DNA from: Escherichia coli
GTDB taxonomy: Bacteria; Pseudomonadota; Gammaproteobacteria; Enterobacterales; Enterobacteriaceae
Assembly: GCF_051903065.1 (NCBI RefSeq)
Contig: NZ_CP178438.1
Direction: 5' to 3' (one strand)
Length of the DNA: 64,000 nt
Shown: positions 1-64,000 of the stretch, one piece after another
Numbering within the stretch: the stretch's first letter is position 1
How the letters are laid out: every line of letters begins with the position of its first letter
Notes under the pieces: model-generated
What the model saw: the letters and a program-made list of their open reading frames with translations, nothing else
What the model was told of the DNA's origin: nothing
Databases searched by the model: none
Program-made: the position numbers and the translations under genes

Positions 1-415
1 CAATGTTTACAGCAAACCGCCGGTGAACATTCGCGCGCGTTTTGACGATCGCGGCGATCTGAGCTTTATGCAACGTGAATCCGATGGGGAAAAGCAGCAG
101 CTTTCTAACGACCAAATCGATTTATACCGTTATCGTGCTGATCAGATCCGCCAGATTAGCGATGCCTTACGTCAGGGGAGAGTCGTGCTGCGCCAGGGGC
201 GCTGGCATGCGATGGAACAGACCGTGACCACCTGCGAAGGGCAAACCATTAAACCTGATTTAGATTCGCAGGCGATAGCGCATATCGAGCGCCGCCAGAG
301 CCGCTCTTCTGTTGATGTCAGCGTGGCATGGCTGGAAGCGCCCGAAGGTTCGCAATTACTGTTAGTGGCAAACTCTGATTTCTGTCGCTGGCAACCCAAC
401 GAGAAAACGTTCTGA
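1..415 (+). CDS. yjaH: C-terminal part of DUF1481 protein YjaH (5' end lies outside the window)
   Basis: Open frame running from the window edge to the stop at 415; position upstream of zraP matches the K-12 order hupA-yjaH-zraP. Identity by synteny, not by confident sequence recall. Confidence 0.55.
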   Translation, partial: NVYSKPPVNIRARFDDRGDLSFMQRESDGEKQQLSNDQIDLYRYRADQIRQISDALRQGRVVLRQGRWHAMEQTVTTCEGQTIKPDLDSQAIAHIERRQSRSSVDVSVAWLEAPEGSQLLLVANSDFCRWQPNEKTF

Positions 416-416
416 T

Positions 417-842
417 TTACCAGTGGCCCATCCCCATATGACCGCCACCACCGCAGCCGCCGTAGCCCATGCCCATTCCGGCTCCGCGCGGAATACCCGC
501 TTCAGCCATCGCAATATCCCGTTTCACCCGTAACTCATCTAACGACTGACGCAAATTCTCCATCTCTTTGGCGACCGCGTTAATTTTGCTGCTATCCGGT
601 GGGTTCGCGGCTAACAGGGCATTGTATTCATAACGCTTCGTCACTAGTTGCTGTTGCAGTGCGCTGCTTTGAGCGTAAAAGTCATTATGGATTTTCTGCC
701 ACGCTGTCTGTTGTTCGCTGGTCAAAGGCGCGGCATTTTGCTGCCACATACCGTGTCCGCCGTGAGCAAATGCAGATGTCGATCCCATCGCCATTGCTGA
801 AAGCGCCATCATCACCAGGGCAATTTTCGTGTTCCGTTTCAT
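417..842 (-). CDS. zraP: Zinc-resistance-associated periplasmic protein ZraP
   Basis: 141-aa product starting MKRNTKIALVMMALSAMAMG (signal peptide) with a Gly/Met/His-rich C-terminus; start codon is CAT at 840-842 on the plus strand; divergent from zraS. Confidence 0.9.
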   Translation of the reverse strand: MKRNTKIALVMMALSAMAMGSTSAFAHGGHGMWQQNAAPLTSEQQTAWQKIHNDFYAQSSALQQQLVTKRYEYNALLAANPPDSSKINAVAKEMENLRQSLDELRVKRDIAMAEAGIPRGAGMGMGYGGCGGGGHMGMGHW

Positions 843-877
843 GGTTAATCCTCCAGTGGTTGTCTTACTTCGGGTAT

Positions 878-893
878 TGCATCTTCCGTGCCA
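878..893 (-). promoter_or_regulatory. Sigma-54 (-24/-12) promoter of zraP
   Basis: Reverse complement reads TGGCACGGAAGATGCA, with GG and GC at the canonical -24/-12 spacing. Confidence 0.6.
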
Positions 894-948
894 ACGATGA
901 AACGCTGATATGACGGGTAATCTGGCATGATAAACGAGTAAAAATGAC

Positions 949-992
949 TCGCCTGCTGCGGGTAGCGAGTCATTTTTACTCATTGAAACTTA
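949..992. promoter_or_regulatory. ZraR enhancer-binding palindrome between the divergent zraP and zraS promoters
   Basis: Near-perfect inverted repeat gagtaaaaatgactcgc ... gcgagtcatttttactc, centred between the two sigma-54 promoters. Confidence 0.6.
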
Positions 993-1032
993 AGCCTTTG
1001 TGTTACAGCGCAGGGTAAGCGCTGATAAAAGA

Positions 1033-1047
1033 TGGCATGATTTCTGC
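1033..1047 (+). promoter_or_regulatory. Sigma-54 (-24/-12) promoter of zraSR
   Basis: TGGCATGATTTCTGC, with GG and GC at the canonical spacing, about 35 bp upstream of the zraS start. Confidence 0.6.
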
Positions 1048-1079
1048 TGTCAGAAAGGGATGAGCAGGCAAAGAAGAAG

Positions 1080-2456
1080 ATGCGTTTTATGCAACGTTCT
1101 AAAGACTCCTTAGCTAAATGGTTAAGCGCGATCCTCCCCGTGGTCATTGTTGGGCTGGTAGGGTTGTTTGCGGTGACGGTGATTCGCGATTATGGGCGCG
1201 AGACTGCCGCTGCCAGACAAACGCTGCTGGAAAAAGGCAGTGTACTTATTCGTGCTCTCGAATCCGGCTCGCGCGTCGGCATGGGGATGCGCATGCATCA
1301 TGCGCAGCAGCAGGCCTTACTGGAAGAAATGGCCGGGCAGCCTGGAGTACGTTGGTTTGCGGTCACGGATGAACAAGGAACAATCGTGATGCATAGCAAC
1401 TCCGGCATGGTGGGAAAACAGCTTTATTCCCCGCAGGAAATGCAGCAGTTACATCCGGGAGATGAAGAAGTGTGGCGGCGGATCGATAGCGCAGACGGTG
1501 AGCCTGTTCTGGAAATTTATCGCCAGTTTCAACCGATGTTTGCTGCTGGAATGCACCGGATGCGCCATATGCAGCAGTATGCCGCGACACCACAAGCAAT
1601 TTTCATCGCTTTCGACGCCAGTAATATTGTGAGTGCCGAAGATCGTGAGCAGAGAAACACCCTGATTATCCTCTTCGCCCTGGCGACGGTCTTGCTGGCA
1701 AGCGTATTGTCATTCTTCTGGTATCGCCGCTATCTGCGCTCGCGCCAGCTTCTACAAGATGAAATGAAGCGCAAAGAGAAGCTGGTGGCGCTGGGGCATC
1801 TTGCGGCAGGCGTTGCCCACGAAATCCGTAACCCACTTTCCTCGATTAAAGGACTGGCGAAATACTTTGCCGAGCGCGCGCCTGCAGGGGGAGAAGCGCA
1901 TCAACTGGCGCAGGTGATGGCGAAAGAGGCCGACCGTTTAAACCGCGTGGTAAGCGAGTTGCTGGAACTGGTTAAGCCAACGCATCTGGCTTTGCAGGCG
2001 GTGGATCTCAACACGCTGATTAACCACTCATTACAGCTGGTAAGTCAGGATGCAAACAGCCGGGAGATCCAGTTACGCTTTACCGCCAACGACACATTAC
2101 CGGAAATTCAGGCCGACCCGGACAGGCTGACTCAGGTCCTGTTGAATCTCTATCTCAATGCTATTCAGGCGATTGGTCAGCATGGCGTGATTAGCGTGAC
2201 GGCCAGCGAAAGCGGCGCGGGCGTGAAAATCAGCGTTACCGACAGCGGTAAGGGAATTGCGGCAGATCAGCTTGATGCCATCTTCACTCCGTACTTCACC
2301 ACTAAAGCCGAAGGCACCGGACTGGGGCTGGCGGTCGTGCATAATATTGTTGAACAACACGGTGGTACAATTCAGGTCGCAAGCCAGGAGGGAAAAGGCT
2401 CAACGTTCACCCTCTGGCTTCCGGTCAATATTACGCGTAAGGACCCACAAGGATGA
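1080..2456 (+). CDS. zraS: Sensor histidine kinase ZraS
   Basis: 458-aa ORF with an N-terminal transmembrane segment, H-box HEIRNPL and ATPase G-boxes (DSGKGI, GTGLGL); the stop overlaps the zraR start. Confidence 0.9.
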   Translation: MRFMQRSKDSLAKWLSAILPVVIVGLVGLFAVTVIRDYGRETAAARQTLLEKGSVLIRALESGSRVGMGMRMHHAQQQALLEEMAGQPGVRWFAVTDEQGTIVMHSNSGMVGKQLYSPQEMQQLHPGDEEVWRRIDSADGEPVLEIYRQFQPMFAAGMHRMRHMQQYAATPQAIFIAFDASNIVSAEDREQRNTLIILFALATVLLASVLSFFWYRRYLRSRQLLQDEMKRKEKLVALGHLAAGVAHEIRNPLSSIKGLAKYFAERAPAGGEAHQLAQVMAKEADRLNRVVSELLELVKPTHLALQAVDLNTLINHSLQLVSQDANSREIQLRFTANDTLPEIQADPDRLTQVLLNLYLNAIQAIGQHGVISVTASESGAGVKISVTDSGKGIAADQLDAIFTPYFTTKAEGTGLGLAVVHNIVEQHGGTIQVASQEGKGSTFTLWLPVNITRKDPQG

Positions 2457-3778
2457 CGCACGATAATATCGATATTCTGGTGGTGGATGATGACATTAGC
2501 CACTGCACTATTTTGCAGGCTTTACTGCGCGGCTGGGGCTATAACGTCGCGCTGGCGAACAGCGGGCGACAGGCGCTGGAGCAGGTGCGGGAACAGGTTT
2601 TTGATCTTGTGCTTTGCGATGTGCGAATGGCGGAGATGGACGGCATCGCCACGCTGAAAGAGATCAAAGCGTTAAACCCGGCAATTCCGGTGCTGATTAT
2701 GACTGCGTACTCCAGCGTCGAGACGGCGGTAGAGGCACTGAAAACTGGGGCGCTGGATTATCTCATCAAGCCGCTGGATTTCGATAACCTACAGGCGACG
2801 CTGGAAAAGGCGCTCGCGCATACGCACAGTATTGATGCTGAAACACCTGCGGTGACTGCCAGCCAGTTCGGTATGGTCGGTAAAAGCCCGGCGATGCAAC
2901 ACCTGCTCAGTGAAATCGCCCTCGTCGCGCCATCGGAAGCCACGGTGCTGATCCACGGCGATTCCGGCACCGGTAAAGAGCTGGTCGCCAGGGCGATTCA
3001 CGCCAGTAGCGCACGTAGCGAAAAACCGCTGGTAACGCTCAACTGTGCGGCACTTAACGAATCCTTGCTGGAATCTGAATTGTTCGGTCACGAAAAAGGG
3101 GCGTTTACCGGAGCCGATAAACGCCGGGAAGGGCGCTTTGTTGAGGCGGACGGCGGCACGCTGTTTCTCGATGAAATTGGCGATATCTCGCCGATGATGC
3201 AGGTGCGTCTGCTGCGTGCGATTCAGGAGCGCGAAGTTCAGCGTGTCGGTAGCAACCAGACTATCTCGGTTGATGTCCGGCTGATTGCGGCGACCCATCG
3301 CGATCTTGCCGCAGAGGTGAATGCCGGGCGTTTTCGCCAGGATCTCTACTATCGCCTGAATGTGGTGGCGATTGAAGTACCATCGCTGCGGCAACGGCGG
3401 GAAGATATCCCTCTGCTGGCTGGCCATTTTCTTCAGCGCTTTGCCGAGCGTAATCGCAAGGCGGTAAAAGGCTTTACGCCACAGGCGATGGATTTGCTGA
3501 TCCACTACGACTGGCCGGGAAATATTCGTGAACTGGAAAACGCGGTGGAACGGGCGGTGGTGCTGCTGACCGGGGAATATATTTCCGAACGCGAGCTGCC
3601 GCTGGCGATTGCCGGTACGCCGATCCCGCTGGGGCAAAGTCAGGATATTCAGCCGCTGGTGGAAGTCGAAAAAGAAGTGATTCTGGCGGCACTGGAGAAA
3701 ACGGGCGGCAACAAAACCGAAGCCGCCCGTCAGTTAGGGATCACGCGCAAAACGCTATTGGCAAAACTGTCGCGTTAG
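2453..3778 (+). CDS. zraR: Sigma-54-dependent response regulator ZraR
   Basis: 441-aa ORF with receiver domain (VDDD...D), AAA+ sigma-54 activator motifs (GESGTGKE-like [14 protein letters not shown]) and a C-terminal HTH. Confidence 0.92.
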
Positions 3779-5064
3779 TTCTGCTCGCGTTCGATAGCGC
3801 GCCAGCCGATATCTTTCCGGCAGAAGCAGTCGTCCCAGTGAATATCGGTCATTAAGGCATAAGCGCGTTTCTGCGCTTCTGCCACGGTATGACCCAGCGC
3901 GGTGACGCACAGTACGCGCCCGCCGCTGGTCACTACCTGCTCGTTATCCGCCAGTTTCGTGCCCGCGTGGAACACTTTGCCGTCAGCCACTTCTTCCAGC
4001 GGCAGGCCGTGGATCACATCGCCGGTGCGGTAATCGCCCGGATATCCACCCGCAGCCATCACCACGCCGAGAGAAGCACGTTCATCCCACTCTGACGTTT
4101 TCTCGTCCAGTTTGCCTTCACAGGCCGCCAGGCAGAGCTCAACCAGATCGGACTTCATGCGCAGCATAATCGGCTGGGTTTCCGGATCGCCAAAGCGGCA
4201 GTTAAATTCAATAACCTTCGGATTGCCCTGTTTGTCGATCATCAGGCCCGCGTAGAGAAAACCGGTGTAGGTGTTGCCTTCCGCCGCCATGCCTTTCACG
4301 GTTGGCCAGATAATACGTTCCATGGTGCGCTGATGAACTTCATCGGTTACTACCGGCGCGGGGGAGTAAGCGCCCATCCCGCCCGTGTTTGGTCCGGTAT
4401 CTTTATCGCCTACGCGTTTGTGATCCTGGCTGGTAGCCATCGGCAGCACATGCTCGCCGTCCACCATCACGATAAAGCTCGCTTCTTCGCCATCGAGGAA
4501 CTCTTCGATAACGATGCGATGACCCGCGTCGCCAAAAGCGTTGCCCGCCAGCATATCGTGAACAGCCGCTTCCGCTTCTTCCAGCGTCATCGCCACGATA
4601 ACGCCTTTCCCGGCAGCCAGACCGTCCGCTTTAATGACGATTGGCGCGCCTTTCTCACGCAGATACGCCAGCGCAGGTTCTACCTCGGTGAAGTTCTGGT
4701 ATTCCGCCGTAGGGATCTTATGGCGGGCCAGGAAATCTTTGGTAAACGCTTTTGAGCCTTCCAGTTGGGCCGCACCTGCGGTTGGGCCGAAGATTTTCAG
4801 CCCGGCAGCGCGGAAGGTATCGACCACGCCTTTCACCAGCGGCGCTTCCGGGCCGACGATGGTCAGATCAATCTTTTCGTTTTGTGCGAAATCCAACAGC
4901 GCCGGGATATCGGTCACGCCGATAGCAACGTTTTGCAGCGCGGGTTCCAGCGCAGTGCCTGCATTACCCGGAGCAACAAAAACAGTCTCAACCAGCGGCG
5001 ACTGGGCCGCTTTCCAGGCCAGCGCGTGCTCGCGCCCGCCGTTACCAATCACTAATACTTTCAT
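3775..5064 (-). CDS. purD: Phosphoribosylamine-glycine ligase PurD
   Basis: 429-aa ORF starting MKVLVIGNGGREHALAWK (ATP-grasp); its stop overlaps the zraR stop by 4 bp. Confidence 0.95.
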   Translation of the reverse strand: MKVLVIGNGGREHALAWKAAQSPLVETVFVAPGNAGTALEPALQNVAIGVTDIPALLDFAQNEKIDLTIVGPEAPLVKGVVDTFRAAGLKIFGPTAGAAQLEGSKAFTKDFLARHKIPTAEYQNFTEVEPALAYLREKGAPIVIKADGLAAGKGVIVAMTLEEAEAAVHDMLAGNAFGDAGHRIVIEEFLDGEEASFIVMVDGEHVLPMATSQDHKRVGDKDTGPNTGGMGAYSPAPVVTDEVHQRTMERIIWPTVKGMAAEGNTYTGFLYAGLMIDKQGNPKVIEFNCRFGDPETQPIMLRMKSDLVELCLAACEGKLDEKTSEWDERASLGVVMAAGGYPGDYRTGDVIHGLPLEEVADGKVFHAGTKLADNEQVVTSGGRVLCVTALGHTVAEAQKRAYALMTDIHWDDCFCRKDIGWRAIEREQN

Positions 5065-5075
5065 CTATTGCTCCA

Positions 5076-6665
5076 TTAATGGCGGAAGTGGCGCATGTCG
5101 GTGAAGAGCATCGCAATACCGTGCTCGTCGGCGGCGGCAATCACTTCGTCATCACGGATAGAACCGCCAGGCTGGATTACACAGGTCACGCCCGCAGCCG
5201 CGGCGGCATCAATACCGTCGCGGAACGGGAAGAACGCGTCAGAAGCCATCGAGGAACCTTTCACTTCCAGGCCTTCATCGGCAGCTTTAATACCGGCGAT
5301 TTTCGCGGAGTACACGCGGCTCATCTGGCCCGCGCCAATACCGATGGTCATATTGTTTTTGGCATAGACGATAGCATTGGATTTCACGAACTTCGCCACT
5401 TTCCAGCAGAACAGCGCATCACGCAGTTCCTGTTCGGTCGGCTGACGTTGGGTGACGACGCGCAGTTCTTCCGCACCGACCATCCCCAGGTCACGATCCT
5501 GAACCAGCAGACCGCCGTTCACGCGTTTGAAATCAAGACCCGGAACACGCTCGCCCCACTGACCGCAGGTCAGAACGCGTACGTTCTGCTTGGCGGCGGT
5601 GATTTTCAGGGCTTCTTCGCTGGCGGAAGGCGCAATAATCACTTCGACAAACTGACGAGAAATGATGGCCTGTGCGGTTTCCGCATCCAGCTCGCGGTTA
5701 AAGGCAATGATGCCGCCGAATGCGGAGGTTGGGTCGGTTTTGTACGCGCGATCGTAAGCATCAAGAATGGAATTGCCGATAGCCACGCCGCAAGGGTTGG
5801 CGTGCTTCACAATCACACATGCCGGCTCGGCGAACTCTTTCACGCACTCCAGCGCCGCATCGGTATCGGCGATGTTGTTATAAGAGAGGGCTTTACCCTG
5901 AACCTGGGTTGCAGTGGCAACGGAGGCTTCTTTCACATTCTCTTCTATATAGAAGGCAGCCTGCTGGTGGCTGTTCTCGCCGTAACGCATATCCTGCTTC
6001 TTAATGAAGTTCAGGTTCAGCGTGCGTGGGAAGCGACCGGCGGCTTCTTTGCTTTCACCGTGGTAAGCCGGAACCATGCTGCCGAAGTAGTTGGCAATCA
6101 TGCTGTCGTAGGCGGCAGTGTGTTCGAAGGCTTTGATGGCGAGGTCGAAACGGGTTGCAAGCGTCAGCGATCCTTCGTTGTCATCCATCTCTTTAATAAT
6201 TGCGTCGTAGTCGCTGCTCTTCACCACGATTGCGACATCTTTATGGTTCTTGGCGGCGGAGCGCACCATCGTTGGGCCGCCGATATCGATGTTCTCAACC
6301 GCATCTTCCAGCGAGCAACCTTCACGGGCCACGGTCTGGGCGAACGGATACAGGTTAACAACCACCATATCGATAGGCTGGATCTGATGTTCTTCCATAA
6401 TGGCATCGTCCTGGCCGCGACGGCCCAGAATGCCACCATGTACTTTCGGATGCAGGGTCTTCACGCGTCCATCCATCATCTCCGGGAAACCGGTGTAATC
6501 GGAAACTTCGGTTACCGGCAGACCTTTTTCTGCTAACAGACGGGCAGTGCCCCCTGTAGACAGCAGCTCCACACCGCGTGCGGAAAGTGCCTGGGCGAAT
6601 TCGACGATACCGGCTTTGTCAGAAACACTGAGCAGAGCGCGGCGGACTGGACGACGTTGTTGCAT
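5076..6665 (-). CDS. purH: Bifunctional AICAR transformylase / IMP cyclohydrolase PurH
   Basis: The 547-aa ORF contains the PurH sequence from the internal Met [27 protein letters not shown]; start placed at that Met (CAT at 6663-6665), giving 529 aa. Confidence 0.93.
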
Positions 6666-6939
6666 GGTAAATCCCCTGGATTTGACTATTACAGAGAGCG
6701 TTAGCTGAATTTTTCGCAAAAAACTCAGCTAACGCCCCTAACGGGGCATCCTTATTTTTTGCCCGCATTGTAACGAAAACGTTTGCGCAACGCTCGCGAA
6801 TTTTTTAATTCGATGGCGATCACGATTTTGCCCCCGATTAGCGTGGGAGAAATAGAGAAATAACGCTGATGATTGTGGATAACTCTGTGCGTAAAAAGGT
6901 ATAAAGCGGGGTTTTGCTGGGGAATGCAGCAGTCAGTCA

Positions 6940-6990
6940 TTTTTCTGCAATTTTTCTATTGCGGCCTGCGGAGAACTCCCTATAATGCGC
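6940..6990 (+). promoter_or_regulatory. rrnE P1 promoter with upstream AT-rich UP element
   Basis: -10 TATAAT at 6981-6986, a putative -35 TTGCGG 16 bp upstream, and an AT-rich tract (tcatttttctgcaatttttctatt) just upstream. Confidence 0.65.
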
Positions 6991-7068
6991 CTCCATCGAC
7001 ACGGCGGATGTGAATCACTTCACACAAACAGCCGGTTCGGTTGAAGAGAAAAATTCTGAAATTCAGGG

Positions 7069-7096
7069 TTGACTCTGAAAGAGGAAAGCGTAATAT
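7069..7096 (+). promoter_or_regulatory. rrnE P2 promoter
   Basis: -35 TTGACT at 7069-7074 and -10 TAATAT at 7091-7096. Confidence 0.65.
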
Positions 7097-7136
7097 ACGC
7101 CACCTCGCGACAGTGAGCTGAAAGCCGCGTCGCAAC

Positions 7137-7149
7137 TGCTCTTTAACAA
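7137..7149 (+). promoter_or_regulatory. rrn antitermination boxA in the leader
   Basis: TGCTCTTTAACAA matches the rrn boxA consensus, located between P2 and the 16S gene. Confidence 0.8.
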
Positions 7150-7280
7150 TTTATCAGACAATCTGTGTGGGCACTCGAAGATACGGATTCTTAACGTCGC
7201 AAGACGAAAAATGAATACCAAGTCTCAAGAGTGAACACGTAATTCATTACGAAGTTTAATTCTTTGAGCATCAAACTTTT

Positions 7281-8822
<1,542 letters not shown>

Positions 8823-8907
8823 CCTTAAAGAAGCGTACTTTGCAGTGCTCACACAGATTGTCTGATAGAAAGTGAAAAGCAAGGCGTCTTGCGAAGCAGA
8901 CTGATAC

Positions 8908-8983
8908 GTCCCCTTCGTCTAGAGGCCCAGGACACCGCCCTTTCACGGCGGTAACAGGGGTTCGAATCCCCTAGGGGACGCCA
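8908..8983 (+). tRNA. gltV: tRNA-Glu (UUC) in the 16S-23S spacer
   Basis: GTCCCCTTCGTCTAGAGGCCCAGGACACCGCCCTTTCACGGCGGTAACAGGGGTTCGAATCCCCTAGGGGACGCCA, 76 nt with encoded CCA. Confidence 0.97.
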
Positions 8984-9176
8984 CTTGCTGGTTTGTGAGT
9001 GAAAGTCGCCGACCTTAATATCTCAAAACTCATCTTCGGGTGATGTTTGAGATATTTGCTCTTTAAAAATCTGGATCAAGCTGAAAATTGAAACACTGAA
9101 CAACGAAAGTTGTTCGTGAGTCTCTCAAATTTTCGCAACACGATGATGAATCGAAAGAAACATCTTCGGGTTGTGA

Positions 9177-12079
<2,903 letters not shown>

Positions 12080-12172
12080 ACAACGCCGAAGCTGTTTTGG
12101 CGGATTGAGAGAAGATTTTCAGCCTGATACAGATTAAATCAGAACGCAGAAGCGGTCTGATAAAACAGAATT

Positions 12173-12292
12173 TGCCTGGCGGCCGTAGCGCGGTGGTCCC
12201 ACCTGACCCCATGCCGAACTCAGAAGTGAAACGCCGTAGCGCCGATGGTAGTGTGGGGTCTCCCCATGCGAGAGTAGGGAACTGCCAGGCAT
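12173..12292 (+). rRNA. rrfE: 5S ribosomal RNA (rrfE)
   Basis: TGCCTGGCGGCCGTAGCGCGGTGGTCCCACCTGACCCCATGCCGAACTCAG ... GGGAACTGCCAGGCAT; 120 nt. Confidence 0.98.
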
Positions 12293-12299
12293 CAAATAA

Positions 12300-12335
12300 A
12301 GCGAAAGGCCATCCTGACGGATGGCCTTTTTGCGT
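12300..12335 (+). terminator. rrn operon rho-independent terminator
   Basis: Hairpin aaggccatcctgacggatggcctt followed by tttt, immediately after the 5S gene. Confidence 0.85.
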
Positions 12336-12371
12336 TGGTGAAAAAAATGCCGGATGCGACGCTGGTGAACA

Positions 12372-13120
<749 letters not shown>

Positions 13121-13224
13121 ATCAGCATACTTGTCCTTAGCCTTCTGCAGTGACAGCTGGTAGTACAGCGTGCTTCTGGCCAGCCCTGCAGCCTTTAACA
13201 GGTCAGACTGGCAGTGTCCGCACT

Positions 13225-13746
13225 TCAGGTTCTGGATGACTTTCGTTTTTTCTCCAGCTCCTGGCGCTTTTTTTCCAGGAGATGCTCCTGCATGGCTTTC
13301 AGATATGCATTTTCTGCGCGAAGATAACGCAGCTCATTCTTCATCTCTTCCGGCGTCATGTTTGCCTCGTTTTCATGGGTATCATCAGAACGGGTCATGC
13401 TTTTCTCCTTCCTGCGCCTGATAAAGGCCTCATTACCAGATTTGCGGTAGCCTTTTATCCAGTTTTTAACCATGTTGTGGCTGGGAATGTTAAACCGGGC
13501 AGCTACCCGGGGTAGAGACTCAGAATGCCCGAGAGCATAAAGAACCACGCAAAGTTTATCTTCAGGAGAATAGCTACGCTTGTGTCTGCAATCCAGTGCC
13601 TGAGGACCGTGAAGAAGAAAAAGATTAATCCAGTGTGAGAGGCTGGTGTGAGAAAGTTGAAAGAGTTTTGCCGTAGAAATGATGCCTGCATGACCGGCCA
13701 GGTAATGATTTACAGCGGCAAGTTTTACTTCAAATGAATGTTTCAT
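13225..13746 (-). CDS. insJ: IS150 OrfA (InsJ), HTH DNA-binding protein
   Basis: Product MKHSFEVKLAAVNHYLAGHAGIISTAKLFQLSHTSLSHWINLF... matches IS150 InsJ as I recall it; a leucine-zipper-like C-terminus is typical of IS3 OrfA. Confidence 0.88.
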   Translation of the reverse strand: MKHSFEVKLAAVNHYLAGHAGIISTAKLFQLSHTSLSHWINLFLLHGPQALDCRHKRSYSPEDKLCVVLYALGHSESLPRVAARFNIPSHNMVKNWIKGYRKSGNEAFIRRRKEKSMTRSDDTHENEANMTPEEMKNELRYLRAENAYLKAMQEHLLEKKRQELEKKRKSSRT

Positions 13747-13840
13747 AAACTGCACCTTCAGATGTCAGATTATGTCCAACATTTGGGGTGCAGTTCATGG
13801 CGCGTTTTATCCAGCTTACGCAGGCACGATAGGGGGCAGC

Positions 13841-14284
13841 TTATTCCCCCACATACGCCAGATTCAGCAACGGATACGGTTTCCCCAAATCGTCCACCTC
13901 AGAGCGTCCCGTAACCTTAAAACCCACCTTCTTATAGAACCCAACCGCCTGCTCATTTTGCTCATTAACGTTGGTTGTCAGTTCCGGTGCCATCGAGAGC
14001 GCATGCTCCACCAGCATCCGGCCCACGCCGCAGCCGCGCACATCAGGATCGATAAACAGCGCATCCATATGCTGCCCACTTAACAACATAAACCCAACCG
14101 GCTGATCCCGTTCATTAACCGCGACCCACAACGGTGCTTCCGGCAGAAAGGAACGAACTAGGTCCTCCAGCTCGGTCCGATACTCTGCTGATAAAAAATC
14201 GTGAGTGGCATCGACAGAACGACACCAAATCGCAACGAGTTCCTCCCCTTCCTCATGCCGTGAGCGGCGAATACTAATAACCAT
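13841..14284 (-). CDS. yjaB: GNAT-family N-acetyltransferase YjaB
   Basis: 147-aa ORF with GNAT acetyl-CoA motif (RGCGVGRMLVEHAL); position between rrnE and metA as in K-12. Confidence 0.85.
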   Translation of the reverse strand: MVISIRRSRHEEGEELVAIWCRSVDATHDFLSAEYRTELEDLVRSFLPEAPLWVAVNERDQPVGFMLLSGQHMDALFIDPDVRGCGVGRMLVEHALSMAPELTTNVNEQNEQAVGFYKKVGFKVTGRSEVDDLGKPYPLLNLAYVGE

Positions 14285-14440
14285 TTTCTCTCCTTTTCGT
14301 CATTCTTATATTCTAACGTAGTCTTTTCCTTGAAACTTTCTCACCTTCAACATGCAGGCTCGACATTGGCAAATTTTCTGGTTATCTTCAGCTATCTGGA
14401 TGTCTAAACGTATAAGCGTATGTAGTGAGGTAATCAGGTT

Positions 14441-15370
14441 ATGCCGATTCGTGTGCCGGACGAGCTACCCGCCGTCAATTTCTTGCGTGAAGAAAACGTT
14501 TTTGTGATGACAACTTCTCGTGCGTCTGGTCAGGAAATTCGTCCACTTAAGGTTCTGATCCTTAACCTGATGCCGAAGAAGATCGAAACTGAAAATCAGT
14601 TTCTGCGCCTGCTTTCAAACTCACCTTTGCAGGTCGATATTCAGCTGTTGCGCATCGATTCCCGTGAATCGCGCAACACGCCCGCAGAGCATCTGAACAA
14701 CTTCTACTGTAACTTTGAAGATATTCAGGAACAAAACTTTGACGGTCTGATAGTTACCGGTGCGCCGCTGGGTCTGGTGGAGTTTAATGATGTCGCTTAC
14801 TGGCCGCAGATCAAACAGGTGCTGGAGTGGTCGAAAGATCACGTCACCTCGACGCTGTTTGTCTGTTGGGCGGTCCAGGCCGCGCTCAATATCCTCTACG
14901 GCATTCCTAAGCAAACCCGCACCGACAAACTCTCTGGCGTTTACGAGCATCACATTCTCCATCCTCATGCGCTTCTGACGCGTGGCTTTGATGATTCATT
15001 CCTGGCACCGCATTCGCGCTATGCTGACTTTCCGGCAGCGTTGATTCGTGATTATACCGATCTGGAAATTCTGGCAGAGACGGAAGAAGGGGATGCATAT
15101 CTGTTTGCCAGTAAAGATAAGCGCATTGCCTTTGTGACGGGCCATCCCGAATATGATGCGCAAACGCTGGCGCAGGAATTTTTCCGCGATGTGGAAGCCG
15201 GACTAGACCCGGATGTACCGTATAACTATTTCCCGCACAATGATCCGCAAAATACACCGCGAGCGAGCTGGCGTAGTCACGGTAATTTACTGTTTACCAA
15301 CTGGCTCAACTATTACGTCTACCAGATCACGCCATACGATCTACGGCACATGAATCCAACGCTGGATTAA
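14441..15370 (+). CDS. metA: Homoserine O-succinyltransferase MetA
   Basis: 309-aa ORF starting [28 protein letters not shown]. Confidence 0.95.
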
Positions 15371-15413
15371 TCTTCTGTGATAGTCGATCGTTAAGCGATT
15401 CAGCACCTTACCT

Positions 15414-15438
15414 CAGGCACCTTCGGGTGCCTTTTTTA
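15414..15438 (+). terminator. metA rho-independent terminator
   Basis: Hairpin aggcacc-ttcg-ggtgcct followed by tttttt. Confidence 0.8.
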
Positions 15439-32743: not shown

Positions 32744-33568
32744 TCAGGACAGGAAGCCCAGCGCATTGCCGATAATCCCTAAGCCAAACAGGGCGAAAAT
32801 CAGCCATACCGGGTTAATTTTTTTGTTGAGCAGACGAACCATTAGTAGCGTCAGACCGAGCGCCAGCAAACCAGGGCAAAGTTGATCGAGAATGTTCTGC
32901 ACGGTCATGGTGACGGTGGAGCCATCAGCGGCATGCGTTTGTGAAACCACCAACGGTACGTTGATTGACGTCCATTTGGTGACCAGCACGCCCATCACAA
33001 ACAGTCCGAGAATCGACGCGCCTTCGGTGAGTTTTTGCAGCACATTCCCGCCCATATCGCTGACGATATTCACCCCTTTGCGAAAGCCGAGCTGTAGGCC
33101 ATACCACTTCATCGCCAGACGCACCGCGTTGAAAATAAAGAAGAACAGCCGCGGGCCGAGAATGTTGCCCGAAAGTGCCAGAGATGCGCCGAGCGCGGCG
33201 GTAATCGTGCGCAGCGTTCCCCAGACCAGTGGATCGCCAACCCCTGCCAACGGTCCCATCAGACCGACTTTGATGCCGTTAATGGTACCGTCATCAATTT
33301 CCGCGCCGTTGGCCCGCGCCTCTTCCATGGCGGCAGTGACGCCGATGACCGGGCCACATACGGCTGGCGTGGTATTGAAGAACACCAGGTGTCGCCTGAG
33401 CGCCGCAACCTGATCCTCTTTTAATGGGTAAAGTCGCTTGATGGCGGGGATCATGTCGTAGCAAAAACCCAGCCCGTGAATACGTTCAAAGTTAAAGGAC
33501 GCCTGTTGCAGGTTGGAGCGCAGAAACATGCTCACCAGATCGCCGCGTGTAATTTTTCTCTGTTCCAT
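32744..33568 (-). CDS. sorM: PTS sorbose-specific EIID component (mannose family)
   Basis: About 274 aa; MEQRKITRGDLVSMFLRSNLQQASFNFERIHGLGF is typical of ManZ-type IID proteins. Start could instead be the upstream Met at 33598. Confidence 0.8.
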   Translation of the reverse strand: MEQRKITRGDLVSMFLRSNLQQASFNFERIHGLGFCYDMIPAIKRLYPLKEDQVAALRRHLVFFNTTPAVCGPVIGVTAAMEEARANGAEIDDGTINGIKVGLMGPLAGVGDPLVWGTLRTITAALGASLALSGNILGPRLFFFIFNAVRLAMKWYGLQLGFRKGVNIVSDMGGNVLQKLTEGASILGLFVMGVLVTKWTSINVPLVVSQTHAADGSTVTMTVQNILDQLCPGLLALGLTLLMVRLLNKKINPVWLIFALFGLGIIGNALGFLS

Positions 33569-33578
33569 GATGGCTCCG

Positions 33579-34376
33579 TTAATCGTCAAGTTGGTCAAGG
33601 GCGGTGGAAGCGGGGGCCTGGAGTTGAGGTTCAGCTTTACGCCACTGTGGATTTAGCTGGATGTAGACCAGGGCCATGATCACGCCGACGCCACCGAACG
33701 CCAGCAGACTGAGATCGAGGTAGCCACCTGCGAGGAAACCGAGGAAAAAGAAAGGCATCAAATATTTCACGCCCATCATACGTAGCACCATGGCGTAACC
33801 GACCACCACGATAAAACCGCCAGCAATCTGTAGTCCTCGGGTCACAAATTCGGGAATGGCGTTTAACATATTGCTCACCATATCGGCGCTGACGAACAGC
33901 GAGACAATCAGTGCCGGAACAGCAACGCGCAGCGCCTGCACGCCAAGCGCGGAGACATGCAGAATATCGAGAGTGCGAAACCGTGCCTCTTCCGCTGCTT
34001 TATCCGCCGCGTGCTGGAACACTACGGTGATGGTACGTGCAAACACCGTCAGCACCTGGCCTGCCGCAGCCACAGGCAACGCGATGGCGATTCCGGTGGC
34101 GATGCTTTGCTGACCAACGATAACCAGAATGGCGGAGATTATGCTGGCGAGTGCAGAATCCGGAGATTGCGCCGCGCCGACGTTCATCCAGCCGAGAGCT
34201 ATCAATTCCAGCGTACCACCGAGTATTATTCCGGTTTTTAAATCACCGAGAATTAAACCAATCACCGTACAGGCAATTAACGGGCGATGAGTCTGGAATT
34301 CATCCAGCACGCTGCCCATTCCGGCAATACAGGAAAAAAGAAATATAGCAATAATTTGTAGGGTACTTATTTCCAT
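33579..34376 (-). CDS. sorA: PTS sorbose-specific EIIC component (mannose family)
   Basis: 265-aa polytopic membrane protein, ManY-like. Confidence 0.8.
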   Translation of the reverse strand: MEISTLQIIAIFLFSCIAGMGSVLDEFQTHRPLIACTVIGLILGDLKTGIILGGTLELIALGWMNVGAAQSPDSALASIISAILVIVGQQSIATGIAIALPVAAAGQVLTVFARTITVVFQHAADKAAEEARFRTLDILHVSALGVQALRVAVPALIVSLFVSADMVSNMLNAIPEFVTRGLQIAGGFIVVVGYAMVLRMMGVKYLMPFFFLGFLAGGYLDLSLLAFGGVGVIMALVYIQLNPQWRKAEPQLQAPASTALDQLDD

Positions 34377-34441
34377 GATTTGTCACCTTTTAAGTGTCGT
34401 CATCCCTGCCTGTTAAAGCATATGTACACAGGCGCTATTAT

Positions 34442-34936
34442 TTAATTTGCGATTAACTGTTCGTTTATTTTGTCGATAATATTGATTGAGGGATCTGACG
34501 CTACGACGCGTAAATCCAGTATGACGCCAAGATTATTTAACTCATGAAATGCGTTAATATCATCATCATCTAATGAAACCGCTTTGGTTAACTGTTTTTT
34601 ACCGGGCCGCCAGGCCATGCCGCCAATATTTAGGGTGCCTATTTTTACCCCCTGGCGAACCATCGCTAAGGCATCCTGTGGGCGAGTGAAAAGATAAAAA
34701 ACGGTTTCGTCCTGATATTGCGGGTTGTGATAAACCGCGACGGCTTTTTCAATATTGACCACGTTAACCTTCATTCCCGGTGGCGCAGCCTGACGCAATA
34801 ATGTCCGGCGAACTTCATCGTTATAAACTTCGTCATTGCAGATAATAATGCGCTGGGCGTTAGCCACTTTCGACCAGACGGTAGTGACCTGACCGTGGAT
34901 CAGGCGGTCATCAATGCGGGCGAGCGTAATGTTCAT
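34442..34936 (-). CDS. sorB: PTS sorbose-specific EIIB component
   Basis: 164 aa, MNITLARIDDRLIHGQVTT is the mannose-family IIB signature (phospho-His). Confidence 0.82.
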   Translation of the reverse strand: MNITLARIDDRLIHGQVTTVWSKVANAQRIIICNDEVYNDEVRRTLLRQAAPPGMKVNVVNIEKAVAVYHNPQYQDETVFYLFTRPQDALAMVRQGVKIGTLNIGGMAWRPGKKQLTKAVSLDDDDINAFHELNNLGVILDLRVVASDPSINIIDKINEQLIAN

Positions 34937-35343
34937 CAGAAATCCTCCTCTGTCGTTGCCAGTTGTTTCCAGACAACGCAGGTTTGCTTTGCGATTTGCG
35001 TCAGGTGTTCACACAGTTCATCAACATTCATGCTGTCCTGGTTATCAACCAGTTCGAGCGCCAGCGGCAGAGAAAGTCCGCTGATTACCCGCAGACGAGG
35101 ATTGCGCATCGCAAGCATCGCTGCCGCATTCCACGGGCTGCCGCACTGTAAATCCACGGCAATCAGCCACTCATCTTGATTGTGAATGCTTACTAACTTT
35201 TCCAGCTTTGCTACGATGTCTCCGGCGTTCTCGCCGGGCACAAATTCAACGGCTTCAACATTGGCGTTGCCGTAAACCATCTGAACCGATTCCAGCATGG
35301 CGCAAGCTAATTTGCCGTGGGCACAAAAAATGGCGTTGACCAT
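34936..35343 (-). CDS. sorF: PTS sorbose-specific EIIA component
   Basis: 135 aa, mannose-family IIA fold (MVNAIFCAHGKLA); its stop overlaps the sorB start. Confidence 0.8.
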   Translation of the reverse strand: MVNAIFCAHGKLACAMLESVQMVYGNANVEAVEFVPGENAGDIVAKLEKLVSIHNQDEWLIAVDLQCGSPWNAAAMLAMRNPRLRVISGLSLPLALELVDNQDSMNVDELCEHLTQIAKQTCVVWKQLATTEEDF

Positions 35344-35352
35344 AAAGCCTCC

Positions 35353-36159
35353 TTAGCCGCGCGTTTTGCCGCCCGCAATGTTAGTGGTTACTCCGGTGAT
35401 ATAGCTGGCGCGTTCAGACAGCAGATAACAAACAAAATCAGCGACTTCTGCTAATCTTCCGGCGCGCCCAATAGGAATGGCGTTTTTGGTATAGCCTTCA
35501 CGCAGCTGCTCGACGGTGATATTGCGCGTCCACGCCAGCGCTTCTTCATATTCCGGCGTGCGTAGCCCGGTTTTTTCCAGAATCCCCGGCGCGATACCGA
35601 CTACACGGATACCGTGTTTACCCAATTCTTTCGACCAGGATCGCGTGAAGCTATTAAGCGCGGCTTTGGTAGCGGCGTAACAGCTTTGTCCTTCTGAGCC
35701 TTCCAGCCCACTTTCTGAGGAAACATTCACAATCACGCCATCATGTTGTTTGACCATCTGTCGCGCCACCGCCTGCGACATCAGAAAAACGCCTTTCTGG
35801 TTGATATTGACCATTTTTTCGAATGCAGCTTCGTTGAGTTCATACTGCCCGGCAGGCGCTTTCTCATCGACCAGCAGACGCGGGAAATTGACCCCGGCGT
35901 TATTGACCAGACCGTCGATGCGACCAAAACGCTGGATAATTTCCGCTACCGTATGATTTACCTCTTTGGCGCTGGAAATATCGGTCGGCCAAAACTGATA
36001 GCCTTTATGAACTTCATATTGACCATCGCCACCGTGAATATCTACCATCTGTACGTTTGCGCCTTGTGCTAATAATTCCTCTACAATAGCCAGACCAATA
36101 CCGGATGCGCCGCCGGTGACGATAATGATTTTATCCTGCAAATTTAACCACGTTTGCAT
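35353..36159 (-). CDS. sorD: Sorbitol-6-phosphate 2-dehydrogenase (SDR family)
   Basis: 268 aa with SDR motifs TGGASGIG and YAATKAA. Confidence 0.8.
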   Translation of the reverse strand: MQTWLNLQDKIIIVTGGASGIGLAIVEELLAQGANVQMVDIHGGDGQYEVHKGYQFWPTDISSAKEVNHTVAEIIQRFGRIDGLVNNAGVNFPRLLVDEKAPAGQYELNEAAFEKMVNINQKGVFLMSQAVARQMVKQHDGVIVNVSSESGLEGSEGQSCYAATKAALNSFTRSWSKELGKHGIRVVGIAPGILEKTGLRTPEYEEALAWTRNITVEQLREGYTKNAIPIGRAGRLAEVADFVCYLLSERASYITGVTTNIAGGKTRG

Positions 36160-36228
36160 AACAGACTCCTGATTTTAGATAATAGGGACCCGCCGTAATT
36201 TTTATTACGGTAAACATCGGGAAGATTT

Positions 36229-37176
36229 TTATTTCAGTAATAGTTCAGCTGTGCTGCTATTCGTTACCAGACAATTAATATATTTTCCACGCAGTGCACC
36301 AATAATTCCGCTGTATTTTTCTTCACTCATGGCAATGCCAATGGAATATCGTGCCTGCTTTAATTTATTCATTTCGATAGAGAGTGTTTTTTCGCTCATA
36401 TTCGTTTCAACCATTGCGCCGTGAATATCAAAAAAGCGCGAGCAAATATCGCCAGCAACCTGGCGGGCATTCAGGTCGTCACTCTCTTCACCACCATAAA
36501 ACGCATGCCAGTTAGCGCCGTCGCGAATGGCCGGTGAGCCAATTCCCACCAGGGCGACATCCAGATTATCCCAGTAGGCAGAGATGGTTTTAAAGTGCTG
36601 AGACTGCATGATCCCATTACGAATTAATGGGTTATCCAGTAGAGCCGGAAAATCCGCGAGGTGCGATTCCCCTTTCAGCTTCGCTGCCGCGCTGTAGGTT
36701 AATGTGTTTACGTGATAGCGGCTTTCGAGTTTACCGGACGGTCCGCCAATAATTGGTACGCAGATTAACTGCCGCGATTGCCCCGCCTGCGGCAAGTTTT
36801 CAACCAGTGCGCTCACCGCGCGACCCCAGGAAAAACCGACAATATCGCCAGGCTCCAGCAAGCGATCCAGCAGTTGCGCGCCGTGTAACCCCATCATCGC
36901 CAGTTGAGTCTCTTCATCCTCATCATTTCCCGACACCACCACAACGTCTTTCAGGCCAAACTTTTGCTTCAGTTGCTGCTCCAGCCAGAGATTTTCGTTG
37001 TAGTCATAGTTGATGGCGATGGTGACAATTCCCTGATCGCGGCCTCGTTTAAGCAAGCGGCTGATGGTGGTGCGGTAAATACCCAGTTCGCGCGCGATTT
37101 GCGCCTGCGTCATATCCTGTTCGTAATAGAGTTGGGCAATCTTCACAATCAAACGGATATCGTCACTGTTTTCCAT
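36229..37176 (-). CDS. sorC: SorC-family transcriptional regulator of the sorbose operon
   Basis: About 315 aa from MENSDDIRLIVKIAQLYYEQDMTQAQIARELGIYRTTISRLL (HTH) plus sugar-binding domain; first gene of the cluster. Start chosen at the internal Met rather than the ORF-track Met at 37260. Confidence 0.8.
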   Translation of the reverse strand: MENSDDIRLIVKIAQLYYEQDMTQAQIARELGIYRTTISRLLKRGRDQGIVTIAINYDYNENLWLEQQLKQKFGLKDVVVVSGNDEDEETQLAMMGLHGAQLLDRLLEPGDIVGFSWGRAVSALVENLPQAGQSRQLICVPIIGGPSGKLESRYHVNTLTYSAAAKLKGESHLADFPALLDNPLIRNGIMQSQHFKTISAYWDNLDVALVGIGSPAIRDGANWHAFYGGEESDDLNARQVAGDICSRFFDIHGAMVETNMSEKTLSIEMNKLKQARYSIGIAMSEEKYSGIIGALRGKYINCLVTNSSTAELLLK

Positions 37177-37523
37177 TGCCGCCTCCTGGTTCTGCACATT
37201 TGTGCAAATACGCTTTCTCACCGCTTGATCTGATATAACCCCATCATGATGGCCTTTCAAAGCGATTTTTCACTCTTTGCATGGGGAGAAATAGCGCTTT
37301 CTCTTGCACATTTGTTTCTCTGCGCAGTAGTCATCAGCACAGGTGTGCGGAGATTCGTAATAGGTTGATTATCCTTATTTTGCCAGGCAAATTTGCATTG
37401 TACTTCCGGAGACACTTTTGTGATAAAAGGCGTGGCAGATCACATTTAATTTCGACGTTGCCGCATAACCCTGTTTTTCCCCGCTAAGAGGTACGGTATA
37501 TTCCGCGTTTTACAGGAGAATTT

Positions 37524-38396
37524 ATGCTGCCCGACTCATCAGTCCGTTTAAATAAATACATCAGCGAAAGCGGAATTTGCTCACGCCGCGAAGCGGATCG
37601 CTATATCGAGCAAGGCAATGTGTTCCTTAATGGCAAGCGAGCCACCATTGGCGATCAGGTGAAACCCGGCGACGTTGTGAAAGTAAACGGTCAGTTGATT
37701 GAACCTCGGGAAGCCGAAGATTTGGTACTTATCGCCCTGAACAAGCCCGTCGGTATTGTCAGCACCACCGAAGATGGCGAGCGCGATAACATTGTCGATT
37801 TTGTTAACCACAGCAAACGCGTGTTCCCGATTGGCCGCCTGGATAAAGACTCCCAGGGGCTGATTTTCCTCACCAATCACGGCGATCTGGTGAATAAGAT
37901 CCTCCGTGCGGGTAACGATCATGAGAAAGAGTATCTGGTGACGGTCGATAAACCGATTACCGATGAATTTATTCGTGGTATGGGGGCGGGGGTGCCGATC
38001 CTCGGGACGGTGACTAAAAAGTGCAAAGTCAAAAAAGAAGCGCCGTTTGTCTTCCGCATTACCCTGGTGCAGGGGCTGAACCGTCAGATCCGGCGCATGT
38101 GCGAGCATTTCGGCTATGAAGTGAAAAAGCTGGAACGCACGCGCATCATGAACGTTAGCTTAAGCGGCATTCCGCTGGGGGAATGGCGCGATTTAACCGA
38201 CGATGAGTTAATCGACCTCTTTAAGCTCATTGAAAATTCCTCTTCCGAGGCAAAACCTAAAGCGAAGGCTAAACCGAAAACGGCGGGCATCAAACGCCCG
38301 GTGGTGAAGGTAGAAAAAACGGCGGAGAAAGGTGGCCGCCCGGCATCAAACGGCAAGCGTTTCGCCTCGCCGGGGCGGAAGAAAAAAGGTCGTTAA
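37524..38396 (+). CDS. rluF: 23S rRNA pseudouridine synthase RluF
   Basis: 290 aa with S4 domain ([21 protein letters not shown]) and RsuA-type catalytic motif ([10 protein letters not shown]). Confidence 0.92.
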
Positions 38397-38669
38397 TCAG
38401 CGTTTGCCGCGCGTCGACGTATTTGCCGACCAACTGAATGACGCTTCAGGATCCGGTTTATAAGCCTGCTTTTTCTTTAACTGGCGGGCTTTTTTCGCTT
38501 CAGCCTCACGCTCGACCATTAATTTATCGATGTACTCTTTCTTAATGCTGTTGGTTTCGGAGTTGGTCAGTACGCGACCATGCGCAATCCGCGCCCGATC
38601 CAGCAGTGTTTTAAGTTCACGCTGCTCGCGTTCAGTCATCTCTTTTTGGGTAATACGGGGGAGTGCCAT
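38397..38669 (-). CDS. yjbD: DUF3811 protein YjbD
   Basis: 90-aa ORF in the K-12 position between rluF and lysC; its stop abuts the rluF stop. Confidence 0.75.
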   Translation of the reverse strand: MALPRITQKEMTEREQRELKTLLDRARIAHGRVLTNSETNSIKKEYIDKLMVEREAEAKKARQLKKKQAYKPDPEASFSWSANTSTRGKR

Positions 38670-38921
38670 GATGGTGCCCTCAGTGAGCCAGAGAGTTCAG
38701 TGTACGGGAATTCGTTTGCGAGCAGAACTGATAATATTCATTTTGCCTTCTCTTAACTATTTATCTCTTTCGATAATTAATTAGAGATGCAGATAAAAAA
38801 ATTAAAGGCAATTATTCTCCGATAAAGACGCTGGTTAACAGAGTACAGGCTCGTTTATTGATGAGCATAGTGACAAGAAAATCAATACGGCCCGAAATAT
38901 AGCTTCCAGGCCATACAGTAT

Positions 38922-40271
38922 TTACTCAAACAAATTACTATGCAGTTTTTGTACCACCTGCTCGGCATCTTCGCCGGGCACCAGGAAGCACAGGTTATGG
39001 CTGGATGCGCCGTAACAAATCATGCGAATGTTGAACGGTTCCAGTACGCCGAATACCTCTTTGCCAACGCCGCAGGCTTTTGACAGGTCATTGCCAATCA
39101 ACGCGACCAGCGCCAGACCTTCTTCCACCTCCACCCGGCACAGTGCGGAAAGCTCCATCAGCAGAGATTGCGTTAGCAACGTATCGCCAGTGGAGGTTGA
39201 ACCGGTGGTATCAAGGGTTAATGCCACGCTCACTTCTGACGTGGTGATTAAGTCTACCGAAATATTATGCCGCGCGAGGATGCCGAAAACTTCCGCGAGG
39301 AAACCGCGAGAATGCAGCATATTCAGGCTGTGCAAAGTGAGCAGAGTCTGATTGCGACGAAGCGCCAGCGCGCGGAACAGCGGCGGATTTTCAGTTTTAT
39401 TGCACACCAGCGTACCACCTGCGCGTGGGTCTTTGCTGGAGCCGACAAAGACCGGGATATCGCTGCGTACTGCGGGTAGCAACGTTGCCGGATGCAGTAC
39501 TTTTGCACCAAAAGTTGCCATCTCTGCCGCTTCGGCAAACGCGATTTCATCAATGCGTTTTGCTGCGGAAACCACGCGTGGATCGGTGGTGTAGATGCCC
39601 GGGACGTCGGTCCAGATATCAACACGAGATGCGTGTAAAGCCTCCGCCAGCAAGGCTGCCGTATAATCGCTGCCTCCACGGCCAAGCGTCGTTGTTCGAC
39701 CTTTATTTTCGCTACCGATAAATCCCTGGGTGATCACTAAGCCTTCATTGAGGCGTGGGAGCAGCTGCAGCGCGGCCAGTTCCGCCAGCGCGGCTACATC
39801 TGGCTCTGCACGACCAAATCGGTCGTTGGTACGCATCACTTTACGTACATCAAACCACTGTGCCTGAACATCGCGTTCGCGCAGGATCTCAACAAACAGC
39901 AGGGTCGACATCAGCTCGCCGTGGCTGACCAGTTCATCTGTCAGCGCCGGAGACGTTGCCAGCGCCGCCGCTTCTGCCAGAACAGTAATGTTCTCCAGCA
40001 GACGTTCAATCTCTTCACGGATAACGTTCGGGTAACGCAGACGTTCCAGAATGGCAAACTGGATATTGCGGATTGCGTCGAGTTTTTCGAATCGCTCGCC
40101 AGGTTCCAGTCCTTCCGCTAAAGCGACCAGCAGATTAGTGATACCAGCAGAAGCCGAGAGGACAACTAAACGCACGTTGGCATCAGAAAGCACAATATCA
40201 GCGCTGCGGTTCATGGCGTCAAAATCAGCTACGCTGGTACCGCCAAATTTGGAGACAACAATTTCAGACAT
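38922..40271 (-). CDS. lysC: Lysine-sensitive aspartokinase III
   Basis: 449-aa ORF starting MSEIVVSKFGGTSVADFDAMNRSADIVL with C-terminal ACT domains. Confidence 0.95.
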   Translation of the reverse strand: MSEIVVSKFGGTSVADFDAMNRSADIVLSDANVRLVVLSASAGITNLLVALAEGLEPGERFEKLDAIRNIQFAILERLRYPNVIREEIERLLENITVLAEAAALATSPALTDELVSHGELMSTLLFVEILRERDVQAQWFDVRKVMRTNDRFGRAEPDVAALAELAALQLLPRLNEGLVITQGFIGSENKGRTTTLGRGGSDYTAALLAEALHASRVDIWTDVPGIYTTDPRVVSAAKRIDEIAFAEAAEMATFGAKVLHPATLLPAVRSDIPVFVGSSKDPRAGGTLVCNKTENPPLFRALALRRNQTLLTLHSLNMLHSRGFLAEVFGILARHNISVDLITTSEVSVALTLDTTGSTSTGDTLLTQSLLMELSALCRVEVEEGLALVALIGNDLSKACGVGKEVFGVLEPFNIRMICYGASSHNLCFLVPGEDAEQVVQKLHSNLFE

Positions 40272-40329
40272 AACTACCTCGTGTCAGGGGATCCATTTTC
40301 AGCCTTGGCACAAGGGAAGAGCGGAAGAC

Positions 40330-40570
40330 GGGTGGGCGCAGAGCGATACTTCGCTACTATTTTCACCCAGAAGTGCTCCACCACTTGCGAAACGCCCGAC
40401 TGCGAACGCTTCTGGTGACAACCCAGGGGATTCAGCCCCTGTAGCCGATGATGAACGTGGCCAGCCGTTCAATCACCTCGGCGATGCACCCCCTCAGGTG
40501 TTATCACAGGACTGGCTCCTCCAACACCGTTACTTGGGCAACGCGCCTCTTCTGGCCTGCGCTAGCGCAG
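40330..40570 (-). promoter_or_regulatory. Lysine riboswitch (L-box) in the lysC 5' leader
   Basis: Reverse complement contains GAGGCGCGTTGCCCAAGTAACGGTGTTGGAGGAGCCAGTCCTGTGATAACACCTGAGGGGGTGCATCGCCGAGGTGATTGAACGGCTGGCCACG..., which I recognise as the E. coli lysC leader; boundaries approximate. Confidence 0.8.
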
Positions 40571-40795
40571 GTAGTACATTTATAAATAAAGGGTGAGCGG
40601 GGCGGTTGTCAACGACGGGGTCATGCGGATTTTTCATCCACTCCTGGCGGTCAGTAGTTCAGCTAATAAATGCTTCACTGCGCTAAGGGTTTACACTCAA
40701 CATTACGCTAACGGCACTAAAACCATCACATTTTTCTGTGACTGGCGCTACAATCTTCCAAAGTCACAATTCTCAAAATCAGAAGAGTATTGCTA

Positions 40796-42445
40796 ATGAA
40801 AAACATCAATCCAACGCAGACCGCTGCCTGGCAGGCACTACAGAAACACTTCGATGAAATGAAAGACGTTACGATCGCCGATCTTTTTGCTAAAGACGGC
40901 GATCGTTTTTCTAAGTTCTCCGCAACCTTCGACGATCAGATGCTGGTGGATTACTCCAAAAACCGCATCACTGAAGAGACGCTGGCGAAATTACAAGATC
41001 TGGCGAAAGAGTGCGATCTGGCGGGCGCGATTAAGTCGATGTTCTCTGGCGAGAAGATCAACCGCACTGAAAACCGCGCCGTGCTGCACGTAGCGCTGCG
41101 TAACCGTAGCAATACCCCGATTCTGGTTGATGGCAAAGACGTAATGCCGGAAGTCAACGCGGTGCTGGAGAAGATGAAAACCTTCTCACAAGCGATTATC
41201 TCCGGTGAGTGGAAGGGTTATACCGGCAAAGCAATCACTGACGTAGTGAACATCGGGATCGGCGGTTCTGACCTCGGCCCGTACATGGTGACCGAAGCAC
41301 TGCGTCCGTACAAAAATCACCTGAACATGCACTTTGTTTCTAACGTCGATGGGACTCACATCGCGGAAGTGCTGAAAAAAGTAAACCCGGAAACCACGCT
41401 GTTCCTGGTAGCATCTAAAACCTTCACCACTCAGGAAACCATGACCAACGCCCATAGCGCGCGTGACTGGTTCCTGAAAGCGGCAGGTGATGAAAAACAC
41501 GTTGCGAAACACTTTGCGGCGCTCTCAACCAATGCCAAAGCCGTTGGCGAGTTTGGTATTGATACTGCCAACATGTTCGAGTTCTGGGACTGGGTCGGTG
41601 GCCGTTACTCTTTGTGGTCAGCGATTGGCCTGTCGATTGTTCTCTCCATCGGCTTTGATAACTTCGTTGAACTGCTTTCTGGCGCACACGCGATGGACAA
41701 GCATTTCTCCACCACGCCTGCCGAGAAAAACCTGCCTGTCCTGCTGGCGCTGATTGGCATCTGGTACAACAATTTCTTTGGTGCGGAAACTGAAGCGATT
41801 CTGCCGTATGACCAGTATATGCACCGTTTTGCGGCGTACTTCCAGCAGGGCAATATGGAGTCCAACGGTAAGTATGTTGACCGTAACGGTAACGTTGTGG
41901 ATTACCAGACTGGCCCGATTATCTGGGGTGAACCAGGCACTAACGGTCAGCACGCGTTCTACCAGCTGATCCACCAGGGAACCAAAATGGTACCGTGCGA
42001 TTTCATCGCTCCGGCTATCACCCATAACCCGCTCTCTGATCACCACCAGAAACTGCTGTCTAACTTCTTCGCCCAGACCGAAGCGCTGGCGTTTGGTAAA
42101 TCCCGCGAAGTGGTTGAGCAGGAATATCGCGATCAGGGTAAAGATCCGGCAACGCTTGACTACGTGGTGCCGTTCAAAGTGTTCGAAGGTAACCGCCCGA
42201 CCAACTCTATCCTGTTGCGCGAAATCACTCCGTTCAGCCTGGGTGCGTTGATTGCGCTGTATGAGCACAAAATCTTTACTCAGGGCGTGATCCTGAACAT
42301 CTTCACCTTCGACCAGTGGGGCGTGGAACTGGGTAAACAGCTGGCGAACCGTATTCTGCCAGAGCTGAAAGATGATAAAGAAATCAGCAGCCACGATAGC
42401 TCGACCAATGGTCTGATTAACCGCTATAAAGCGTGGCGCGGTTAA
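40796..42445 (+). CDS. pgi: Glucose-6-phosphate isomerase
   Basis: 549 aa from [34 protein letters not shown]. Confidence 0.96.
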
Positions 42446-42455
42446 TCATCGTTCA

Positions 42456-42552
<97 letters not shown>

Positions 42553-42615
42553 TCGATGCCGATATGTACATCGTATTCGGCAATTAATGCATAGCACGAT
42601 TAATTAAATAACCTT

Positions 42616-42652
42616 AAAAACAATGCCGACTATAAGTCGGCATTGTTTTATC
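42616..42652 (+). terminator. Rho-independent terminator downstream of pgi
   Basis: Hairpin caatgccgact-ataa-gtcggcattg followed by ttttatc. Confidence 0.75.
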
Positions 42653-42957
42653 AGATAAATCTCCTTGTCTGTGATTTAACGGAAATCATACCGTGAGGTT
42701 AATCCTAAAATAGATTTTTAATCGTGATTTATTTCGGAAAATACTCAGATTAATTACTTTTGCTTTTATTTTAACACTATGATTTTTAATGTTATTTATA
42801 TATAAGTTGTAGCTTATATTTGATATTCATTCCAATTATCCTAAAACCCCATCTCTAATTCCCCGCGCCGTAATTCGCATGCTTTAGTTGTGTATACTCG
42901 ATCCCGCCCGAAATGTTTTTGGGTAAATCTCCATTCATTCAATGAAGGGAAATTGTT

Positions 42958-43200
42958 ATGAAAAAAGTTCTGTATGGCATTTTTGCCATATCTGCGCTTG
43001 CGGCGACTTCTGCGTGGGCTGCACCTGTACAGGTGGGCGAAGCGGCAGGGTCGGCAGCAACGTCGGTTTCGGCGGGTAGTTCCTCCGCGACCAGCGTCAG
43101 CACCGTAAGCTCGGCGGTGGGTGTCGCGCTCGCGGCAACCGGTGGCGGTGATGGTTCTAATACCGGGACCACAACAACCACGACCACCAGTACCCAGTAA
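42958..43200 (+). CDS. yjbE: Thr/Ser/Gly-rich secreted protein YjbE (GfcA-like)
   Basis: 80 aa with signal peptide, then a low-complexity tail ending [12 protein letters not shown]. Confidence 0.85.
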
Positions 43201-43313
43201 TAAAGTATGTATCCCCAAAATAATTCGAGTCATCGCATCTGTGGCTTGAAGTATGAAGGGATTTACCATAACCACACTCCGGTGTGGTTATTCTGCCCCT
43301 CTGGAGAAGAGTC

Positions 43314-43952
43314 GTGAAGCGACCTGCACTCATTCTTATCTGCCTGCTATTACAGGCCTGTTCAGCCACGACTAAAGAGCTGGGCAATTCACTGTGGGAC
43401 AGTCTGTTCGGTACGCCAGGTGTACAGCTGACGGACGATGATATTCAAAATATGCCCTACGCCAGCCAGTACATGCAGCTTAATGGCGGGCCGCAGTTGT
43501 TTGTGGTGCTGGCCTTCGCTGAAGACGGACAACAAAAATGGGTCACTCAGGATCAGGCCACTCTCGTCACACAACATGGTCGTCTGGTGAAGACTCTGCT
43601 TGGCGGCGACAACTTGATTGAGGTGAATAACCTTGCCGCCGACCCGCTGATTAAACCCGCACAAATCATTGATGGTGCAACCTGGACGCGCACGATGGGC
43701 TGGACCGAGTACCAGCAGGTACGCTACGCCACCGCACGCTCAGTCTTCAAATGGGATGGCACCGATACCGTCAAGGTCGGCAGCGATGAAACCCCGGTTC
43801 GCGTGCTGGACGAAGAAGTCTCCACCGACCAGGCGCGCTGGCATAACCGCTACTGGATCGACAGCGAAGGGCAAATTCGCCAGTCGGAACAGTATCTCGG
43901 CGCGGATTATTTCCCGGTGAAAACCACCCTCATCAAGGCGGCAAAACAATGA
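43314..43952 (+). CDS. yjbF: Lipoprotein YjbF (GfcB-like)
   Basis: Probable GTG start at 43314 preceded by GGAGAAG; lipobox LLQAC-S. Confidence 0.8.
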   Translation: MKRPALILICLLLQACSATTKELGNSLWDSLFGTPGVQLTDDDIQNMPYASQYMQLNGGPQLFVVLAFAEDGQQKWVTQDQATLVTQHGRLVKTLLGGDNLIEVNNLAADPLIKPAQIIDGATWTRTMGWTEYQQVRYATARSVFKWDGTDTVKVGSDETPVRVLDEEVSTDQARWHNRYWIDSEGQIRQSEQYLGADYFPVKTTLIKAAKQ

Positions 43953-44686
43953 TCAAACAAACTTTTGTCGCGTTGCTTTTGAGTGTGGGAGCGTCATCGG
44001 TCTTCGCGGCAGGAACCGTCAAGGTGTTCAGCAATGGCAGCAGTGAGGCCAAAACACTAACAGGCGCAGAGCATTTAATCGATCTGGTAGGCCAACCGCG
44101 GCTGGCAAACAGCTGGTGGCCCGGTGCGGTGATCAGCGAAGAGCTGGCAACGGCGGCAGCATTGCGTCAGCAGCAGGCGTTGCTGACACGGCTGGCAGAA
44201 CAGGGCGCAGATTCCAGCGCCGACGATGCCGCTGCGATTAACGCCTTACGCCAGCAAATTCAGGCGTTGAAGGTGACGGGCAGGCAAAAAATCAATCTTG
44301 ATCCCGATATCGTCCGCGTTGCTGAACGCGCTAACCCGCCGTTGCAGGGCAACTACACGCTGTGGGTCGGACCACCACCGTCCACGGTCACGTTGTTCGG
44401 GCTTATCAGCCGTCCTGGCAATCAGCCATTCACTCCCGGTCGCGACGTGGCGAGCTATCTCTCCGGGCAAAGTCTGCTTAGCGGTGCGGATCGTAGCTAC
44501 GCGTGGGTGGTTTACCCGGACGGACGCACACAAAAAGCGCCGGTGGCTTACTGGAACAAGCGTCACGTAGAGCCGATGCCCGGCAGCATTATTTATGTTG
44601 GCCTCGCGGACTCCGTCTGGAGTGAGATGCCTGATGCCCTTAACGCCGACATTCTTCAGACTCTGACGCAGCGGATACCTCAATAA
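43949..44686 (+). CDS. yjbG: Periplasmic protein YjbG (GfcC-like)
   Basis: 245 aa with signal peptide; its start overlaps the yjbF stop. Confidence 0.82.
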
Positions 44687-46782
44687 TGAAAAAAAGACAT
44701 CTGCTTAGCTTACTGGCGCTGGGCATTAGCACAGCTTGCTACGGCGAAACATATCCTGCGCCCATTGGTCCGTCGCAGTCGGATTTCGGTGGCGTAGGAT
44801 TATTACAAACGCCCACCGCGCGTATGGCACGGGAAGGGGAGTTGAGTCTGAACTATCGTGATAACGATCAGTACCGTTATTACTCAGCTTCAGTGCAACT
44901 CTTCCCGTGGCTGGAAACAACGCTGCGCTACACCGACGTGCGCACCCGGCAGTACAGCAGCGTCGAAGCGTTCTCTGGCGATCAAACGTATAAAGATAAA
45001 GCCTTCGATCTCAAACTGCGTTTGTGGGAAGAGAGTTATTGGCTGCCGCAAGTGGCGGTTGGTGCGCGGGATATCGGCGGTACGGGGCTGTTTGATGCGG
45101 AATATCTTGTTGCCAGCAAAGCCTGGGGGCCGTTCGATTTTACGCTCGGCCTGGGCTGGGGATATCTGGGCACCAGCGGTAATGTGAAAAATCCGCTCTG
45201 TTCAGCCAGTGATAAATATTGCTATCGCGATAACAGCTACAAACAGGCGGGATCTATCGACGGTAGCCAGATGTTCCACGGTCCTGCCTCACTGTTTGGC
45301 GGCGTGGAATACCAGACGCCCTGGCAACCGCTGCGCCTGAAACTGGAGTATGAAGGCAATAATTATCAGCAGGATTTTGCCGGGAAGCTGGAGCAAAAAA
45401 GTAAGTTTAACGTCGGGGCGATTTATCGCGTTACCGATTGGGCCGACGTTAACCTTAGCTATGAACGTGGCAACACCTTTATGTTTGGCATCACGCTGCG
45501 CACCAACTTTAACGATCTGCGCCCGTCTTACAACGATAACGCCCGCCCGCAATATCAACCGCAGCCGCAGGATGCCATTTTGCAGCATTCGGTGGTGGCG
45601 AATCAGTTAACGCTGTTGAAATACAATGCCGGACTTGCCGATCCGCAGATCCAGGCGAAAGGCGATACGCTGTATGTTACCGGCGAGCAGGTGAAATATC
45701 GTGATTCGCGCGAAGGGATCATCCGTGCTAATCGGATCGTGATGAATGATCTGCCGGATGGGATCAAGACGATCCGCGTTACGGAAAATCGCCTTAACAT
45801 GCCGCAGGTGACGACGGAAACGGATGTCGCCAGCCTGAAAAATCATCTCGCCGGAGAGCCGTTGGGCCACGAAACGAAGCTGGCGCAAAAACGCGTCGAG
45901 CCAGTGGTTCCGAAGTCCACCGAGCAGGGCTGGTATATCGACAAATCACGCTTTGATTTCCATATCGATCCGGTGCTGAACCAGTCGGTCGGTGGCCCGG
46001 AAAACTTTTACATGTATCAGCTCGGCGTGATGGGAACGGCAGATTTGTGGCTGACGGACCATCTGCTGACCACCGGCAGCCTGTTCGCTAACCTTGCCAA
46101 CAACTACGACAAGTTTAACTACACCAATCCGCCGCAGGACTCGCACTTACCGCGCGTGCGTACCCATGTGCGCGAGTATGTGCAGAACGATGTCTATGTG
46201 AATAACCTGCAAGCCAACTACTTCCAGCATCTGGGCAACGGCTTCTACGGTCAGGTCTACGGCGGCTATCTCGAAACCATGTTTGGCGGTGCGGGGGCAG
46301 AAGTGTTGTATCGCCCGCTGGACAGCAACTGGGCGTTTGGTGTGGATGCCAACTACGTTAAACAGCGCGACTGGCGTAGTGCAAAAGATATGATGAAATT
46401 CACCGACTACAGCGTGAAAACCGGACATCTGACCGCCTACTGGACGCCATCTTTCGCTCAGGATGTGTTAGTTAAAGCCAGCGTCGGGCAGTATCTGGCA
46501 GGGGATAAAGGCGGCACGCTGGAGATCGCCAAACGCTTTGATAGCGGTGTGGTGGTGGGTGGCTATGCCACGATCACTAATGTTTCGAAAGAGGAGTACG
46601 GCGAAGGGGACTTCACCAAAGGCGTGTATGTCTCTGTACCGTTGGATCTCTTCTCGTCTGGCCCGACACGCAGCCGTGCGGCAATTGGCTGGACGCCGCT
46701 GACGCGTGACGGTGGTCAGCAACTTGGGCGTAAGTTCCAGTTGTATGACATGACCAGCGACCGTAGCGTCAATTTCCGCTAA
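44686..46782 (+). CDS. yjbH: Outer-membrane beta-barrel protein YjbH (GfcD-like)
   Basis: 698 aa with signal peptide; start overlaps the yjbG stop; C-terminal aromatic residue (…RSVNFR). Confidence 0.85.
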
Positions 46783-46793
46783 GTCATGGGAAA

Positions 46794-46821
46794 GGTGCCA
46801 GTTTTCGCACTCACTGGCACC
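46794..46821. terminator. Hairpin terminator between convergent yjbH and yjbT
   Basis: ggtgccag-ttttcgcactca-ctggcacc, a GC-rich stem flanked by T-rich sequence. Confidence 0.6.
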
Positions 46822-46828
46822 TTCATTC

Positions 46829-47107
46829 TTAATGGCCTGTCGAGCCATCAGGAACGCAGTTCACCCCCGGTTTGCGATCTGGTGTGTAAAGGCGAAAACA
46901 TTCTGTCTTCCTGTCCGTCGATATCGGTTGCAGGTCTGGTTGCCTGAGCGACTGGGCCATCATTGGGCTGGAGACATTGCTTTGCGGTAGGTCGGCTTTA
47001 TCAGCAGTACCGAGCGGACCAGCATAAGCAGGAAGAACAGAGACTGATAACATCAAAGCAGCAAAATAAGGCTTCATTTTTACCACCTTTATCAGGTTAC
47101 GTTTCAT
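46829..47107 (-). CDS. yjbT: Small putative periplasmic protein YjbT
   Basis: 92-aa ORF; the internal Met (MKPYFAALMLSVSVLPAYA) gives a clean signal peptide, so the true start may be at 47077. Confidence 0.6.
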   Translation of the reverse strand: MKRNLIKVVKMKPYFAALMLSVSVLPAYAGPLGTADKADLPQSNVSSPMMAQSLRQPDLQPISTDRKTECFRLYTPDRKPGVNCVPDGSTGH

Positions 47108-47376
47108 TTGTTCCAGAGGAACATTGTCGATTTTTCGCGCATTGCTGGTGGCTGGGAATCACCTGAATGGGTGATTTTTGAATTACCGGCTTTGGTGCGG
47201 TTTGTCTTGCCGGATGCGCCGCCAGGCGCGGCTTATCCGGCCTACGGGTAGGTATATCCGGCTTTGGTGGAGGCGCGCTCCAAATCCAGGCTGAACAAAA
47301 CATACACAAAAAATATAGATCTCCGTCACATTTTTGCGTTATACAGGAAGCTCGCCACTGTGAAGGAGGTACTGCT

Positions 47377-47787
47377 ATGACGTCACTCTCTCGTCCGCGC
47401 GTGGAGTTTATCTCCACCATTTTGCAGACCGTACTCAATCTTGGCCTGCTGTGCCTCGGCCTTATTTTGGTTGTCTTCCTCGGCAAAGAAACGGTGCATC
47501 TGGCTGATGTGCTGTTCGCGCCAGAACAAACCAGCAAATATGAGCTGGTAGAAGGACTGGTGGTTTACTTTCTCTATTTCGAATTTATCGCGCTGATTGT
47601 GAAGTACTTTCAGTCCGGTTTTCACTTCCCGCTACGTTACTTTGTCTATATTGGGATCACCGCCATTGTGCGCTTGATCATCGTCGATCATAAATCGCCA
47701 CTGGATGTGTTGATCTACTCGGCTGCGATCCTGTTACAGGTGATCACCCTGTGGCTGTGTAATTCGAAACGGCTGAAGCGGGAGTAA
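47377..47787 (+). CDS. psiE: Phosphate-starvation-inducible inner-membrane protein PsiE
   Basis: 136-aa polytopic membrane protein in the K-12 position. Confidence 0.88.
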
Positions 47788-47830
47788 AAAGACAGCACGC
47801 CGAACTGGCGCGGCGTGCTGGACAGGAAGA

Positions 47831-49306
47831 TTACAGCGTAGCAGTTTGTTGTGTTTTCTTCGTTTCCGGTTCCCAGAGGGCTTCCAGCTCCTCAAGGGTT
47901 TTACCTTTGGTTTCCGGGACAAATTTCCACATAAATAGTGCTGCCAGAACGCCCATACACCCGTAAATCCAGTAGGAGAAACCGTTGTGGAAATGGGCCA
48001 CCAGCCAGGAGTTTTTGTCCATCATCGGGAAGGTCCAGGAGACGAAGTAGTTCGCCAGCCACTGGGCCGCCACCGCGATTGCCAGCGCTTTACCACGAAT
48101 AGCATTCGGGAAGATTTCCGACAGCAGTACCCAGCATACCGGACCCCAGGACATGGCAAAGGCGGCAACATAGAACAGCATCGACAGAAGCGCCACAATA
48201 CCCGGTGCCTGAGTGTAAAACGCGGTACCGAGGCTAAACATACCGATTGCCATTCCGAGTGCGCCGATAATTTGCAGTGGCTTACGACCAAATTTATCCA
48301 CCGTCATAATTGCCAGAACGGTGAAGGTGAGGTTGATAACTCCGACAATAATGGTCTGCAACAGCGCGATATCCGTGCTGGCCCCCAGCGTTTTGAACAC
48401 TTCCGGCGCGTAGTACAGCACCACATTGATGCCGACAAATTGCTGGAAGATGGAGAGCATAACGCCGATTACAATCACGCCTACGCCAAACATCAGCAGA
48501 CGACCACCGGTTTTGCGGCCATGATCCAGAGAGTGTTTAATTTCCTGTACTGCCTGAGTTGCAAGCGTGTTGCCCATAATTTTGCGCAGGATACCTTCCG
48601 CCTGTTCTTGCTTGCCGCGTGACATCAGCCAGCGAGGACTTTCTGGCACGGTATACAGCAGCATTAAGAACAGCAGTGCAGGGATACATTCCGAGGCAAA
48701 CATATAACGCCAGCCGTCAGTATTCAGCCAGCTGGCATCACCGGAACGCGCAATAAAATAGTTTACGCAGTAAACTAAAAGTTGCCCGAAAATAATCGCA
48801 AACTGGTTAAAAGAGACCAGTTTCCCGCGAATATGAGCAGGAGCAAGTTCCGCAATATACATTGGTGAAAGCATTGAGGCTAAACCAACGCCAATACCGC
48901 CAATAATACGATAAATAACAAATTCCGGGACATAACCTGCCAGATAAACAGGCACTGTGTTGTCCGGGTTTATAGAGGTAAAACCAAGTTCTGGCCAGGC
49001 AGAACCTACACCAGAAATAAAAAACAGGACAGCAGCAATCTTAAGTGAATCACGACGACCGAAGCGGTTACTGCAATAACCACCGAGGGCACCGCCGATG
49101 ATGCAACCAATCAGAGCGCTGGCCACGCAAAACCCTAACAGGGAGTTGGCAGCGGATTCACTTAAGTTTTGTGGAGCAACAAAGACGGTATTGAGTGACT
49201 CAACAGTACCGGAAATAACGGCGGTGTCGTAGCCAAATAATAAACCACCTAATGTAGCGACTAAGGTAATCGAAAATATATAACTGGAATTATACTGGGT
49301 ATTCAT
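47831..49306 (-). CDS. xylE: D-xylose:H+ symporter (MFS)
   Basis: 491 aa from MNTQYNSSYIFSITLVATLGGLLFGYDTAVISG; sugar-porter signatures present. Confidence 0.95.
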   Translation of the reverse strand: MNTQYNSSYIFSITLVATLGGLLFGYDTAVISGTVESLNTVFVAPQNLSESAANSLLGFCVASALIGCIIGGALGGYCSNRFGRRDSLKIAAVLFFISGVGSAWPELGFTSINPDNTVPVYLAGYVPEFVIYRIIGGIGVGLASMLSPMYIAELAPAHIRGKLVSFNQFAIIFGQLLVYCVNYFIARSGDASWLNTDGWRYMFASECIPALLFLMLLYTVPESPRWLMSRGKQEQAEGILRKIMGNTLATQAVQEIKHSLDHGRKTGGRLLMFGVGVIVIGVMLSIFQQFVGINVVLYYAPEVFKTLGASTDIALLQTIIVGVINLTFTVLAIMTVDKFGRKPLQIIGALGMAIGMFSLGTAFYTQAPGIVALLSMLFYVAAFAMSWGPVCWVLLSEIFPNAIRGKALAIAVAAQWLANYFVSWTFPMMDKNSWLVAHFHNGFSYWIYGCMGVLAALFMWKFVPETKGKTLEELEALWEPETKKTQQTATL

Positions 49307-49677
49307 TCAGACCTGCCTTAGACCATTCTGATCTTTTATCAGTGCATTGATGTTGGAATTGTCAGGCAGTTAAGGCAATTATCATTTTTTACAATGCGTT
49401 TACGTAATGTCTTTTCTGTGATCTTAATTGTGATAATTATCCAAAATTGATAAAAACAATACTATTGCCGTGACTCAGAGCACGAAAGAGAATTATCGTA
49501 AGTGGGAAAACAAATAACGTAAAAATAATAAGTTCTATGATGGAAATATTAACCGGCGAACGATTCAGATTGCAGACGAAAGAAAAAAAGGCGCTCCGTG
49601 GAGCGCCGAATAACAGTCACAAGTTGGGATAACGTAAGTTGAGGGTGCAGCGGCATAACATTGGCAGAACAACATCT

Positions 49678-50568
49678 TTAACCTTTCACACCACCTGCCG
49701 TCAGGCCGTTGACCAGCCAGCGTTGAGCCAGCAAGAAGACGATGGTGATCGGTAATGCAGACATCACGGCAGCGGCGGCAAAGTCACCCCACAGGTAGTT
49801 TTGCGGGTTGAGGTATTGCTGCATCCCCACGGCCAGGGTGTAGCTGTTTACGTCACGCAGTAACAGCGATGCGACCGGAACTTCAGTAATGGCAGCGATA
49901 AACGACAGGATGAACACCACCGCCAGAATCGGTACTGACAGCGGCAACAGGACAAGGCGGAAGGCCTGCCACGGTGTCGCACCATCCAGCGCAGCCGCTT
50001 CTTCCAGCGAACTGTCGATGGTTTCGAAATAGCCTTTGATGGTCCAGACGTGCAGCGCAATCCCACCCAGATACGCGAAAATTACGCCGCCGTGAGTATT
50101 CAGGCCAATGAATGGAATGTACTCACCCAGACGATCAAACAACGCATACAACGCGACCAGTGAAAGTACTGCCGGGAACATCTGGAAAATCAGCATTCCT
50201 TTCAGCAGCGTCGCTTTGCCTGGAAAGCGCATACGGGCGAAAGCGTAGGCGCAGGTGGTGGAGAGCGCCACAATGCCAATCGCGGAAATCCCGGCGACCT
50301 TTACCGAGTTCCACAGCCACAGCAGTACCGGGAATGGCGGTGGCGTAATGCGACCATCAGCCTGTTCAACGCTAAAACCTAACGCCAGTTTCCAGTGATC
50401 CCAGGAGATTTGCTCCGGGATCAGGCTACCGGTCGCGAAGTTTCCCTGACGCAGCGAGATAGCGACGACCATCAGCAGCGGGAACATAATCGCCGCGATA
50501 AAAAGTAGCAGTAGCAGGTGAGTAATAAACAAACGTGCTTTTTGCGATTTCGGTTGGACCATTGCCAT
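49678..50568 (-). CDS. malG: Maltose ABC transporter permease MalG
   Basis: 296 aa from [21 protein letters not shown]. Confidence 0.95.
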
Positions 50569-50582
50569 TTTTGTTATCTCCC

Positions 50583-52127
50583 TTAATCAAACTTCATTCG
50601 CGTGGCTTTCAGGTTCACTATCGCCAGCGCACCCACCAGCAGGAAGATCAGCGTGGCAATTGCTGCTGCCAGACCGAAGTCCTGACCCCCGCCGCCTTCA
50701 AAAGCGATGCGGTAGGTGTAGTTAACAAGCAGGTCGGTATAACCGGCTGGCGTGGTCGTGCCAAGACGATCCGGGCCGCCGTTGGTTAACAGTTGAATCA
50801 GCACGAAGTTGTTAAAGTTAAAGGCGAAGCTGGCGATCATCAGCGGCGTCAGCGGTTTAATCAGCAGCGGCAGCGTAATCTTAAAGAAGTTCTGGAACGG
50901 ACCTGCACCATCCATTGCTGAGGCTTCATACAAATCGTCCGGAATCGCTTTCAGCAAGCCCATGCAGAGGATCATCATGTACGGATAGCCCAGCCAGGTA
51001 TTGACGATAATCAACATCGTTCGGGCGGTGGTCGGATCGCTGAACCAGGCGGGCTTCACGCCAAACAGCGCGCTCAACATCATGTTGATCTCACCGAAGC
51101 TCTGGTTAAACAACCCTTTGAAAATCAAGATTGAAATGAACGATGGCACCGCGTAGGGCAGAATCAGCAGGACGCGATAGACCGCTTTGCCGCGCAACGC
51201 TTCCCACTGCACCAGACATGCCAGAACCATGCCGACCGCCACCGTTAAAAAGACGGTGATCAGTGAAAACACCACGGTCCAGACGAAAATGGCGAGGAAC
51301 GGTTTCTGAATGCCTTCGTCGGTAAAGACGCGGGTAAAGTTTTTCCAGCCAGTAGTCACGGTGTAACCGGGGCTTAGCTTTTCATCGCCCCAGTTGCCGT
51401 CGGCGGTAATGGACTGGTAAAAGCCAATTTGGTTATTCGGACGATATTTCACGCCGCTCTGATTATTCGTCAACGTGCCGTCACCGTCGAGTGTGTAGAG
51501 CGGCTGCGTGCCAGAAAACTGGCGTAGGGAGCTCATCATCACTTTGTTGCCATCCGGCAGAATGGCGGTAATGTCACTCAGCGCCTGACGATTCTGGGTA
51601 ATAACGCGTAGATTCGCGCGTTCGCCTTCGGGCTGGGCGGTCGTTTCTTTCAGTTGCAGTTTTTGCTCGCCGCCAAATTTAAAAGCGTCGGAAAGGTAAT
51701 TTTTGCCGGTTTCGCCGTCGCTGAGGGCTAGTTGCCACTCATCGCCCGCCGGGTAAAGACCAAAATTATAGGTTTTGCCTGCTTGCCAGGAGCGATCTAA
51801 CAACACTTCCTGCGCACGTTCAAAAGTCAGCTGGTTAGTGCTGCTGTAGTTGGTGAAGGCAATGGCGATGGTGCAGACCAGAGGGAAGAGGACGAATAAT
51901 CCCATTCCAGCCATTCCCGGGTAAACATAGCGCCAGGCGTAGGCTTTACGATTGGCGAAAATATACAGCCCCGCTGAACTCAATATCAGCGTGGTAATGG
52001 CGAACAGGTATTCCCCTTGTGCGTACATTAAAACAACAAGGTAACCCACCAGCAGGCCGAGCAGACCTAACACTGACCATTTCAGCGCGTCGCTTTGCCA
52101 CCAATGTTTCTTTTTAATGACATCCAT
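50583..52127 (-). CDS. malF: Maltose ABC transporter permease MalF
   Basis: About 514 aa from [17 protein letters not shown]; start placed at that Met rather than the upstream ORF Met. Confidence 0.93.
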
Positions 52128-52149
52128 GGGGTTCTTCCTCATTCCAGGA

Positions 52150-52275
52150 CGGATAAGGCTTTCACGCCTTATCCGACAACAACTGCCTGATGCGACGCTG
52201 ACGCGTCTTATCAGACCTACATACGTTTCGGTTTTGTAGGCCGGACAAGGCGTTCACGCCGCATCCGGCATTTCA
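52150..52275. repeat. REP/BIME cluster in the malE-malF intergenic region
   Basis: ggataaggctttcacgccttatccgac ... gcctgatgcgacgctgacgcgtcttatcagacctac ... gtaggccggacaaggcgttcacgccgcatccggc. Confidence 0.9.
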
Positions 52276-52280
52276 CAGCA

Positions 52281-53474
<1,194 letters not shown>

Positions 53475-53689
53475 CTATGGTCCTTGTTGGTGAAGTGCTC
53501 GTGAAAACACCTAAACGGACTCTAGTTTCTTTATACGGCAACCTCTTTCCATCCTCCTTGCCCCTACGCCCCACCGTTGCTTTGTGTGATCTCTGTTACA
53601 GAATTGGCAGTAATGTGGAGATGCGCACATAAAATCGCCACGATTTTTGCAAGCAACATCACGAAATTCCTTACATGACCTCGGTTTAG

Positions 53690-53800
53690 TTCACAGAAGC
53701 CGCGTTCTCATCCTCCCGCCTCCTCCCCCATAAAAAAGCCAGGGGGTGGAGGATTTAAGCCATCTCCTGATGACGCATAGTCAGCCCATCATGAATGTTG
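53690..53800. promoter_or_regulatory. Divergent malEp / malKp control region (MalT boxes, CRP sites)
   Basis: Multiple GGAGGA / GGATGA-type MalT-box hexamers in both orientations (catcctcccgcctcctccc ... gtggaggatt) between malE and malK; exact site boundaries not resolved. Confidence 0.55.
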
Positions 53801-53835
53801 CTGTCGATGACAGGTTGTTACAAAGGGAGAAGGGC

Positions 53836-54951
53836 ATGGCGAGCGTACAGCTGCAAAATGTAACGAAAGCCTGGGGCGAGGTCGTGGTATCGAAAGATAT
53901 CAATCTCGATATCCATGAAGGTGAATTCGTGGTGTTTGTCGGACCGTCTGGCTGCGGTAAATCGACTTTACTGCGCATGATTGCCGGGCTTGAGACGATC
54001 ACCAGCGGCGACCTGTTCATCGGTGAGAAACGGATGAATGACACTCCGCCAGCAGAACGTGGCGTTGGTATGGTGTTTCAGTCCTACGCGCTCTATCCCC
54101 ACCTGTCAGTAGCAGAAAACATGTCATTTGGCCTGAAACTGGCAGGCGCAAAAAAAGAGGTGATTAACCAACGCGTCAACCAGGTGGCGGAAGTGCTACA
54201 ACTGGCGCATTTGCTGGATCGCAAACCGAAAGCGCTCTCCGGTGGTCAGCGTCAGCGTGTGGCGATTGGCCGTACGCTGGTGGCCGAGCCAAGCGTATTT
54301 TTGCTCGATGAACCGCTCTCCAACCTCGATGCTGCACTGCGTGTGCAAATGCGTATCGAAATCTCCCGTCTGCATAAACGCCTGGGCCGCACAATGATTT
54401 ACGTCACCCACGATCAGGTCGAAGCGATGACGCTGGCCGACAAAATCGTGGTGCTGGACGCCGGTCGCGTGGCGCAGGTTGGGAAACCGCTGGAGCTGTA
54501 CCACTATCCGGCAGACCGTTTTGTCGCCGGATTTATCGGTTCGCCAAAGATGAACTTCCTGCCGGTAAAAGTGACCGCCACCGCAATCGATCAAGTGCAG
54601 GTGGAGCTGCCGATGCCAAATCGTCAGCAAGTCTGGCTGCCAGTTGAAAGCCGTGATGTCCAGGTTGGAGCCAATATGTCGCTGGGTATTCGCCCGGAAC
54701 ATCTACTGCCGAGTGATATCGCTGACGTCATCCTTGAGGGTGAAGTTCAGGTCGTCGAGCAACTCGGCAACGAAACCCAAATCCATATCCAGATCCCTTC
54801 CATTCGTCAAAACCTGGTGTACCGCCAGAACGACGTGGTGTTGGTAGAAGAAGGTGCCACATTCGCTATCGGCCTGCCGCCAGAGCGTTGCCATCTGTTC
54901 CGTGAGGATGGCACTGCATGTCGTCGACTGCATAAGGAGCCGGGCGTTTAA
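53836..54951 (+). CDS. malK: Maltose ABC transporter ATPase MalK
   Basis: 371 aa from [44 protein letters not shown] (Walker A); start placed at MASVQL. Confidence 0.95.
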
Positions 54952-54992
54952 GCACCCCACAAAACACACAAAGCCTGTCACAGGTGATGTGA

Positions 54993-56363
<1,371 letters not shown>

Positions 56364-56377
56364 TAGCAAAACCTGGG

Positions 56378-56500
<123 letters not shown>

Positions 56501-56605
56501 AAAACAGGTTGTCATTATCTGAAAGGGGCGAAAGCCCCTCTGATTATCGGGTTTAGCGCGCTATTGCCTGGCTACCGCTGAGCTCCAGATTTTGAGGTGA
56601 AAACA

Positions 56606-57526
56606 ATGAAAATGAATAAAAGTCTCATCGCCCTCTGTTTATCAGCAGGGTTGCTGGCAAGCGCGCCTGGAATCAGCCTTGCCGATGTTAACTACGTACC
56701 GCAAAACACCAGCGACGCGCCAGCCATTCCATCTGCCGCGCTGCAACAACTCACCTGGACACCGGTCGATCAATCTAAAACCCAGACCACCCAACTGGCG
56801 ACTGGCGGCCAACAACTGAACGTTGCTGGCATCAGTGGTCCGGTTGCTGCGTACAGCGTCCCGGCAAACATTGGCGAACTGACCCTGACGCTGACCAGCG
56901 AAGTGAACAAAAAAACCAGCGTATTTGCGCCGAACGTGCTGATTCTTGATCAGAACATGACCCCATCAGCCTTCTTCCCCAGCAGTTATTTCACCTACCA
57001 GGAACCAGGCGTGATGAGTGCAGATCGTCTGGAAGGCGTTATGCGCCTGACACCGGCGTTAGGGCAGCAAAAACTTTATGTTCTGGTCTTTACCACGGAA
57101 AAAGATCTCCAGCAGACGACCCAACTGCTCGACCCGGCTAAAGCCTATGCCAAAGGCGTCGGTAACTCGATCCCGGATATTCCCGATCCGGTTGCTCGTC
57201 ATACCAGCGATGGCTTACTGAAACTGAAAGTGAAAACGAACTCCAGCTCCAGCGTGTTGGTCGGGCCTTTATTTGGTTCTTCCGCTCCAGCTCCGGTTAC
57301 GGTAGGCAACACGGCGGCACCAGCTGTGGCTGCACCCGTTCCGGCACCGGTGAAGAAAAGCGAGCCGATGCTCAACGACACGGAAAGTTATTTTAATACC
57401 GCGATCAAAAACGCTGTCGCGAAAGGTGATGTTGATAAGGCGTTAAAACTGCTTGATGAAGCTGAACGCCTGGGATCGACATCTGCCCGTTCCACCTTTA
57501 TCAGCAGTGTAAAAGGCAAGGGGTAA
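56606..57526 (+). CDS. malM: Maltose-regulon periplasmic protein MalM
   Basis: About 306 aa from MKMNKSLIALCLSAGLLASAPGISLA. Confidence 0.92.
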   Translation: MKMNKSLIALCLSAGLLASAPGISLADVNYVPQNTSDAPAIPSAALQQLTWTPVDQSKTQTTQLATGGQQLNVAGISGPVAAYSVPANIGELTLTLTSEVNKKTSVFAPNVLILDQNMTPSAFFPSSYFTYQEPGVMSADRLEGVMRLTPALGQQKLYVLVFTTEKDLQQTTQLLDPAKAYAKGVGNSIPDIPDPVARHTSDGLLKLKVKTNSSSSVLVGPLFGSSAPAPVTVGNTAAPAVAAPVPAPVKKSEPMLNDTESYFNTAIKNAVAKGDVDKALKLLDEAERLGSTSARSTFISSVKGKG

Positions 57527-57558
57527 TTACGCCCCACAGTGCTGATTTTGCAACAACT

Positions 57559-57586
57559 GGTGCGTCTCCTGGCGCACCTTTTTTTA
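57559..57586 (+). terminator. Rho-independent terminator of the malK-lamB-malM operon
   Basis: ggtgcgtctcctggcgcacc hairpin followed by ttttttt. Confidence 0.8.
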
Positions 57587-57951
57587 TGCTTCATTCCAGG
57601 GATATGAGCGATTTTTTATAGTACTTCACTTCTTCTTCACTAAGAATATCCATTATCTCAATGCATTATCAGAGATTCTTTTCCTTTCGCCGGTAGTGTC
57701 TGGACGCTCAGGCTACTTTTTCCAGTTATTTCATTTCTGTAATGCAGAGGTTTTATGTTAGGTCATATCTCAAAGTTTGACGGCAATAACTCTTTGATAA
57801 AACATGGTGTGGTGCAAGGAAATAATATAGTAGATTTTGATTTACTACGTAATTTTAATGGGGTGCCAGGGTTAAATCGAGAAAACTTTATTTATATCAG
57901 CAATATTTTTTAAATATAAAACAACGGAACGAAAAAAATCATTCAATAAAT

Positions 57952-64000: not shown

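What the first reader, a model, noticed from the sequence alone, without database searches (positions are those of the whole stretch)
417..842. ZraP carries a Gly/Met/His-rich C-terminal tail
The C-terminus reads …IPRGAGMGMGYGGCGGGGHMGMGHW, a low-complexity tail typical of metal-binding chaperones. Noted only as a sequence feature.
Basis: seen in the sequence. Interest (0 to 1): 0.1.

Follow-up and report, generated by a model that had tools for sequence, protein, structure and literature searches.

The report
Known ZraP tail, conserved Gly/Met/His motif

Summary
Confirmed and already known. Window 417-842 (minus strand) encodes the 141-aa E. coli ZraP, identical in protein to the K-12 version. 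It ends exactly as quoted: ...IPRGAGMGMGYGGCGGGGHMGMGHW.

The last 23 residues are 78% Gly+Met+His. No other stretch in the window's ORFs of at least 100 aa comes close (99.9th percentile 39%).

The tail is a motif, not random low complexity. Across 22 enterobacterial orthologues, M125, G126, C130, G133, G134, H135, M138 and G139 are invariant and W141 nearly so. A Gly/Tyr/His/Arg insert of 0-10 residues between the Cys and the His varies in length.

The tail lies outside the Pfam Metal_resist domain. AlphaFold2 gives it pLDDT below 50, and it appears to be missing from the Salmonella crystal model 3LAY.

A search with the helical core alone found 95 distant relatives with a tail; 54 of these tails are at least 40% Gly+Met+His. 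E. coli CpxP and Spy have no such tail.

E. coli carries in-frame tail-length alleles: 141 aa, 139 aa, and a rare 136-aa allele that lacks the Cys.

The function was not tested here. My best reading is a flexible arm carrying Cys/His/Met/Trp that helps ZraP assemble and respond to metal. Interest is low.

The parts
417..842 (-). zraP coding sequence, 141 codons plus a TAA stop at 417-419
   Evidence: Translation. NCBIfam NF008584 scores 274 bits over residues 1-141. The RefSeq annotation of the identical locus is zraP, WP_000828222.1.
765..842 (-). Signal peptide, residues 1-26: MKRNTKIALVMMALSAMAMGSTSAFA, with inferred cleavage after A-F-A
   Evidence: Read directly from the sequence: a basic N-terminal region, a hydrophobic core and an AxA site. 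A26 is invariant in 22 orthologues. No signal-peptide predictor was available.
744..764 (-). N-terminal His/Gly/Met motif of the mature protein, HGGHGMW (residues 27-33). It mirrors the C-terminal GHMGMGHW.
   Evidence: G31 and M32 are invariant and Q34/Q35 nearly invariant. AlphaFold2 pLDDT is below 50 for residues 1-36.
501..719 (-). Helical hairpin core, helices 42-78 and 84-114. The single LTSEQ (LTXXQ-type) motif at residues 40-44 sits at its start.
   Evidence: Pfam PF13801 Metal_resist covers residues 8-120, E = 4.8e-23. AlphaFold2 pLDDT is above 90. Foldseek superposes the model on 3LAY chains with target-normalised TM 0.87-0.94 and rmsd 1.0-1.7 A.
420..488 (-). The Gly/Met/His-rich C-terminal tail, residues 119-141: RGAGMGMGYGGCGGGGHMGMGHW
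   Evidence: Searches give the composition. It lies outside the Pfam domain. M125, G126, C130, G133, G134, H135, M138 and G139 are invariant and W141 nearly so. pLDDT is below 50 for 122-141.
453..455 (-). Codon of Cys130, the only cysteine of the protein
   Evidence: codon TGC. Invariant in 22 orthologues. Removed by a 9-nt in-frame deletion in E. coli LB858871.
438..440 (-). Codon of His135, the conserved histidine of the tail. His140 varies among His, Asn and Arg.
465..476 (-). Direct repeat ATGGGC ATGGGC encoding Met-Gly-Met-Gly (residues 123-126). Loss of one unit gives the 139-aa allele.
   Evidence: BL21(DE3) and other strains carry the 6-nt shorter allele.
878..893 (-). Sigma-54-type promoter (-24/-12) of zraP: TGGCACGGAAGATGCA
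   Evidence: Pattern search. No sigma-70-like promoter was found in 300-1200. The divergent sigma-54 promoters of zraP and zraSR are described in PMC4987338.
933..984 (.). 20-nt inverted repeat, arms 933-952 and 965-984 (GAGTAAAAATGACTCGC / GCGAGTCATTTTTACTC), between the two promoters. It is the likely ZraR enhancer-binding site.
   Evidence: 95% complementary, 12 nt between the arms. The assignment to ZraR is inference from its position and from my recollection of Leonhartsberger et al. 2001.
1033..1048 (+). Sigma-54-type promoter of zraSR: TGGCATGATTTCTGCT
1080..3778 (+). zraS (1080-2456) and zraR (2453-3778), the two-component system that controls zraP
   Evidence: ORFs of 458 and 441 aa. 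RefSeq annotation of the identical locus.

Best explanation
This is the C-terminal arm of E. coli ZraP. ZraP is the periplasmic, zinc-responsive accessory chaperone and repressor of the ZraSR envelope-stress system.

Shown here:
- The protein is a signal peptide, a short His/Gly/Met N-terminal arm, a two-helix hairpin, and a 23-residue glycine-spaced tail.
- The tail carries a fixed set of side chains: Met125, Cys130, His135, Met138 and Trp141.
- It has a variable-length Gly/Tyr/His/Arg insert between the Cys and the His.
- It is predicted to be disordered, and it appears to be absent from the crystal model.

Inferred:
- The hairpin is antiparallel, so the N- and C-terminal arms leave it side by side. 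In the helical-barrel oligomer (a decamer in 3LAY), many such arms would therefore cluster at one rim.
- I think the tail most likely acts as a flexible assembly and ligand arm. It would help dimers associate into the higher oligomer, and offer Cys/His/Met ligands and a Trp anchor that couple Zn/Cu binding to ZraP's chaperone and repressor activities.

The identity of the gene is near certain. The specific mechanism is about even odds.
For: Identity.

Motif conservation across genera whose proteins are only 67-73% identical overall: with the raw tails.

Disorder: AlphaFold2 pLDDT is below 50 for residues 122-141. The 3LAY construct includes the tail (175 aa), but the modelled chains hold only 77-81 residues, all matching the hairpin.

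Family-wide recurrence, from a search with the core only, so not driven by tail composition. In 95 distant relatives the tails are 28.5% Gly, 9.7% Met, 5.1% His, 2.7% Cys and 2.2% Trp, against 4.7, 3.1, 1.3, 0.2 and 0.5% in their cores. 64 of 95 tails contain Cys, and 29 of 95 have Trp within the last three residues.

Selection within E. coli: the five other alleles read all keep the reading frame. Window versus K-12 shows 5 synonymous and 0 non-synonymous codon differences in the gene.

Literature:
- Zinc-binding, zinc-dependent chaperone and zinc-bound repressor (PMC4987338, PMC10848872).
- 'Two zinc-binding domains' (PMC9175090, PMC3852070).
- Higher affinity for Cu than for Zn (PMC8836040).
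- From my memory of the abstract of Petit-Hartlein et al. [quoted passage not shown]
Against: No experiment or multimer model here tests oligomerisation or metal binding by the tail.

The primary papers could not be read, so the oligomerisation role rests on my recollection.

One complete E. coli genome carries an allele lacking the 'invariant' Cys, and single Salmonella entries have Cys replaced by Tyr, Phe or Trp. The Cys is therefore not indispensable for viability.

His140 is not conserved.

Gly/Met/His richness before the core and after the core are not correlated among distant relatives (Fisher p = 0.49). This gives no support to an obligatory two-arm composite site.
Confidence: 0.55

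Rival explanations
1. The tail is mainly a direct metal-binding or scavenging site. Its Cys, His and Met side chains would chelate Zn(II), Cu or Pb in the periplasm, following the original 'zinc-associated protein' model with N- and C-terminal binding motifs.
For: Cys130, His135, Met125 and Met138 are invariant. Reviews citing Noll et al. 1998 and Appia-Ayme et al. 2012 describe two zinc-binding domains (PMC9175090, PMC3852070) and chelation of zinc (PMC8264917). ZraP binds Cu more tightly than Zn (PMC8836040), which suits Cys/Met ligands. From memory, His + 2 Met + Trp is the Cu(I) ligand set of CusF, and the terminal H-M-G-M-G-H-W offers the same residues.
Against: As I recall Petit-Hartlein et al. 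2015, the four metal sites per octamer lie near the N-terminus and Zra proteins do not confer zinc or copper resistance. His140 is variable. A natural allele lacks the Cys. Nothing here measures binding.
Confidence: 0.25
2. The tail is a flexible, weakly hydrophobic client-binding element. [quoted passage not shown]
For: ZraP is a chaperone (PMC4987338). 3LAY is described as an alpha-helical barrel decamer. The tail is Gly/Met-rich and disordered. GroEL's Gly-Met tails are functionally required, and their flexibility and hydrophobicity matter (PMC11978752). Gly/Met-rich tails dominate in distant relatives.
Against: The strictly conserved Cys, His and terminal Trp are not explained by a generic flexible hydrophobic tail. 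The other E. coli chaperones of this fold, Spy and CpxP, work without such a tail. No client-binding data were available.
Confidence: 0.15
3. The tail is the part of ZraP that contacts the periplasmic domain of ZraS, or other envelope proteins such as ZntA, to deliver the zinc-dependent repressing signal.
For: Zinc-bound ZraP represses zraPSR (PMC10848872). A review reports the proposal that the C-terminal domain of ZraP modulates transporters such as ZntA (PMC3852070). zraP is paired with zraSR through divergent sigma-54 promoters.
Against: Two distant relatives with similar tails do not sit next to a ZraSR-like system on the short contigs available. No interaction data exist here.
Confidence: 0.1
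4. The tail is functionless low-complexity sequence produced and maintained by replication slippage in a G-rich tract.
For: Short direct repeats occur in the coding DNA and in-frame length variants occur in E. coli: a 6-nt and a 9-nt deletion. The insert length varies between genera.
Against: Eight tail positions are invariant across 22 orthologues that differ at about 30% of positions overall. All five other E. coli alleles read keep the frame and the terminal HMGMGHW. Tandem Repeats Finder reports no DNA tandem array. The same composition recurs in relatives of 25-45% core identity.
Confidence: 0.03

Closest known systems
ZraP (YjaI) of E. coli K-12 and Salmonella Typhimurium (PDB 3LAY)
   Same: The protein is identical to the K-12 lineage protein WP_000828222.1. 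It matches the ZraP equivalog model over its full length and sits in the same yjaH-zraP-zraSR context. The helical hairpin superposes on 3LAY.
   Different: Nothing differs from K-12 at the protein level. The Salmonella tail has one Met-Gly unit fewer and an 8-residue Gly/Tyr/His/Arg insert (aligned against two E. coli Gly), so it is 4 residues longer (GYGGCGGYGGGYHRGGGHMGMGNW). It ends in Asn-Trp rather than His-Trp.
CpxP and Spy (E. coli periplasmic LTXXQ-family proteins)
   Same: Both are periplasmic, have a helical hairpin fold, respond to envelope stress and act as accessory proteins or chaperones. CpxP 3QZC appears among the fold matches (E = 0.9).
   Different: Neither has a Gly/Met/His tail. 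CpxP ends in a Ser-rich stretch and Spy in RPAAKGKMPATAE. Both have a second LTPEQ motif where ZraP's tail begins. The Pfam LTXXQ and NCBIfam CpxP and Spy scores of ZraP fall below their cutoffs. BLASTP of ZraP against Spy finds nothing.
CnrX (Cupriavidus metallidurans metal sensor; the founding structure of Pfam Metal_resist, as I recall)
   Same: It belongs to the same Pfam family, PF13801, and is the best non-ZraP structural match (query-normalised TM about 0.51, probability 0.99-1.0).
   Different: Sequence identity is only 15-17%. CnrX binds Ni/Co at a site inside the helical domain (from memory), not in a Gly-rich tail.
[quoted passage not shown]
   Same: A disordered Gly/Met repeat at the C-terminus of an oligomeric chaperone, with many copies converging in one assembly (PMC11978752).
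   Different: The protein, compartment and fold are unrelated. GroEL tails lack the conserved Cys, His and Trp. This is an analogy only.
CusF / PcoE / SilE-type periplasmic Met/His metal sites
   Same: Periplasmic location and His/Met (plus Trp in CusF) ligand chemistry. This comparison is from memory and was not tested.
   Different: No sequence or fold relationship was shown here.

Membership tests
ZraP (NCBIfam NF008584, zinc resistance sensor/chaperone ZraP) | Full-length match to the equivalog model above its curated cutoff | tested here: met
   274.4 bits against a cutoff of 200. Residues 1-141 align to model positions 1-145 of 145.
ZraP (NCBIfam NF008584, zinc resistance sensor/chaperone ZraP) | Divergently transcribed from zraSR, with sigma-54 promoters and an enhancer-binding site between them | tested here: met
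   zraS and zraR ORFs lie at 1080-3778. GG-N10-GC promoters lie at 878-893 (-) and 1033-1048 (+). A 20-nt inverted repeat lies at 933-984. No sigma-70-like site was found.
ZraP (NCBIfam NF008584, zinc resistance sensor/chaperone ZraP) | Exported to the periplasm (cleavable signal peptide) | tested here: met
   By inspection only: MKRNTK, then a hydrophobic core, then AFA followed by H. A26 is invariant. No dedicated predictor was run.
ZraP (NCBIfam NF008584, zinc resistance sensor/chaperone ZraP) | Helical hairpin fold as in the solved ZraP structure | tested here: met
   The AlphaFold2 core has pLDDT above 90. Foldseek against 3LAY gives E = 2e-7, target-normalised TM 0.87-0.94 and rmsd 1.0-1.7 A.
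ZraP (NCBIfam NF008584, zinc resistance sensor/chaperone ZraP) | Conserved C-terminal G-M-G-Y-G-G-C-G-G...G-G-H-M-G-M-G-x-W motif | tested here: met
   Present in the window protein. The positions are invariant or nearly invariant in 22 orthologues.
ZraP (NCBIfam NF008584, zinc resistance sensor/chaperone ZraP) | Zinc/copper binding, zinc-dependent chaperone activity and repression of zraPSR | not testable with these tools
   Known for the identical K-12 protein, and seen here only through reviews (PMC4987338, PMC10848872, PMC8836040).
Pfam PF13801 Metal_resist | Domain match above the gathering score | tested here: met
   82.1 bits against 29.2, residues 8-120. The tail, residues 121-141, lies outside the domain.
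CpxP/Spy family (Pfam PF07813 LTXXQ; NCBIfam CpxP and Spy equivalogs) | Match above the curated cutoffs, and two LTXXQ motifs | tested here: not met
   PF07813 scores 16.8 bits against 24.3. The CpxP model scores 20.9 against 148, over the signal-peptide region only. The Spy model scores 12.3 against 174. There is only one LTSEQ motif, and the second LTPEQ of CpxP and Spy has no counterpart.
GroEL-type Gly-Met client-binding tail (functional analogy, not homology) | The tail projects into the cavity of the oligomer and contacts clients | not testable with these tools
   Only composition and disorder could be shown. The tail is not modelled in 3LAY.

The most novel reading that the evidence does not exclude
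Gly/Met/His-rich flanks with a late Cys and a terminal Trp recur in more than half of the distant Metal_resist (PF13801) relatives found with the core alone. I found no description of this in the searchable literature.

The most novel reading is that these flanks are an unrecognised, family-wide functional module. They could form a soft-metal (Cu(I)/Zn) site of the CusF type (His + 2 Met + Trp), or act as a GroEL-like client-binding brush. Either would gate assembly of the helical barrel. The natural E. coli tail-length alleles (141, 139 and 136 aa, the last lacking the Cys) would then tune the threshold of the Zra envelope-stress response.
Probability: 0.2. Interest if true: 0.35.

Novelty: already known. 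Interest (0 to 1): 0.08.

Why it matters
It matters little for discovery.

The modest value added here is threefold:
- The tail is a position-specific conserved motif rather than mere low complexity.
- Similar tails are a recurrent trait of the wider Metal_resist family but are absent from the E. coli proteins CpxP and Spy.
- E. coli populations carry in-frame tail-length alleles, including a rare one without the Cys. These are ready-made natural variants for testing what the tail does.

Tried and rejected
- Primary papers. Noll 1998, Appia-Ayme 2012 and Petit-Hartlein 2015 are not held. Searches for ZraP with 'LTXXQ', 'octamer' or 'C-terminus' found nothing useful.
- Badly built literature searches. 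Two searches with min_terms set too low returned irrelevant papers. One search did surface the GroEL tail paper.
- DNA tandem repeats. Tandem Repeats Finder found none in 380-900, so the tail is not a DNA tandem array. Only the 2 x 6-nt ATGGGC repeat is visible by eye.
- PDB profile search with the orthologue alignment.
- Test for linked N- and C-terminal arms among distant relatives. Not significant (Fisher p = 0.49).
- Genomic context of two distant relatives with extreme tails. The contigs are short and show no ZraSR-like genes.
- Upstream start codon. The 188-aa ORF starting at ATG 983 is not the real start. It would run through the enhancer site and the sigma-54 promoter. The annotated ATG at 842 has a GGAGGA ribosome-binding site just upstream and matches the family model from residue 1.
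- Scans not run. The answer would not change the verdict.

Full report
**Observation.** The minus strand of window 417-842 translates to a 141-residue protein plus a TAA stop. Residues 119-141 (window 420-488) hold 12 Gly, 4 Met, 2 His and one each of Cys, Tyr, Trp, Arg and Ala. That is 78% Gly+Met+His, against 11% in the rest of the mature protein. I scored 19,436 windows of 23 residues from all ORFs of at least 100 aa in the 64-kb window. The mean is 12% and the 99.9th percentile is 39%. All ten windows at or above 50% fall inside this tail.

**Identity.**
- Window 1-1500 is 100% identical to many E. coli chromosomes and is present in 5,420 of 5,426 complete genomes.
- RefSeq annotates the stretch as yjaH, then zraP (on the opposite strand), then zraS and zraR.
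- The protein accession, WP_000828222.1, is the same as in a K-12 derivative.
- The protein matches the NCBIfam ZraP equivalog over its whole length: 274 bits against a cutoff of 200.
- It matches Pfam Metal_resist over residues 8-120 and the Salmonella ZraP entry 3LAY at E = 2e-51.
- The regulatory setting is the expected one. GG-N10-GC sigma-54-type promoters face outwards at 878-893 (-) and 1033-1048 (+).
- A 20-nt inverted repeat lies between the two promoters, at 933-952 and 965-984.
- No sigma-70-like promoter was found in 300-1200.
- This agrees with the published description of divergent sigma-54 promoters for zraP and zraSR (PMC4987338).

**Anatomy of the tail.** The Pfam domain stops at residue 120, so the tail is not part of any curated domain. 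I aligned 22 orthologues from Escherichia, Citrobacter, Salmonella, Kosakonia and others; they are 67-73% identical to the window protein, apart from one 99%-identical E. coli allele (P0006).
- Invariant: M125, G126, C130, G133, G134, H135, M138, G139.
- At least 90% conserved: G120, G124, G129, G131, G137, W141.
- His140 varies among His, Asn and Arg.
- A Gly/Tyr/His/Arg insert of 0-10 residues sits between the Cys and the conserved His.

The tail is therefore a glycine-spaced motif with fixed Cys, His, Met and Trp positions, not unconstrained low complexity. The mature N-terminus, HGGHGMW, has the same character, and its G31-M32 are invariant.

**Structure.**
- AlphaFold2 on this alignment gives two long helices, 42-78 and 84-114, at pLDDT above 90.
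- It gives pLDDT below 50 for residues 1-36 and 122-141.
- Foldseek places the model on the 3LAY chains with target-normalised TM 0.87-0.94.
- Those chains contain only 77-81 modelled residues, although the deposited construct is 175 residues long and includes the tail.
- The tail therefore appears to be unresolved in the crystal, which agrees with the predicted disorder.
- Because the hairpin is antiparallel, the N- and C-terminal arms leave it side by side. This last point is inference.

- Sequence profiles do not reach CpxP, Spy or CnrX in the PDB. By fold, CnrXs and CpxP are the next matches after 3LAY.
- E. coli CpxP and Spy, fetched from MG1655, have no such tail. CpxP ends in a Ser-rich stretch and Spy in RPAAKGKMPATAE.
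- Both carry a second LTPEQ motif at about the point where ZraP's tail begins.
- To avoid composition bias, I searched 1.84 billion representative proteins with the helical core only, residues 33-118.
- Of 95 distant relatives with at least 10 residues after the core, 54 have tails of at least 40% Gly+Met+His.
- Pooled tail composition against core composition is Gly 28.5 vs 4.7%, Met 9.7 vs 3.1%, His 5.1 vs 1.3%, Cys 2.7 vs 0.2% and Trp 2.2 vs 0.5%.
- 64 of 95 tails contain Cys, and 29 of 95 have Trp within the last three residues.
- 34 of 84 relatives are also Gly/Met/His-rich just before the core.
- Richness before and after the core are not correlated (Fisher p = 0.49).

So the tail type is typical of the ZraP/Metal_resist branch, though not of the E. 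coli proteins CpxP and Spy.

**Variation within E. coli.**
- A 104-nt query covering the tail matched 5,395 genomes. Identity was at least 95% in 3,395 and 90-95% in 1,995.
- Every sampled row in the lower band spans 6 nt less than the query.
- BL21(DE3) shows why: one ATGGGC unit of the ATGGGC-ATGGGC repeat is missing, giving a 139-aa protein with ...RGTGMGYGGC....
- Roughly a third of complete genomes therefore carry the shorter allele. This is an estimate from identity bands, not a count.
- Strain LB858871 has a 9-nt in-frame deletion that removes Gly-Cys-Gly, including the only cysteine, giving 136 aa.
- All five other alleles read keep the frame and the terminal GGGGHMGMGHW.
- The window differs from K-12 at 5 codons of zraP, all synonymous.

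**Function.** None of this tests function. The held literature consists of reviews and secondary citations only. It says that ZraP:
- is a zinc-binding, zinc-dependent periplasmic chaperone (PMC4987338);
- represses zraPSR when zinc-bound (PMC10848872);
- has 'two zinc-binding domains' (PMC9175090 and PMC3852070, citing Noll 1998 and Appia-Ayme 2012);
- binds Cu more tightly than Zn (PMC8836040, citing Petit-Hartlein 2015).

The primary papers are not held. From memory, the abstract of Petit-Hartlein et al. 2015 places four interfacial metal sites per octamer near the N-terminus and assigns the C-terminus to polymerisation into a tetramer of dimers. Also from memory, Taher & de Rosny 2021 report that the single Cys is at least partly reduced in the periplasm.

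Putting this together, my best reading (about even odds) is that the tail is a flexible assembly and ligand arm. It would help dimers build the helical-barrel oligomer and contribute Cys, His, Met and Trp side chains that link metal occupancy to chaperone and repressor activity.

Rivals:
- A pure metal-scavenging site.
- A GroEL-like Gly-Met client-binding brush (analogy from PMC11978752).
- A ZraS- or transporter-contact peptide.
- Neutral slippage-generated sequence. The conservation data largely exclude this one.

**Verdict.** The finding is correct, correctly interpreted in outline, and already known. It deserves a low interest score. The only mildly new points are the family-wide recurrence of such tails and the natural in-frame tail alleles in E. 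coli, including one without the Cys.

Noticed in passing
window 465-476 (-); L002 401-820; L006 401-820: E. coli carries two common ZraP tail-length alleles. The 141-aa form has GMGMGY and the 139-aa form has GMGY. They differ by one unit of an ATGGGC-ATGGGC direct repeat. About 1,995 of 5,395 complete genomes fall in the identity band that corresponds to the shorter allele, BL21(DE3) among them.
   Followed up: partly
L004 561-971 (E. coli LB858871, NZ_CM142823.1): A rare 136-aa ZraP allele has a 9-nt in-frame deletion that removes Gly-Cys-Gly, so it lacks the otherwise invariant single cysteine. It is annotated as an intact zraP.
   Followed up: partly
Protein clusters P0001, P0016, P0021-P0036: Many metagenome and Logan protein clusters show ZraP with a frameshifted tail reading into ...AAAVVAVIWVWATGKSERF..., or with stop-codon read-through (P0001, 92 members...GHWKIRTFSRW...). 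These could be assembly or gene-calling errors at the G-rich tract, or real stop-loss or frameshift variants.
   Followed up: no
window 413-419: yjaH (plus strand, stop codon ending at 415) and zraP (minus strand, stop codon at 417-419) converge with a single base between their stop codons. The terminator scan found no intrinsic-terminator-like hairpin in 300-1200.
   Followed up: no
window 51208-51223 (-): There is a third exact match to the sigma-54-type pattern TGGCAYN6TGCW (TGGCATGTCTGGTGCA). About one match is expected by chance in the window, so it may mean nothing.
   Followed up: no
L007 493-1440; L008 885-2112: Two distant Metal_resist proteins with extremely Gly/Met/His-rich flanks (P0185, P0218) each lie shortly downstream of a small SHOCT-domain ORF. 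In L007 the next genes are CcmF/CcmH-like cytochrome c maturation genes rather than a ZraSR-like system.
   Followed up: no
window 417-983 (-): The mechanical ORF list extends zraP to 188 aa from an upstream ATG at 983. That extension runs through the enhancer repeat and the sigma-54 promoter. The real start is the ATG at 842, which is preceded by GGAGGA.
   Followed up: yes
window 7281-12290 (+), 40363-40559 (-), 18601-18678, 42475-42546, 52147-52217, 56376-56446 (+), 42612-42761 (-): Ordinary landmarks of this E. coli region. They are a complete rRNA operon with one tRNA in the spacer at 8908-8980, a lysine riboswitch, four REP-type naRNA4 elements, and an STnc430 sRNA match.
   Followed up: no

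What the first reader, a model, noticed from the sequence alone, without database searches (positions are those of the whole stretch)
843..1079. Compact divergent sigma-54 control region for zraP and zraSR
Two oppositely oriented -24/-12 promoter matches (878-893 minus strand; 1033-1047 plus strand) flank a long near-perfect palindrome (949-992) that fits the known ZraR enhancer sites. This is a textbook example and was located here purely from sequence.
Basis: partly seen in the sequence, partly recalled or inferred. Interest (0 to 1): 0.25.

Follow-up and report, generated by a model that had tools for sequence, protein, structure and literature searches.

The report
Known zraP–zraSR sigma-54 control region
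This 237-bp gap between two E. coli genes is the already well-studied zinc/envelope-stress switch, in which one shared pair of activator (ZraR) binding sites drives two back-to-back sigma-54 promoters; it is real, conserved and ordinary.

Summary
The window is E. coli chromosome. Positions 843-1079 are exactly the zraP (417-842, minus) / zraSR (1080-3778, plus) intergenic spacer. They are letter-for-letter the sites bound by sigma-54 in published E. coli ChIP-seq. With a position-weight matrix built from 40 other in vivo sites, they rank first and second of about 128,000 positions in the window.

It lies at 933-984 (perfect 17-bp arms 936-952 and 965-981), not 949-992. It is the longest perfect inverted repeat in the 64 kb. 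Each arm is itself a 15-bp dyad (GAGT-N7-ACTC), and the two centres are 31 bp apart.

Across 15 sequences from five genera, the two promoters and two dyads are 94-98% conserved while the DNA between them is 36-50% conserved. Spacings are fixed, apart from one 11-bp (one helical turn) indel.

Published gSELEX and ChIP-exo place ZraR on this spacer. Transcription start sites could not be checked here.

Verdict: already known; interpretation supported; low interest.

The parts
417..842 (-). zraP gene (periplasmic zinc-binding chaperone / repressor of ZraS signalling)
   Evidence: ORF. NCBIfam NF008584 equivalog, 274 bits against a cut-off of 200. Pfam Metal_resist. RefSeq annotation.
848..853 (-). 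zraP Shine-Dalgarno sequence (GGAGGA on the minus strand)
   Evidence: Read directly from the sequence. 90% conserved across lineages.
867..867 (-). Predicted zraP transcription start, 12 nt downstream of the -12 C, giving a 25-nt 5' UTR
   Evidence: Inferred from motif geometry. It reproduces the 'distance 25' of Bonocora 2015, Table 1. Not experimentally mapped in any source I could read.
878..894 (-). zraP sigma-54 promoter, TTGGCACGGAAGATGCA (GG at 892-891, GC at 880-879)
   Evidence: PWM 15.39 bits, rank 2 in the window. Identical to ChIP-seq site OS38. 98% conserved across 9 lineages.
936..950 (+). ZraR site 1: 15-bp dyad GAGTAAAAATGACTC, centre 943 (-76 from the zraP start, -116 from the zraS start)
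   Evidence: 97% conserved. Spacings. That ZraR contacts precisely these bases is inferred; published binding data are at the resolution of the whole spacer.
951..966 (.). Spacer between the two dyads: sequence variable, length invariant
   Evidence: 50% identity, but no indel in any of the 15 sequences. Centre-to-centre distance is always 31 bp.
967..981 (-). ZraR site 2: the same 15-mer in inverted orientation (GAGTCATTTTTACTC on the plus strand), centre 974 (-107 from the zraP start, -85 from the zraS start)
   Evidence: 94% conserved. Spacings.
1032..1048 (+). zraSR sigma-54 promoter, ATGGCATGATTTCTGCT (GG at 1034-1035, GC at 1046-1047)
   Evidence: PWM 17.67 bits, rank 1 in the window. 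Identical to ChIP-seq site OS39. 98% conserved.
1059..1059 (+). Predicted zraSR transcription start, giving a 21-nt 5' UTR
   Evidence: Inferred from motif geometry. It reproduces the 'distance 21' of Bonocora 2015. Not mapped.
1080..2456 (+). zraS gene (sensor histidine kinase; H-box HEIRNP at residue 247)
   Evidence: NCBIfam NF007688, 887 bits against a cut-off of 479. Pfam HisKA and HATPase_c. H-box position.
2453..3778 (+). zraR gene (sigma-54 enhancer-binding response regulator: receiver Asp56, Walker A at 169, GAFTGA at 216, C-terminal HTH_8)
   Evidence: NCBIfam NF007689, 996 bits against a cut-off of 760. Pfam Response_reg, Sigma54_activat and HTH_8. PDB 1OJL ZraR, E = 5e-178. Motif positions.

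Best explanation
This is the shared, bidirectional sigma-54 control region of the E. coli zraP gene and zraSR operon.

Proposed mechanism:
1. RNA polymerase carrying sigma-54 sits in closed complexes on two divergent -24/-12 promoters (894-878 on the minus strand; 1032-1048 on the plus strand).
2. Between the promoters lie two identical 15-bp dyads in inverted orientation (936-950 and 967-981). Their centres are 31 bp apart, about three helical turns, so they lie on the same face of the DNA.
3. Each dyad is inferred to bind a dimer of the response regulator ZraR through its C-terminal Fis-type helix-turn-helix.
4. When the membrane kinase ZraS senses periplasmic Zn2+/Pb2+ or envelope stress, it phosphorylates ZraR on Asp56.
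5. The enhancer-bound dimers then nucleate an AAA+ hexamer.
6. The DNA loops over roughly 75-115 bp, the GAFTGA loops contact sigma-54, and ATP hydrolysis opens the promoter.
7. Transcription starts near 867 (zraP) and near 1059 (zraSR). This gives positive autoregulation of the sensor and regulator, plus induction of ZraP, which is reported to feed back negatively on ZraS.

Shown here or in the cited literature: the identity of the genes, sigma-54 occupancy of these exact motifs, ZraR binding to the spacer, and conservation of the sequence and spacing of the four elements.

Inferred: which bases ZraR contacts, the stoichiometry, the looping geometry and the exact start sites.
For: - Gene identities.
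- Promoters: exact GG-N10-GC geometry. Ranks 1 and 2 with an independent PWM. Identical to in vivo sigma-54 ChIP-seq sites OS38 and OS39, with the same predicted UTR lengths. Expression falls in an rpoN mutant. Sigma-54 holoenzyme gSELEX peak in this spacer. Salmonella orthologous promoters bound in ChIP-chip.
- Enhancer: longest perfect inverted repeat in the 64 kb, far beyond shuffles. The 15-mer occurs only twice in the window, at these two places. ZraR gSELEX gives this spacer as its single high-affinity genomic target. ChIP-exo peaks lie upstream of zraP and zraSR.
- Phylogenetic footprint, 15 sequences from Escherichia, Citrobacter, Salmonella, Kosakonia and '[Enterobacter] lignolyticus': the four elements are 94-98% identical while the intervening DNA is 36-50% identical.
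- Spacing: dyad-to-dyad distance is invariant at 31 bp. Dyad-to-zraS-promoter distance is invariant to within 1 bp. Dyad-to-zraP-promoter distance is either 75-76 or 87 bp, so the clades differ by one helical turn, consistent with a face-of-helix constraint.
- No sigma-70-like promoter and no terminator-like site in 780-1140.
Against: - Neither promoter match is individually significant in a 64-kb scan. The case rests on their joint placement, conservation and published occupancy data.
- I could not read the primary footprinting paper (Leonhartsberger et al. 2001 is not held) or Rome et al. 2018. Assigning ZraR to the two dyads therefore rests on conservation plus spacer-level binding data. 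It also fits my recollection that the 2001 abstract describes 'two inverted repeats separated by a 14 bp spacer', which matches the 17-mers 935-951 and 966-982.
- In Bonocora's Table 1, both promoters are flagged as 'Predicted', not 'Confirmed', in EcoCyc. I therefore found no mapped start site.
- No IHF consensus lies between the enhancer and either promoter, so how the short loop is made is unknown.
Confidence: 0.95

Rival explanations
1. The palindrome is a transcript-level element, such as a hairpin, an intrinsic terminator or an attenuator, rather than a protein-binding enhancer.
For: A 17-20 bp perfect stem with a 12-nt loop could fold if it were transcribed.
Against: - It lies upstream of both predicted start sites, and both flanking genes read away from it. 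No known transcript covers it.
- The stem is A/T-rich and has no following T-run, and the terminator scan found nothing.
- In other genera, substitutions hit one arm at a time without compensation: site 1 ACTC becomes ACCC while site 2 keeps GAGT in C. amalonaticus-3, [E.] lignolyticus and C. rodentium. That breaks arm-to-arm pairing but keeps each 15-mer close to the consensus, as expected for two separate protein sites and not for an RNA or DNA stem.
Confidence: 0.02
2. The -24/-12 matches are chance look-alikes, and zraP/zraSR are really driven by sigma-70-type promoters.
For: Single-site PWM scores of 15-18 bits arise by chance about once per 64 kb. The loose consensus scan is not enriched.
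Against: - No sigma-70-like promoter in the spacer.
- Both motifs are 98% conserved across five genera, while the neighbouring DNA is not.
- Published sigma-54 ChIP-seq peaks (fold-above-threshold 39 and 9) fall on exactly these sequences.
- Expression is rpoN-dependent.
- The adjacent operon encodes a sigma-54 activator.
Confidence: 0.02
3. The enhancer serves only one of the two promoters (zraP), and the zraS motif is a bound but unproductive sigma-54 site.
For: The zraS ChIP-seq signal is weaker (fold-above-threshold 9 against 39). zraS was not captured in the ZraR iModulon. Bonocora et al. stress that many sigma-54 sites are not productive promoters.
Against: - zraS mRNA falls 3.2 log2 units in a zraR deletion under Zn2+ and falls in an rpoN mutant.
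- The Salmonella hydHG operon is induced 3.7-fold by a promiscuous activator.
- The zraS motif and its distance to the dyads are the most tightly conserved features of the spacer.
Confidence: 0.04

Closest known systems
E. coli K-12 zraP-zraSR (hydHG) intergenic region (Leonhartsberger et al. 2001; RegulonDB/EcoCyc zraPp and zraSp)
   Same: The 17-nt promoter motifs are letter-identical to ChIP-seq sites OS38 and OS39, and the 26-nt promoter stretches are letter-identical to those printed in Zhao et al. 2010. Same genes, same order (yjaH-zraP / zraS-zraR-purD), and same predicted UTR lengths of 25 and 21 nt.
   Different: Nothing of substance: this is the same locus in another E. coli strain. 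The strain differs from K-12 elsewhere in the window, for example by carrying a sorbose operon.
NtrC enhancer at glnAp2
   Same: A response-regulator bEBP with a Fis-type HTH. Two dyad-symmetric dimer sites about three helical turns apart, roughly 100 bp upstream of a -24/-12 promoter, nucleate an oligomer that acts by DNA looping (established knowledge of the NtrC family; ZraR scores 458 bits against the NtrC model without reaching its 558.6-bit cut-off).
   Different: Here one enhancer sits between two divergent sigma-54 promoters and serves both. The site sequence is different (GAGT-N7-ACTC). The two sites are themselves an exact inverted pair.
FhlA-controlled divergent hycA / hypA sigma-54 promoters; NorR norR / norVW spacer
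   Same: Compact divergent control regions in E. coli with sigma-54 promoter(s) and bEBP sites in one spacer. hycA and hypA are sites OS27 and OS28. NorR is a 'type-A single-target' regulator like ZraR.
   Different: hyc/hyp use separate upstream activating sequences and IHF. NorR needs three sites and only one of its two promoters is sigma-54 dependent. The zra region has two sites, two sigma-54 promoters and no recognisable IHF site.

Membership tests
sigma-54 (-24/-12) promoter | GG and GC dinucleotides separated by exactly 10 nt within a TGGCAC-N5-TTGCW-like context | tested here: met
   TGGCACGGAAGATGCA (893->878, minus) and TGGCATGATTTCTGCT (1033-1048, plus).
sigma-54 (-24/-12) promoter | Scores like genuine in vivo sites with an independent position-weight matrix | tested here: met
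   17.67 and 15.39 bits, against a training-set median of 15.8 and range of 9.1-21.7. Ranks 1 and 2 in the window. Singly not beyond the 64-kb chance level.
sigma-54 (-24/-12) promoter | Occupied by sigma-54 in vivo and expression dependent on rpoN | not testable with these tools
   From the literature, for identical sequences in K-12: ChIP-seq OS38 and OS39 (PMC4591121), an rpoN-mutant microarray (PMC2831329) and holoenzyme gSELEX (PMC8743547).
sigma-54 (-24/-12) promoter | Transcription starts about 12 nt downstream of the GC element | not testable with these tools
   Only predicted starts are available (867 and 1059). Both promoters are flagged 'P' (predicted in EcoCyc) in Bonocora Table 1. 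The primary paper is not held.
bEBP enhancer (upstream activating sequence) | Dyad-symmetric sites located about 70-150 bp upstream of the sigma-54 promoter they serve | tested here: met
   Dyad centres lie at -76 and -107 (zraP) and at -85 and -116 (zraS).
bEBP enhancer (upstream activating sequence) | A cognate bEBP with a DNA-binding domain is present and binds the element | tested here: inconclusive
   The presence of ZraR with HTH_8, GAFTGA and Walker A is met. Binding is published only at the resolution of the spacer (gSELEX, ChIP-exo). Base-level contacts were not verifiable here.
bEBP enhancer (upstream activating sequence) | Sequence and helical phasing relative to the promoters under purifying selection | tested here: met
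   Sites are 94-97% conserved against 36-50% for the flanks. The 31-bp spacing is invariant. The only length change is an 11-bp indel.
ZraPSR three-component system | ZraP, ZraS and ZraR orthologues in the divergent zraP / zraSR arrangement | tested here: met
   All three proteins exceed their NCBIfam equivalog cut-offs. RefSeq annotation. Synteny yjaG-hupA-yjaH-zraP / zraS is conserved in Salmonella, Kosakonia, C. rodentium and [E.] lignolyticus.

The most novel reading that the evidence does not exclude
The spacer may hold more than the four textbook elements.

(a) The distance between the ZraR dyads and the zraP promoter differs between Escherichia and the other genera by an 11-bp indel (75-76 against 87 bp), while every other spacing is fixed. 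This suggests a strict face-of-helix requirement that has not, to my knowledge, been tested for ZraR.

(b) A partly conserved TTTGTGT...CAGGG block (997-1015) between site 2 and the zraS promoter could bind an unidentified architectural or regulatory protein that substitutes for the missing IHF site.

(c) Because a single enhancer sits between two closed complexes, one ZraR hexamer may activate only one promoter at a time. That would set up competition that fixes the ZraP : ZraSR ratio.
Probability: 0.15. Interest if true: 0.3.

Novelty: already known. Interest (0 to 1): 0.1.

Why it matters
It matters little for discovery: this is one of the roughly 20 classical sigma-54 control regions of E. 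coli, and its promoter (PzraP) is already used in zinc and lead biosensors.

Its value is as a positive control. It shows that a sequence-only reader can recover a real divergent sigma-54/enhancer module.

The comparative analysis here also gives a clean base-level definition of the conserved elements and spacings. That definition could guide biosensor minimisation or a helical-phasing experiment.

Tried and rejected
- A loose consensus scan (TGGCAC-N5-TTGCW, 2 mismatches) was not enriched: 35 hits against 42.7 expected. Consensus matching alone is uninformative, so I replaced it with a leave-out PWM and positional reasoning.
- The primary papers (Leonhartsberger 2001; Rome 2018) are not in the library. 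Searches for footprint or transcription-start text found no paper giving base-level ZraR contacts or mapped starts.
- The IHF consensus (WATCAANNNNTTR, up to 1 mismatch) gave no hit in 843-1079.
- The sigma-70 promoter and terminator scan of 780-1140 gave nothing.
- The genome-contig scan with ZraP returned only Escherichia and Citrobacter. I extended it through a protein search and four contig look-ups.
- Other sigma-54-like PWM hits in the window (14.0-14.6 bits) were checked against the main-text tables of Bonocora 2015 and none is listed. They are intragenic and at chance level.
- The second TGGCATGAT copy at 923-931 was considered as a third promoter. I rejected it because it has no -12 GC, scores 6.5 bits and is not conserved outside Escherichia.

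Full report
What is there. The window is E. coli chromosome. A 1.1-kb query around the finding matches 5,420 of 5,426 complete E. coli genomes, many at 100% identity. In those genomes RefSeq annotates yjaH, zraP, zraS, zraR and purD. In window coordinates zraP is 417-842 on the minus strand, zraS is 1080-2456 and zraR is 2453-3778, both on the plus strand. The finding's interval, 843-1079, is therefore exactly the 237-bp zraP/zraS intergenic spacer. All three proteins exceed their NCBIfam equivalog cut-offs: ZraP 274 against 200 bits, ZraS 887 against 479, and ZraR 996 against 760. ZraR has the full bEBP architecture of Response_reg, Sigma54_activat, AAA_lid_14 and HTH_8. It carries Asp56, Walker A at residue 169 and GAFTGA at residue 216. 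It matches the solved ZraR structure 1OJL at E = 5e-178.

The observation: promoters. The minus strand from 893 to 878 reads TGGCACGGAAGATGCA, and the plus strand from 1033 to 1048 reads TGGCATGATTTCTGCT. Each has GG and GC exactly 10 nt apart. A loose consensus scan is not enriched in the window (35 hits against 42.7 expected), so consensus matching alone proves nothing. I built a position-weight matrix from the 40 other intergenic sigma-54 ChIP-seq motifs of Bonocora et al. 2015, leaving out the two zra sites. With it, the zraS and zraP motifs rank first (17.67 bits) and second (15.39 bits) of about 128,000 strand positions. Scores of that size arise by chance about 0.65 times per simulated 64-kb window. 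The significance therefore comes from finding two of them in one 237-bp spacer, pointing outward, each ending 36 or 32 nt before a start codon. From the null rate I estimate a chance of order 1e-4 or less for the whole window.

The observation: palindrome. It is real but mis-located. The arms are 933-952 and 965-984 (20 nt, 95% complementary, 12 nt between). The perfect core is 936-952 / 965-981. It is the longest perfect inverted repeat in the 64 kb. In 500 dinucleotide shuffles of the spacer the best stem never exceeded 11 bp. Each arm is itself an imperfect 15-bp dyad, GAGT-N7-ACTC. The 15-mer GAGTAAAAATGACTC occurs exactly twice in the window, once on each strand, at 936-950 and 967-981. 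The structure is therefore two dimer-type sites in inverted orientation, with centres at 943 and 974, 31 bp apart (about three helical turns).

External evidence. The 17-mers TTGGCACGGAAGATGCA and ATGGCATGATTTCTGCT are letter-for-letter the sigma-54 ChIP-seq sites OS38 (zraP, fold-above-threshold 39) and OS39 (zraS, fold-above-threshold 9) of Bonocora et al. 2015. The start sites I derive from the geometry are 867 and 1059, giving 5' UTRs of 25 and 21 nt, and these reproduce the 'distance' column of that table (PMC4591121). Zhao et al. 2010 list the same sequences as known sigma-54 promoters whose expression falls in an rpoN mutant (PMC2831329). Sigma-54 holoenzyme gSELEX peaks in this spacer (PMC8743547). 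The Salmonella orthologues TGGCACGGAAGATGCAAG and TGGCATGATCTCTGCTTA were bound in ChIP-chip and induced by a promiscuous activator (PMC3844500). For the activator, gSELEX found this spacer to be ZraR's single high-affinity genomic target, with 81 of 86 clones (PMC8249747). ChIP-exo found ZraR peaks upstream of zraP and zraSR, and zraS mRNA dropped 3.2 log2 units in a zraR deletion under zinc (PMC7657598). The primary footprinting paper (Leonhartsberger et al. 2001) is not held. My recollection is that its abstract describes 'two inverted repeats separated by a 14 bp spacer'. That fits the 17-mers 935-951 and 966-982, but it is memory, not a test.

Comparative evidence made here. I collected the orthologous spacer from 14 further genomes: E. 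coli (two strains), E. whittamii, an unnamed Escherichia sp., E. albertii, five Citrobacter amalonaticus/sp., C. rodentium, Salmonella enterica, Kosakonia oryziphila and '[Enterobacter] lignolyticus'. In the alignment, identity to the window over eight non-redundant other lineages is as follows:
- zraP promoter: 0.98
- site 1: 0.97
- site 2: 0.94
- zraS promoter: 0.98
- segment between the zraP promoter and site 1: 0.36
- spacer between the two sites: 0.50
- segment between site 2 and the zraS promoter: 0.49
- zraS leader: 0.41

Spacings are constrained as well. Site-to-site distance is 31 bp in all 15 sequences. Site 2 to the zraS start is 84-85 bp in all. Site 1 to the zraP start is 75-76 bp in Escherichia and 87 bp in every other genus, so the clades differ by an 11-bp indel, one helical turn. 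Substitutions in the dyads hit one arm at a time without compensation in the other arm. For example, site 1 ACTC becomes ACCC while site 2 keeps GAGT in C. amalonaticus-3, [E.] lignolyticus and C. rodentium. That is the pattern expected of two separate protein-binding sites, not of a selected hairpin.

Mechanism. The best-supported reading is the textbook one. Sigma-54 holoenzyme forms closed complexes at both promoters. ZraS phosphorylates ZraR in response to periplasmic Zn2+/Pb2+ or envelope stress. ZraR dimers on the two in-phase dyads nucleate an AAA+ hexamer. The DNA loops over about 75-115 bp, and ATP hydrolysis opens either promoter. This induces ZraP and positively autoregulates ZraSR. 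Gene identity, sigma-54 occupancy, spacer-level ZraR binding and the conservation of elements and phasing are shown. The base-level ZraR contacts, the stoichiometry, the looping geometry and the exact start sites are inferred. No sigma-70-like promoter or terminator-like structure is present in 780-1140. No IHF consensus is present in the spacer, so the short loop presumably relies on intrinsic flexibility or on the in-phase A5/T5 tracts inside the two sites. That last point is speculation.

Rivals. I considered three:
- A transcript-level hairpin or terminator. It lies upstream of both starts, has no T-run, and shows non-compensatory substitutions.
- Chance promoter look-alikes. This is contradicted by conservation, ChIP-seq and rpoN dependence.
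- A one-sided enhancer with an unproductive zraS site. This is contradicted by the zraR-dependent zraS expression and by the very tight conservation of the zraS motif and its spacing.
None of the three reaches more than a few percent.

Comparison and novelty. This is not merely similar to the known zraP-zraSR control region. It is that region, in an E. coli strain other than K-12; the strain carries a sorbose operon between rluF and pepE. Functionally it resembles the NtrC/glnAp2 arrangement of two dimer sites three turns apart. It differs in that one enhancer is shared by two divergent sigma-54 promoters. The finding is already known and deserves a low interest score. The only mildly new details are the exact 11-bp phasing-preserving indel, the partly conserved TTTGTGT...CAGGG block at 997-1015, and an Escherichia-specific duplicate of the zraS -24 element at 923-931.

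Noticed in passing
window 900-938 (compare 1017-1041): A second copy of the zraS -24 element: TGGCATGAT at 923-931 equals 1033-1041. The upstream AARCGCTGATA is also duplicated (900-910 and 1017-1027). The copy lacks the -12 GC, scores only 6.5 bits, and is absent from E. albertii and all other genera. It is probably a relic of a partial duplication, or a decoy, and not a promoter.
   Followed up: partly
window 894-935, and the alignment of L001-L015: The only length difference in the control region between genera is an 11-bp indel between the zraP promoter and ZraR site 1: 75-76 bp in Escherichia and 87 bp in Citrobacter, Salmonella, Kosakonia and [E.] lignolyticus. That is one helical turn, so the phasing is preserved.
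   Followed up: yes
window 997-1015: TTTGTGT (997-1003) and CAGGG (1011-1015), between ZraR site 2 and the zraS promoter, are invariant in Escherichia and most Citrobacter but degenerate in Salmonella and Kosakonia. No IHF consensus lies here. The function is unknown.
   Followed up: partly
window 1080 and 1089: Two in-frame ATGs could start zraS. The annotated one (1080) is missing in E. albertii and is ATA in one C. amalonaticus. The second (1089) is ATA in Salmonella, Kosakonia and [E.] lignolyticus. The start codon used seems to differ between lineages.
   Followed up: no
window 30703-30719, 38941-38957, 51208-51224, 63321-63337 (all minus strand): Other sigma-54-like PWM hits of 14.0-14.6 bits. 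All are intragenic and in the sense orientation, inside pepE, the 3' end of lysC, malF and plsB. None appears in the main-text ChIP-seq tables of Bonocora 2015, and the scores are at chance level.
   Followed up: partly
window 42617-42649: A perfect 15-bp stem with a 3-nt loop, flanked by an A-run and a T-run (AAAACAATGCCGACT-ATA-AGTCGGCATTGTTTT), just downstream of pgi. It looks like a bidirectional intrinsic terminator.
   Followed up: partly
window about 31400-37200 (L016 29133-34846): A sorbose-type PTS/sorE operon with its regulator lies between rluF and pepE. From memory, K-12 lacks it at this position. Because of this the window is not collinear with K-12 and does not reach the pspG sigma-54 promoter.
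   Followed up: no
window 415-417, 2453-2456, 3775-3778: Tight gene packing around the locus. The yjaH and zraP stop codons are convergent with one base between them. zraS and zraR overlap by 4 bp (ATGA), suggesting translational coupling. zraR and purD are convergent and overlap by 4 bp; yjaH-zraP and zraR-purD are among the gene pairs listed in the excludon table of PMC12288877.
   Followed up: no
L012 1-1436 (Salmonella): The automated gene call for Salmonella zraS is 528 aa and runs through the whole control region, leaving a 64-bp gap to zraP. This is an over-extended ORF call that would hide the promoters and the enhancer.
   Followed up: no

Follow-up and report, generated by a model that had tools for sequence, protein, structure and literature searches.

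Compact tail-to-tail gene junctions in Escherichia coli, with probable termination signals inside the partner genes

The tightly spaced convergent gene ends in the stretch of Escherichia coli DNA analysed here (the window, 64,000 nucleotides of contig NZ_CP178438.1) are real and ordinary, and the arrangement they represent is already known. We consider it highly likely that they are compact tail-to-tail junctions of the E. coli core genome in which the termination signals sit inside the partner gene, that the overlaps fall in dispensable protein tails and at junctions made by gene gain, and that the complementary 3' transcript ends are a by-product of this compact layout and not a dedicated regulatory device, a role whose absence we infer. 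Antisense 3' overlap has already been published for two of the three pairs named in an earlier note on this DNA (zraR-purD and aceK-arpA) and also for yjaH-zraP. What appears mildly new is the synonymous-site evidence, drawn from sequence comparison, suggesting that a predicted rluF terminator is kept inside yjbD. The features are collected in Table 1.

Table 1. Features at the convergent gene ends, in window positions. Rho regions are from PMC7815308; their positions were transferred from K-12 and are approximate because they were reported in 800-nt windows.
Feature	Position	Strand	Details
yjaH, 3' part	2..415	+	ends 1 nt before the zraP end
zraP CDS	417..842	-	3' end faces yjaH
Rho region antisense to zraP	556	+	K-12 4201402; score 17.2
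zraR CDS	2453..3778	+	441 aa; stop TAG 3776-3778
Candidate purHD intrinsic terminator	3694..3730	-	antisense, within zraR codons; GC stem of 9-10 bp
TTAG tetramer common to zraR and purD	3775..3778		YTAR class of convergent 4-nt overlap
purD CDS	3775..5064	-	429 aa; stop TAA 3777..3775
Predicted zraSR read-through antisense to purD	3779..4044	+	would extend up to the Rho region
Rho region antisense to purD	4044	+	K-12 4204911; score 4.3
aceK CDS	18758..20494	+	578 aa; stop TGA
aceK/arpA 32-nt overlap	20463..20494		covers the variable AceK tail SVRYGEMLF-stop after the conserved ...RRRQRF
arpA 3' fragment (PGAP name espL4), pseudogene	20463..22002	-	ShET2/EspL2 family; stop TAA 20465..20463
Predicted aceBAK read-through antisense to arpA	20495..20561	+	would extend up to the Rho region
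Rho region antisense to arpA	20561	+	K-12 4220399; score 3.0
IS1 interrupting arpA	22003..22770	-	768 bp; 9-bp target duplication ACTAGCCCG at 21994-22002 and 22771-22779
rluF CDS	37524..38396	+	290 aa; stop TAA
Rho region antisense to rluF	38261	-	K-12 4231091; score 4.3
Weak yjbD terminator candidate	38382..38434	-	hairpin spans both stop codons
yjbD CDS	38397..38669	-	90 aa; DUF3811; stop TGA
Candidate rluF intrinsic terminator	38462..38500	+	antisense, within yjbD codons 57-70; hairpin 38462-38491
Rho region antisense to yjbD	38607	+	K-12 4231569; score 3.1

The earlier note had the stop codons of zraR and purD overlapping at 3775-3778, the 3' ends of aceK and arpA overlapping by about 32 bp and the stops of rluF and yjbD abutting at 38396/38397. 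ORF lists and the raw sequence reproduce all three: the aceK/arpA overlap is exactly 32 nt (20463-20494), the rluF/yjbD gap is 0, and zraR and purD share 4 nt between their reading frames and 2 nt between their stop codons. A fourth tight convergent junction, yjaH/zraP (415/417) with its 1-nt gap, had been overlooked. Mis-called stops, which the note had named as the way in which these positions could fail, are ruled out by direct re-translation, as all stops stand. The PGAP annotations of identical or near-identical E. coli genomes, among them that of the closest genome overall (strain 23CRST027), give the same gene ends, and the K-12 annotation does so for zraR/purD and aceK/arpA, that is for two of the three pairs, which again argues that the stops were called correctly; the zraR/purD stretch itself is 100% identical to several complete genomes. 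It is thus scarcely credible that the overlaps are annotation artefacts arising from mis-called stops or spurious ORFs. One fact does speak for such a reading, arpA being indeed not intact in the window, but the stop codons are read directly from the sequence, the protein lengths equal those of the K-12 reference proteins, the alignment of PurD across 80 species reaches its last residues, the ZraR C-terminus (LLAKLSR-stop) is conserved, YjbD has 90 aa in about ten genera, and in strain A16 and K-12, where ArpA is intact (728 aa), its stop is the same one.

Taking a convergent overlap as opposite-strand CDSs that share 3' nucleotides, zraR/purD and aceK/arpA both qualify, the second with the proviso that arpA is here an IS1-split pseudogene, while rluF/yjbD, which shares 0 nt and has a 132-bp gap in K-12, falls outside the definition. 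Of the four tetramers possible at such a junction (CTAA, TTAA, CTAG or TTAG), all named by Lillo and Krakauer in 2007 (PMC2174442), it is TTAG that occupies 3775-3778. For E. coli the same study gave a total of 58 such overlaps; of the 116 genes taking part in them, 23 had a predicted intrinsic terminator within the CDS of the partner. Compared with that class, the junctions studied here are alike in their shared 3' ends, in the TTAG tetramer, in a 32-nt overlap placed in variable tails and in terminators inside the partner CDS; nothing of substance differs, rluF/yjbD being a 0-nt abutment in E. coli.

Such junctions are frequent. With all window genes mapped, eight junctions between convergent CDSs were counted, the gaps being +1, -4, -32, +89, 0, +46, +43 and +154 nt, and at four of the eight the gap is at most 1 nt. 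In a comparison sample of five arbitrary 50-kb pieces of K-12 (250 kb), 8 of 40 CDS-CDS convergent pairs (20%) are as tight: four with 4-nt overlaps (zapC/ycbX, yccX/tusE, yfeH/ypeB and yqfG/yqfH), three with overlaps of 35-41 nt (sxy/yccS, cho/ves and nudG/ynjH) and one with zero gap (cueR/ybbJ), making seven overlaps and one abutment. Each type of junction named in the earlier note is common in K-12. The window does not differ significantly from the sample (binomial P 0.056; Fisher P 0.09), so its density of tight junctions is not exceptional, and the idea of an unusual clustering was rejected on the basis of these 40 pairs. Zero spacing of another kind is seen at 47107/47108, where a gene for a 'periplasmic protein' (minus strand) and one for a 47-aa 'hypothetical protein' (plus strand) stand back to back in the annotation; this leaves no room for promoters, and the 47-aa ORF may be spurious.

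Where do the transcripts end, then? The earlier note held that there was no room for terminators, and here it was wrong: a hairpin followed by a U-tract lies inside the partner gene for both purD and rluF, and Rho-dependent regions have been reported within partner genes in K-12. The built-in promoter/terminator scan of all three junctions returned terminator-like sites no more often than in shuffled sequence, and, since it allows loops of up to 8 nt only, the purD hairpin escaped it. Reading of the strands together with a relaxed hairpin-plus-U scan brought out candidate terminators for three of the six transcripts; the relaxed scan applied to the whole window is nonspecific on energy alone, 19 of its 29 hits at or below -18 kcal/mol lying within genes. 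Neither aceK nor zraR has significant structure just past its stop (aceK z -0.43), and the 11 Rfam matches in the window at gathering score include none at 3700-4050, 20400-20600 or 38250-38610. Elsewhere, the plus strand at 40871-40906, which is the sense strand of the pgi ORF, has a stem of 10 perfect base pairs (ACGATCGCCG/CGGCGATCGT) and then UUUUCU (-21.4 kcal/mol), about 75 nt into that reading frame; it may have arisen by chance or may be an element of the attenuator kind.

The candidate purHD terminator is a strong hairpin with a U-tract. Positions 3730..3722 pair with 3709..3701, followed by the tail UUUUCUCC; on the minus strand the element reads ACGGGCGGC-UUCGGUUUUGUU-GCCGCCCGU and then UUUCUCC, 45-74 nt past the purD stop. 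The hairpin has a predicted energy of -21.9 kcal/mol (z -5.1), and 0 of 200 shuffled sequences are as stable. Among 80 species loci zraR adjoins purD in only four, those of E. coli, E. albertii, Kluyvera and Citrobacter. The stem is intact in all four and identical between Escherichia, Kluyvera and Citrobacter, with the tail UUUUCUCC or UUUUUUC, and the -4 overlap is kept wherever it could be measured (E. coli, including a draft genome, Kluyvera and Citrobacter; E. albertii was left out of this count, as its ZraR match is split). In one E. coli variant the outermost stem pair becomes G-U, which pairs only on the purD-sense strand. The excess invariance of third codon positions in the zraR part of the stem is not significant (5/6 versus 15/34, P 0.09), owing to so little divergence. 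A Gly-Gly...Ala-Ala motif written in preferred codons tends towards self-complementarity. A literature search on the purHD terminator returned nothing relevant, and supplementary file 1 of Adams et al. (PMC7815308) holds no mapped 3' end of purHD at the predicted hairpin. The K-12 table of the same study lists no Rho region for purHD read-through into zraR, which fits with an intrinsic terminator without proving one.

The candidate rluF terminator inside yjbD is conserved between genera. It has the stem AAGCCUGC/GCGGGCUU, a 14-nt loop and a U-tract (given as U6 or UUUUCG), 95 nt past the rluF stop within yjbD codons 60-70, at -12.9 kcal/mol and z -2.95, and the U-G pair in the centre of the stem exists on the rluF-sense strand only. 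We gathered yjbD loci with rluF alongside from eight genera beyond Escherichia. The spacing of the two genes is -4 in the Salmonella and Klebsiella genomes examined, 0 in Enterobacter, Kosakonia, Trabulsiella, Pluralibacter and Leclercia, and +8 in Shimwellia, so that a spacing of 0 or -4 is found in eight genera overall. The hairpin with its U-tract is present in 11 of 11 rluF-adjacent sequences from nine genera. A covariation count is formally uninformative, with one compensatory change (A-U to G-C, in Klebsiella) and the remaining pairs invariant, and a third-position test was therefore used in its place. In yjbD there are 51 codons whose amino acid is both degenerate and invariant; only 6 of them keep an invariant third base, and these comprise all three stem codons (Ala61, Arg62 and Gln68) against 3 of the 48 elsewhere (hypergeometric P 0.00096). 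In Enterobacillus, the sole lineage found with yjbD away from rluF, Ala61 is GCG and not GCC, the stem is broken and the U-tract is lost. No mapped 3' end of rluF at the predicted hairpin was found in Adams supplementary file 1, which likewise has no entry for purD, zraR or yjbD-antisense 3' ends, and the TERMITe and SMRT-Cappable-seq supplements gave no matches for the 3' ends of purD, rluF or yjbD.

For yjbD itself the signal is less distinct. Most genera have a well-formed hairpin here, GGCGC-UGAUUA-GCGCC, with the two stop codons as its loop; it is followed by CUUUCUUUUU, which is the antisense of rluF Lys codons. In the window allele this hairpin is degraded. Shuffled sequence is just as stable (z -0.05 with the majority allele and -0.14 with the window allele), and the hairpin is thus a weak candidate only. 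We entertain tentatively, at somewhat less than even chances, that rluF and yjbD form a co-evolved, dual-coding module of the Enterobacteriaceae in which each terminator would be written in the codons of the other gene, that of rluF held by synonymous constraint on yjbD and that of yjbD made of the stop-codon loop and the U-tract from rluF Lys codons; the 132-bp insert would then split this module and supply a replacement 3' end.

The abutment itself is polymorphic. K-12 has a 132-bp insert at this place, as do 1773 of 5426 complete E. coli genomes; 3556 genomes give a single match over at least 80% of a 200-nt junction query; in the annotation of the three genomes without the insert that were examined, the gap is exactly zero in all three. 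The abutment is the ancestral state, lost by K-12. The K-12 insert (31227-31358 of the K-12 piece, corresponding to window 38396/38397) has imperfect terminal inverted repeats (AACGCCTCAGA...TCTCAGGCGTT) and a GC-rich hairpin (CCCCTCGCCCCTTCGGG...GGGTGAGGGG), and creates new stop codons for both rluF and yjbD; the mapped 3' end of K-12 yjbD (4231270, minus strand) lies within it. The rest of the window has no copy of the insert. The surrounding sequence is also unusual, in that 38024-38440 is strongly divergent from the majority E. coli allele in a patch centred on the junction, reaching 16% at 38324-38423; the differences are almost all synonymous, with two amino-acid changes in RluF, and only four genomes match the patch at 99% or more. 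It may be a recombination import. Upstream, between pepE and rluF, the window carries a sorbose PTS operon (31463-37176) that is absent from K-12.

Direct evidence on the RNA comes from K-12. Adams et al. 2021 (PMC7815308) used direct RNA-seq with and without bicyclomycin, and found read-through ratios of 3-17 upon bicyclomycin treatment at regions antisense to zraP, purD, arpA, yjbD and rluF. We transferred these regions to the window via equal gene lengths; in K-12 they lie downstream of the convergent partner's stop. All of the experimental evidence is from K-12, which at rluF/yjbD differs by the 132-bp insert. Overlap of the transcripts has likewise been catalogued: Conway 2014 (PMC4161252) reported that 276 of 370 convergent operons overlap, by 286 nt on average, and ExcludonFinder 2025 (PMC12288877), drawing on 58 MG1655 transcriptomes, lists 165 convergent overlaps that recur in at least 50% of them. 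The pairs yjaH-zraP, zraR-purD and aceK-arpA are on this list, and 146 of the 165 have predicted terminators in the neighbour's transcription unit. The pair rluF-yjbD is missing from this K-12 list on account of the K-12 132-bp spacer. The claim of the earlier note that each pair must produce mutually antisense 3' transcript ends thus holds in substance, given the published K-12 lists, but its 'must' is too strong for this strain, since arpA is disrupted by IS1, zraSR is conditionally expressed and the RNA evidence is all from K-12.

Taking sequence and comparison together, we propose that transcription of each gene would run beyond its stop codon into the partner and end there, by one of two routes. 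Intrinsic termination would operate for purHD, at the hairpin and U-tract in zraR, and for rluF, at the hairpin and U6 in yjbD, and possibly also for yjbD, with the two stop codons as the loop and the antisense of the rluF Lys codons as the U-tract. Rho-dependent termination within a few hundred nucleotides would operate for zraSR in purD, for aceBAK in arpA and for hupA-yjaH in zraP, and would also deal with read-through from rluF and yjbD. Transcripts ending inside the partner in this way would have complementary 3' ends of about 100-350 nt whenever both partners are transcribed.

Could these complementary ends be the purpose of the arrangement? If the pairs were functional excludons, expression of either partner would repress the other, via transcriptional interference or because RNase III cuts the double-stranded 3' ends; purHD, regulated by purines, and zraSR, induced by zinc, would be one such pair. 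The predicted complementary 3' transcript ends resemble those of published convergent overlaps (PMC4161252; PMC12288877), and three of the pairs have been named as excludons for K-12 from RNA-seq coverage, namely zraR-purD, aceK-arpA and yjaH-zraP; moreover, excludon pairs are more syntenic than other neighbours (PMC12288877), and the -4 geometry of zraR/purD and the 0/-4 geometry of rluF/yjbD persist across genera. However, this classification is one of coverage overlap only, and the papers report no reciprocal or mutually exclusive expression for these pairs; in E. coli, 5' (divergent) overlaps exceed 3' (convergent) ones about 38-fold in RNase III-derived double-stranded RNA; there is no evident functional link between the paired genes; and both the disruption of arpA by IS1 and the 132-bp insert between rluF and yjbD, the latter in a third of genomes, are tolerated. 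We therefore regard dedicated mutual repression as improbable.

A little less probable still, in our opinion, is the proposal that head-on collisions of RNA polymerases at a shared pausing hairpin, as in the bidirectional terminators of Ju 2019 and Wang 2022, replace separate signals at these junctions. It has been put forward for hundreds of E. coli convergent pairs (bioRxiv 10.1101/2022.10.23.513370, through which Ju 2019 is cited here), and there is a likeness, with a junction hairpin, which in most genera falls exactly on the rluF/yjbD stop codons, and predicted overlapping 3' ends. But the U-tract of the junction hairpin is one-sided and its energy is not above background, and about 95 nt separate it from the best rluF hairpin, which leaves the hairpins staggered, not shared. 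Unlike bidirectional terminators, the elements found here are offset by roughly 100 nt, have the U-tract on one strand and lie in coding sequence, and no single Rho-independent element serving both directions is seen. Read-through in K-12 is in addition sensitive to bicyclomycin at all of these junctions, whereas bidirectional terminators are described as Rho-independent. Expression of zraSR, arpA, rluF and yjbD is weak, at tens to about 100 reads per 800 nt (PMC7815308), for which reason collisions should be rare. Separate signals within each partner gene remain the reading that we prefer.

The history of the junctions is consistent with gene gain and with overlap in dispensable protein tails. 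AceK is conserved up to ...RRRQRF, beyond which different taxa have a tail of anything from about 2 to 25 residues, and it is this tail that the 32-nt overlap occupies. Homologues of arpA were found in E. coli only, and the arrangement with IS1 inside arpA is covered by only 15 of the 5426 complete E. coli genomes. In most other Enterobacterales, with at least 13 genera observed, purD faces yjaH directly as its convergent neighbour, across a spacer of 41-110 nt that contains hairpin and U-tract elements, so that in Escherichia, Citrobacter and Kluyvera zraP-zraSR sits between the two. From this comparison of gene order, the zraPSR module (417-3778) resembles an insertion that is closely joined, tail to tail, to the genes on either side.

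Several further features of these regions were observed. An IS3-family element, IS1397, lies at 12398-13746 beside a 5S rRNA gene. The window lacks yjaA, a gene that in K-12 stands between rrfE and yjaB; arpA and yjaA are both markers of the Clermont phylogroup PCR. A SopA-family gene at 57755-59334 is annotated as frameshifted in the closest genome. Within aceK, window positions ~19041-19125 are the counterpart of the K-12 ORF-internal small RNA AceK-int (b4830), whose 3' end in K-12 is set by an intrinsic terminator within that gene; of its published 61-nt 3'-end sequence the initial 40 nt match at 19075, and the full 61-mer has no exact match.

For the biology of E. coli the junctions as such matter little: the geometry of the gene ends is present in every E. 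coli annotation, overlaps and tetramers were described by 2007, Rho termination inside partner genes is in a 2021 table, and antisense 3' overlap is in a 2025 list. The useful corrections are that terminators do not need intergenic space, that arpA is here an IS1-disrupted pseudogene, and that the rluF/yjbD abutment is ancestral. If the reading of rluF and yjbD as a dual-coding module is true, the pair would provide a clean natural example of selection at synonymous sites for a terminator on the opposite strand.

Follow-up and report, generated by a model that had tools for sequence, protein, structure and literature searches.

The closest described counterparts of the region analysed here are found in Escherichia coli K-12, where the rrnE promoter was reported to be the strongest of the seven rrn promoters under all conditions tested, the one most reduced in a fis mutant, and the one with the most Fis sites within 500 bp upstream of its 16S gene (PMC4696680). 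In the text of that study, Ile/Ala is the spacer assigned to rrnE and Glu the one assigned to rrnD; the MG1655 RefSeq annotation has them the other way round, and we treated this as a D/E swap, a slip in the text that could mislead checks of rrnE identity. For the divergent purHD operon, the exact purH-purD motif obtained by ChIP-chip of PurR is GCGCAAACGTTTTCGT, and this operator was listed as bound in vivo with adenine present (PMC3159470). The K-12 intergenic region also contains a double DnaA box that gave a 124-fold DnaA ChIP-seq peak, published in 2024 as "upstream of purH", and DnaA binding to it was validated by mutagenesis and ChIP-qPCR (PMC11317965). Regulation of purH by DnaA was those authors' inference from binding, made without a readout of purH or rrnE transcription (PMC11317965), and rrnE and DnaA boxes are mentioned together only incidentally in PMC12000880 and PMC11724364.

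In a 64,000-nucleotide stretch of E. coli DNA (hereafter the window), we examined positions 6666-7280, which almost certainly represent the divergent intergenic region between purHD and rrnE of the E. coli chromosome, with the right two-thirds being the rrnE control region. On the left lies purH (5076..6665, minus strand, ATG at 6665), identified as full-length PurH by its translation and by the RefSeq annotation of matching genomes, with purD (3775-5064, minus strand) downstream of it. On the right, the plus strand carries a transcribed operon (7281..12331) of 16S (7281-8822), tRNA-Glu(UUC) (8908-8983), 23S (9177-12079) and a single 5S (12175-12290), the rRNA genes being located with Rfam and the tRNA, the sole one of the operon, with ARAGORN; a directly read terminator hairpin with a T-run follows at 12304-12331, and a distal tRNA is absent. 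The resulting gene order, zraR-purD-purH, then 16S-tRNA-Glu-23S-5S, then yjaB-metA, is that of K-12 rrnE, for which the MG1655 record has zraR, purD, purH, rrsE, gltV, rrlE and rrfE in order, and the downstream flank of yjaB, metA and aceBAK matches K-12 rrnE as well. When positions 6300-7400 were used as a megablast query, the purH/16S junction was present in 5,408 of 5,426 complete E. coli genomes, and RefSeq annotates the adjoining gene as purH in the 5,408 genomes that cover the query.

The downstream flank has several features of its own. The phylogrouping marker yjaA is missing from it, which is the case in many strains. Immediately past the rrnE terminator, an IS1397 element of the IS3 family (12366-13797) interrupts the loop of a REP palindromic unit, bounded by the target duplication TGG at 12363-12365 and 13798-13800; only 3 of the 5,426 complete genomes have this insertion in common. 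In the closest strain record, NZ_AP045789.1 (segment 8352-11314), the aceK-iclR interval contains an espL4 type III effector gene interrupted by IS1A, the segment corresponding to roughly positions 20,500-23,500 of the window.

The sequence-only reading had assigned the operon to rrnE on the basis of its proximity to purH and its tRNA-Glu-only spacer. The first of these grounds stood, as the gene at 5076-6665 (minus strand) translates to a complete PurH, whereas the second did not serve as a criterion, although the spacer tRNA was indeed Glu(UUC) and not an Ile/Ala pair. A tRNA-Glu-only spacer is common to K-12 rrnB, rrnC, rrnE and rrnG, and the spacer therefore excludes rrnA, rrnD and rrnH but cannot single out rrnE. 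Likewise, the succession of 16S, tRNA-Glu, 23S and single 5S with no distal tRNA is also found in rrnB and rrnG, and is necessary for rrnE but insufficient. Over longer evolutionary distances the spacer type is not tied to the locus at all, since the purH-adjacent operon of Leclercia has an Ile/Ala spacer. When the control regions of all seven K-12 rrn operons were aligned with the window, the P1 -35 element TTGCGG and the sequence upstream of it matched rrnE only, so that the control region itself is of the rrnE type, beyond its flanks. The diagnosis thus rests on the flanks together with TTGCGG and its upstream sequence, rather than on the spacer. The alignment to K-12 rrnE that had been proposed as a check extended over 661 nt at 98% identity, and P1, P2, boxA, boxC and the leader as far as the start of 16S are, apart from the boxB loop region, base-identical to K-12 rrnE.

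The core of rrnE P1 (6959..6995, plus strand) was read directly and is identical to that of K-12 rrnE. It comprises the -35 element TTGCGG at 6959-6964, a 16-nt spacer, the -10 element TATAAT at 6981-6986, which both direct reading and a scripted check found where the sequence-only reading had placed it (6981), and a GCGCC discriminator (GCGCCTCC). By alignment with P1 of rrnB and rrnD, +1 would be the A at 6995. The AT-rich tract previously noticed upstream of P1 was borne out by composition, with AGTCATTTTTCTGCAATTTTTCT (6935..6957, plus strand, -60 to -38) being 74% A+T compared to 48.6% for the window; the tract aligns with the UP elements of other rrn P1 promoters and, by analogy with rrnB P1, would function as one. 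Further upstream, the 15-mer GCTGGGGAATGCAGC (6916..6930, plus strand, centre -72), which has the G-N13-C form, aligns with Fis site I of rrnB P1 and is nearly invariant across genera, and it is probably Fis site I in the window. Its centre agrees with the position reportedly described by Aiyar et al. 2002. We also scanned 6780-6965 with the degenerate Fis consensus GNNYRWWWWWYRNNC at a threshold of at least 8 of 11 matches, which returned sites at -117, -170 and -207, the first of them being the DnaA box; the scan was discarded as uninformative because it failed to recover the conserved site at -72.

By analogy with rrnB P1, a promoter that combines a weak -35 element (TTGCGG), a consensus -10 element and a G+C-rich discriminator would be expected to form a short-lived open complex due to the discriminator, and, for that reason, to respond to both ppGpp/DksA and the initiating NTP. 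P1 would be boosted by contacts between the A+T-rich UP element and the alpha subunit's C-terminal domain in RNA polymerase, as well as by upstream-bound Fis, whose site I would be centred at -72, and would be the target of growth-rate and stringent control, while P2, 110 bp downstream, would supply basal transcription. We infer this mechanism, along with the start sites, factor binding and regulation, from the sequence and from the literature on rrnB and rrnE.

The core of rrnE P2 (7069..7096, plus strand) was the only site returned by a generic promoter scan. It has a -35 element TTGACT (7069-7074), a 16-nt spacer and a -10 element TAATAT (7091-7096), and the -10 hexamers of P1 and P2 are 110 bp apart, in agreement with the distance of about 110 bp given in the sequence-only reading. 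The 28-mer of P2 is identical in 24 of 38 purH-adjacent operons of other genera. Downstream of P2, a boxB-type hairpin (7107..7133, plus strand) folds with -13.5 kcal/mol, a z-score of only -1.25, and has an outer stem that covaries across genera. The boxA expected ahead of the 16S gene is present as an exact match (TGCTCTTTAACAA, 7137..7149, plus strand), 131 nt before position 7281, and is invariant in all seven K-12 operons; a boxA-like copy with one mismatch (9057-9069, plus strand) lies in the 16S-23S spacer, at the known position of boxA ahead of 23S. Equally invariant in the seven operons is the directly read boxC-like element TGTGTGGG (7164..7171, plus strand), which we take to lie around the 5' strand of the stem at which RNase III processes 16S. 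Judging from the identity to K-12, the leader boxA would recruit NusB/NusE and other antitermination factors, allowing the polymerase to read through the untranslated operon, and pairing of the boxC region with sequence on the far side of the 16S gene would create the RNase III stem from which pre-16S is released. Two Rfam families described as 'sRNA' cover ordinary parts of the rrn operon here, namely StyR-44, which matches 9061-9169 in the spacer just before the 23S gene above its threshold, and Ysr197, which covers P1, P2 and the leader (6926-7159) with a sub-threshold score of 117 bits (gathering score 167).

Left undescribed in the sequence-only reading, the stretch 6720-6960 (the leftmost 240 bp of the span given for the control region) harbours the promoter of purHD and its operator for PurR, as well as a variable linker and a double DnaA box. 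The purHD promoter core (6767..6788, minus strand) consists of the -10-like hexamer TACAAT (6772..6767), near which purHD transcription would start, and the 16-bp PurR operator GCGCAAACGTTTTCGT (6788..6773, minus strand), which departs from the PurR consensus at a single position. Across genera, the operator is kept along with TACAAT/TAAAAT, and a 20-mer containing the operator is conserved in 84 species-representative genomes. A second PurR-like match, at 14490-14505 inside metA, was within chance expectation and was dropped.

The 5' leader of purH contains a perfect 20-bp hairpin (6695..6738, minus strand), overlapping the left edge of the 6720-7280 span and preceded by a smaller GC hairpin (6734-6747, minus strand). 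The 106-nt leader (6660-6765, minus strand) has a minimum free energy of -41 kcal/mol (z = -5.3), and none of 200 shuffled sequences was as stable. Comparison of 77 distinct enterobacterial leaders shows the hairpin to be conserved and some of the changes in it to be compensatory; for instance, one stem position is occupied by 40 C-G, 10 G-C and 6 A-U pairs versus 21 mismatches, and insertions in the loop of six taxa lengthen the stem. No Rfam family covering the hairpin was found in an Rfam search that included a permissive search of 6600-7300, the latter returning only two sub-threshold matches, Ysr197 and mir-725, of which the mir-725 match is an artefact of the purH hairpin. A study of RNase III lists a site on the side of the rrnE transcript only, with none in the purH leader (PMC5371410). 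On the plus strand, terminator-like sites occur at 6734-6747 and 6781-6801, and the former was set aside as a terminator since the T-run after the hairpin is not conserved across genera. The purH leader hairpin is a conserved and uncatalogued element that we consider a side point with research value.

Between the control regions of purHD and rrnE is a 62-bp linker (6806..6867) that is dimorphic in E. coli. It differs from K-12 at 18 of its 62 positions (29%), compared with a background divergence from K-12 of ~1.4% (1.2-1.6% for zraR, purD, purH and the rest of the intergenic region). The window-type linker was found in approximately 317 complete E. coli genomes (~6%), O157:H7 included, and the K-12-type linker, 81-83% identical over the 96-nt query, in approximately 5,100. 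The K-12-type linker is 87-94% identical to those of E. albertii, E. whittamii and another Escherichia species, whereas identity to these linkers is no more than 68-76% for the window type, which diverges from K-12 more than the E. albertii linker does. Among 84 enterobacterial loci searched for a possible donor of the window-type linker, the highest identity outside Escherichia did not exceed 61%. Between genera, the segment from the operator to 6873 is hypervariable, and it is absent in Enterobacter-type genera; a hypervariable segment between two conserved control regions indicates that the dimorphic block of E. coli is an unconstrained linker. The existence of two very different linker haplotypes beside a DnaA box in E. 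coli is a further side point with research value.

Conservation of the control region beyond E. coli was determined by a scan of a genome collection anchored on the PurR operator, which yielded 84 enterobacterial loci, most of them at contig ends, as expected beside an rrn repeat. In every locus that was long enough, the P1 core TATAATGCGCC followed the operator at ~155 bp or ~209-230 bp, and the arrangement from operator to P1 was conserved in 72 enterobacterial loci. The sequence is near-invariant from 6873 (-122) to +11, the exceptions being the proximal UP subsite and the spacer's upstream half. The left edge of this block is formed by TGTGGATAA, corresponding to the DnaA consensus TTATCCACA read on the opposite strand, and the double DnaA box (6874..6894, minus strand, -121 to -101 from the P1 start) marks the exact distal edge of the conserved sequence upstream of P1. 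It consists of box 1, the consensus TTATCCACA (6882..6874, minus strand), a 3-bp gag spacer, and box 2, TTACGCACA (6894..6886, minus strand), with 7 of 9 matches to the consensus. Box 1 is the only consensus DnaA box in the 64-kb window, and none of the remaining six rrn operons of K-12 has such a box upstream. As the identical K-12 sequence is bound, DnaA would be expected to occupy the double box of the window in vivo. Across loci, box 1 is perfect in 73 of 73 and box 2 keeps 6-7 of 9 matches at the 3-bp spacing, and in 71 of 72 enterobacterial loci 107 bp separate the start of box 1 from the -10 element of rrnE P1. The gap between the DnaA box and the PurR operator takes values of 31-33, 85-86, 94-97, 107 and 127 bp across genera, so that the distance from the box to purHD varies by 54-96 bp. 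These steps correspond to approximately 5, 6, 7 and 9 turns of the helix, in about four independent classes, which is only suggestive of a preserved rotational setting of the DnaA box relative to purHD.

We considered whether the promoter-like hexamers and boxA could be chance matches with no promoter function. A single consensus-type promoter match per 700 bp, such as the one for P2, is at the level of shuffled sequence (1 found versus 1.2 expected), and the real support for P2 is therefore its identity to P2 of K-12 rrnE, rrnH and rrnD. However, the composite P1 pattern has one match in 64 kb against 0.01 expected by chance, and boxA, with one mismatch allowed, has two against 0.09; in addition, the region is base-identical to the experimentally characterised K-12 rrnE and near-invariant over more than 20 genera. 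Chance was already refuted by this conservation and identity and retains a negligible probability. A different question is whether the control region is chimeric, with P1 being rrnE-proper and the part from P2 through the leader having been homogenised with rrnD or rrnH by gene conversion. The stretch comprising the P1-P2 spacer, P2 and boxB falls into two classes among the seven K-12 operons, A/B/C/G versus D/E/H. With the K-12 operons as reference, the boxB stretch of the window (7104-7133) is identical to that of rrnD and rrnH, unlike that of rrnE, and the P1-P2 spacer and P2 are common to K-12 rrnE and rrnH, a pattern that suggests homogenisation of leaders between operons in one lineage or the other. 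However, in other genera either version of boxB is found in operons adjacent to purH, so the converted operon may be that of K-12. Conversion of the window's leader is possible but doubtful and, if true, would leave the locus identity and the working of the control region unaltered.

A further alternative concerns the double DnaA box, which may be functionally part of the upstream region of rrnE P1, or may serve both divergent promoters, rather than act on purH only. The constant 107 bp to the P1 -10 element and the abrupt start of conservation at the box point in this direction, as do the range of 31 to 127 bp in its distance to the purHD operator across genera and its occurrence at rrnE alone among the K-12 rrn operons. 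It is also relevant that the published work provides binding without a transcription test of either promoter (PMC11317965), and that, of the rrn promoters, the one of rrnE reportedly depends most on Fis, which binds across the 500 bp upstream (PMC4696680). However, the fixed distance may merely reflect the constraint that Fis and the UP element impose on -122 to +1, the differences of ~5, 6, 7 and 9 helical turns fit an action on purHD that depends on the face of the helix, and the box is possibly a titration site with no role in transcription. In rrnB P1, moreover, sites upstream of Fis site I contribute little. On balance, we consider a functional link of the box to rrnE unlikely, and the stronger statement that the double box is an integral part, of ancient origin, of the region upstream of rrnE P1 more doubtful still. 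Were the link to rrnE real, DnaA occupancy would modulate how Fis and the UP element activate the strongest rRNA promoter; were the box such an integral component, DnaA would modulate Fis-dependent activation of rrnE or would use a Fis-rich, highly supercoiled region in a DARS-like manner, providing a direct link from the state of the replication initiator to ribosome synthesis. The regulatory target of the double DnaA box is, in our view, the only lead from this region with some research value.

The reading we prefer for the region as a whole is that of an ordinary and well-studied control region, already known for E. coli rrnE, and none of the results spoke against this identification. As such, the finding is textbook knowledge with no addition to the understanding of rRNA regulation, and its value is mainly that of an annotation anchor. 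It confirms the window as a segment of the E. coli chromosome at ~90.5 min, and demonstrates that an rrn control region can be annotated correctly from sequence alone.

Compared with known systems, the rrn locus of the window is closest to K-12 MG1655 rrnE (rrsE-gltV-rrlE-rrfE), with which it shares the flanking genes and the order of RNA genes. It differs from K-12 rrnE in the far-upstream linker (18 of 62 bases at 6806-6867), in the boxB loop region (7116-7125), which is 2 nt longer, and by single bases at 6911 and 7055, the latter upstream of the P2 -35 element, and farther downstream by having no yjaA and by the IS1397 after the 5S gene. Due to the differences in the linker, at 6911 and 7055 and in the boxB loop, its quantitative behaviour could differ from that of K-12. 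The control region resembles rrnB P1/P2 in having an UP element, a probable Fis site I at approximately -71/-72, a 16-nt spacer, TATAAT, a GCGCC discriminator, a P2 about 110-120 bp downstream, the succession boxB-boxA-boxC and a tRNA-Glu spacer. Unlike the window, rrnB has a -35 element TTGTCA, a P1-P2 spacer and P2 of the A/B/C/G class (TATTAT -10), and no DnaA box upstream. The purHD operator has nothing unusual relative to the other operators of the pur regulon, which are likewise 16-bp palindromic boxes beside the -10 element of a purine biosynthesis operon, and its intergenic region is shared with an rRNA promoter. Finally, the double DnaA boxes at polA, DARS2 and nrdA likewise combine the consensus TTATCCACA with a degenerate 9-mer 3 bp away, and the ChIP signal of the K-12 purH/rrnE site was equal to that of polA (PMC11317965). 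Unlike those boxes, however, the one described here is flanked by two divergently oriented promoters and falls within the Fis-rich sequence upstream of an rRNA promoter.

Follow-up and report, generated by a model that had tools for sequence, protein, structure and literature searches.

The space between the divergent genes lysC and pgi of Escherichia coli raises the question of which element fills it, how this element acts on lysC, and whether the pgi promoter is intertwined with it. The whole stretch of DNA analysed here, referred to as the window, is 64,000 nucleotides long. It contains lysC, the gene of the lysine-sensitive aspartokinase III (38922..40271, minus strand; NF006570, 768 bits), and pgi, the gene of glucose-6-phosphate isomerase (40796..42445, plus strand, with its ATG at 40796; NF001211, 909 bits). 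The two genes are 524 bp apart (40272..40795). An initial annotation had described a 520-bp space with pgi divergent from lysC, a lysC leader of about 300 nt, and an L-box on the minus strand within this leader. The flanking genes are as claimed, and the leader measures 306 nt, or 58% of the intergenic space. The L-box is borne out by a match to its Rfam family, a RefSeq riboswitch feature, helix covariation, and published experiments.

The element is almost certainly the lysine riboswitch of E. coli lysC, which acts as an OFF switch within the 306-nt leader of the mRNA for aspartokinase III. The riboswitch is already known: it is in Rfam, it is annotated in RefSeq, and its mechanism has been dissected experimentally. 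It has reportedly been known since 2003, and the K-12 lysC element is said to have been described by Sudarsan in 2003, Rodionov in 2003, and Caron in 2012. Binding of L-lysine by RNA of identical sequence is known from the literature.

The lysC leader and its aptamer

In the published numbering, the G of the lysC AUG is G309 (PMC10946432). The AUG thus spans +307..+309, transcription starts at G40577 (+1), and the 5′ untranslated leader is 306 nt long (40272..40577). All leader features described below are on the minus strand. The start codon (40269..40271) coincides with G309, the point at which Rho/NusG termination has been reported (PMC10946432).

The window aligns collinearly with K-12 MG1655, the offset being 4,192,962. 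Over 801 bp (NC_000913.3 4233100..4233900), the two sequences differ by a single mismatch at window position 40616, which is C here and T in MG1655 (plus strand). The substitution lies at −39 of the lysC promoter, upstream of the −35 element. Since the sole mismatch falls outside the leader, which is base-for-base identical to that of MG1655, the leader is the experimentally studied molecule. The element is the same as the E. coli K-12 lysC riboswitch (Ghosh 2024 and others), in an identical leader and gene context. The published K-12 landmarks also fall on the expected bases: the AUG at G309, Site1 at 250–253 reading UCUU, and the C-rich rut region near 240. Of 5426 complete E. coli genomes, 5425 carry a 651-bp stretch around the intergenic space, and many complete chromosomes of the species match it with 100% identity.

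A covariance-model search of positions 39000..42000 (cmscan, Rfam 15) yields a single significant family, RF00168 (the Lysine riboswitch aptamer), matched on the minus strand at 40363..40559. The match scores 99.5 bits (E = 1.4e-26; gathering score 30) and is full length, covering model positions 1–182 of 182 without truncation. It is also the one lysine match in a scan of the whole 64 kb at the gathering threshold (E = 3.1e-25). Genomes annotated by RefSeq/PGAP carry a riboswitch feature at coordinates matching exactly 40363..40559. The aptamer occupies 38% of the intergenic space, and its 3′ end lies 91 nt upstream of the lysC AUG on the same strand. The core blocks AGAGG, GCCGA, UGUCAC, and GUGGAG are all present and align to upper-case consensus positions of RF00168. 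A 20-base DNA pattern taken from the aptamer core has a single occurrence in the window and none in 100 shuffles.

Two annotation details may be recorded separately. The MG1655 reference record has no riboswitch feature at the lysC leader, whereas the PGAP-annotated genomes have one. A match to sR14, an archaeal C/D-box family, inside lysC (39326..39378) reaches 18 bits, below the gathering score of 38, and is attributed to chance.

The aptamer spans +19..+215 and consists of five helices, P1–P5, arranged around a junction. Projection from the Rfam alignment places P1 at +24..29/+205..210, with a possible seventh pair at +23/+211, P2 at +34..42/+89..97, P2a at +49..56/+75..82, P3 at +101..112/+121..131, P4 at +132..142/+149..158, and P5 at +160..166/+194..200. 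In addition, GCCAG (+62..+66) is complementary to CUGGC (+114..+118) and forms the L2–L3 kissing loop. The P5 loop of E. coli is 18 nt longer than the Rfam consensus. The region of P5 and its loop (40378..40418) is prone to insertions: approximately 25–70 further nucleotides are present in this loop in Enterobacter sp. BIGb0383 and Klebsiella sp. BIGb0407 (alignment columns 290–357), whose aptamers are otherwise conserved.

A DNA-pattern scan (AGAGGCGC...CGCCGA...TGTCAC) of species-representative genomes finds at least 120 loci in many phyla, mostly Firmicutes. Nine enteric-like leaders among the matches listed were aligned with that of E. coli, and the covariation statistics rest on these 10 sequences. 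All nine loci have a lysC homologue of 73–90% identity downstream of the aptamer, as do several more distant loci among the matches listed. The divergent upstream neighbour is pgi in seven of the nine, so the lysC/pgi arrangement is conserved.

Across the 10 enteric leaders, the 51 projected aptamer pairs are 91.8% paired, versus 41–48% in slid controls. Changes on both sides are seen in 18 pairs and 47 cells, a figure matched by none of 500 shuffles, and most of these compensatory changes lie in P2, P2a, and P3. P1 is invariant and 100% paired, and the four core blocks are invariant as well. In the kissing loop, three of five pairs have changed on both sides, and 68% of the cells pair in a MAFFT alignment that is not structure-guided in loops. 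One of the aligned loci, in a Proteobacteria MAG (L094) whose LysC is 90% identical, carries an insertion of about 330 bp that separates the promoter-like block from P1. The insertion contains an internal direct repeat, with …GTGGCGGTGTTGGC…AACGCGAAATGCTTTGGTAATAC… occurring twice; it may represent a small element, mobile or repetitive, within the leader.

A 6-bp hairpin (CCUGCG-CUAG-CGCAGG, +7..+22; 40556..40571) directly precedes P1. It lies outside the Rfam model and is present in every fold. Three of its five inner pairs have changed on both sides among the 10 enteric leaders. No discussion of this hairpin was found in the available papers on the lysC riboswitch. It may protect the leader from 5′-end-dependent attack by RNase E or set the course of co-transcriptional folding.

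Divergent promoters and the dyad box

The lysC promoter is situated immediately upstream of the leader. Its −35 element, TTGACA (40607..40612, minus strand), is read from the sequence and conserved in most aligned enteric leaders. The probable −10 element, TATTTA (40583..40588, minus strand), lies within the block TTTATTTATAA, which is conserved across the enteric leaders. The two hexamers are spaced by 18 nt, and the −10 element ends 5 nt before the start site. It was missed by a simple promoter scan because only three of its six positions match the consensus.

The pgi promoter (40725..40760, plus strand) was found by a consensus promoter scan. It comprises a −35 element ATCACA (40725..40730) and a −10 element TACAAT (40749..40754), spaced by 18 nt and conserved in six of eight genera. 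A single pgi start, an A located 36 nt upstream of the ATG, has been mapped by 5′RACE and earlier work (PMC2759082), which places it at A40760. The pgi promoter string printed in that paper, ACCATCACATTTTTCTGTGACTGGCGCTACAATCTTCCA, is identical to the window. The distance from the pgi start is 183 bp to the lysC start (40577) and 166 bp to the 5′ edge of the aptamer. The pgi promoter elements are located 148–183 bp beyond the lysC start, past the lysC promoter (40583..40612), and the −35 hexamers of the two promoters are 112 bp apart. The initial annotation was thus right that lysC and pgi share the intergenic region, but its expectation of pgi promoter elements inside or adjacent to the riboswitch does not stand; a pgi promoter inside the riboswitch is ruled out by the 5′RACE start (PMC2759082). 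The promoters are arranged back to back, with no overlap of either with the riboswitch.

Downstream of pgi, the window contains a REP-type naRNA4 match (42475..42546, plus strand, 81 bits) and a match to the sRNA family STnc430 (42612..42761, minus strand, 66 bits). Three further naRNA4/REP matches are found at 18601, 52147, and 56376. A complete rRNA operon is located at 7281..12290 (plus strand) and comprises 16S, a tRNA (8908..8980), 23S, and 5S; a StyR-44 family match (9061..9169, 125 bits) lies between the spacer tRNA and the 23S start.

Between the divergent promoters sits a conserved dyad box, ATGCGGATTTTTCAT (40623..40637), at −46..−60 of the lysC promoter. The box has the form ATG-N9-CAT and is of the T-N11-A type. 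It is conserved in Escherichia, Pseudescherichia, Enterobacter, and the MAG L094, and partly in Klebsiella sp. No description of this dyad was found in the available papers. Its form makes ATGCGGATTTTTCAT a candidate site for a LysR-type regulator, possibly ArgP, and the dyad might also influence pgi.

The dyad bears on whether lysine controls lysC mainly at the promoter, through ArgP, with the leader RNA playing a minor part at most. ArgP, a LysR-type activator that lysine inactivates, is reported to stimulate initiation of lysC transcription unless it is lysine-bound (Marbaniang and Gowrishankar 2011, as cited in PMC12925634), and regulation of lysC at the promoter level is also mentioned in PMC10946432. 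The conserved T-N11-A box described above fits such control. However, riboswitch fusions driven by the lacUV5 promoter are repressed by lysine approximately 2- to 8.5-fold, and a construct without the riboswitch is not repressed (PMC10946432). Because the lacUV5 fusions keep lysine repression, ArgP control is excluded as the sole explanation. The 99.5-bit aptamer and its covariation-supported helices likewise speak against promoter-only control. It is therefore highly improbable that the promoter accounts for most of the lysine response. ArgP promoter control and the riboswitch are additive layers, not alternatives.

Alternative folds of the leader and the OFF switch

The leader downstream of the aptamer contains the elements on which the riboswitch acts. 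A small hairpin (+223..+236) follows the aptamer. The C-rich, G-poor stretch at +231..+270 (40308..40347), recognised by base composition as 50% C and 17% G in 30-nt windows, corresponds to the published rut site and RNase E target region. It includes Site1, UCUU, at +250..+253 (40325..40328), as defined in PMC10946432. A second UCUU at +258..+261 (40317..40320) would be Site2. Further downstream are the anti-SD strand CCUUGUG (+263..+269; 40309..40315) and the Shine-Dalgarno strand CACGAGG (+295..+301; 40277..40283), which pair with each other. The Shine-Dalgarno (SD) sequence is the GAGG within CACGAGG, 5 nt before the AUG at +307. The surrounding block, GACACGAGG, hardly varies among the 10 enteric leaders.

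Folded without constraints, the leader adopts the ON form as its minimum-energy structure (−127.1 kcal/mol). In this fold, +190..+214 (40364..40388), which overlaps the 3′ strands of P5 and P1, pairs with +244..+268, which contains the second UCUU and the anti-SD strand. The resulting anti-P1/antisequester helix, which engages the anti-SD strand with +190..+197, corresponds to the anti-P1 stem of PMC10946432. In the OFF form, P1 closes and the anti-SD strand pairs with the SD strand instead. The local minimum-energy hairpin of +256..+310 consists of CCUUGUG/CACGAGG, buries the SD, and has an energy of −11.0 kcal/mol. Both helix sets can form, and they are mutually exclusive because they share the strands +205..+211 and +263..+268.

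Both structures are preserved across genera. The ON-state helices are 83–93% paired in the 10 enteric leaders, compared with 43–64% in slid controls. The SD-sequester helix is 92.9% paired and almost invariant. For this helix and for P1, the support is conservation rather than covariation, because nearly no compensatory changes are available. The sequence of Site1 varies among the leaders (UCUU, UUUU, UAUA); in contrast, GCUCUUCCCUUGUGCC is nearly invariant among the 10. The identity of the aptamer, the two alternative pairings, and their conservation are thus direct observations on this locus and its relatives.

By itself, the nearest-neighbour model does not show the expected loss of SD accessibility in the ligand-bound state. 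Forcing P1 costs 12.8 kcal/mol, which fits a need for ligand and tertiary contacts in the OFF state. The anti-SD strand is paired with a probability of 0.98 in the ON ensemble, with the anti-P1 strand as its partner, versus 0.42 in the OFF ensemble. The pairing probability of the SD is about the same when P1 is forced (0.70) as when it is blocked (0.67), in a model that leaves out ligand, tertiary, and co-transcriptional effects. Site1 is paired at 0.58 with P1 forced versus 0.02 with P1 blocked, opposite to the published model for Site1. With P1 forced, ViennaRNA favours another platform fold (−23.2 kcal/mol) over the sequester hairpin (−19.8 kcal/mol). The switch is proven by the experimental literature and not by thermodynamic modelling alone.

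The mechanism is very probably the following. Without lysine, +190..+214, comprising the 3′ strands of P5 and P1, would pair with +244..+268. The helix would hold CCUUGUG and part of the C-rich stretch in a duplex. With the anti-SD strand held, the SD would be free of the sequester helix and lysC would be translated. Binding of lysine to the five-helix aptamer (+19..+215) would close P1 and release +244..+268. The released CCUUGUG would then pair with CACGAGG and hide the SD, and the freed C-rich stretch would become accessible to RNase E, at Site1 (+250..+253), and to Rho. Rho together with NusG would terminate transcription at the start codon (G309) and further inside the gene.

For lysine binding, repression of translation, cleavage by RNase E, and termination by Rho, the evidence comes from published experiments on the identical sequence. 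Lysine binding sequesters the SD and exposes the RNase E sites, and the anti-P1 stem shields these sites in the ON state (Caron 2012, as summarised in PMC10946432). The rut site is near position 240, and Site1 (250–253) is part of it (PMC10946432). In a purified system, Rho/NusG termination at G309 rises from 31% to 56% with lysine, and additional Rho-dependent stops occur at G349, U354–357, and A364; without Rho, full-length RNA is made with or without lysine (PMC10946432). In the same study, the rho-R66S mutation weakens regulation by lysine, rne-131 does so for the shortest fusion, and deletion of Site1 leads to higher RNA polymerase occupancy early in the open reading frame (ORF).

These data also bear on the idea that the leader is a classical transcription attenuator, acting through an intrinsic terminator or a lysine-rich leader peptide instead of SD sequestration with Rho and RNase E. 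Lysine riboswitches of Firmicutes often have intrinsic terminators, and the leader is long enough to hold one. However, no intrinsic terminator, defined as a hairpin followed by a U-run, is found on the minus strand within 40272..40577. The one terminator-like site seen in the leader lies on the plus strand, at 40342..40355. None of the three short minus-strand ORFs of the leader (36, 57, and 35 aa) is rich in lysine, and the shortest begins upstream of the transcription start. The conserved elements downstream of the aptamer are the anti-SD and SD strands. An attenuator of either kind is thus absent from the lysC strand, and this reading is less probable still than control mainly at the promoter. 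The plus-strand site, a hairpin followed by a T-run, is itself the antisense image of the leader hairpin at +223..+236.

That the plus strand codes for protein and the RNA-family match is incidental has a negligible probability: the plus-strand ORFs at 40051..40596 (181 aa) and 40593..40796 (67 aa) exist mechanically but are not annotated as coding sequences in RefSeq, the first has no Pfam match and is antisense to lysC and the riboswitch, the second has one Pfam match at E = 0.033 (14 bits versus a cut-off of 36), and insertions and deletions between genera fall without regard to reading frame.

The riboswitch may have a further output. A leader fragment of approximately 250–309 nt, terminated by Rho or cut by RNase E, could possibly act in trans as a small RNA. 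Some SAM riboswitch fragments in Listeria act in trans as small RNAs. Taken jointly, the accessory roles considered here, namely a protective or folding function of the 5′ hairpin, a dyad that serves as an ArgP site and affects pgi, and a trans-acting leader fragment, are unlikely.

The lysC switch among known riboswitches

Many lysine riboswitches of Firmicutes use intrinsic terminators, and that of Bacillus subtilis lysC has a terminator/antiterminator pair. The B. subtilis lysC L-box belongs to the same aptamer family as the E. coli element, regulates the same enzyme, and is likewise an OFF switch triggered by lysine. The two differ in the expression platform, since E. coli lysC relies on sequestration of the SD, a rut site, and RNase E sites in place of the terminator and antiterminator. 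The transcriptional variant of B. subtilis and the translational variant of E. coli are contrasted in PMC13273304.

Within E. coli, lysC resembles the FMN riboswitch of ribB and the TPP riboswitches of thiM, thiC, and tbpA, whose translational platforms also modulate Rho-dependent termination. In ribB and thiC, as in lysC, C-rich regions are exposed in the ligand-bound state. The lysC leader stands apart in that its RNase E sites are directly exposed in the OFF state, a mode termed "nucleolytic repression". In thiM and btuB, unlike lysC, mRNA decay has been described as a mere consequence of blocked translation.

The riboswitch was recognisable from the raw sequence at the first reading. The analysis assigns exact window coordinates to the aptamer, its switching helices, the rut and RNase E region, and the two divergent promoters. 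The lysC leader has practical relevance in lysine overproduction and AEC resistance, where mutations in it deregulate aspartokinase III (PMC6254735).

Follow-up and report, generated by a model that had tools for sequence, protein, structure and literature searches.

Four co-directional genes, yjbE, yjbF, yjbG and yjbH, fill positions 42958-46782 of the window, a 64,000-nucleotide stretch of Escherichia coli DNA, exactly and all on the plus strand. An earlier note had named them from the sequence, and DNA identity, RefSeq annotation and Pfam agree with that identification. The operon is 100% identical in DNA to that of strain 23CRST027 (NZ_AP045789.1) and 97.6% identical to that of E. coli K-12, and it lies in the order lysC, pgi, yjbE, yjbF, yjbG, yjbH, yjbT (convergent), psiE, xylE. 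All four products score far above the Pfam cut-offs, with 113.6 bits for YjbE (PF11106), 214.8 for YjbF (PF11102), 169.3 + 144 for YjbG (GfcC_N + GfcC_C) and 900 for YjbH (PF06082), while an NCBIfam search with the five proteins examined returned no family. Of 5426 complete E. coli genomes, 5413 (99.8%) contain at least 80% of a 4.8-kb query (42400-47200). The pgi-yjbEFGH synteny is kept wherever an Enterobacteriaceae locus is long enough to show it; pgi was found in 75 of 80 loci, the absences occurring only where the stored DNA ends. The Pfam scores, this conservation and the pN/pS values given below exclude the possibility that the four reading frames are chance ORFs or a pseudogene array. 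The features of the locus are collected in Table 1.

Table 1. Genes and sequence elements of the yjbEFGH locus, in window coordinates.
Feature	Position	Strand	Description
REP/BIME element just after pgi	42475..42546	+	Rfam naRNA4, RF02564; 81.3 bits vs gathering score 59.5
STnc430 match (RF02053)	42612..42761	-	candidate enterobacterial sRNA; full-length, 65.9 bits vs gathering score 47
Hairpin, pgi terminator	42622..42649		AATGCCGAC/GTCGGCATT; T-run on both strands; read directly from the sequence
RcsB-type box 1 (candidate)	42651..42664	+	TCAGATAAATCTCC; 1 mismatch to TNRGAN4TCYNA
RcsB/RcsAB-type box 2 (candidate)	42694..42707		+ strand TGAGGTTAATCCTA, - strand TAGGATTAACCTCA; exact TNRGAN4MCTNA on - strand
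RcsB-type box 3 (candidate)	42734..42747	+	TCGGAAAATACTCA; exact TNRGAN4MCTNA
Sigma70-like promoter	42795..42768	-	ATAACA-16-TAAAAT with TG; -10 hexamer ends 7 nt before STnc430 model position 1
Pre-yjbE block	42886..42957	+	nearly invariant between genera; most columns at least 95% identical, 76 sequences
yjbE	42958-43200	+	80-aa precursor, 59-aa secreted Ser/Thr/Ala/Gly/Val-rich protein; PF11106
Insert, Escherichia only	43209..43262		short imperfect palindrome; spacer 113-114 nt in Escherichia vs 60-65 nt in most genera
RNA hairpin after yjbE	43268..43291	+	AUAACCACAC-UCCG-GUGUGGUUAU; -14.8 kcal/mol, z -5.4, 0/200 shuffles
yjbF	43314-43952	+	GTG start; outer-membrane lipoprotein, GfcB paralogue; PF11102
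yjbG	43949-44686	+	periplasmic, GfcC family; PF20616 + PF06251
yjbH	44686-46782	+	698-aa outer-membrane protein, YjbH/GfcD family; PF06082
Hairpin between convergent yjbH and yjbT	46787..46831		-19.4 kcal/mol, z -4.6, 0/200 shuffles

The products are of the kinds that had been proposed. YjbE has a signal peptide cleaved between AWA and AP, leaving the expected small Thr/Ser/Gly-rich secreted protein, 88% of whose 59 residues are of five types (T13, S12, A11, G9, V7). YjbF carries the lipobox LLQA-C of a lipoprotein, and YjbG, described as periplasmic, has a type I signal peptide cleaved between VFA and AG. The closest solved structures are GfcB for YjbF (YmcC, PDB 2IN5, E 4e-43) and GfcC for YjbG (PDB 3P42, E 2e-54); the relatives listed in a YjbF homologue search all had at least 76% identity. 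Stop and start codons were said to overlap throughout, which holds at yjbF/yjbG (4 nt, ATGA) and yjbG/yjbH (1 nt, TAATG) but not at yjbE/yjbF, where a 113-nt spacer (43201-43313) intervenes. Co-transcription of the four genes is reported in the literature, and the sequence is compatible with it, since all four genes share a strand, two of the junctions overlap and the yjbE-yjbF spacer contains no strong terminator. The hairpin that follows yjbH is probably the operon end; a terminator scan of 46700-47400 called none, and it missed this hairpin because the loop is 10 nt long, the hairpins found by eye lying outside the scan rules.

The DNA before yjbE is as AT-rich as had been stated, with 31.9% GC at 42560-42957 against 51.4% for the whole window, which places it among the lowest 1.8% of 398-nt windows. 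The spacer is not a plain promoter. Besides three RcsB-type boxes it holds a REP element, the pgi terminator and, on the opposite strand, the STnc430 match. The REP/BIME element lies within the spacer and outside the control region of the operon. The hairpin after it is also the terminal stem of the Rfam STnc430 alignment and the 3' end of the STnc430-like match, and its stem varies in a compensatory manner between genera (GCCGAC, GCCGGC, GCCGAT); as there is a T-run on each strand, it is predicted to be a bidirectional terminator, serving pgi on one strand and the STnc430-like transcript on the other. The STnc430 match points away from yjbE, and a literature search for STnc430 returned nothing relevant and no described function. 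Nearest the gene, the pre-yjbE block holds a -10-like TATACT (42893-42898), the palindrome TTCATTCAATGAA (42934-42946) and a ribosome-binding site, AAGGGA, and it is probably the core promoter and 5' UTR. Folding of this putative 5' UTR was not significant (z -1.2), and generic scans of 42400-43400 found no plus-strand promoter and no terminator, the hairpins seen by eye there again falling outside the scan rules.

The Rcs control that had been cited for the operon is borne out by the literature as control by RcsA-RcsB (PMC5461412, PMC5651002), yjb expression being dependent on both RcsB and RcsA (PMC5461412, PMC5651002, PMC8117528). An RcsAB box upstream had been put forward as a check, with a divided outcome. 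The strict consensus TAAGAATATTCCTA has three matches at up to 3 mismatches in the window, none of them in the yjbE spacer and their number not above chance, but the structural RcsB box TNRGAN4(T/M)CYNA, of which TNRGAN4MCTNA is the lower-affinity form, gives three clustered matches there. Across 76 Enterobacteriaceae sequences conservation in the distal spacer is limited to these three TNRGA boxes, the TNRGA half being kept in 78% at box 1 and in 100% at boxes 2 and 3 against a background of ~1%, and the full motif of box 2 being kept in 72%. Box 2 agrees with the RcsAB consensus at 10 of 14 positions and shares 11 of 14 with the Salmonella rcsA box TAAGGTTTATCCGA (PMC7913699). Its invariant columns (T60, G63, A64, C70, T71, A73) coincide exactly with the positions that the motif specifies, and variation between genera is confined to the degenerate ones. 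By sequence, box 2 is the best candidate for an RcsAB box. The candidate boxes lie 210-300 bp before the yjbE start codon, inside the opposite-strand sRNA-family match, and RcsB motifs 161-215 nt upstream of the start site are documented for other genes. We suggest that phosphorylated RcsB and RcsA would bind at 42651-42747 and activate a weak promoter nearer yjbE.

The same conservation could arise if the distal elements were constrained as parts of a minus-strand STnc430 RNA and not as RcsB binding sites, which we regard as unlikely. The STnc430 match does exceed its gathering score and spans all three boxes, the minus strand offers a well-placed promoter-like site and a terminator for such an RNA, and boxes 2 and 3, which are in part complementary, pair with each other in the consensus structure of the Rfam family. 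Against this, one arm changes (TAGGA to TCAGA, TCGGA or TAAGA) with no compensation in the other, and the pattern of invariant and variable columns coincides with the specified and degenerate positions of an RcsB box. Boxes 2 and 3 are 40 bp apart in Escherichia, while most other genera have a distance of 51 bp, and this 11-nt length difference is about one helical turn. The two readings are moreover compatible, and both can hold. The STnc430 family in Rfam may largely reflect these DNA sites, which is a warning for its use, and the candidate conserved RcsB sites are concrete targets for mutation.

The spacer between yjbE and yjbF contains two further elements. The Escherichia-only insert looks like a truncated ERIC-like repeat. 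A Citrobacter spacer (L029) has a 127-nt version of it that recurs as a dispersed repeat (median 11 copies per E. coli genome). The hairpin downstream of the insert keeps an exact 9+4+9 stem in 65 of 65 distinct spacers, and its loops are only UUCG (57), UCCG (3), UGCG (3) and UACG (2). This universally conserved UNCG hairpin after yjbE is a new, if minor, detail. It has a short U-tract and drew no call from the terminator scan; its possible roles are attenuation or weak termination, or stabilisation of the mRNA. We suggest that yjbE is translated on its own and that the hairpin could set YjbE output above that of the translationally coupled yjbF-yjbG-yjbH block, and it probably sets the YjbE:YjbFGH ratio, which would be useful in work on Yjb/Gfc function.

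For a protein of such simple composition YjbE is closely constrained. It is under purifying selection at the amino-acid level (pN/pS ~0.10, pS ~0.5) to the same degree as YjbH (pN/pS 0.10), with 2-4 synonymous codons per YjbE site. Since synonymous sites vary freely, it is not the DNA or RNA of yjbE that is conserved. The conservation of YjbE as an amino-acid sequence is likewise a new minor detail, and this evidence of strong selection should help studies of what the Yjb/Gfc module does. A third minor detail that is new concerns distant YjbE-like genes, which are mostly orphans that do not stand beside yjbFGH-like genes. In six of the seven examined, the sequenced flank (6 kb where the contig was long, less on short contigs) contains no yjbFGH-like genes; the seventh (P0128 in L087/L088) has the canonical yjbE-yjbF arrangement. 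A second yjbE copy in Kosakonia (L093) is also an orphan, and among the orphan YjbE-like genes of Erwinia and Kosakonia one ends a prophage tail module. A YjbE profile search found no member outside Enterobacterales among the clusters that carry names.

YjbH was anticipated to be a large outer-membrane beta-barrel. It is a 698-residue member of PF06082, and published work predicts two barrels and not one. For GfcD/YjbH the prediction comprises an N-terminal barrel like that of FapF, a central domain in the periplasm and a PgaA-like C-terminal barrel with a lateral gate, and GfcB and GfcC bind GfcD at the outer membrane (PMC8592465, PMC11494523, PMC8346858, PMC9603273). The two-barrel YjbH/GfcD architecture calls for 12 strands in the N-terminal barrel and 12-13 in the C-terminal one, with a globular domain in the centre. 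Our AlphaFold2 model of YjbH, built on a shallow alignment of 24 close orthologue sequences and of low confidence (pLDDT 51.6, pTM 0.42), places 12 strands at 51-273, an alpha/beta domain at 301-389 and 12-14 strands at 401-650.

According to the literature, yjbEFGH affects production of an exopolysaccharide, and loss-of-function mutations in yjb give mucoidy and Rcs activation, not simple polymer loss. The operon has no glycosyltransferase, flippase, polymerase or Wza/Wzb/Wzc gene, so it must rely on synthesis machinery encoded elsewhere. We are confident that the locus is a core-genome, RcsA-RcsB-activated envelope-stress operon, a paralogue of gfcABCD, whose products form an accessory module of the outer membrane for the export or anchoring of extracellular polysaccharide, although the mucoidy and Rcs activation that follow loss of function count against this account. 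In this module YjbF and YjbG would dock on YjbH, and through YjbH the polysaccharide, possibly in lipid-linked form, would cross the outer membrane. Earlier publications already cover the operon, its gfcABCD paralogy, its Rcs control and the unusual two-barrel prediction for YjbH, so the finding itself adds nothing new.

A related reading, which we hold to be possible although we lean against it, is that the module makes no polymer of its own and handles or anchors a polysaccharide associated with the cell, either colanic acid or one linked to LPS, or else maintains the outer membrane, its loss perturbing the envelope and thereby switching on Rcs. Mucoid E. coli clones that evolved under predation were each mutated in yjbE, yjbG or yjbH, frameshifting insertions included, which fits such a role, as do the lack of biosynthetic genes and the co-regulation with cps by RcsA-RcsB. 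The Yjb-dependent polymer is, however, described in the literature as distinct from colanic acid. This reading overlaps with that of an export or anchoring module, and neither excludes the other.

It is also conceivable, but in our view improbable, that the cargo is YjbE itself. It would be a small protein under sequence constraint, possibly glycosylated or fibre-forming, which the cell would overproduce and export by way of the FapF-like N-terminal barrel of YjbH, as a coat for the cell or an anchor for polysaccharide. YjbE is as constrained as YjbH in spite of its composition, a polar IS1 insertion after yjbE triggers Rcs, and published fold recognition of the FapF-like barrel was accompanied by speculation on peptide export and on modification of GfcA. 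The conserved hairpin that separates yjbE from the coupled block points the same way, although it could merely stabilise the mRNA, and the distant YjbE-family genes and second Kosakonia copy that lack yjbFGH-like neighbours speak against this reading. The fuller proposal is more speculative still, and we give it little credence: YjbE would be no filler "low-complexity" peptide but a sequence-specific cargo or primer, perhaps O-glycosylated or fibre-forming, kept above YjbFGH in output by the UNCG hairpin and leaving through the FapF-like barrel of YjbH, and its build-up in the absence of YjbFGH would switch on Rcs and mucoidy. Were YjbE such a cargo or primer, the orphan YjbE-like genes of Erwinia and Kosakonia would be extra cargoes for the same exporter.

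Several known systems resemble the locus in part. The RcsAB-box promoters of cps (wza) and rcsA belong, like yjb, to the RcsA-dependent exopolysaccharide regulon, but yjbE has three candidate boxes instead of one, and all of them differ from the strict RcsAB consensus at more than 3 positions. In fimbrial operons such as those of papA and fimA, a stable hairpin follows the major-subunit gene. The likeness lies in a stem-loop placed after a small, abundantly needed first gene and before assembly-machinery genes; papA and fimA encode major subunits, whereas YjbE is not known as a structural subunit. The yjbEFGH operon of E. coli K-12 (b4026-b4029; Ferrieres et al. 2007, Microbiology 153:1070, cited via PMC8592465, PMC5461412) is the same locus, with the same gene order, flanking genes and gene lengths and an identical YjbE protein accession, and the difference is allelic only. 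Related loci are orf1-wbfDCB of Vibrio and gfcABCD of Aeromonas (cited in PMC8592465).

Another such system is gfcABCD, the upstream half of gfcABCDE-etp-etk in E. coli O127 and K-12. Pairwise BLASTP alignment, proposed earlier as a check, shows clear paralogy of YjbF with GfcB (39% identity, E 2e-54), YjbG with GfcC (42%, E 2e-67) and YjbH with GfcD (65%, E 0). The order is the same, the first gene encoding a small secreted protein rich in Thr, the second a lipoprotein, the third a periplasmic protein of the GfcC fold and the fourth a YjbH/GfcD protein of 698 aa, and so are the junctions, a gap (106 nt in gfc, 113 nt in yjb) being followed in both by a 4-nt and a 1-nt overlap. The parallel drawn in the earlier note thus stands for these three proteins and the junctions, but homology of YjbE and GfcA lacks statistical proof. 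BLASTP between the two gave nothing significant (E 65), and GfcA matched neither PF11106 nor anything else relevant in Pfam. A shuffle test against the family profile was borderline, the full-sequence score being beaten by 0 of 3000 shuffles and the best single stretch reached by 285 of 3000. The two proteins have co-linear motifs in common (G-x-A-A-G, a hydrophobic stretch, GDG and a Thr-run ending STT(R/Q)), and GfcA differs in having an additional Thr-rich stretch at its N-terminus and a hydrophobic segment of greater length. The hairpin between gfcA and gfcB is not that found between yjbE and yjbF, and the gfcA-gfcB spacer folded as a whole was not significant. In complete E. coli genomes gfcABCD is present in 68%, against 99.8% for the yjbEFGH query at 80% coverage or more. 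Finally, the genes after yjbH are not the wza/wzb/wzc homologues gfcE-etp-etk but yjbT, which is convergent, and then psiE, and the locus therefore parallels the gfcABCD half only and not the group 4 capsule operon.

The yjbEFGH operon is real, and the earlier note interpreted it correctly; it has been described before, and what is corrected or added here is minor. Four plus-strand reading frames appear in a six-frame ORF list, RefSeq names them yjbE, yjbF, yjbG and yjbH, and its gene annotation agrees exactly with the extent that the earlier note had assigned to the operon. The operon lies downstream of pgi and is followed by a convergent 92-aa ORF and then by psiE and xylE. In megablast searches of complete E. 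coli genomes, the segment 42400-47200 is 100% identical to NZ_AP045789.1 and 97.6% identical to K-12, and at least 80% of it was found in 5413 of 5426 genomes. It is only partly right that overlapping stop and start codons join all four genes, because yjbE and yjbF are 113 nt apart; such overlaps occur at yjbF/yjbG (a 4-nt overlap, ATGA) and at yjbG/yjbH (a 1-nt overlap, TAATG).

Features of the yjbEFGH region and other annotated elements of the window
Feature	Position	Strand	Remarks
rRNA operon, complete	7281-12290		16S, tRNA at 8908-8980, 23S, 5S
naRNA4 match, REP-derived	18601-18678		above Rfam gathering score
Lysine riboswitch	40363-40559	minus	upstream of lysC
REP/naRNA4 element	42475-42546		above Rfam gathering score; pgi-yjbE spacer
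AT-rich DNA	42560-42957		31.9% GC
pgi terminator hairpin	42622-42649		
STnc430 match, full length	42761..42612	minus	65.9 bits vs gathering score 47 (Rfam)
RcsB-type box 1	42651		
RcsB-type box 2	42694		TGAGGTTAATCCTA on plus strand
RcsB-type box 3	42734		
Sigma70-like promoter	42795..42768	minus	predicted; same strand as STnc430 match
Block near-invariant between genera	42886-42957		72 nt, before yjbE start codon
yjbE	42958-43200	plus	Pfam 113.6 bits
Escherichia-only spacer insert	43209-43262		
yjbE-yjbF hairpin	43268-43291		-14.8 kcal/mol, z -5.4, 0/200 shuffles
yjbF	43284/43314-43952	plus	RefSeq start GTG at 43314; Pfam 214.8 bits
yjbG	43949-44686	plus	Pfam GfcC_N 169.3 and GfcC_C 144 bits
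yjbH	44686-46782	plus	Pfam 900 bits
Lipobox-like segment of YjbH	44686-44750		residues 1-21
yjbH-yjbT hairpin	46787-46831		-19.4 kcal/mol, z -4.6
Hypothetical protein, 47 aa	47108-47251	plus	RefSeq
REP/naRNA4-like matches, weak	47150-47242		
naRNA4 match, REP-derived	52147-52217		above Rfam gathering score
naRNA4 match, REP-derived	56376-56446		above Rfam gathering score

All Pfam matches of the four products lie far above the cut-off. Beyond the operon, the hairpin between the convergent yjbH and yjbT is probably a bidirectional terminator, which a generic scan missed because its loop is 10 nt long. The 47-aa hypothetical protein begins directly after the yjbT start, on the strand opposite to yjbT, and weak REP/naRNA4-like matches overlap its region; it may be an annotation artefact. 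The naRNA4 matches above the gathering score number four in the window.

The first gene, described as low-complexity, encodes a mature protein that after its signal peptide has 59 residues, 88% of them Thr (13), Ser (12), Ala (11), Gly (9) or Val (7). A YjbF scan with one genome per species yielded 80 Enterobacteriaceae loci, in 75 of which pgi lies upstream, the exceptions all being loci whose available sequence ends first. Median identity to the window across these loci is 90% for YjbE, 83% for YjbF, 66% for YjbG, 88.5% for YjbH and 94% for Pgi, and the corresponding pN/pS values, which are uncorrected and go with a pS of about 0.5-0.7 for all proteins compared, are 0.10 (mature part), 0.18, 0.31, 0.10 and 0.07. 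The C-terminal 26-residue sequence of YjbE is nearly invariant, though 2-4 synonymous codons per site are in use; yjbE is therefore under purifying selection on its amino acids, and the constraint is not one of composition only or of the DNA.

The earlier note was also right that AT-rich DNA precedes yjbE, its GC content comparing with 51.4% for the window and falling in the lowest 1.8% of same-size windows. The pgi-yjbE spacer is composite and 512 nt long. Its near-invariant block holds a -10-like TATACT, a ribosome-binding site and, adjoining the latter, the palindrome TTCATTCAATGAA; predicted RNA folding of this block is not significant, and the block may be a core promoter, a 5' UTR or the target of a regulator. 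Rcs- and RcsA-dependence of yjbEFGH has been published (PMC5461412, PMC5651002, PMC8117528), and an RcsAB box had been proposed as something to look for upstream. The strict consensus has no match in the spacer at up to three mismatches; the structure-derived RcsB box TN(G/A)GAN4TC(T/C)NA, searched together with its lower-affinity form (PMC7913699), gave three clustered matches. Read on the plus strand, box 2 agrees with the RcsAB consensus at 10 of 14 positions and with the Salmonella rcsA box given in PMC7913699 at 11 of 14.

The same stretch carries the match to STnc430, an Rfam candidate sRNA family, which points away from yjbE and ends at the pgi terminator. Boxes 2 and 3, which are partly complementary, could be read either as DNA sites or as an RNA stem. 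Across 76 distinct aligned sequences, box 2 is invariant at precisely its specified positions (T1, G4, A5, C11, T12 and A14), and the variants found between genera (TAGGA, TCAGA, TCGGA, TAAGA) differ at degenerate positions. The alignment has exactly three positions where TNRGA is retained (in 100%, 100% and 78% of the sequences; background, about 1%). Changes in one box occur without compensation in the other, and the spacing of boxes 2 and 3 is not the same in Escherichia as in most other genera, the difference being 11 nt; both observations favor reading the candidate boxes as DNA sites rather than as an RNA stem, though the two can coexist. The conserved core of STnc430 coincides with the three RcsB-type DNA boxes, and the family may thus partly reflect binding sites rather than RNA.

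In the yjbE-yjbF spacer, a hairpin of the form UAACCACAC-NNNN-GUGUGGUUA has an exact stem in all 65 distinct Enterobacteriaceae spacers, and its loops are only UUCG (57), UCCG (3), UGCG (3) and UACG (2), which makes them all stable UNCG tetraloops. UUUUG usually comes next, and the hairpin lies 20-25 nt upstream of the yjbF start codon; the generic terminator scan did not call the window copy. We infer that this hairpin, by terminating transcription weakly or by stabilizing the mRNA, would decouple yjbE from the coupled yjbFGH block. The spacer is 60-65 nt long in most genera and about 50 nt longer in Escherichia, the extra DNA lying 5' of the hairpin. The Escherichia-only insert resembles a shortened form of a dispersed repeat of 127 nt, which we take to be ERIC-like; E. 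coli genomes contain a median of 11 copies of it, and one Citrobacter locus (L029, about 4823-4950) carries a 127-nt version of the insert. Spacers of other Citrobacter and Enterobacter carry REP-like inserts 3' of the hairpin, and in laboratory evolution IS1 lands in the yjbE-yjbF spacer with activation of Rcs (PMC8117528).

When 1.84 billion representative proteins were searched with a YjbE profile, only 37 clusters were returned at E <=0.001, those named belonging to Erwinia, Erwiniaceae and Kosakonia. Only one of seven distant members whose context was viewed is in the canonical yjbE-yjbF arrangement; around the other six (L084, L085, L086, L089, L090 and L092) no yjbFGH-like genes occur within the available flanking sequence, 6 kb for the longer contigs and shorter for the short ones. 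The orphan gene follows phage tail genes at L085 and adjoins greB at L086, and a second Kosakonia copy (L093), also an orphan, has an RcsA-like GerE regulator (48.6 bits vs a cut-off of 162) in divergent orientation to it.

As to function, yjbEFGH has been linked in the literature to an exopolysaccharide other than colanic acid, and mutations in yjbE, yjbG and yjbH, as well as IS1 insertions, are reported to give mucoidy or sedimentation resistance. The Yjb module may therefore handle or anchor a polymer produced elsewhere instead of making its own, a reading that fits the absence of biosynthetic genes in the operon. Published work proposes the lateral gate predicted for the C-terminal barrel of YjbH/GfcD as the exit for a lipid-anchored polysaccharide. 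Our AlphaFold2 run for YjbH, with 24 close sequences, was of low confidence (pLDDT 51.6) and agrees with the published two-barrel layout at the secondary-structure level only. That predicted layout places a FapF-like barrel at the N terminus, a periplasmic domain in the middle and a PgaA-like barrel at the C terminus. Cys18 of YjbH, in a lipobox-like ISTAC motif, does not vary across 24 YjbH/GfcD sequences, and the same holds for Cys172 and Cys179. For GfcD, which GfcB and GfcC are reported to bind at the outer membrane, the absence of acylation has been reported, however (PMC8592465).

The paralogy with gfcABCD that had been proposed is borne out by pairwise alignment with the K-12 proteins for three of the four pairs, YjbF/GfcB (39% identity, E 2e-54), YjbG/GfcC (42%, E 2e-67) and YjbH/GfcD (65%, E 0). 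Among solved structures, the one nearest to YjbF is 2IN5 (YmcC, another name for GfcB) and the one nearest to YjbG is 3P42 (GfcC); there is none for YjbH. Similarity between YjbE and GfcA is undetectable by pairwise comparison (E 65), and the YjbE Pfam model does not match GfcA. When GfcA was scored on YjbE-family profiles against shuffles in which the signal peptide was left intact and the mature part retained its composition, 1 of 2000 shuffles attained its full-sequence score with a close-orthologue profile and 0 of 3000 did so with a broader one; the score of its best single stretch was attained by 373/2000 and 285/3000. The alignment is co-linear through G-x-A-A-G, a Gly/Ala/Val-rich hydrophobic stretch, GDG-(G)S-x-NT and a Thr-run ending in STT(R/Q), with an extra Thr-rich N-terminal segment in GfcA, and homology of the two proteins appears plausible on these sequence grounds. 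The two loci differ in that homologues of wza, wzb and wzc come after gfcABCD and are absent after yjbEFGH, and in that gfcABCD occurs in 3679 of 5426 complete E. coli genomes whereas yjbEFGH is core. They have in common the pattern of their junctions, a gap (106 nt in gfc, 113 nt in yjb) followed by a 4-nt and then a 1-nt overlap.
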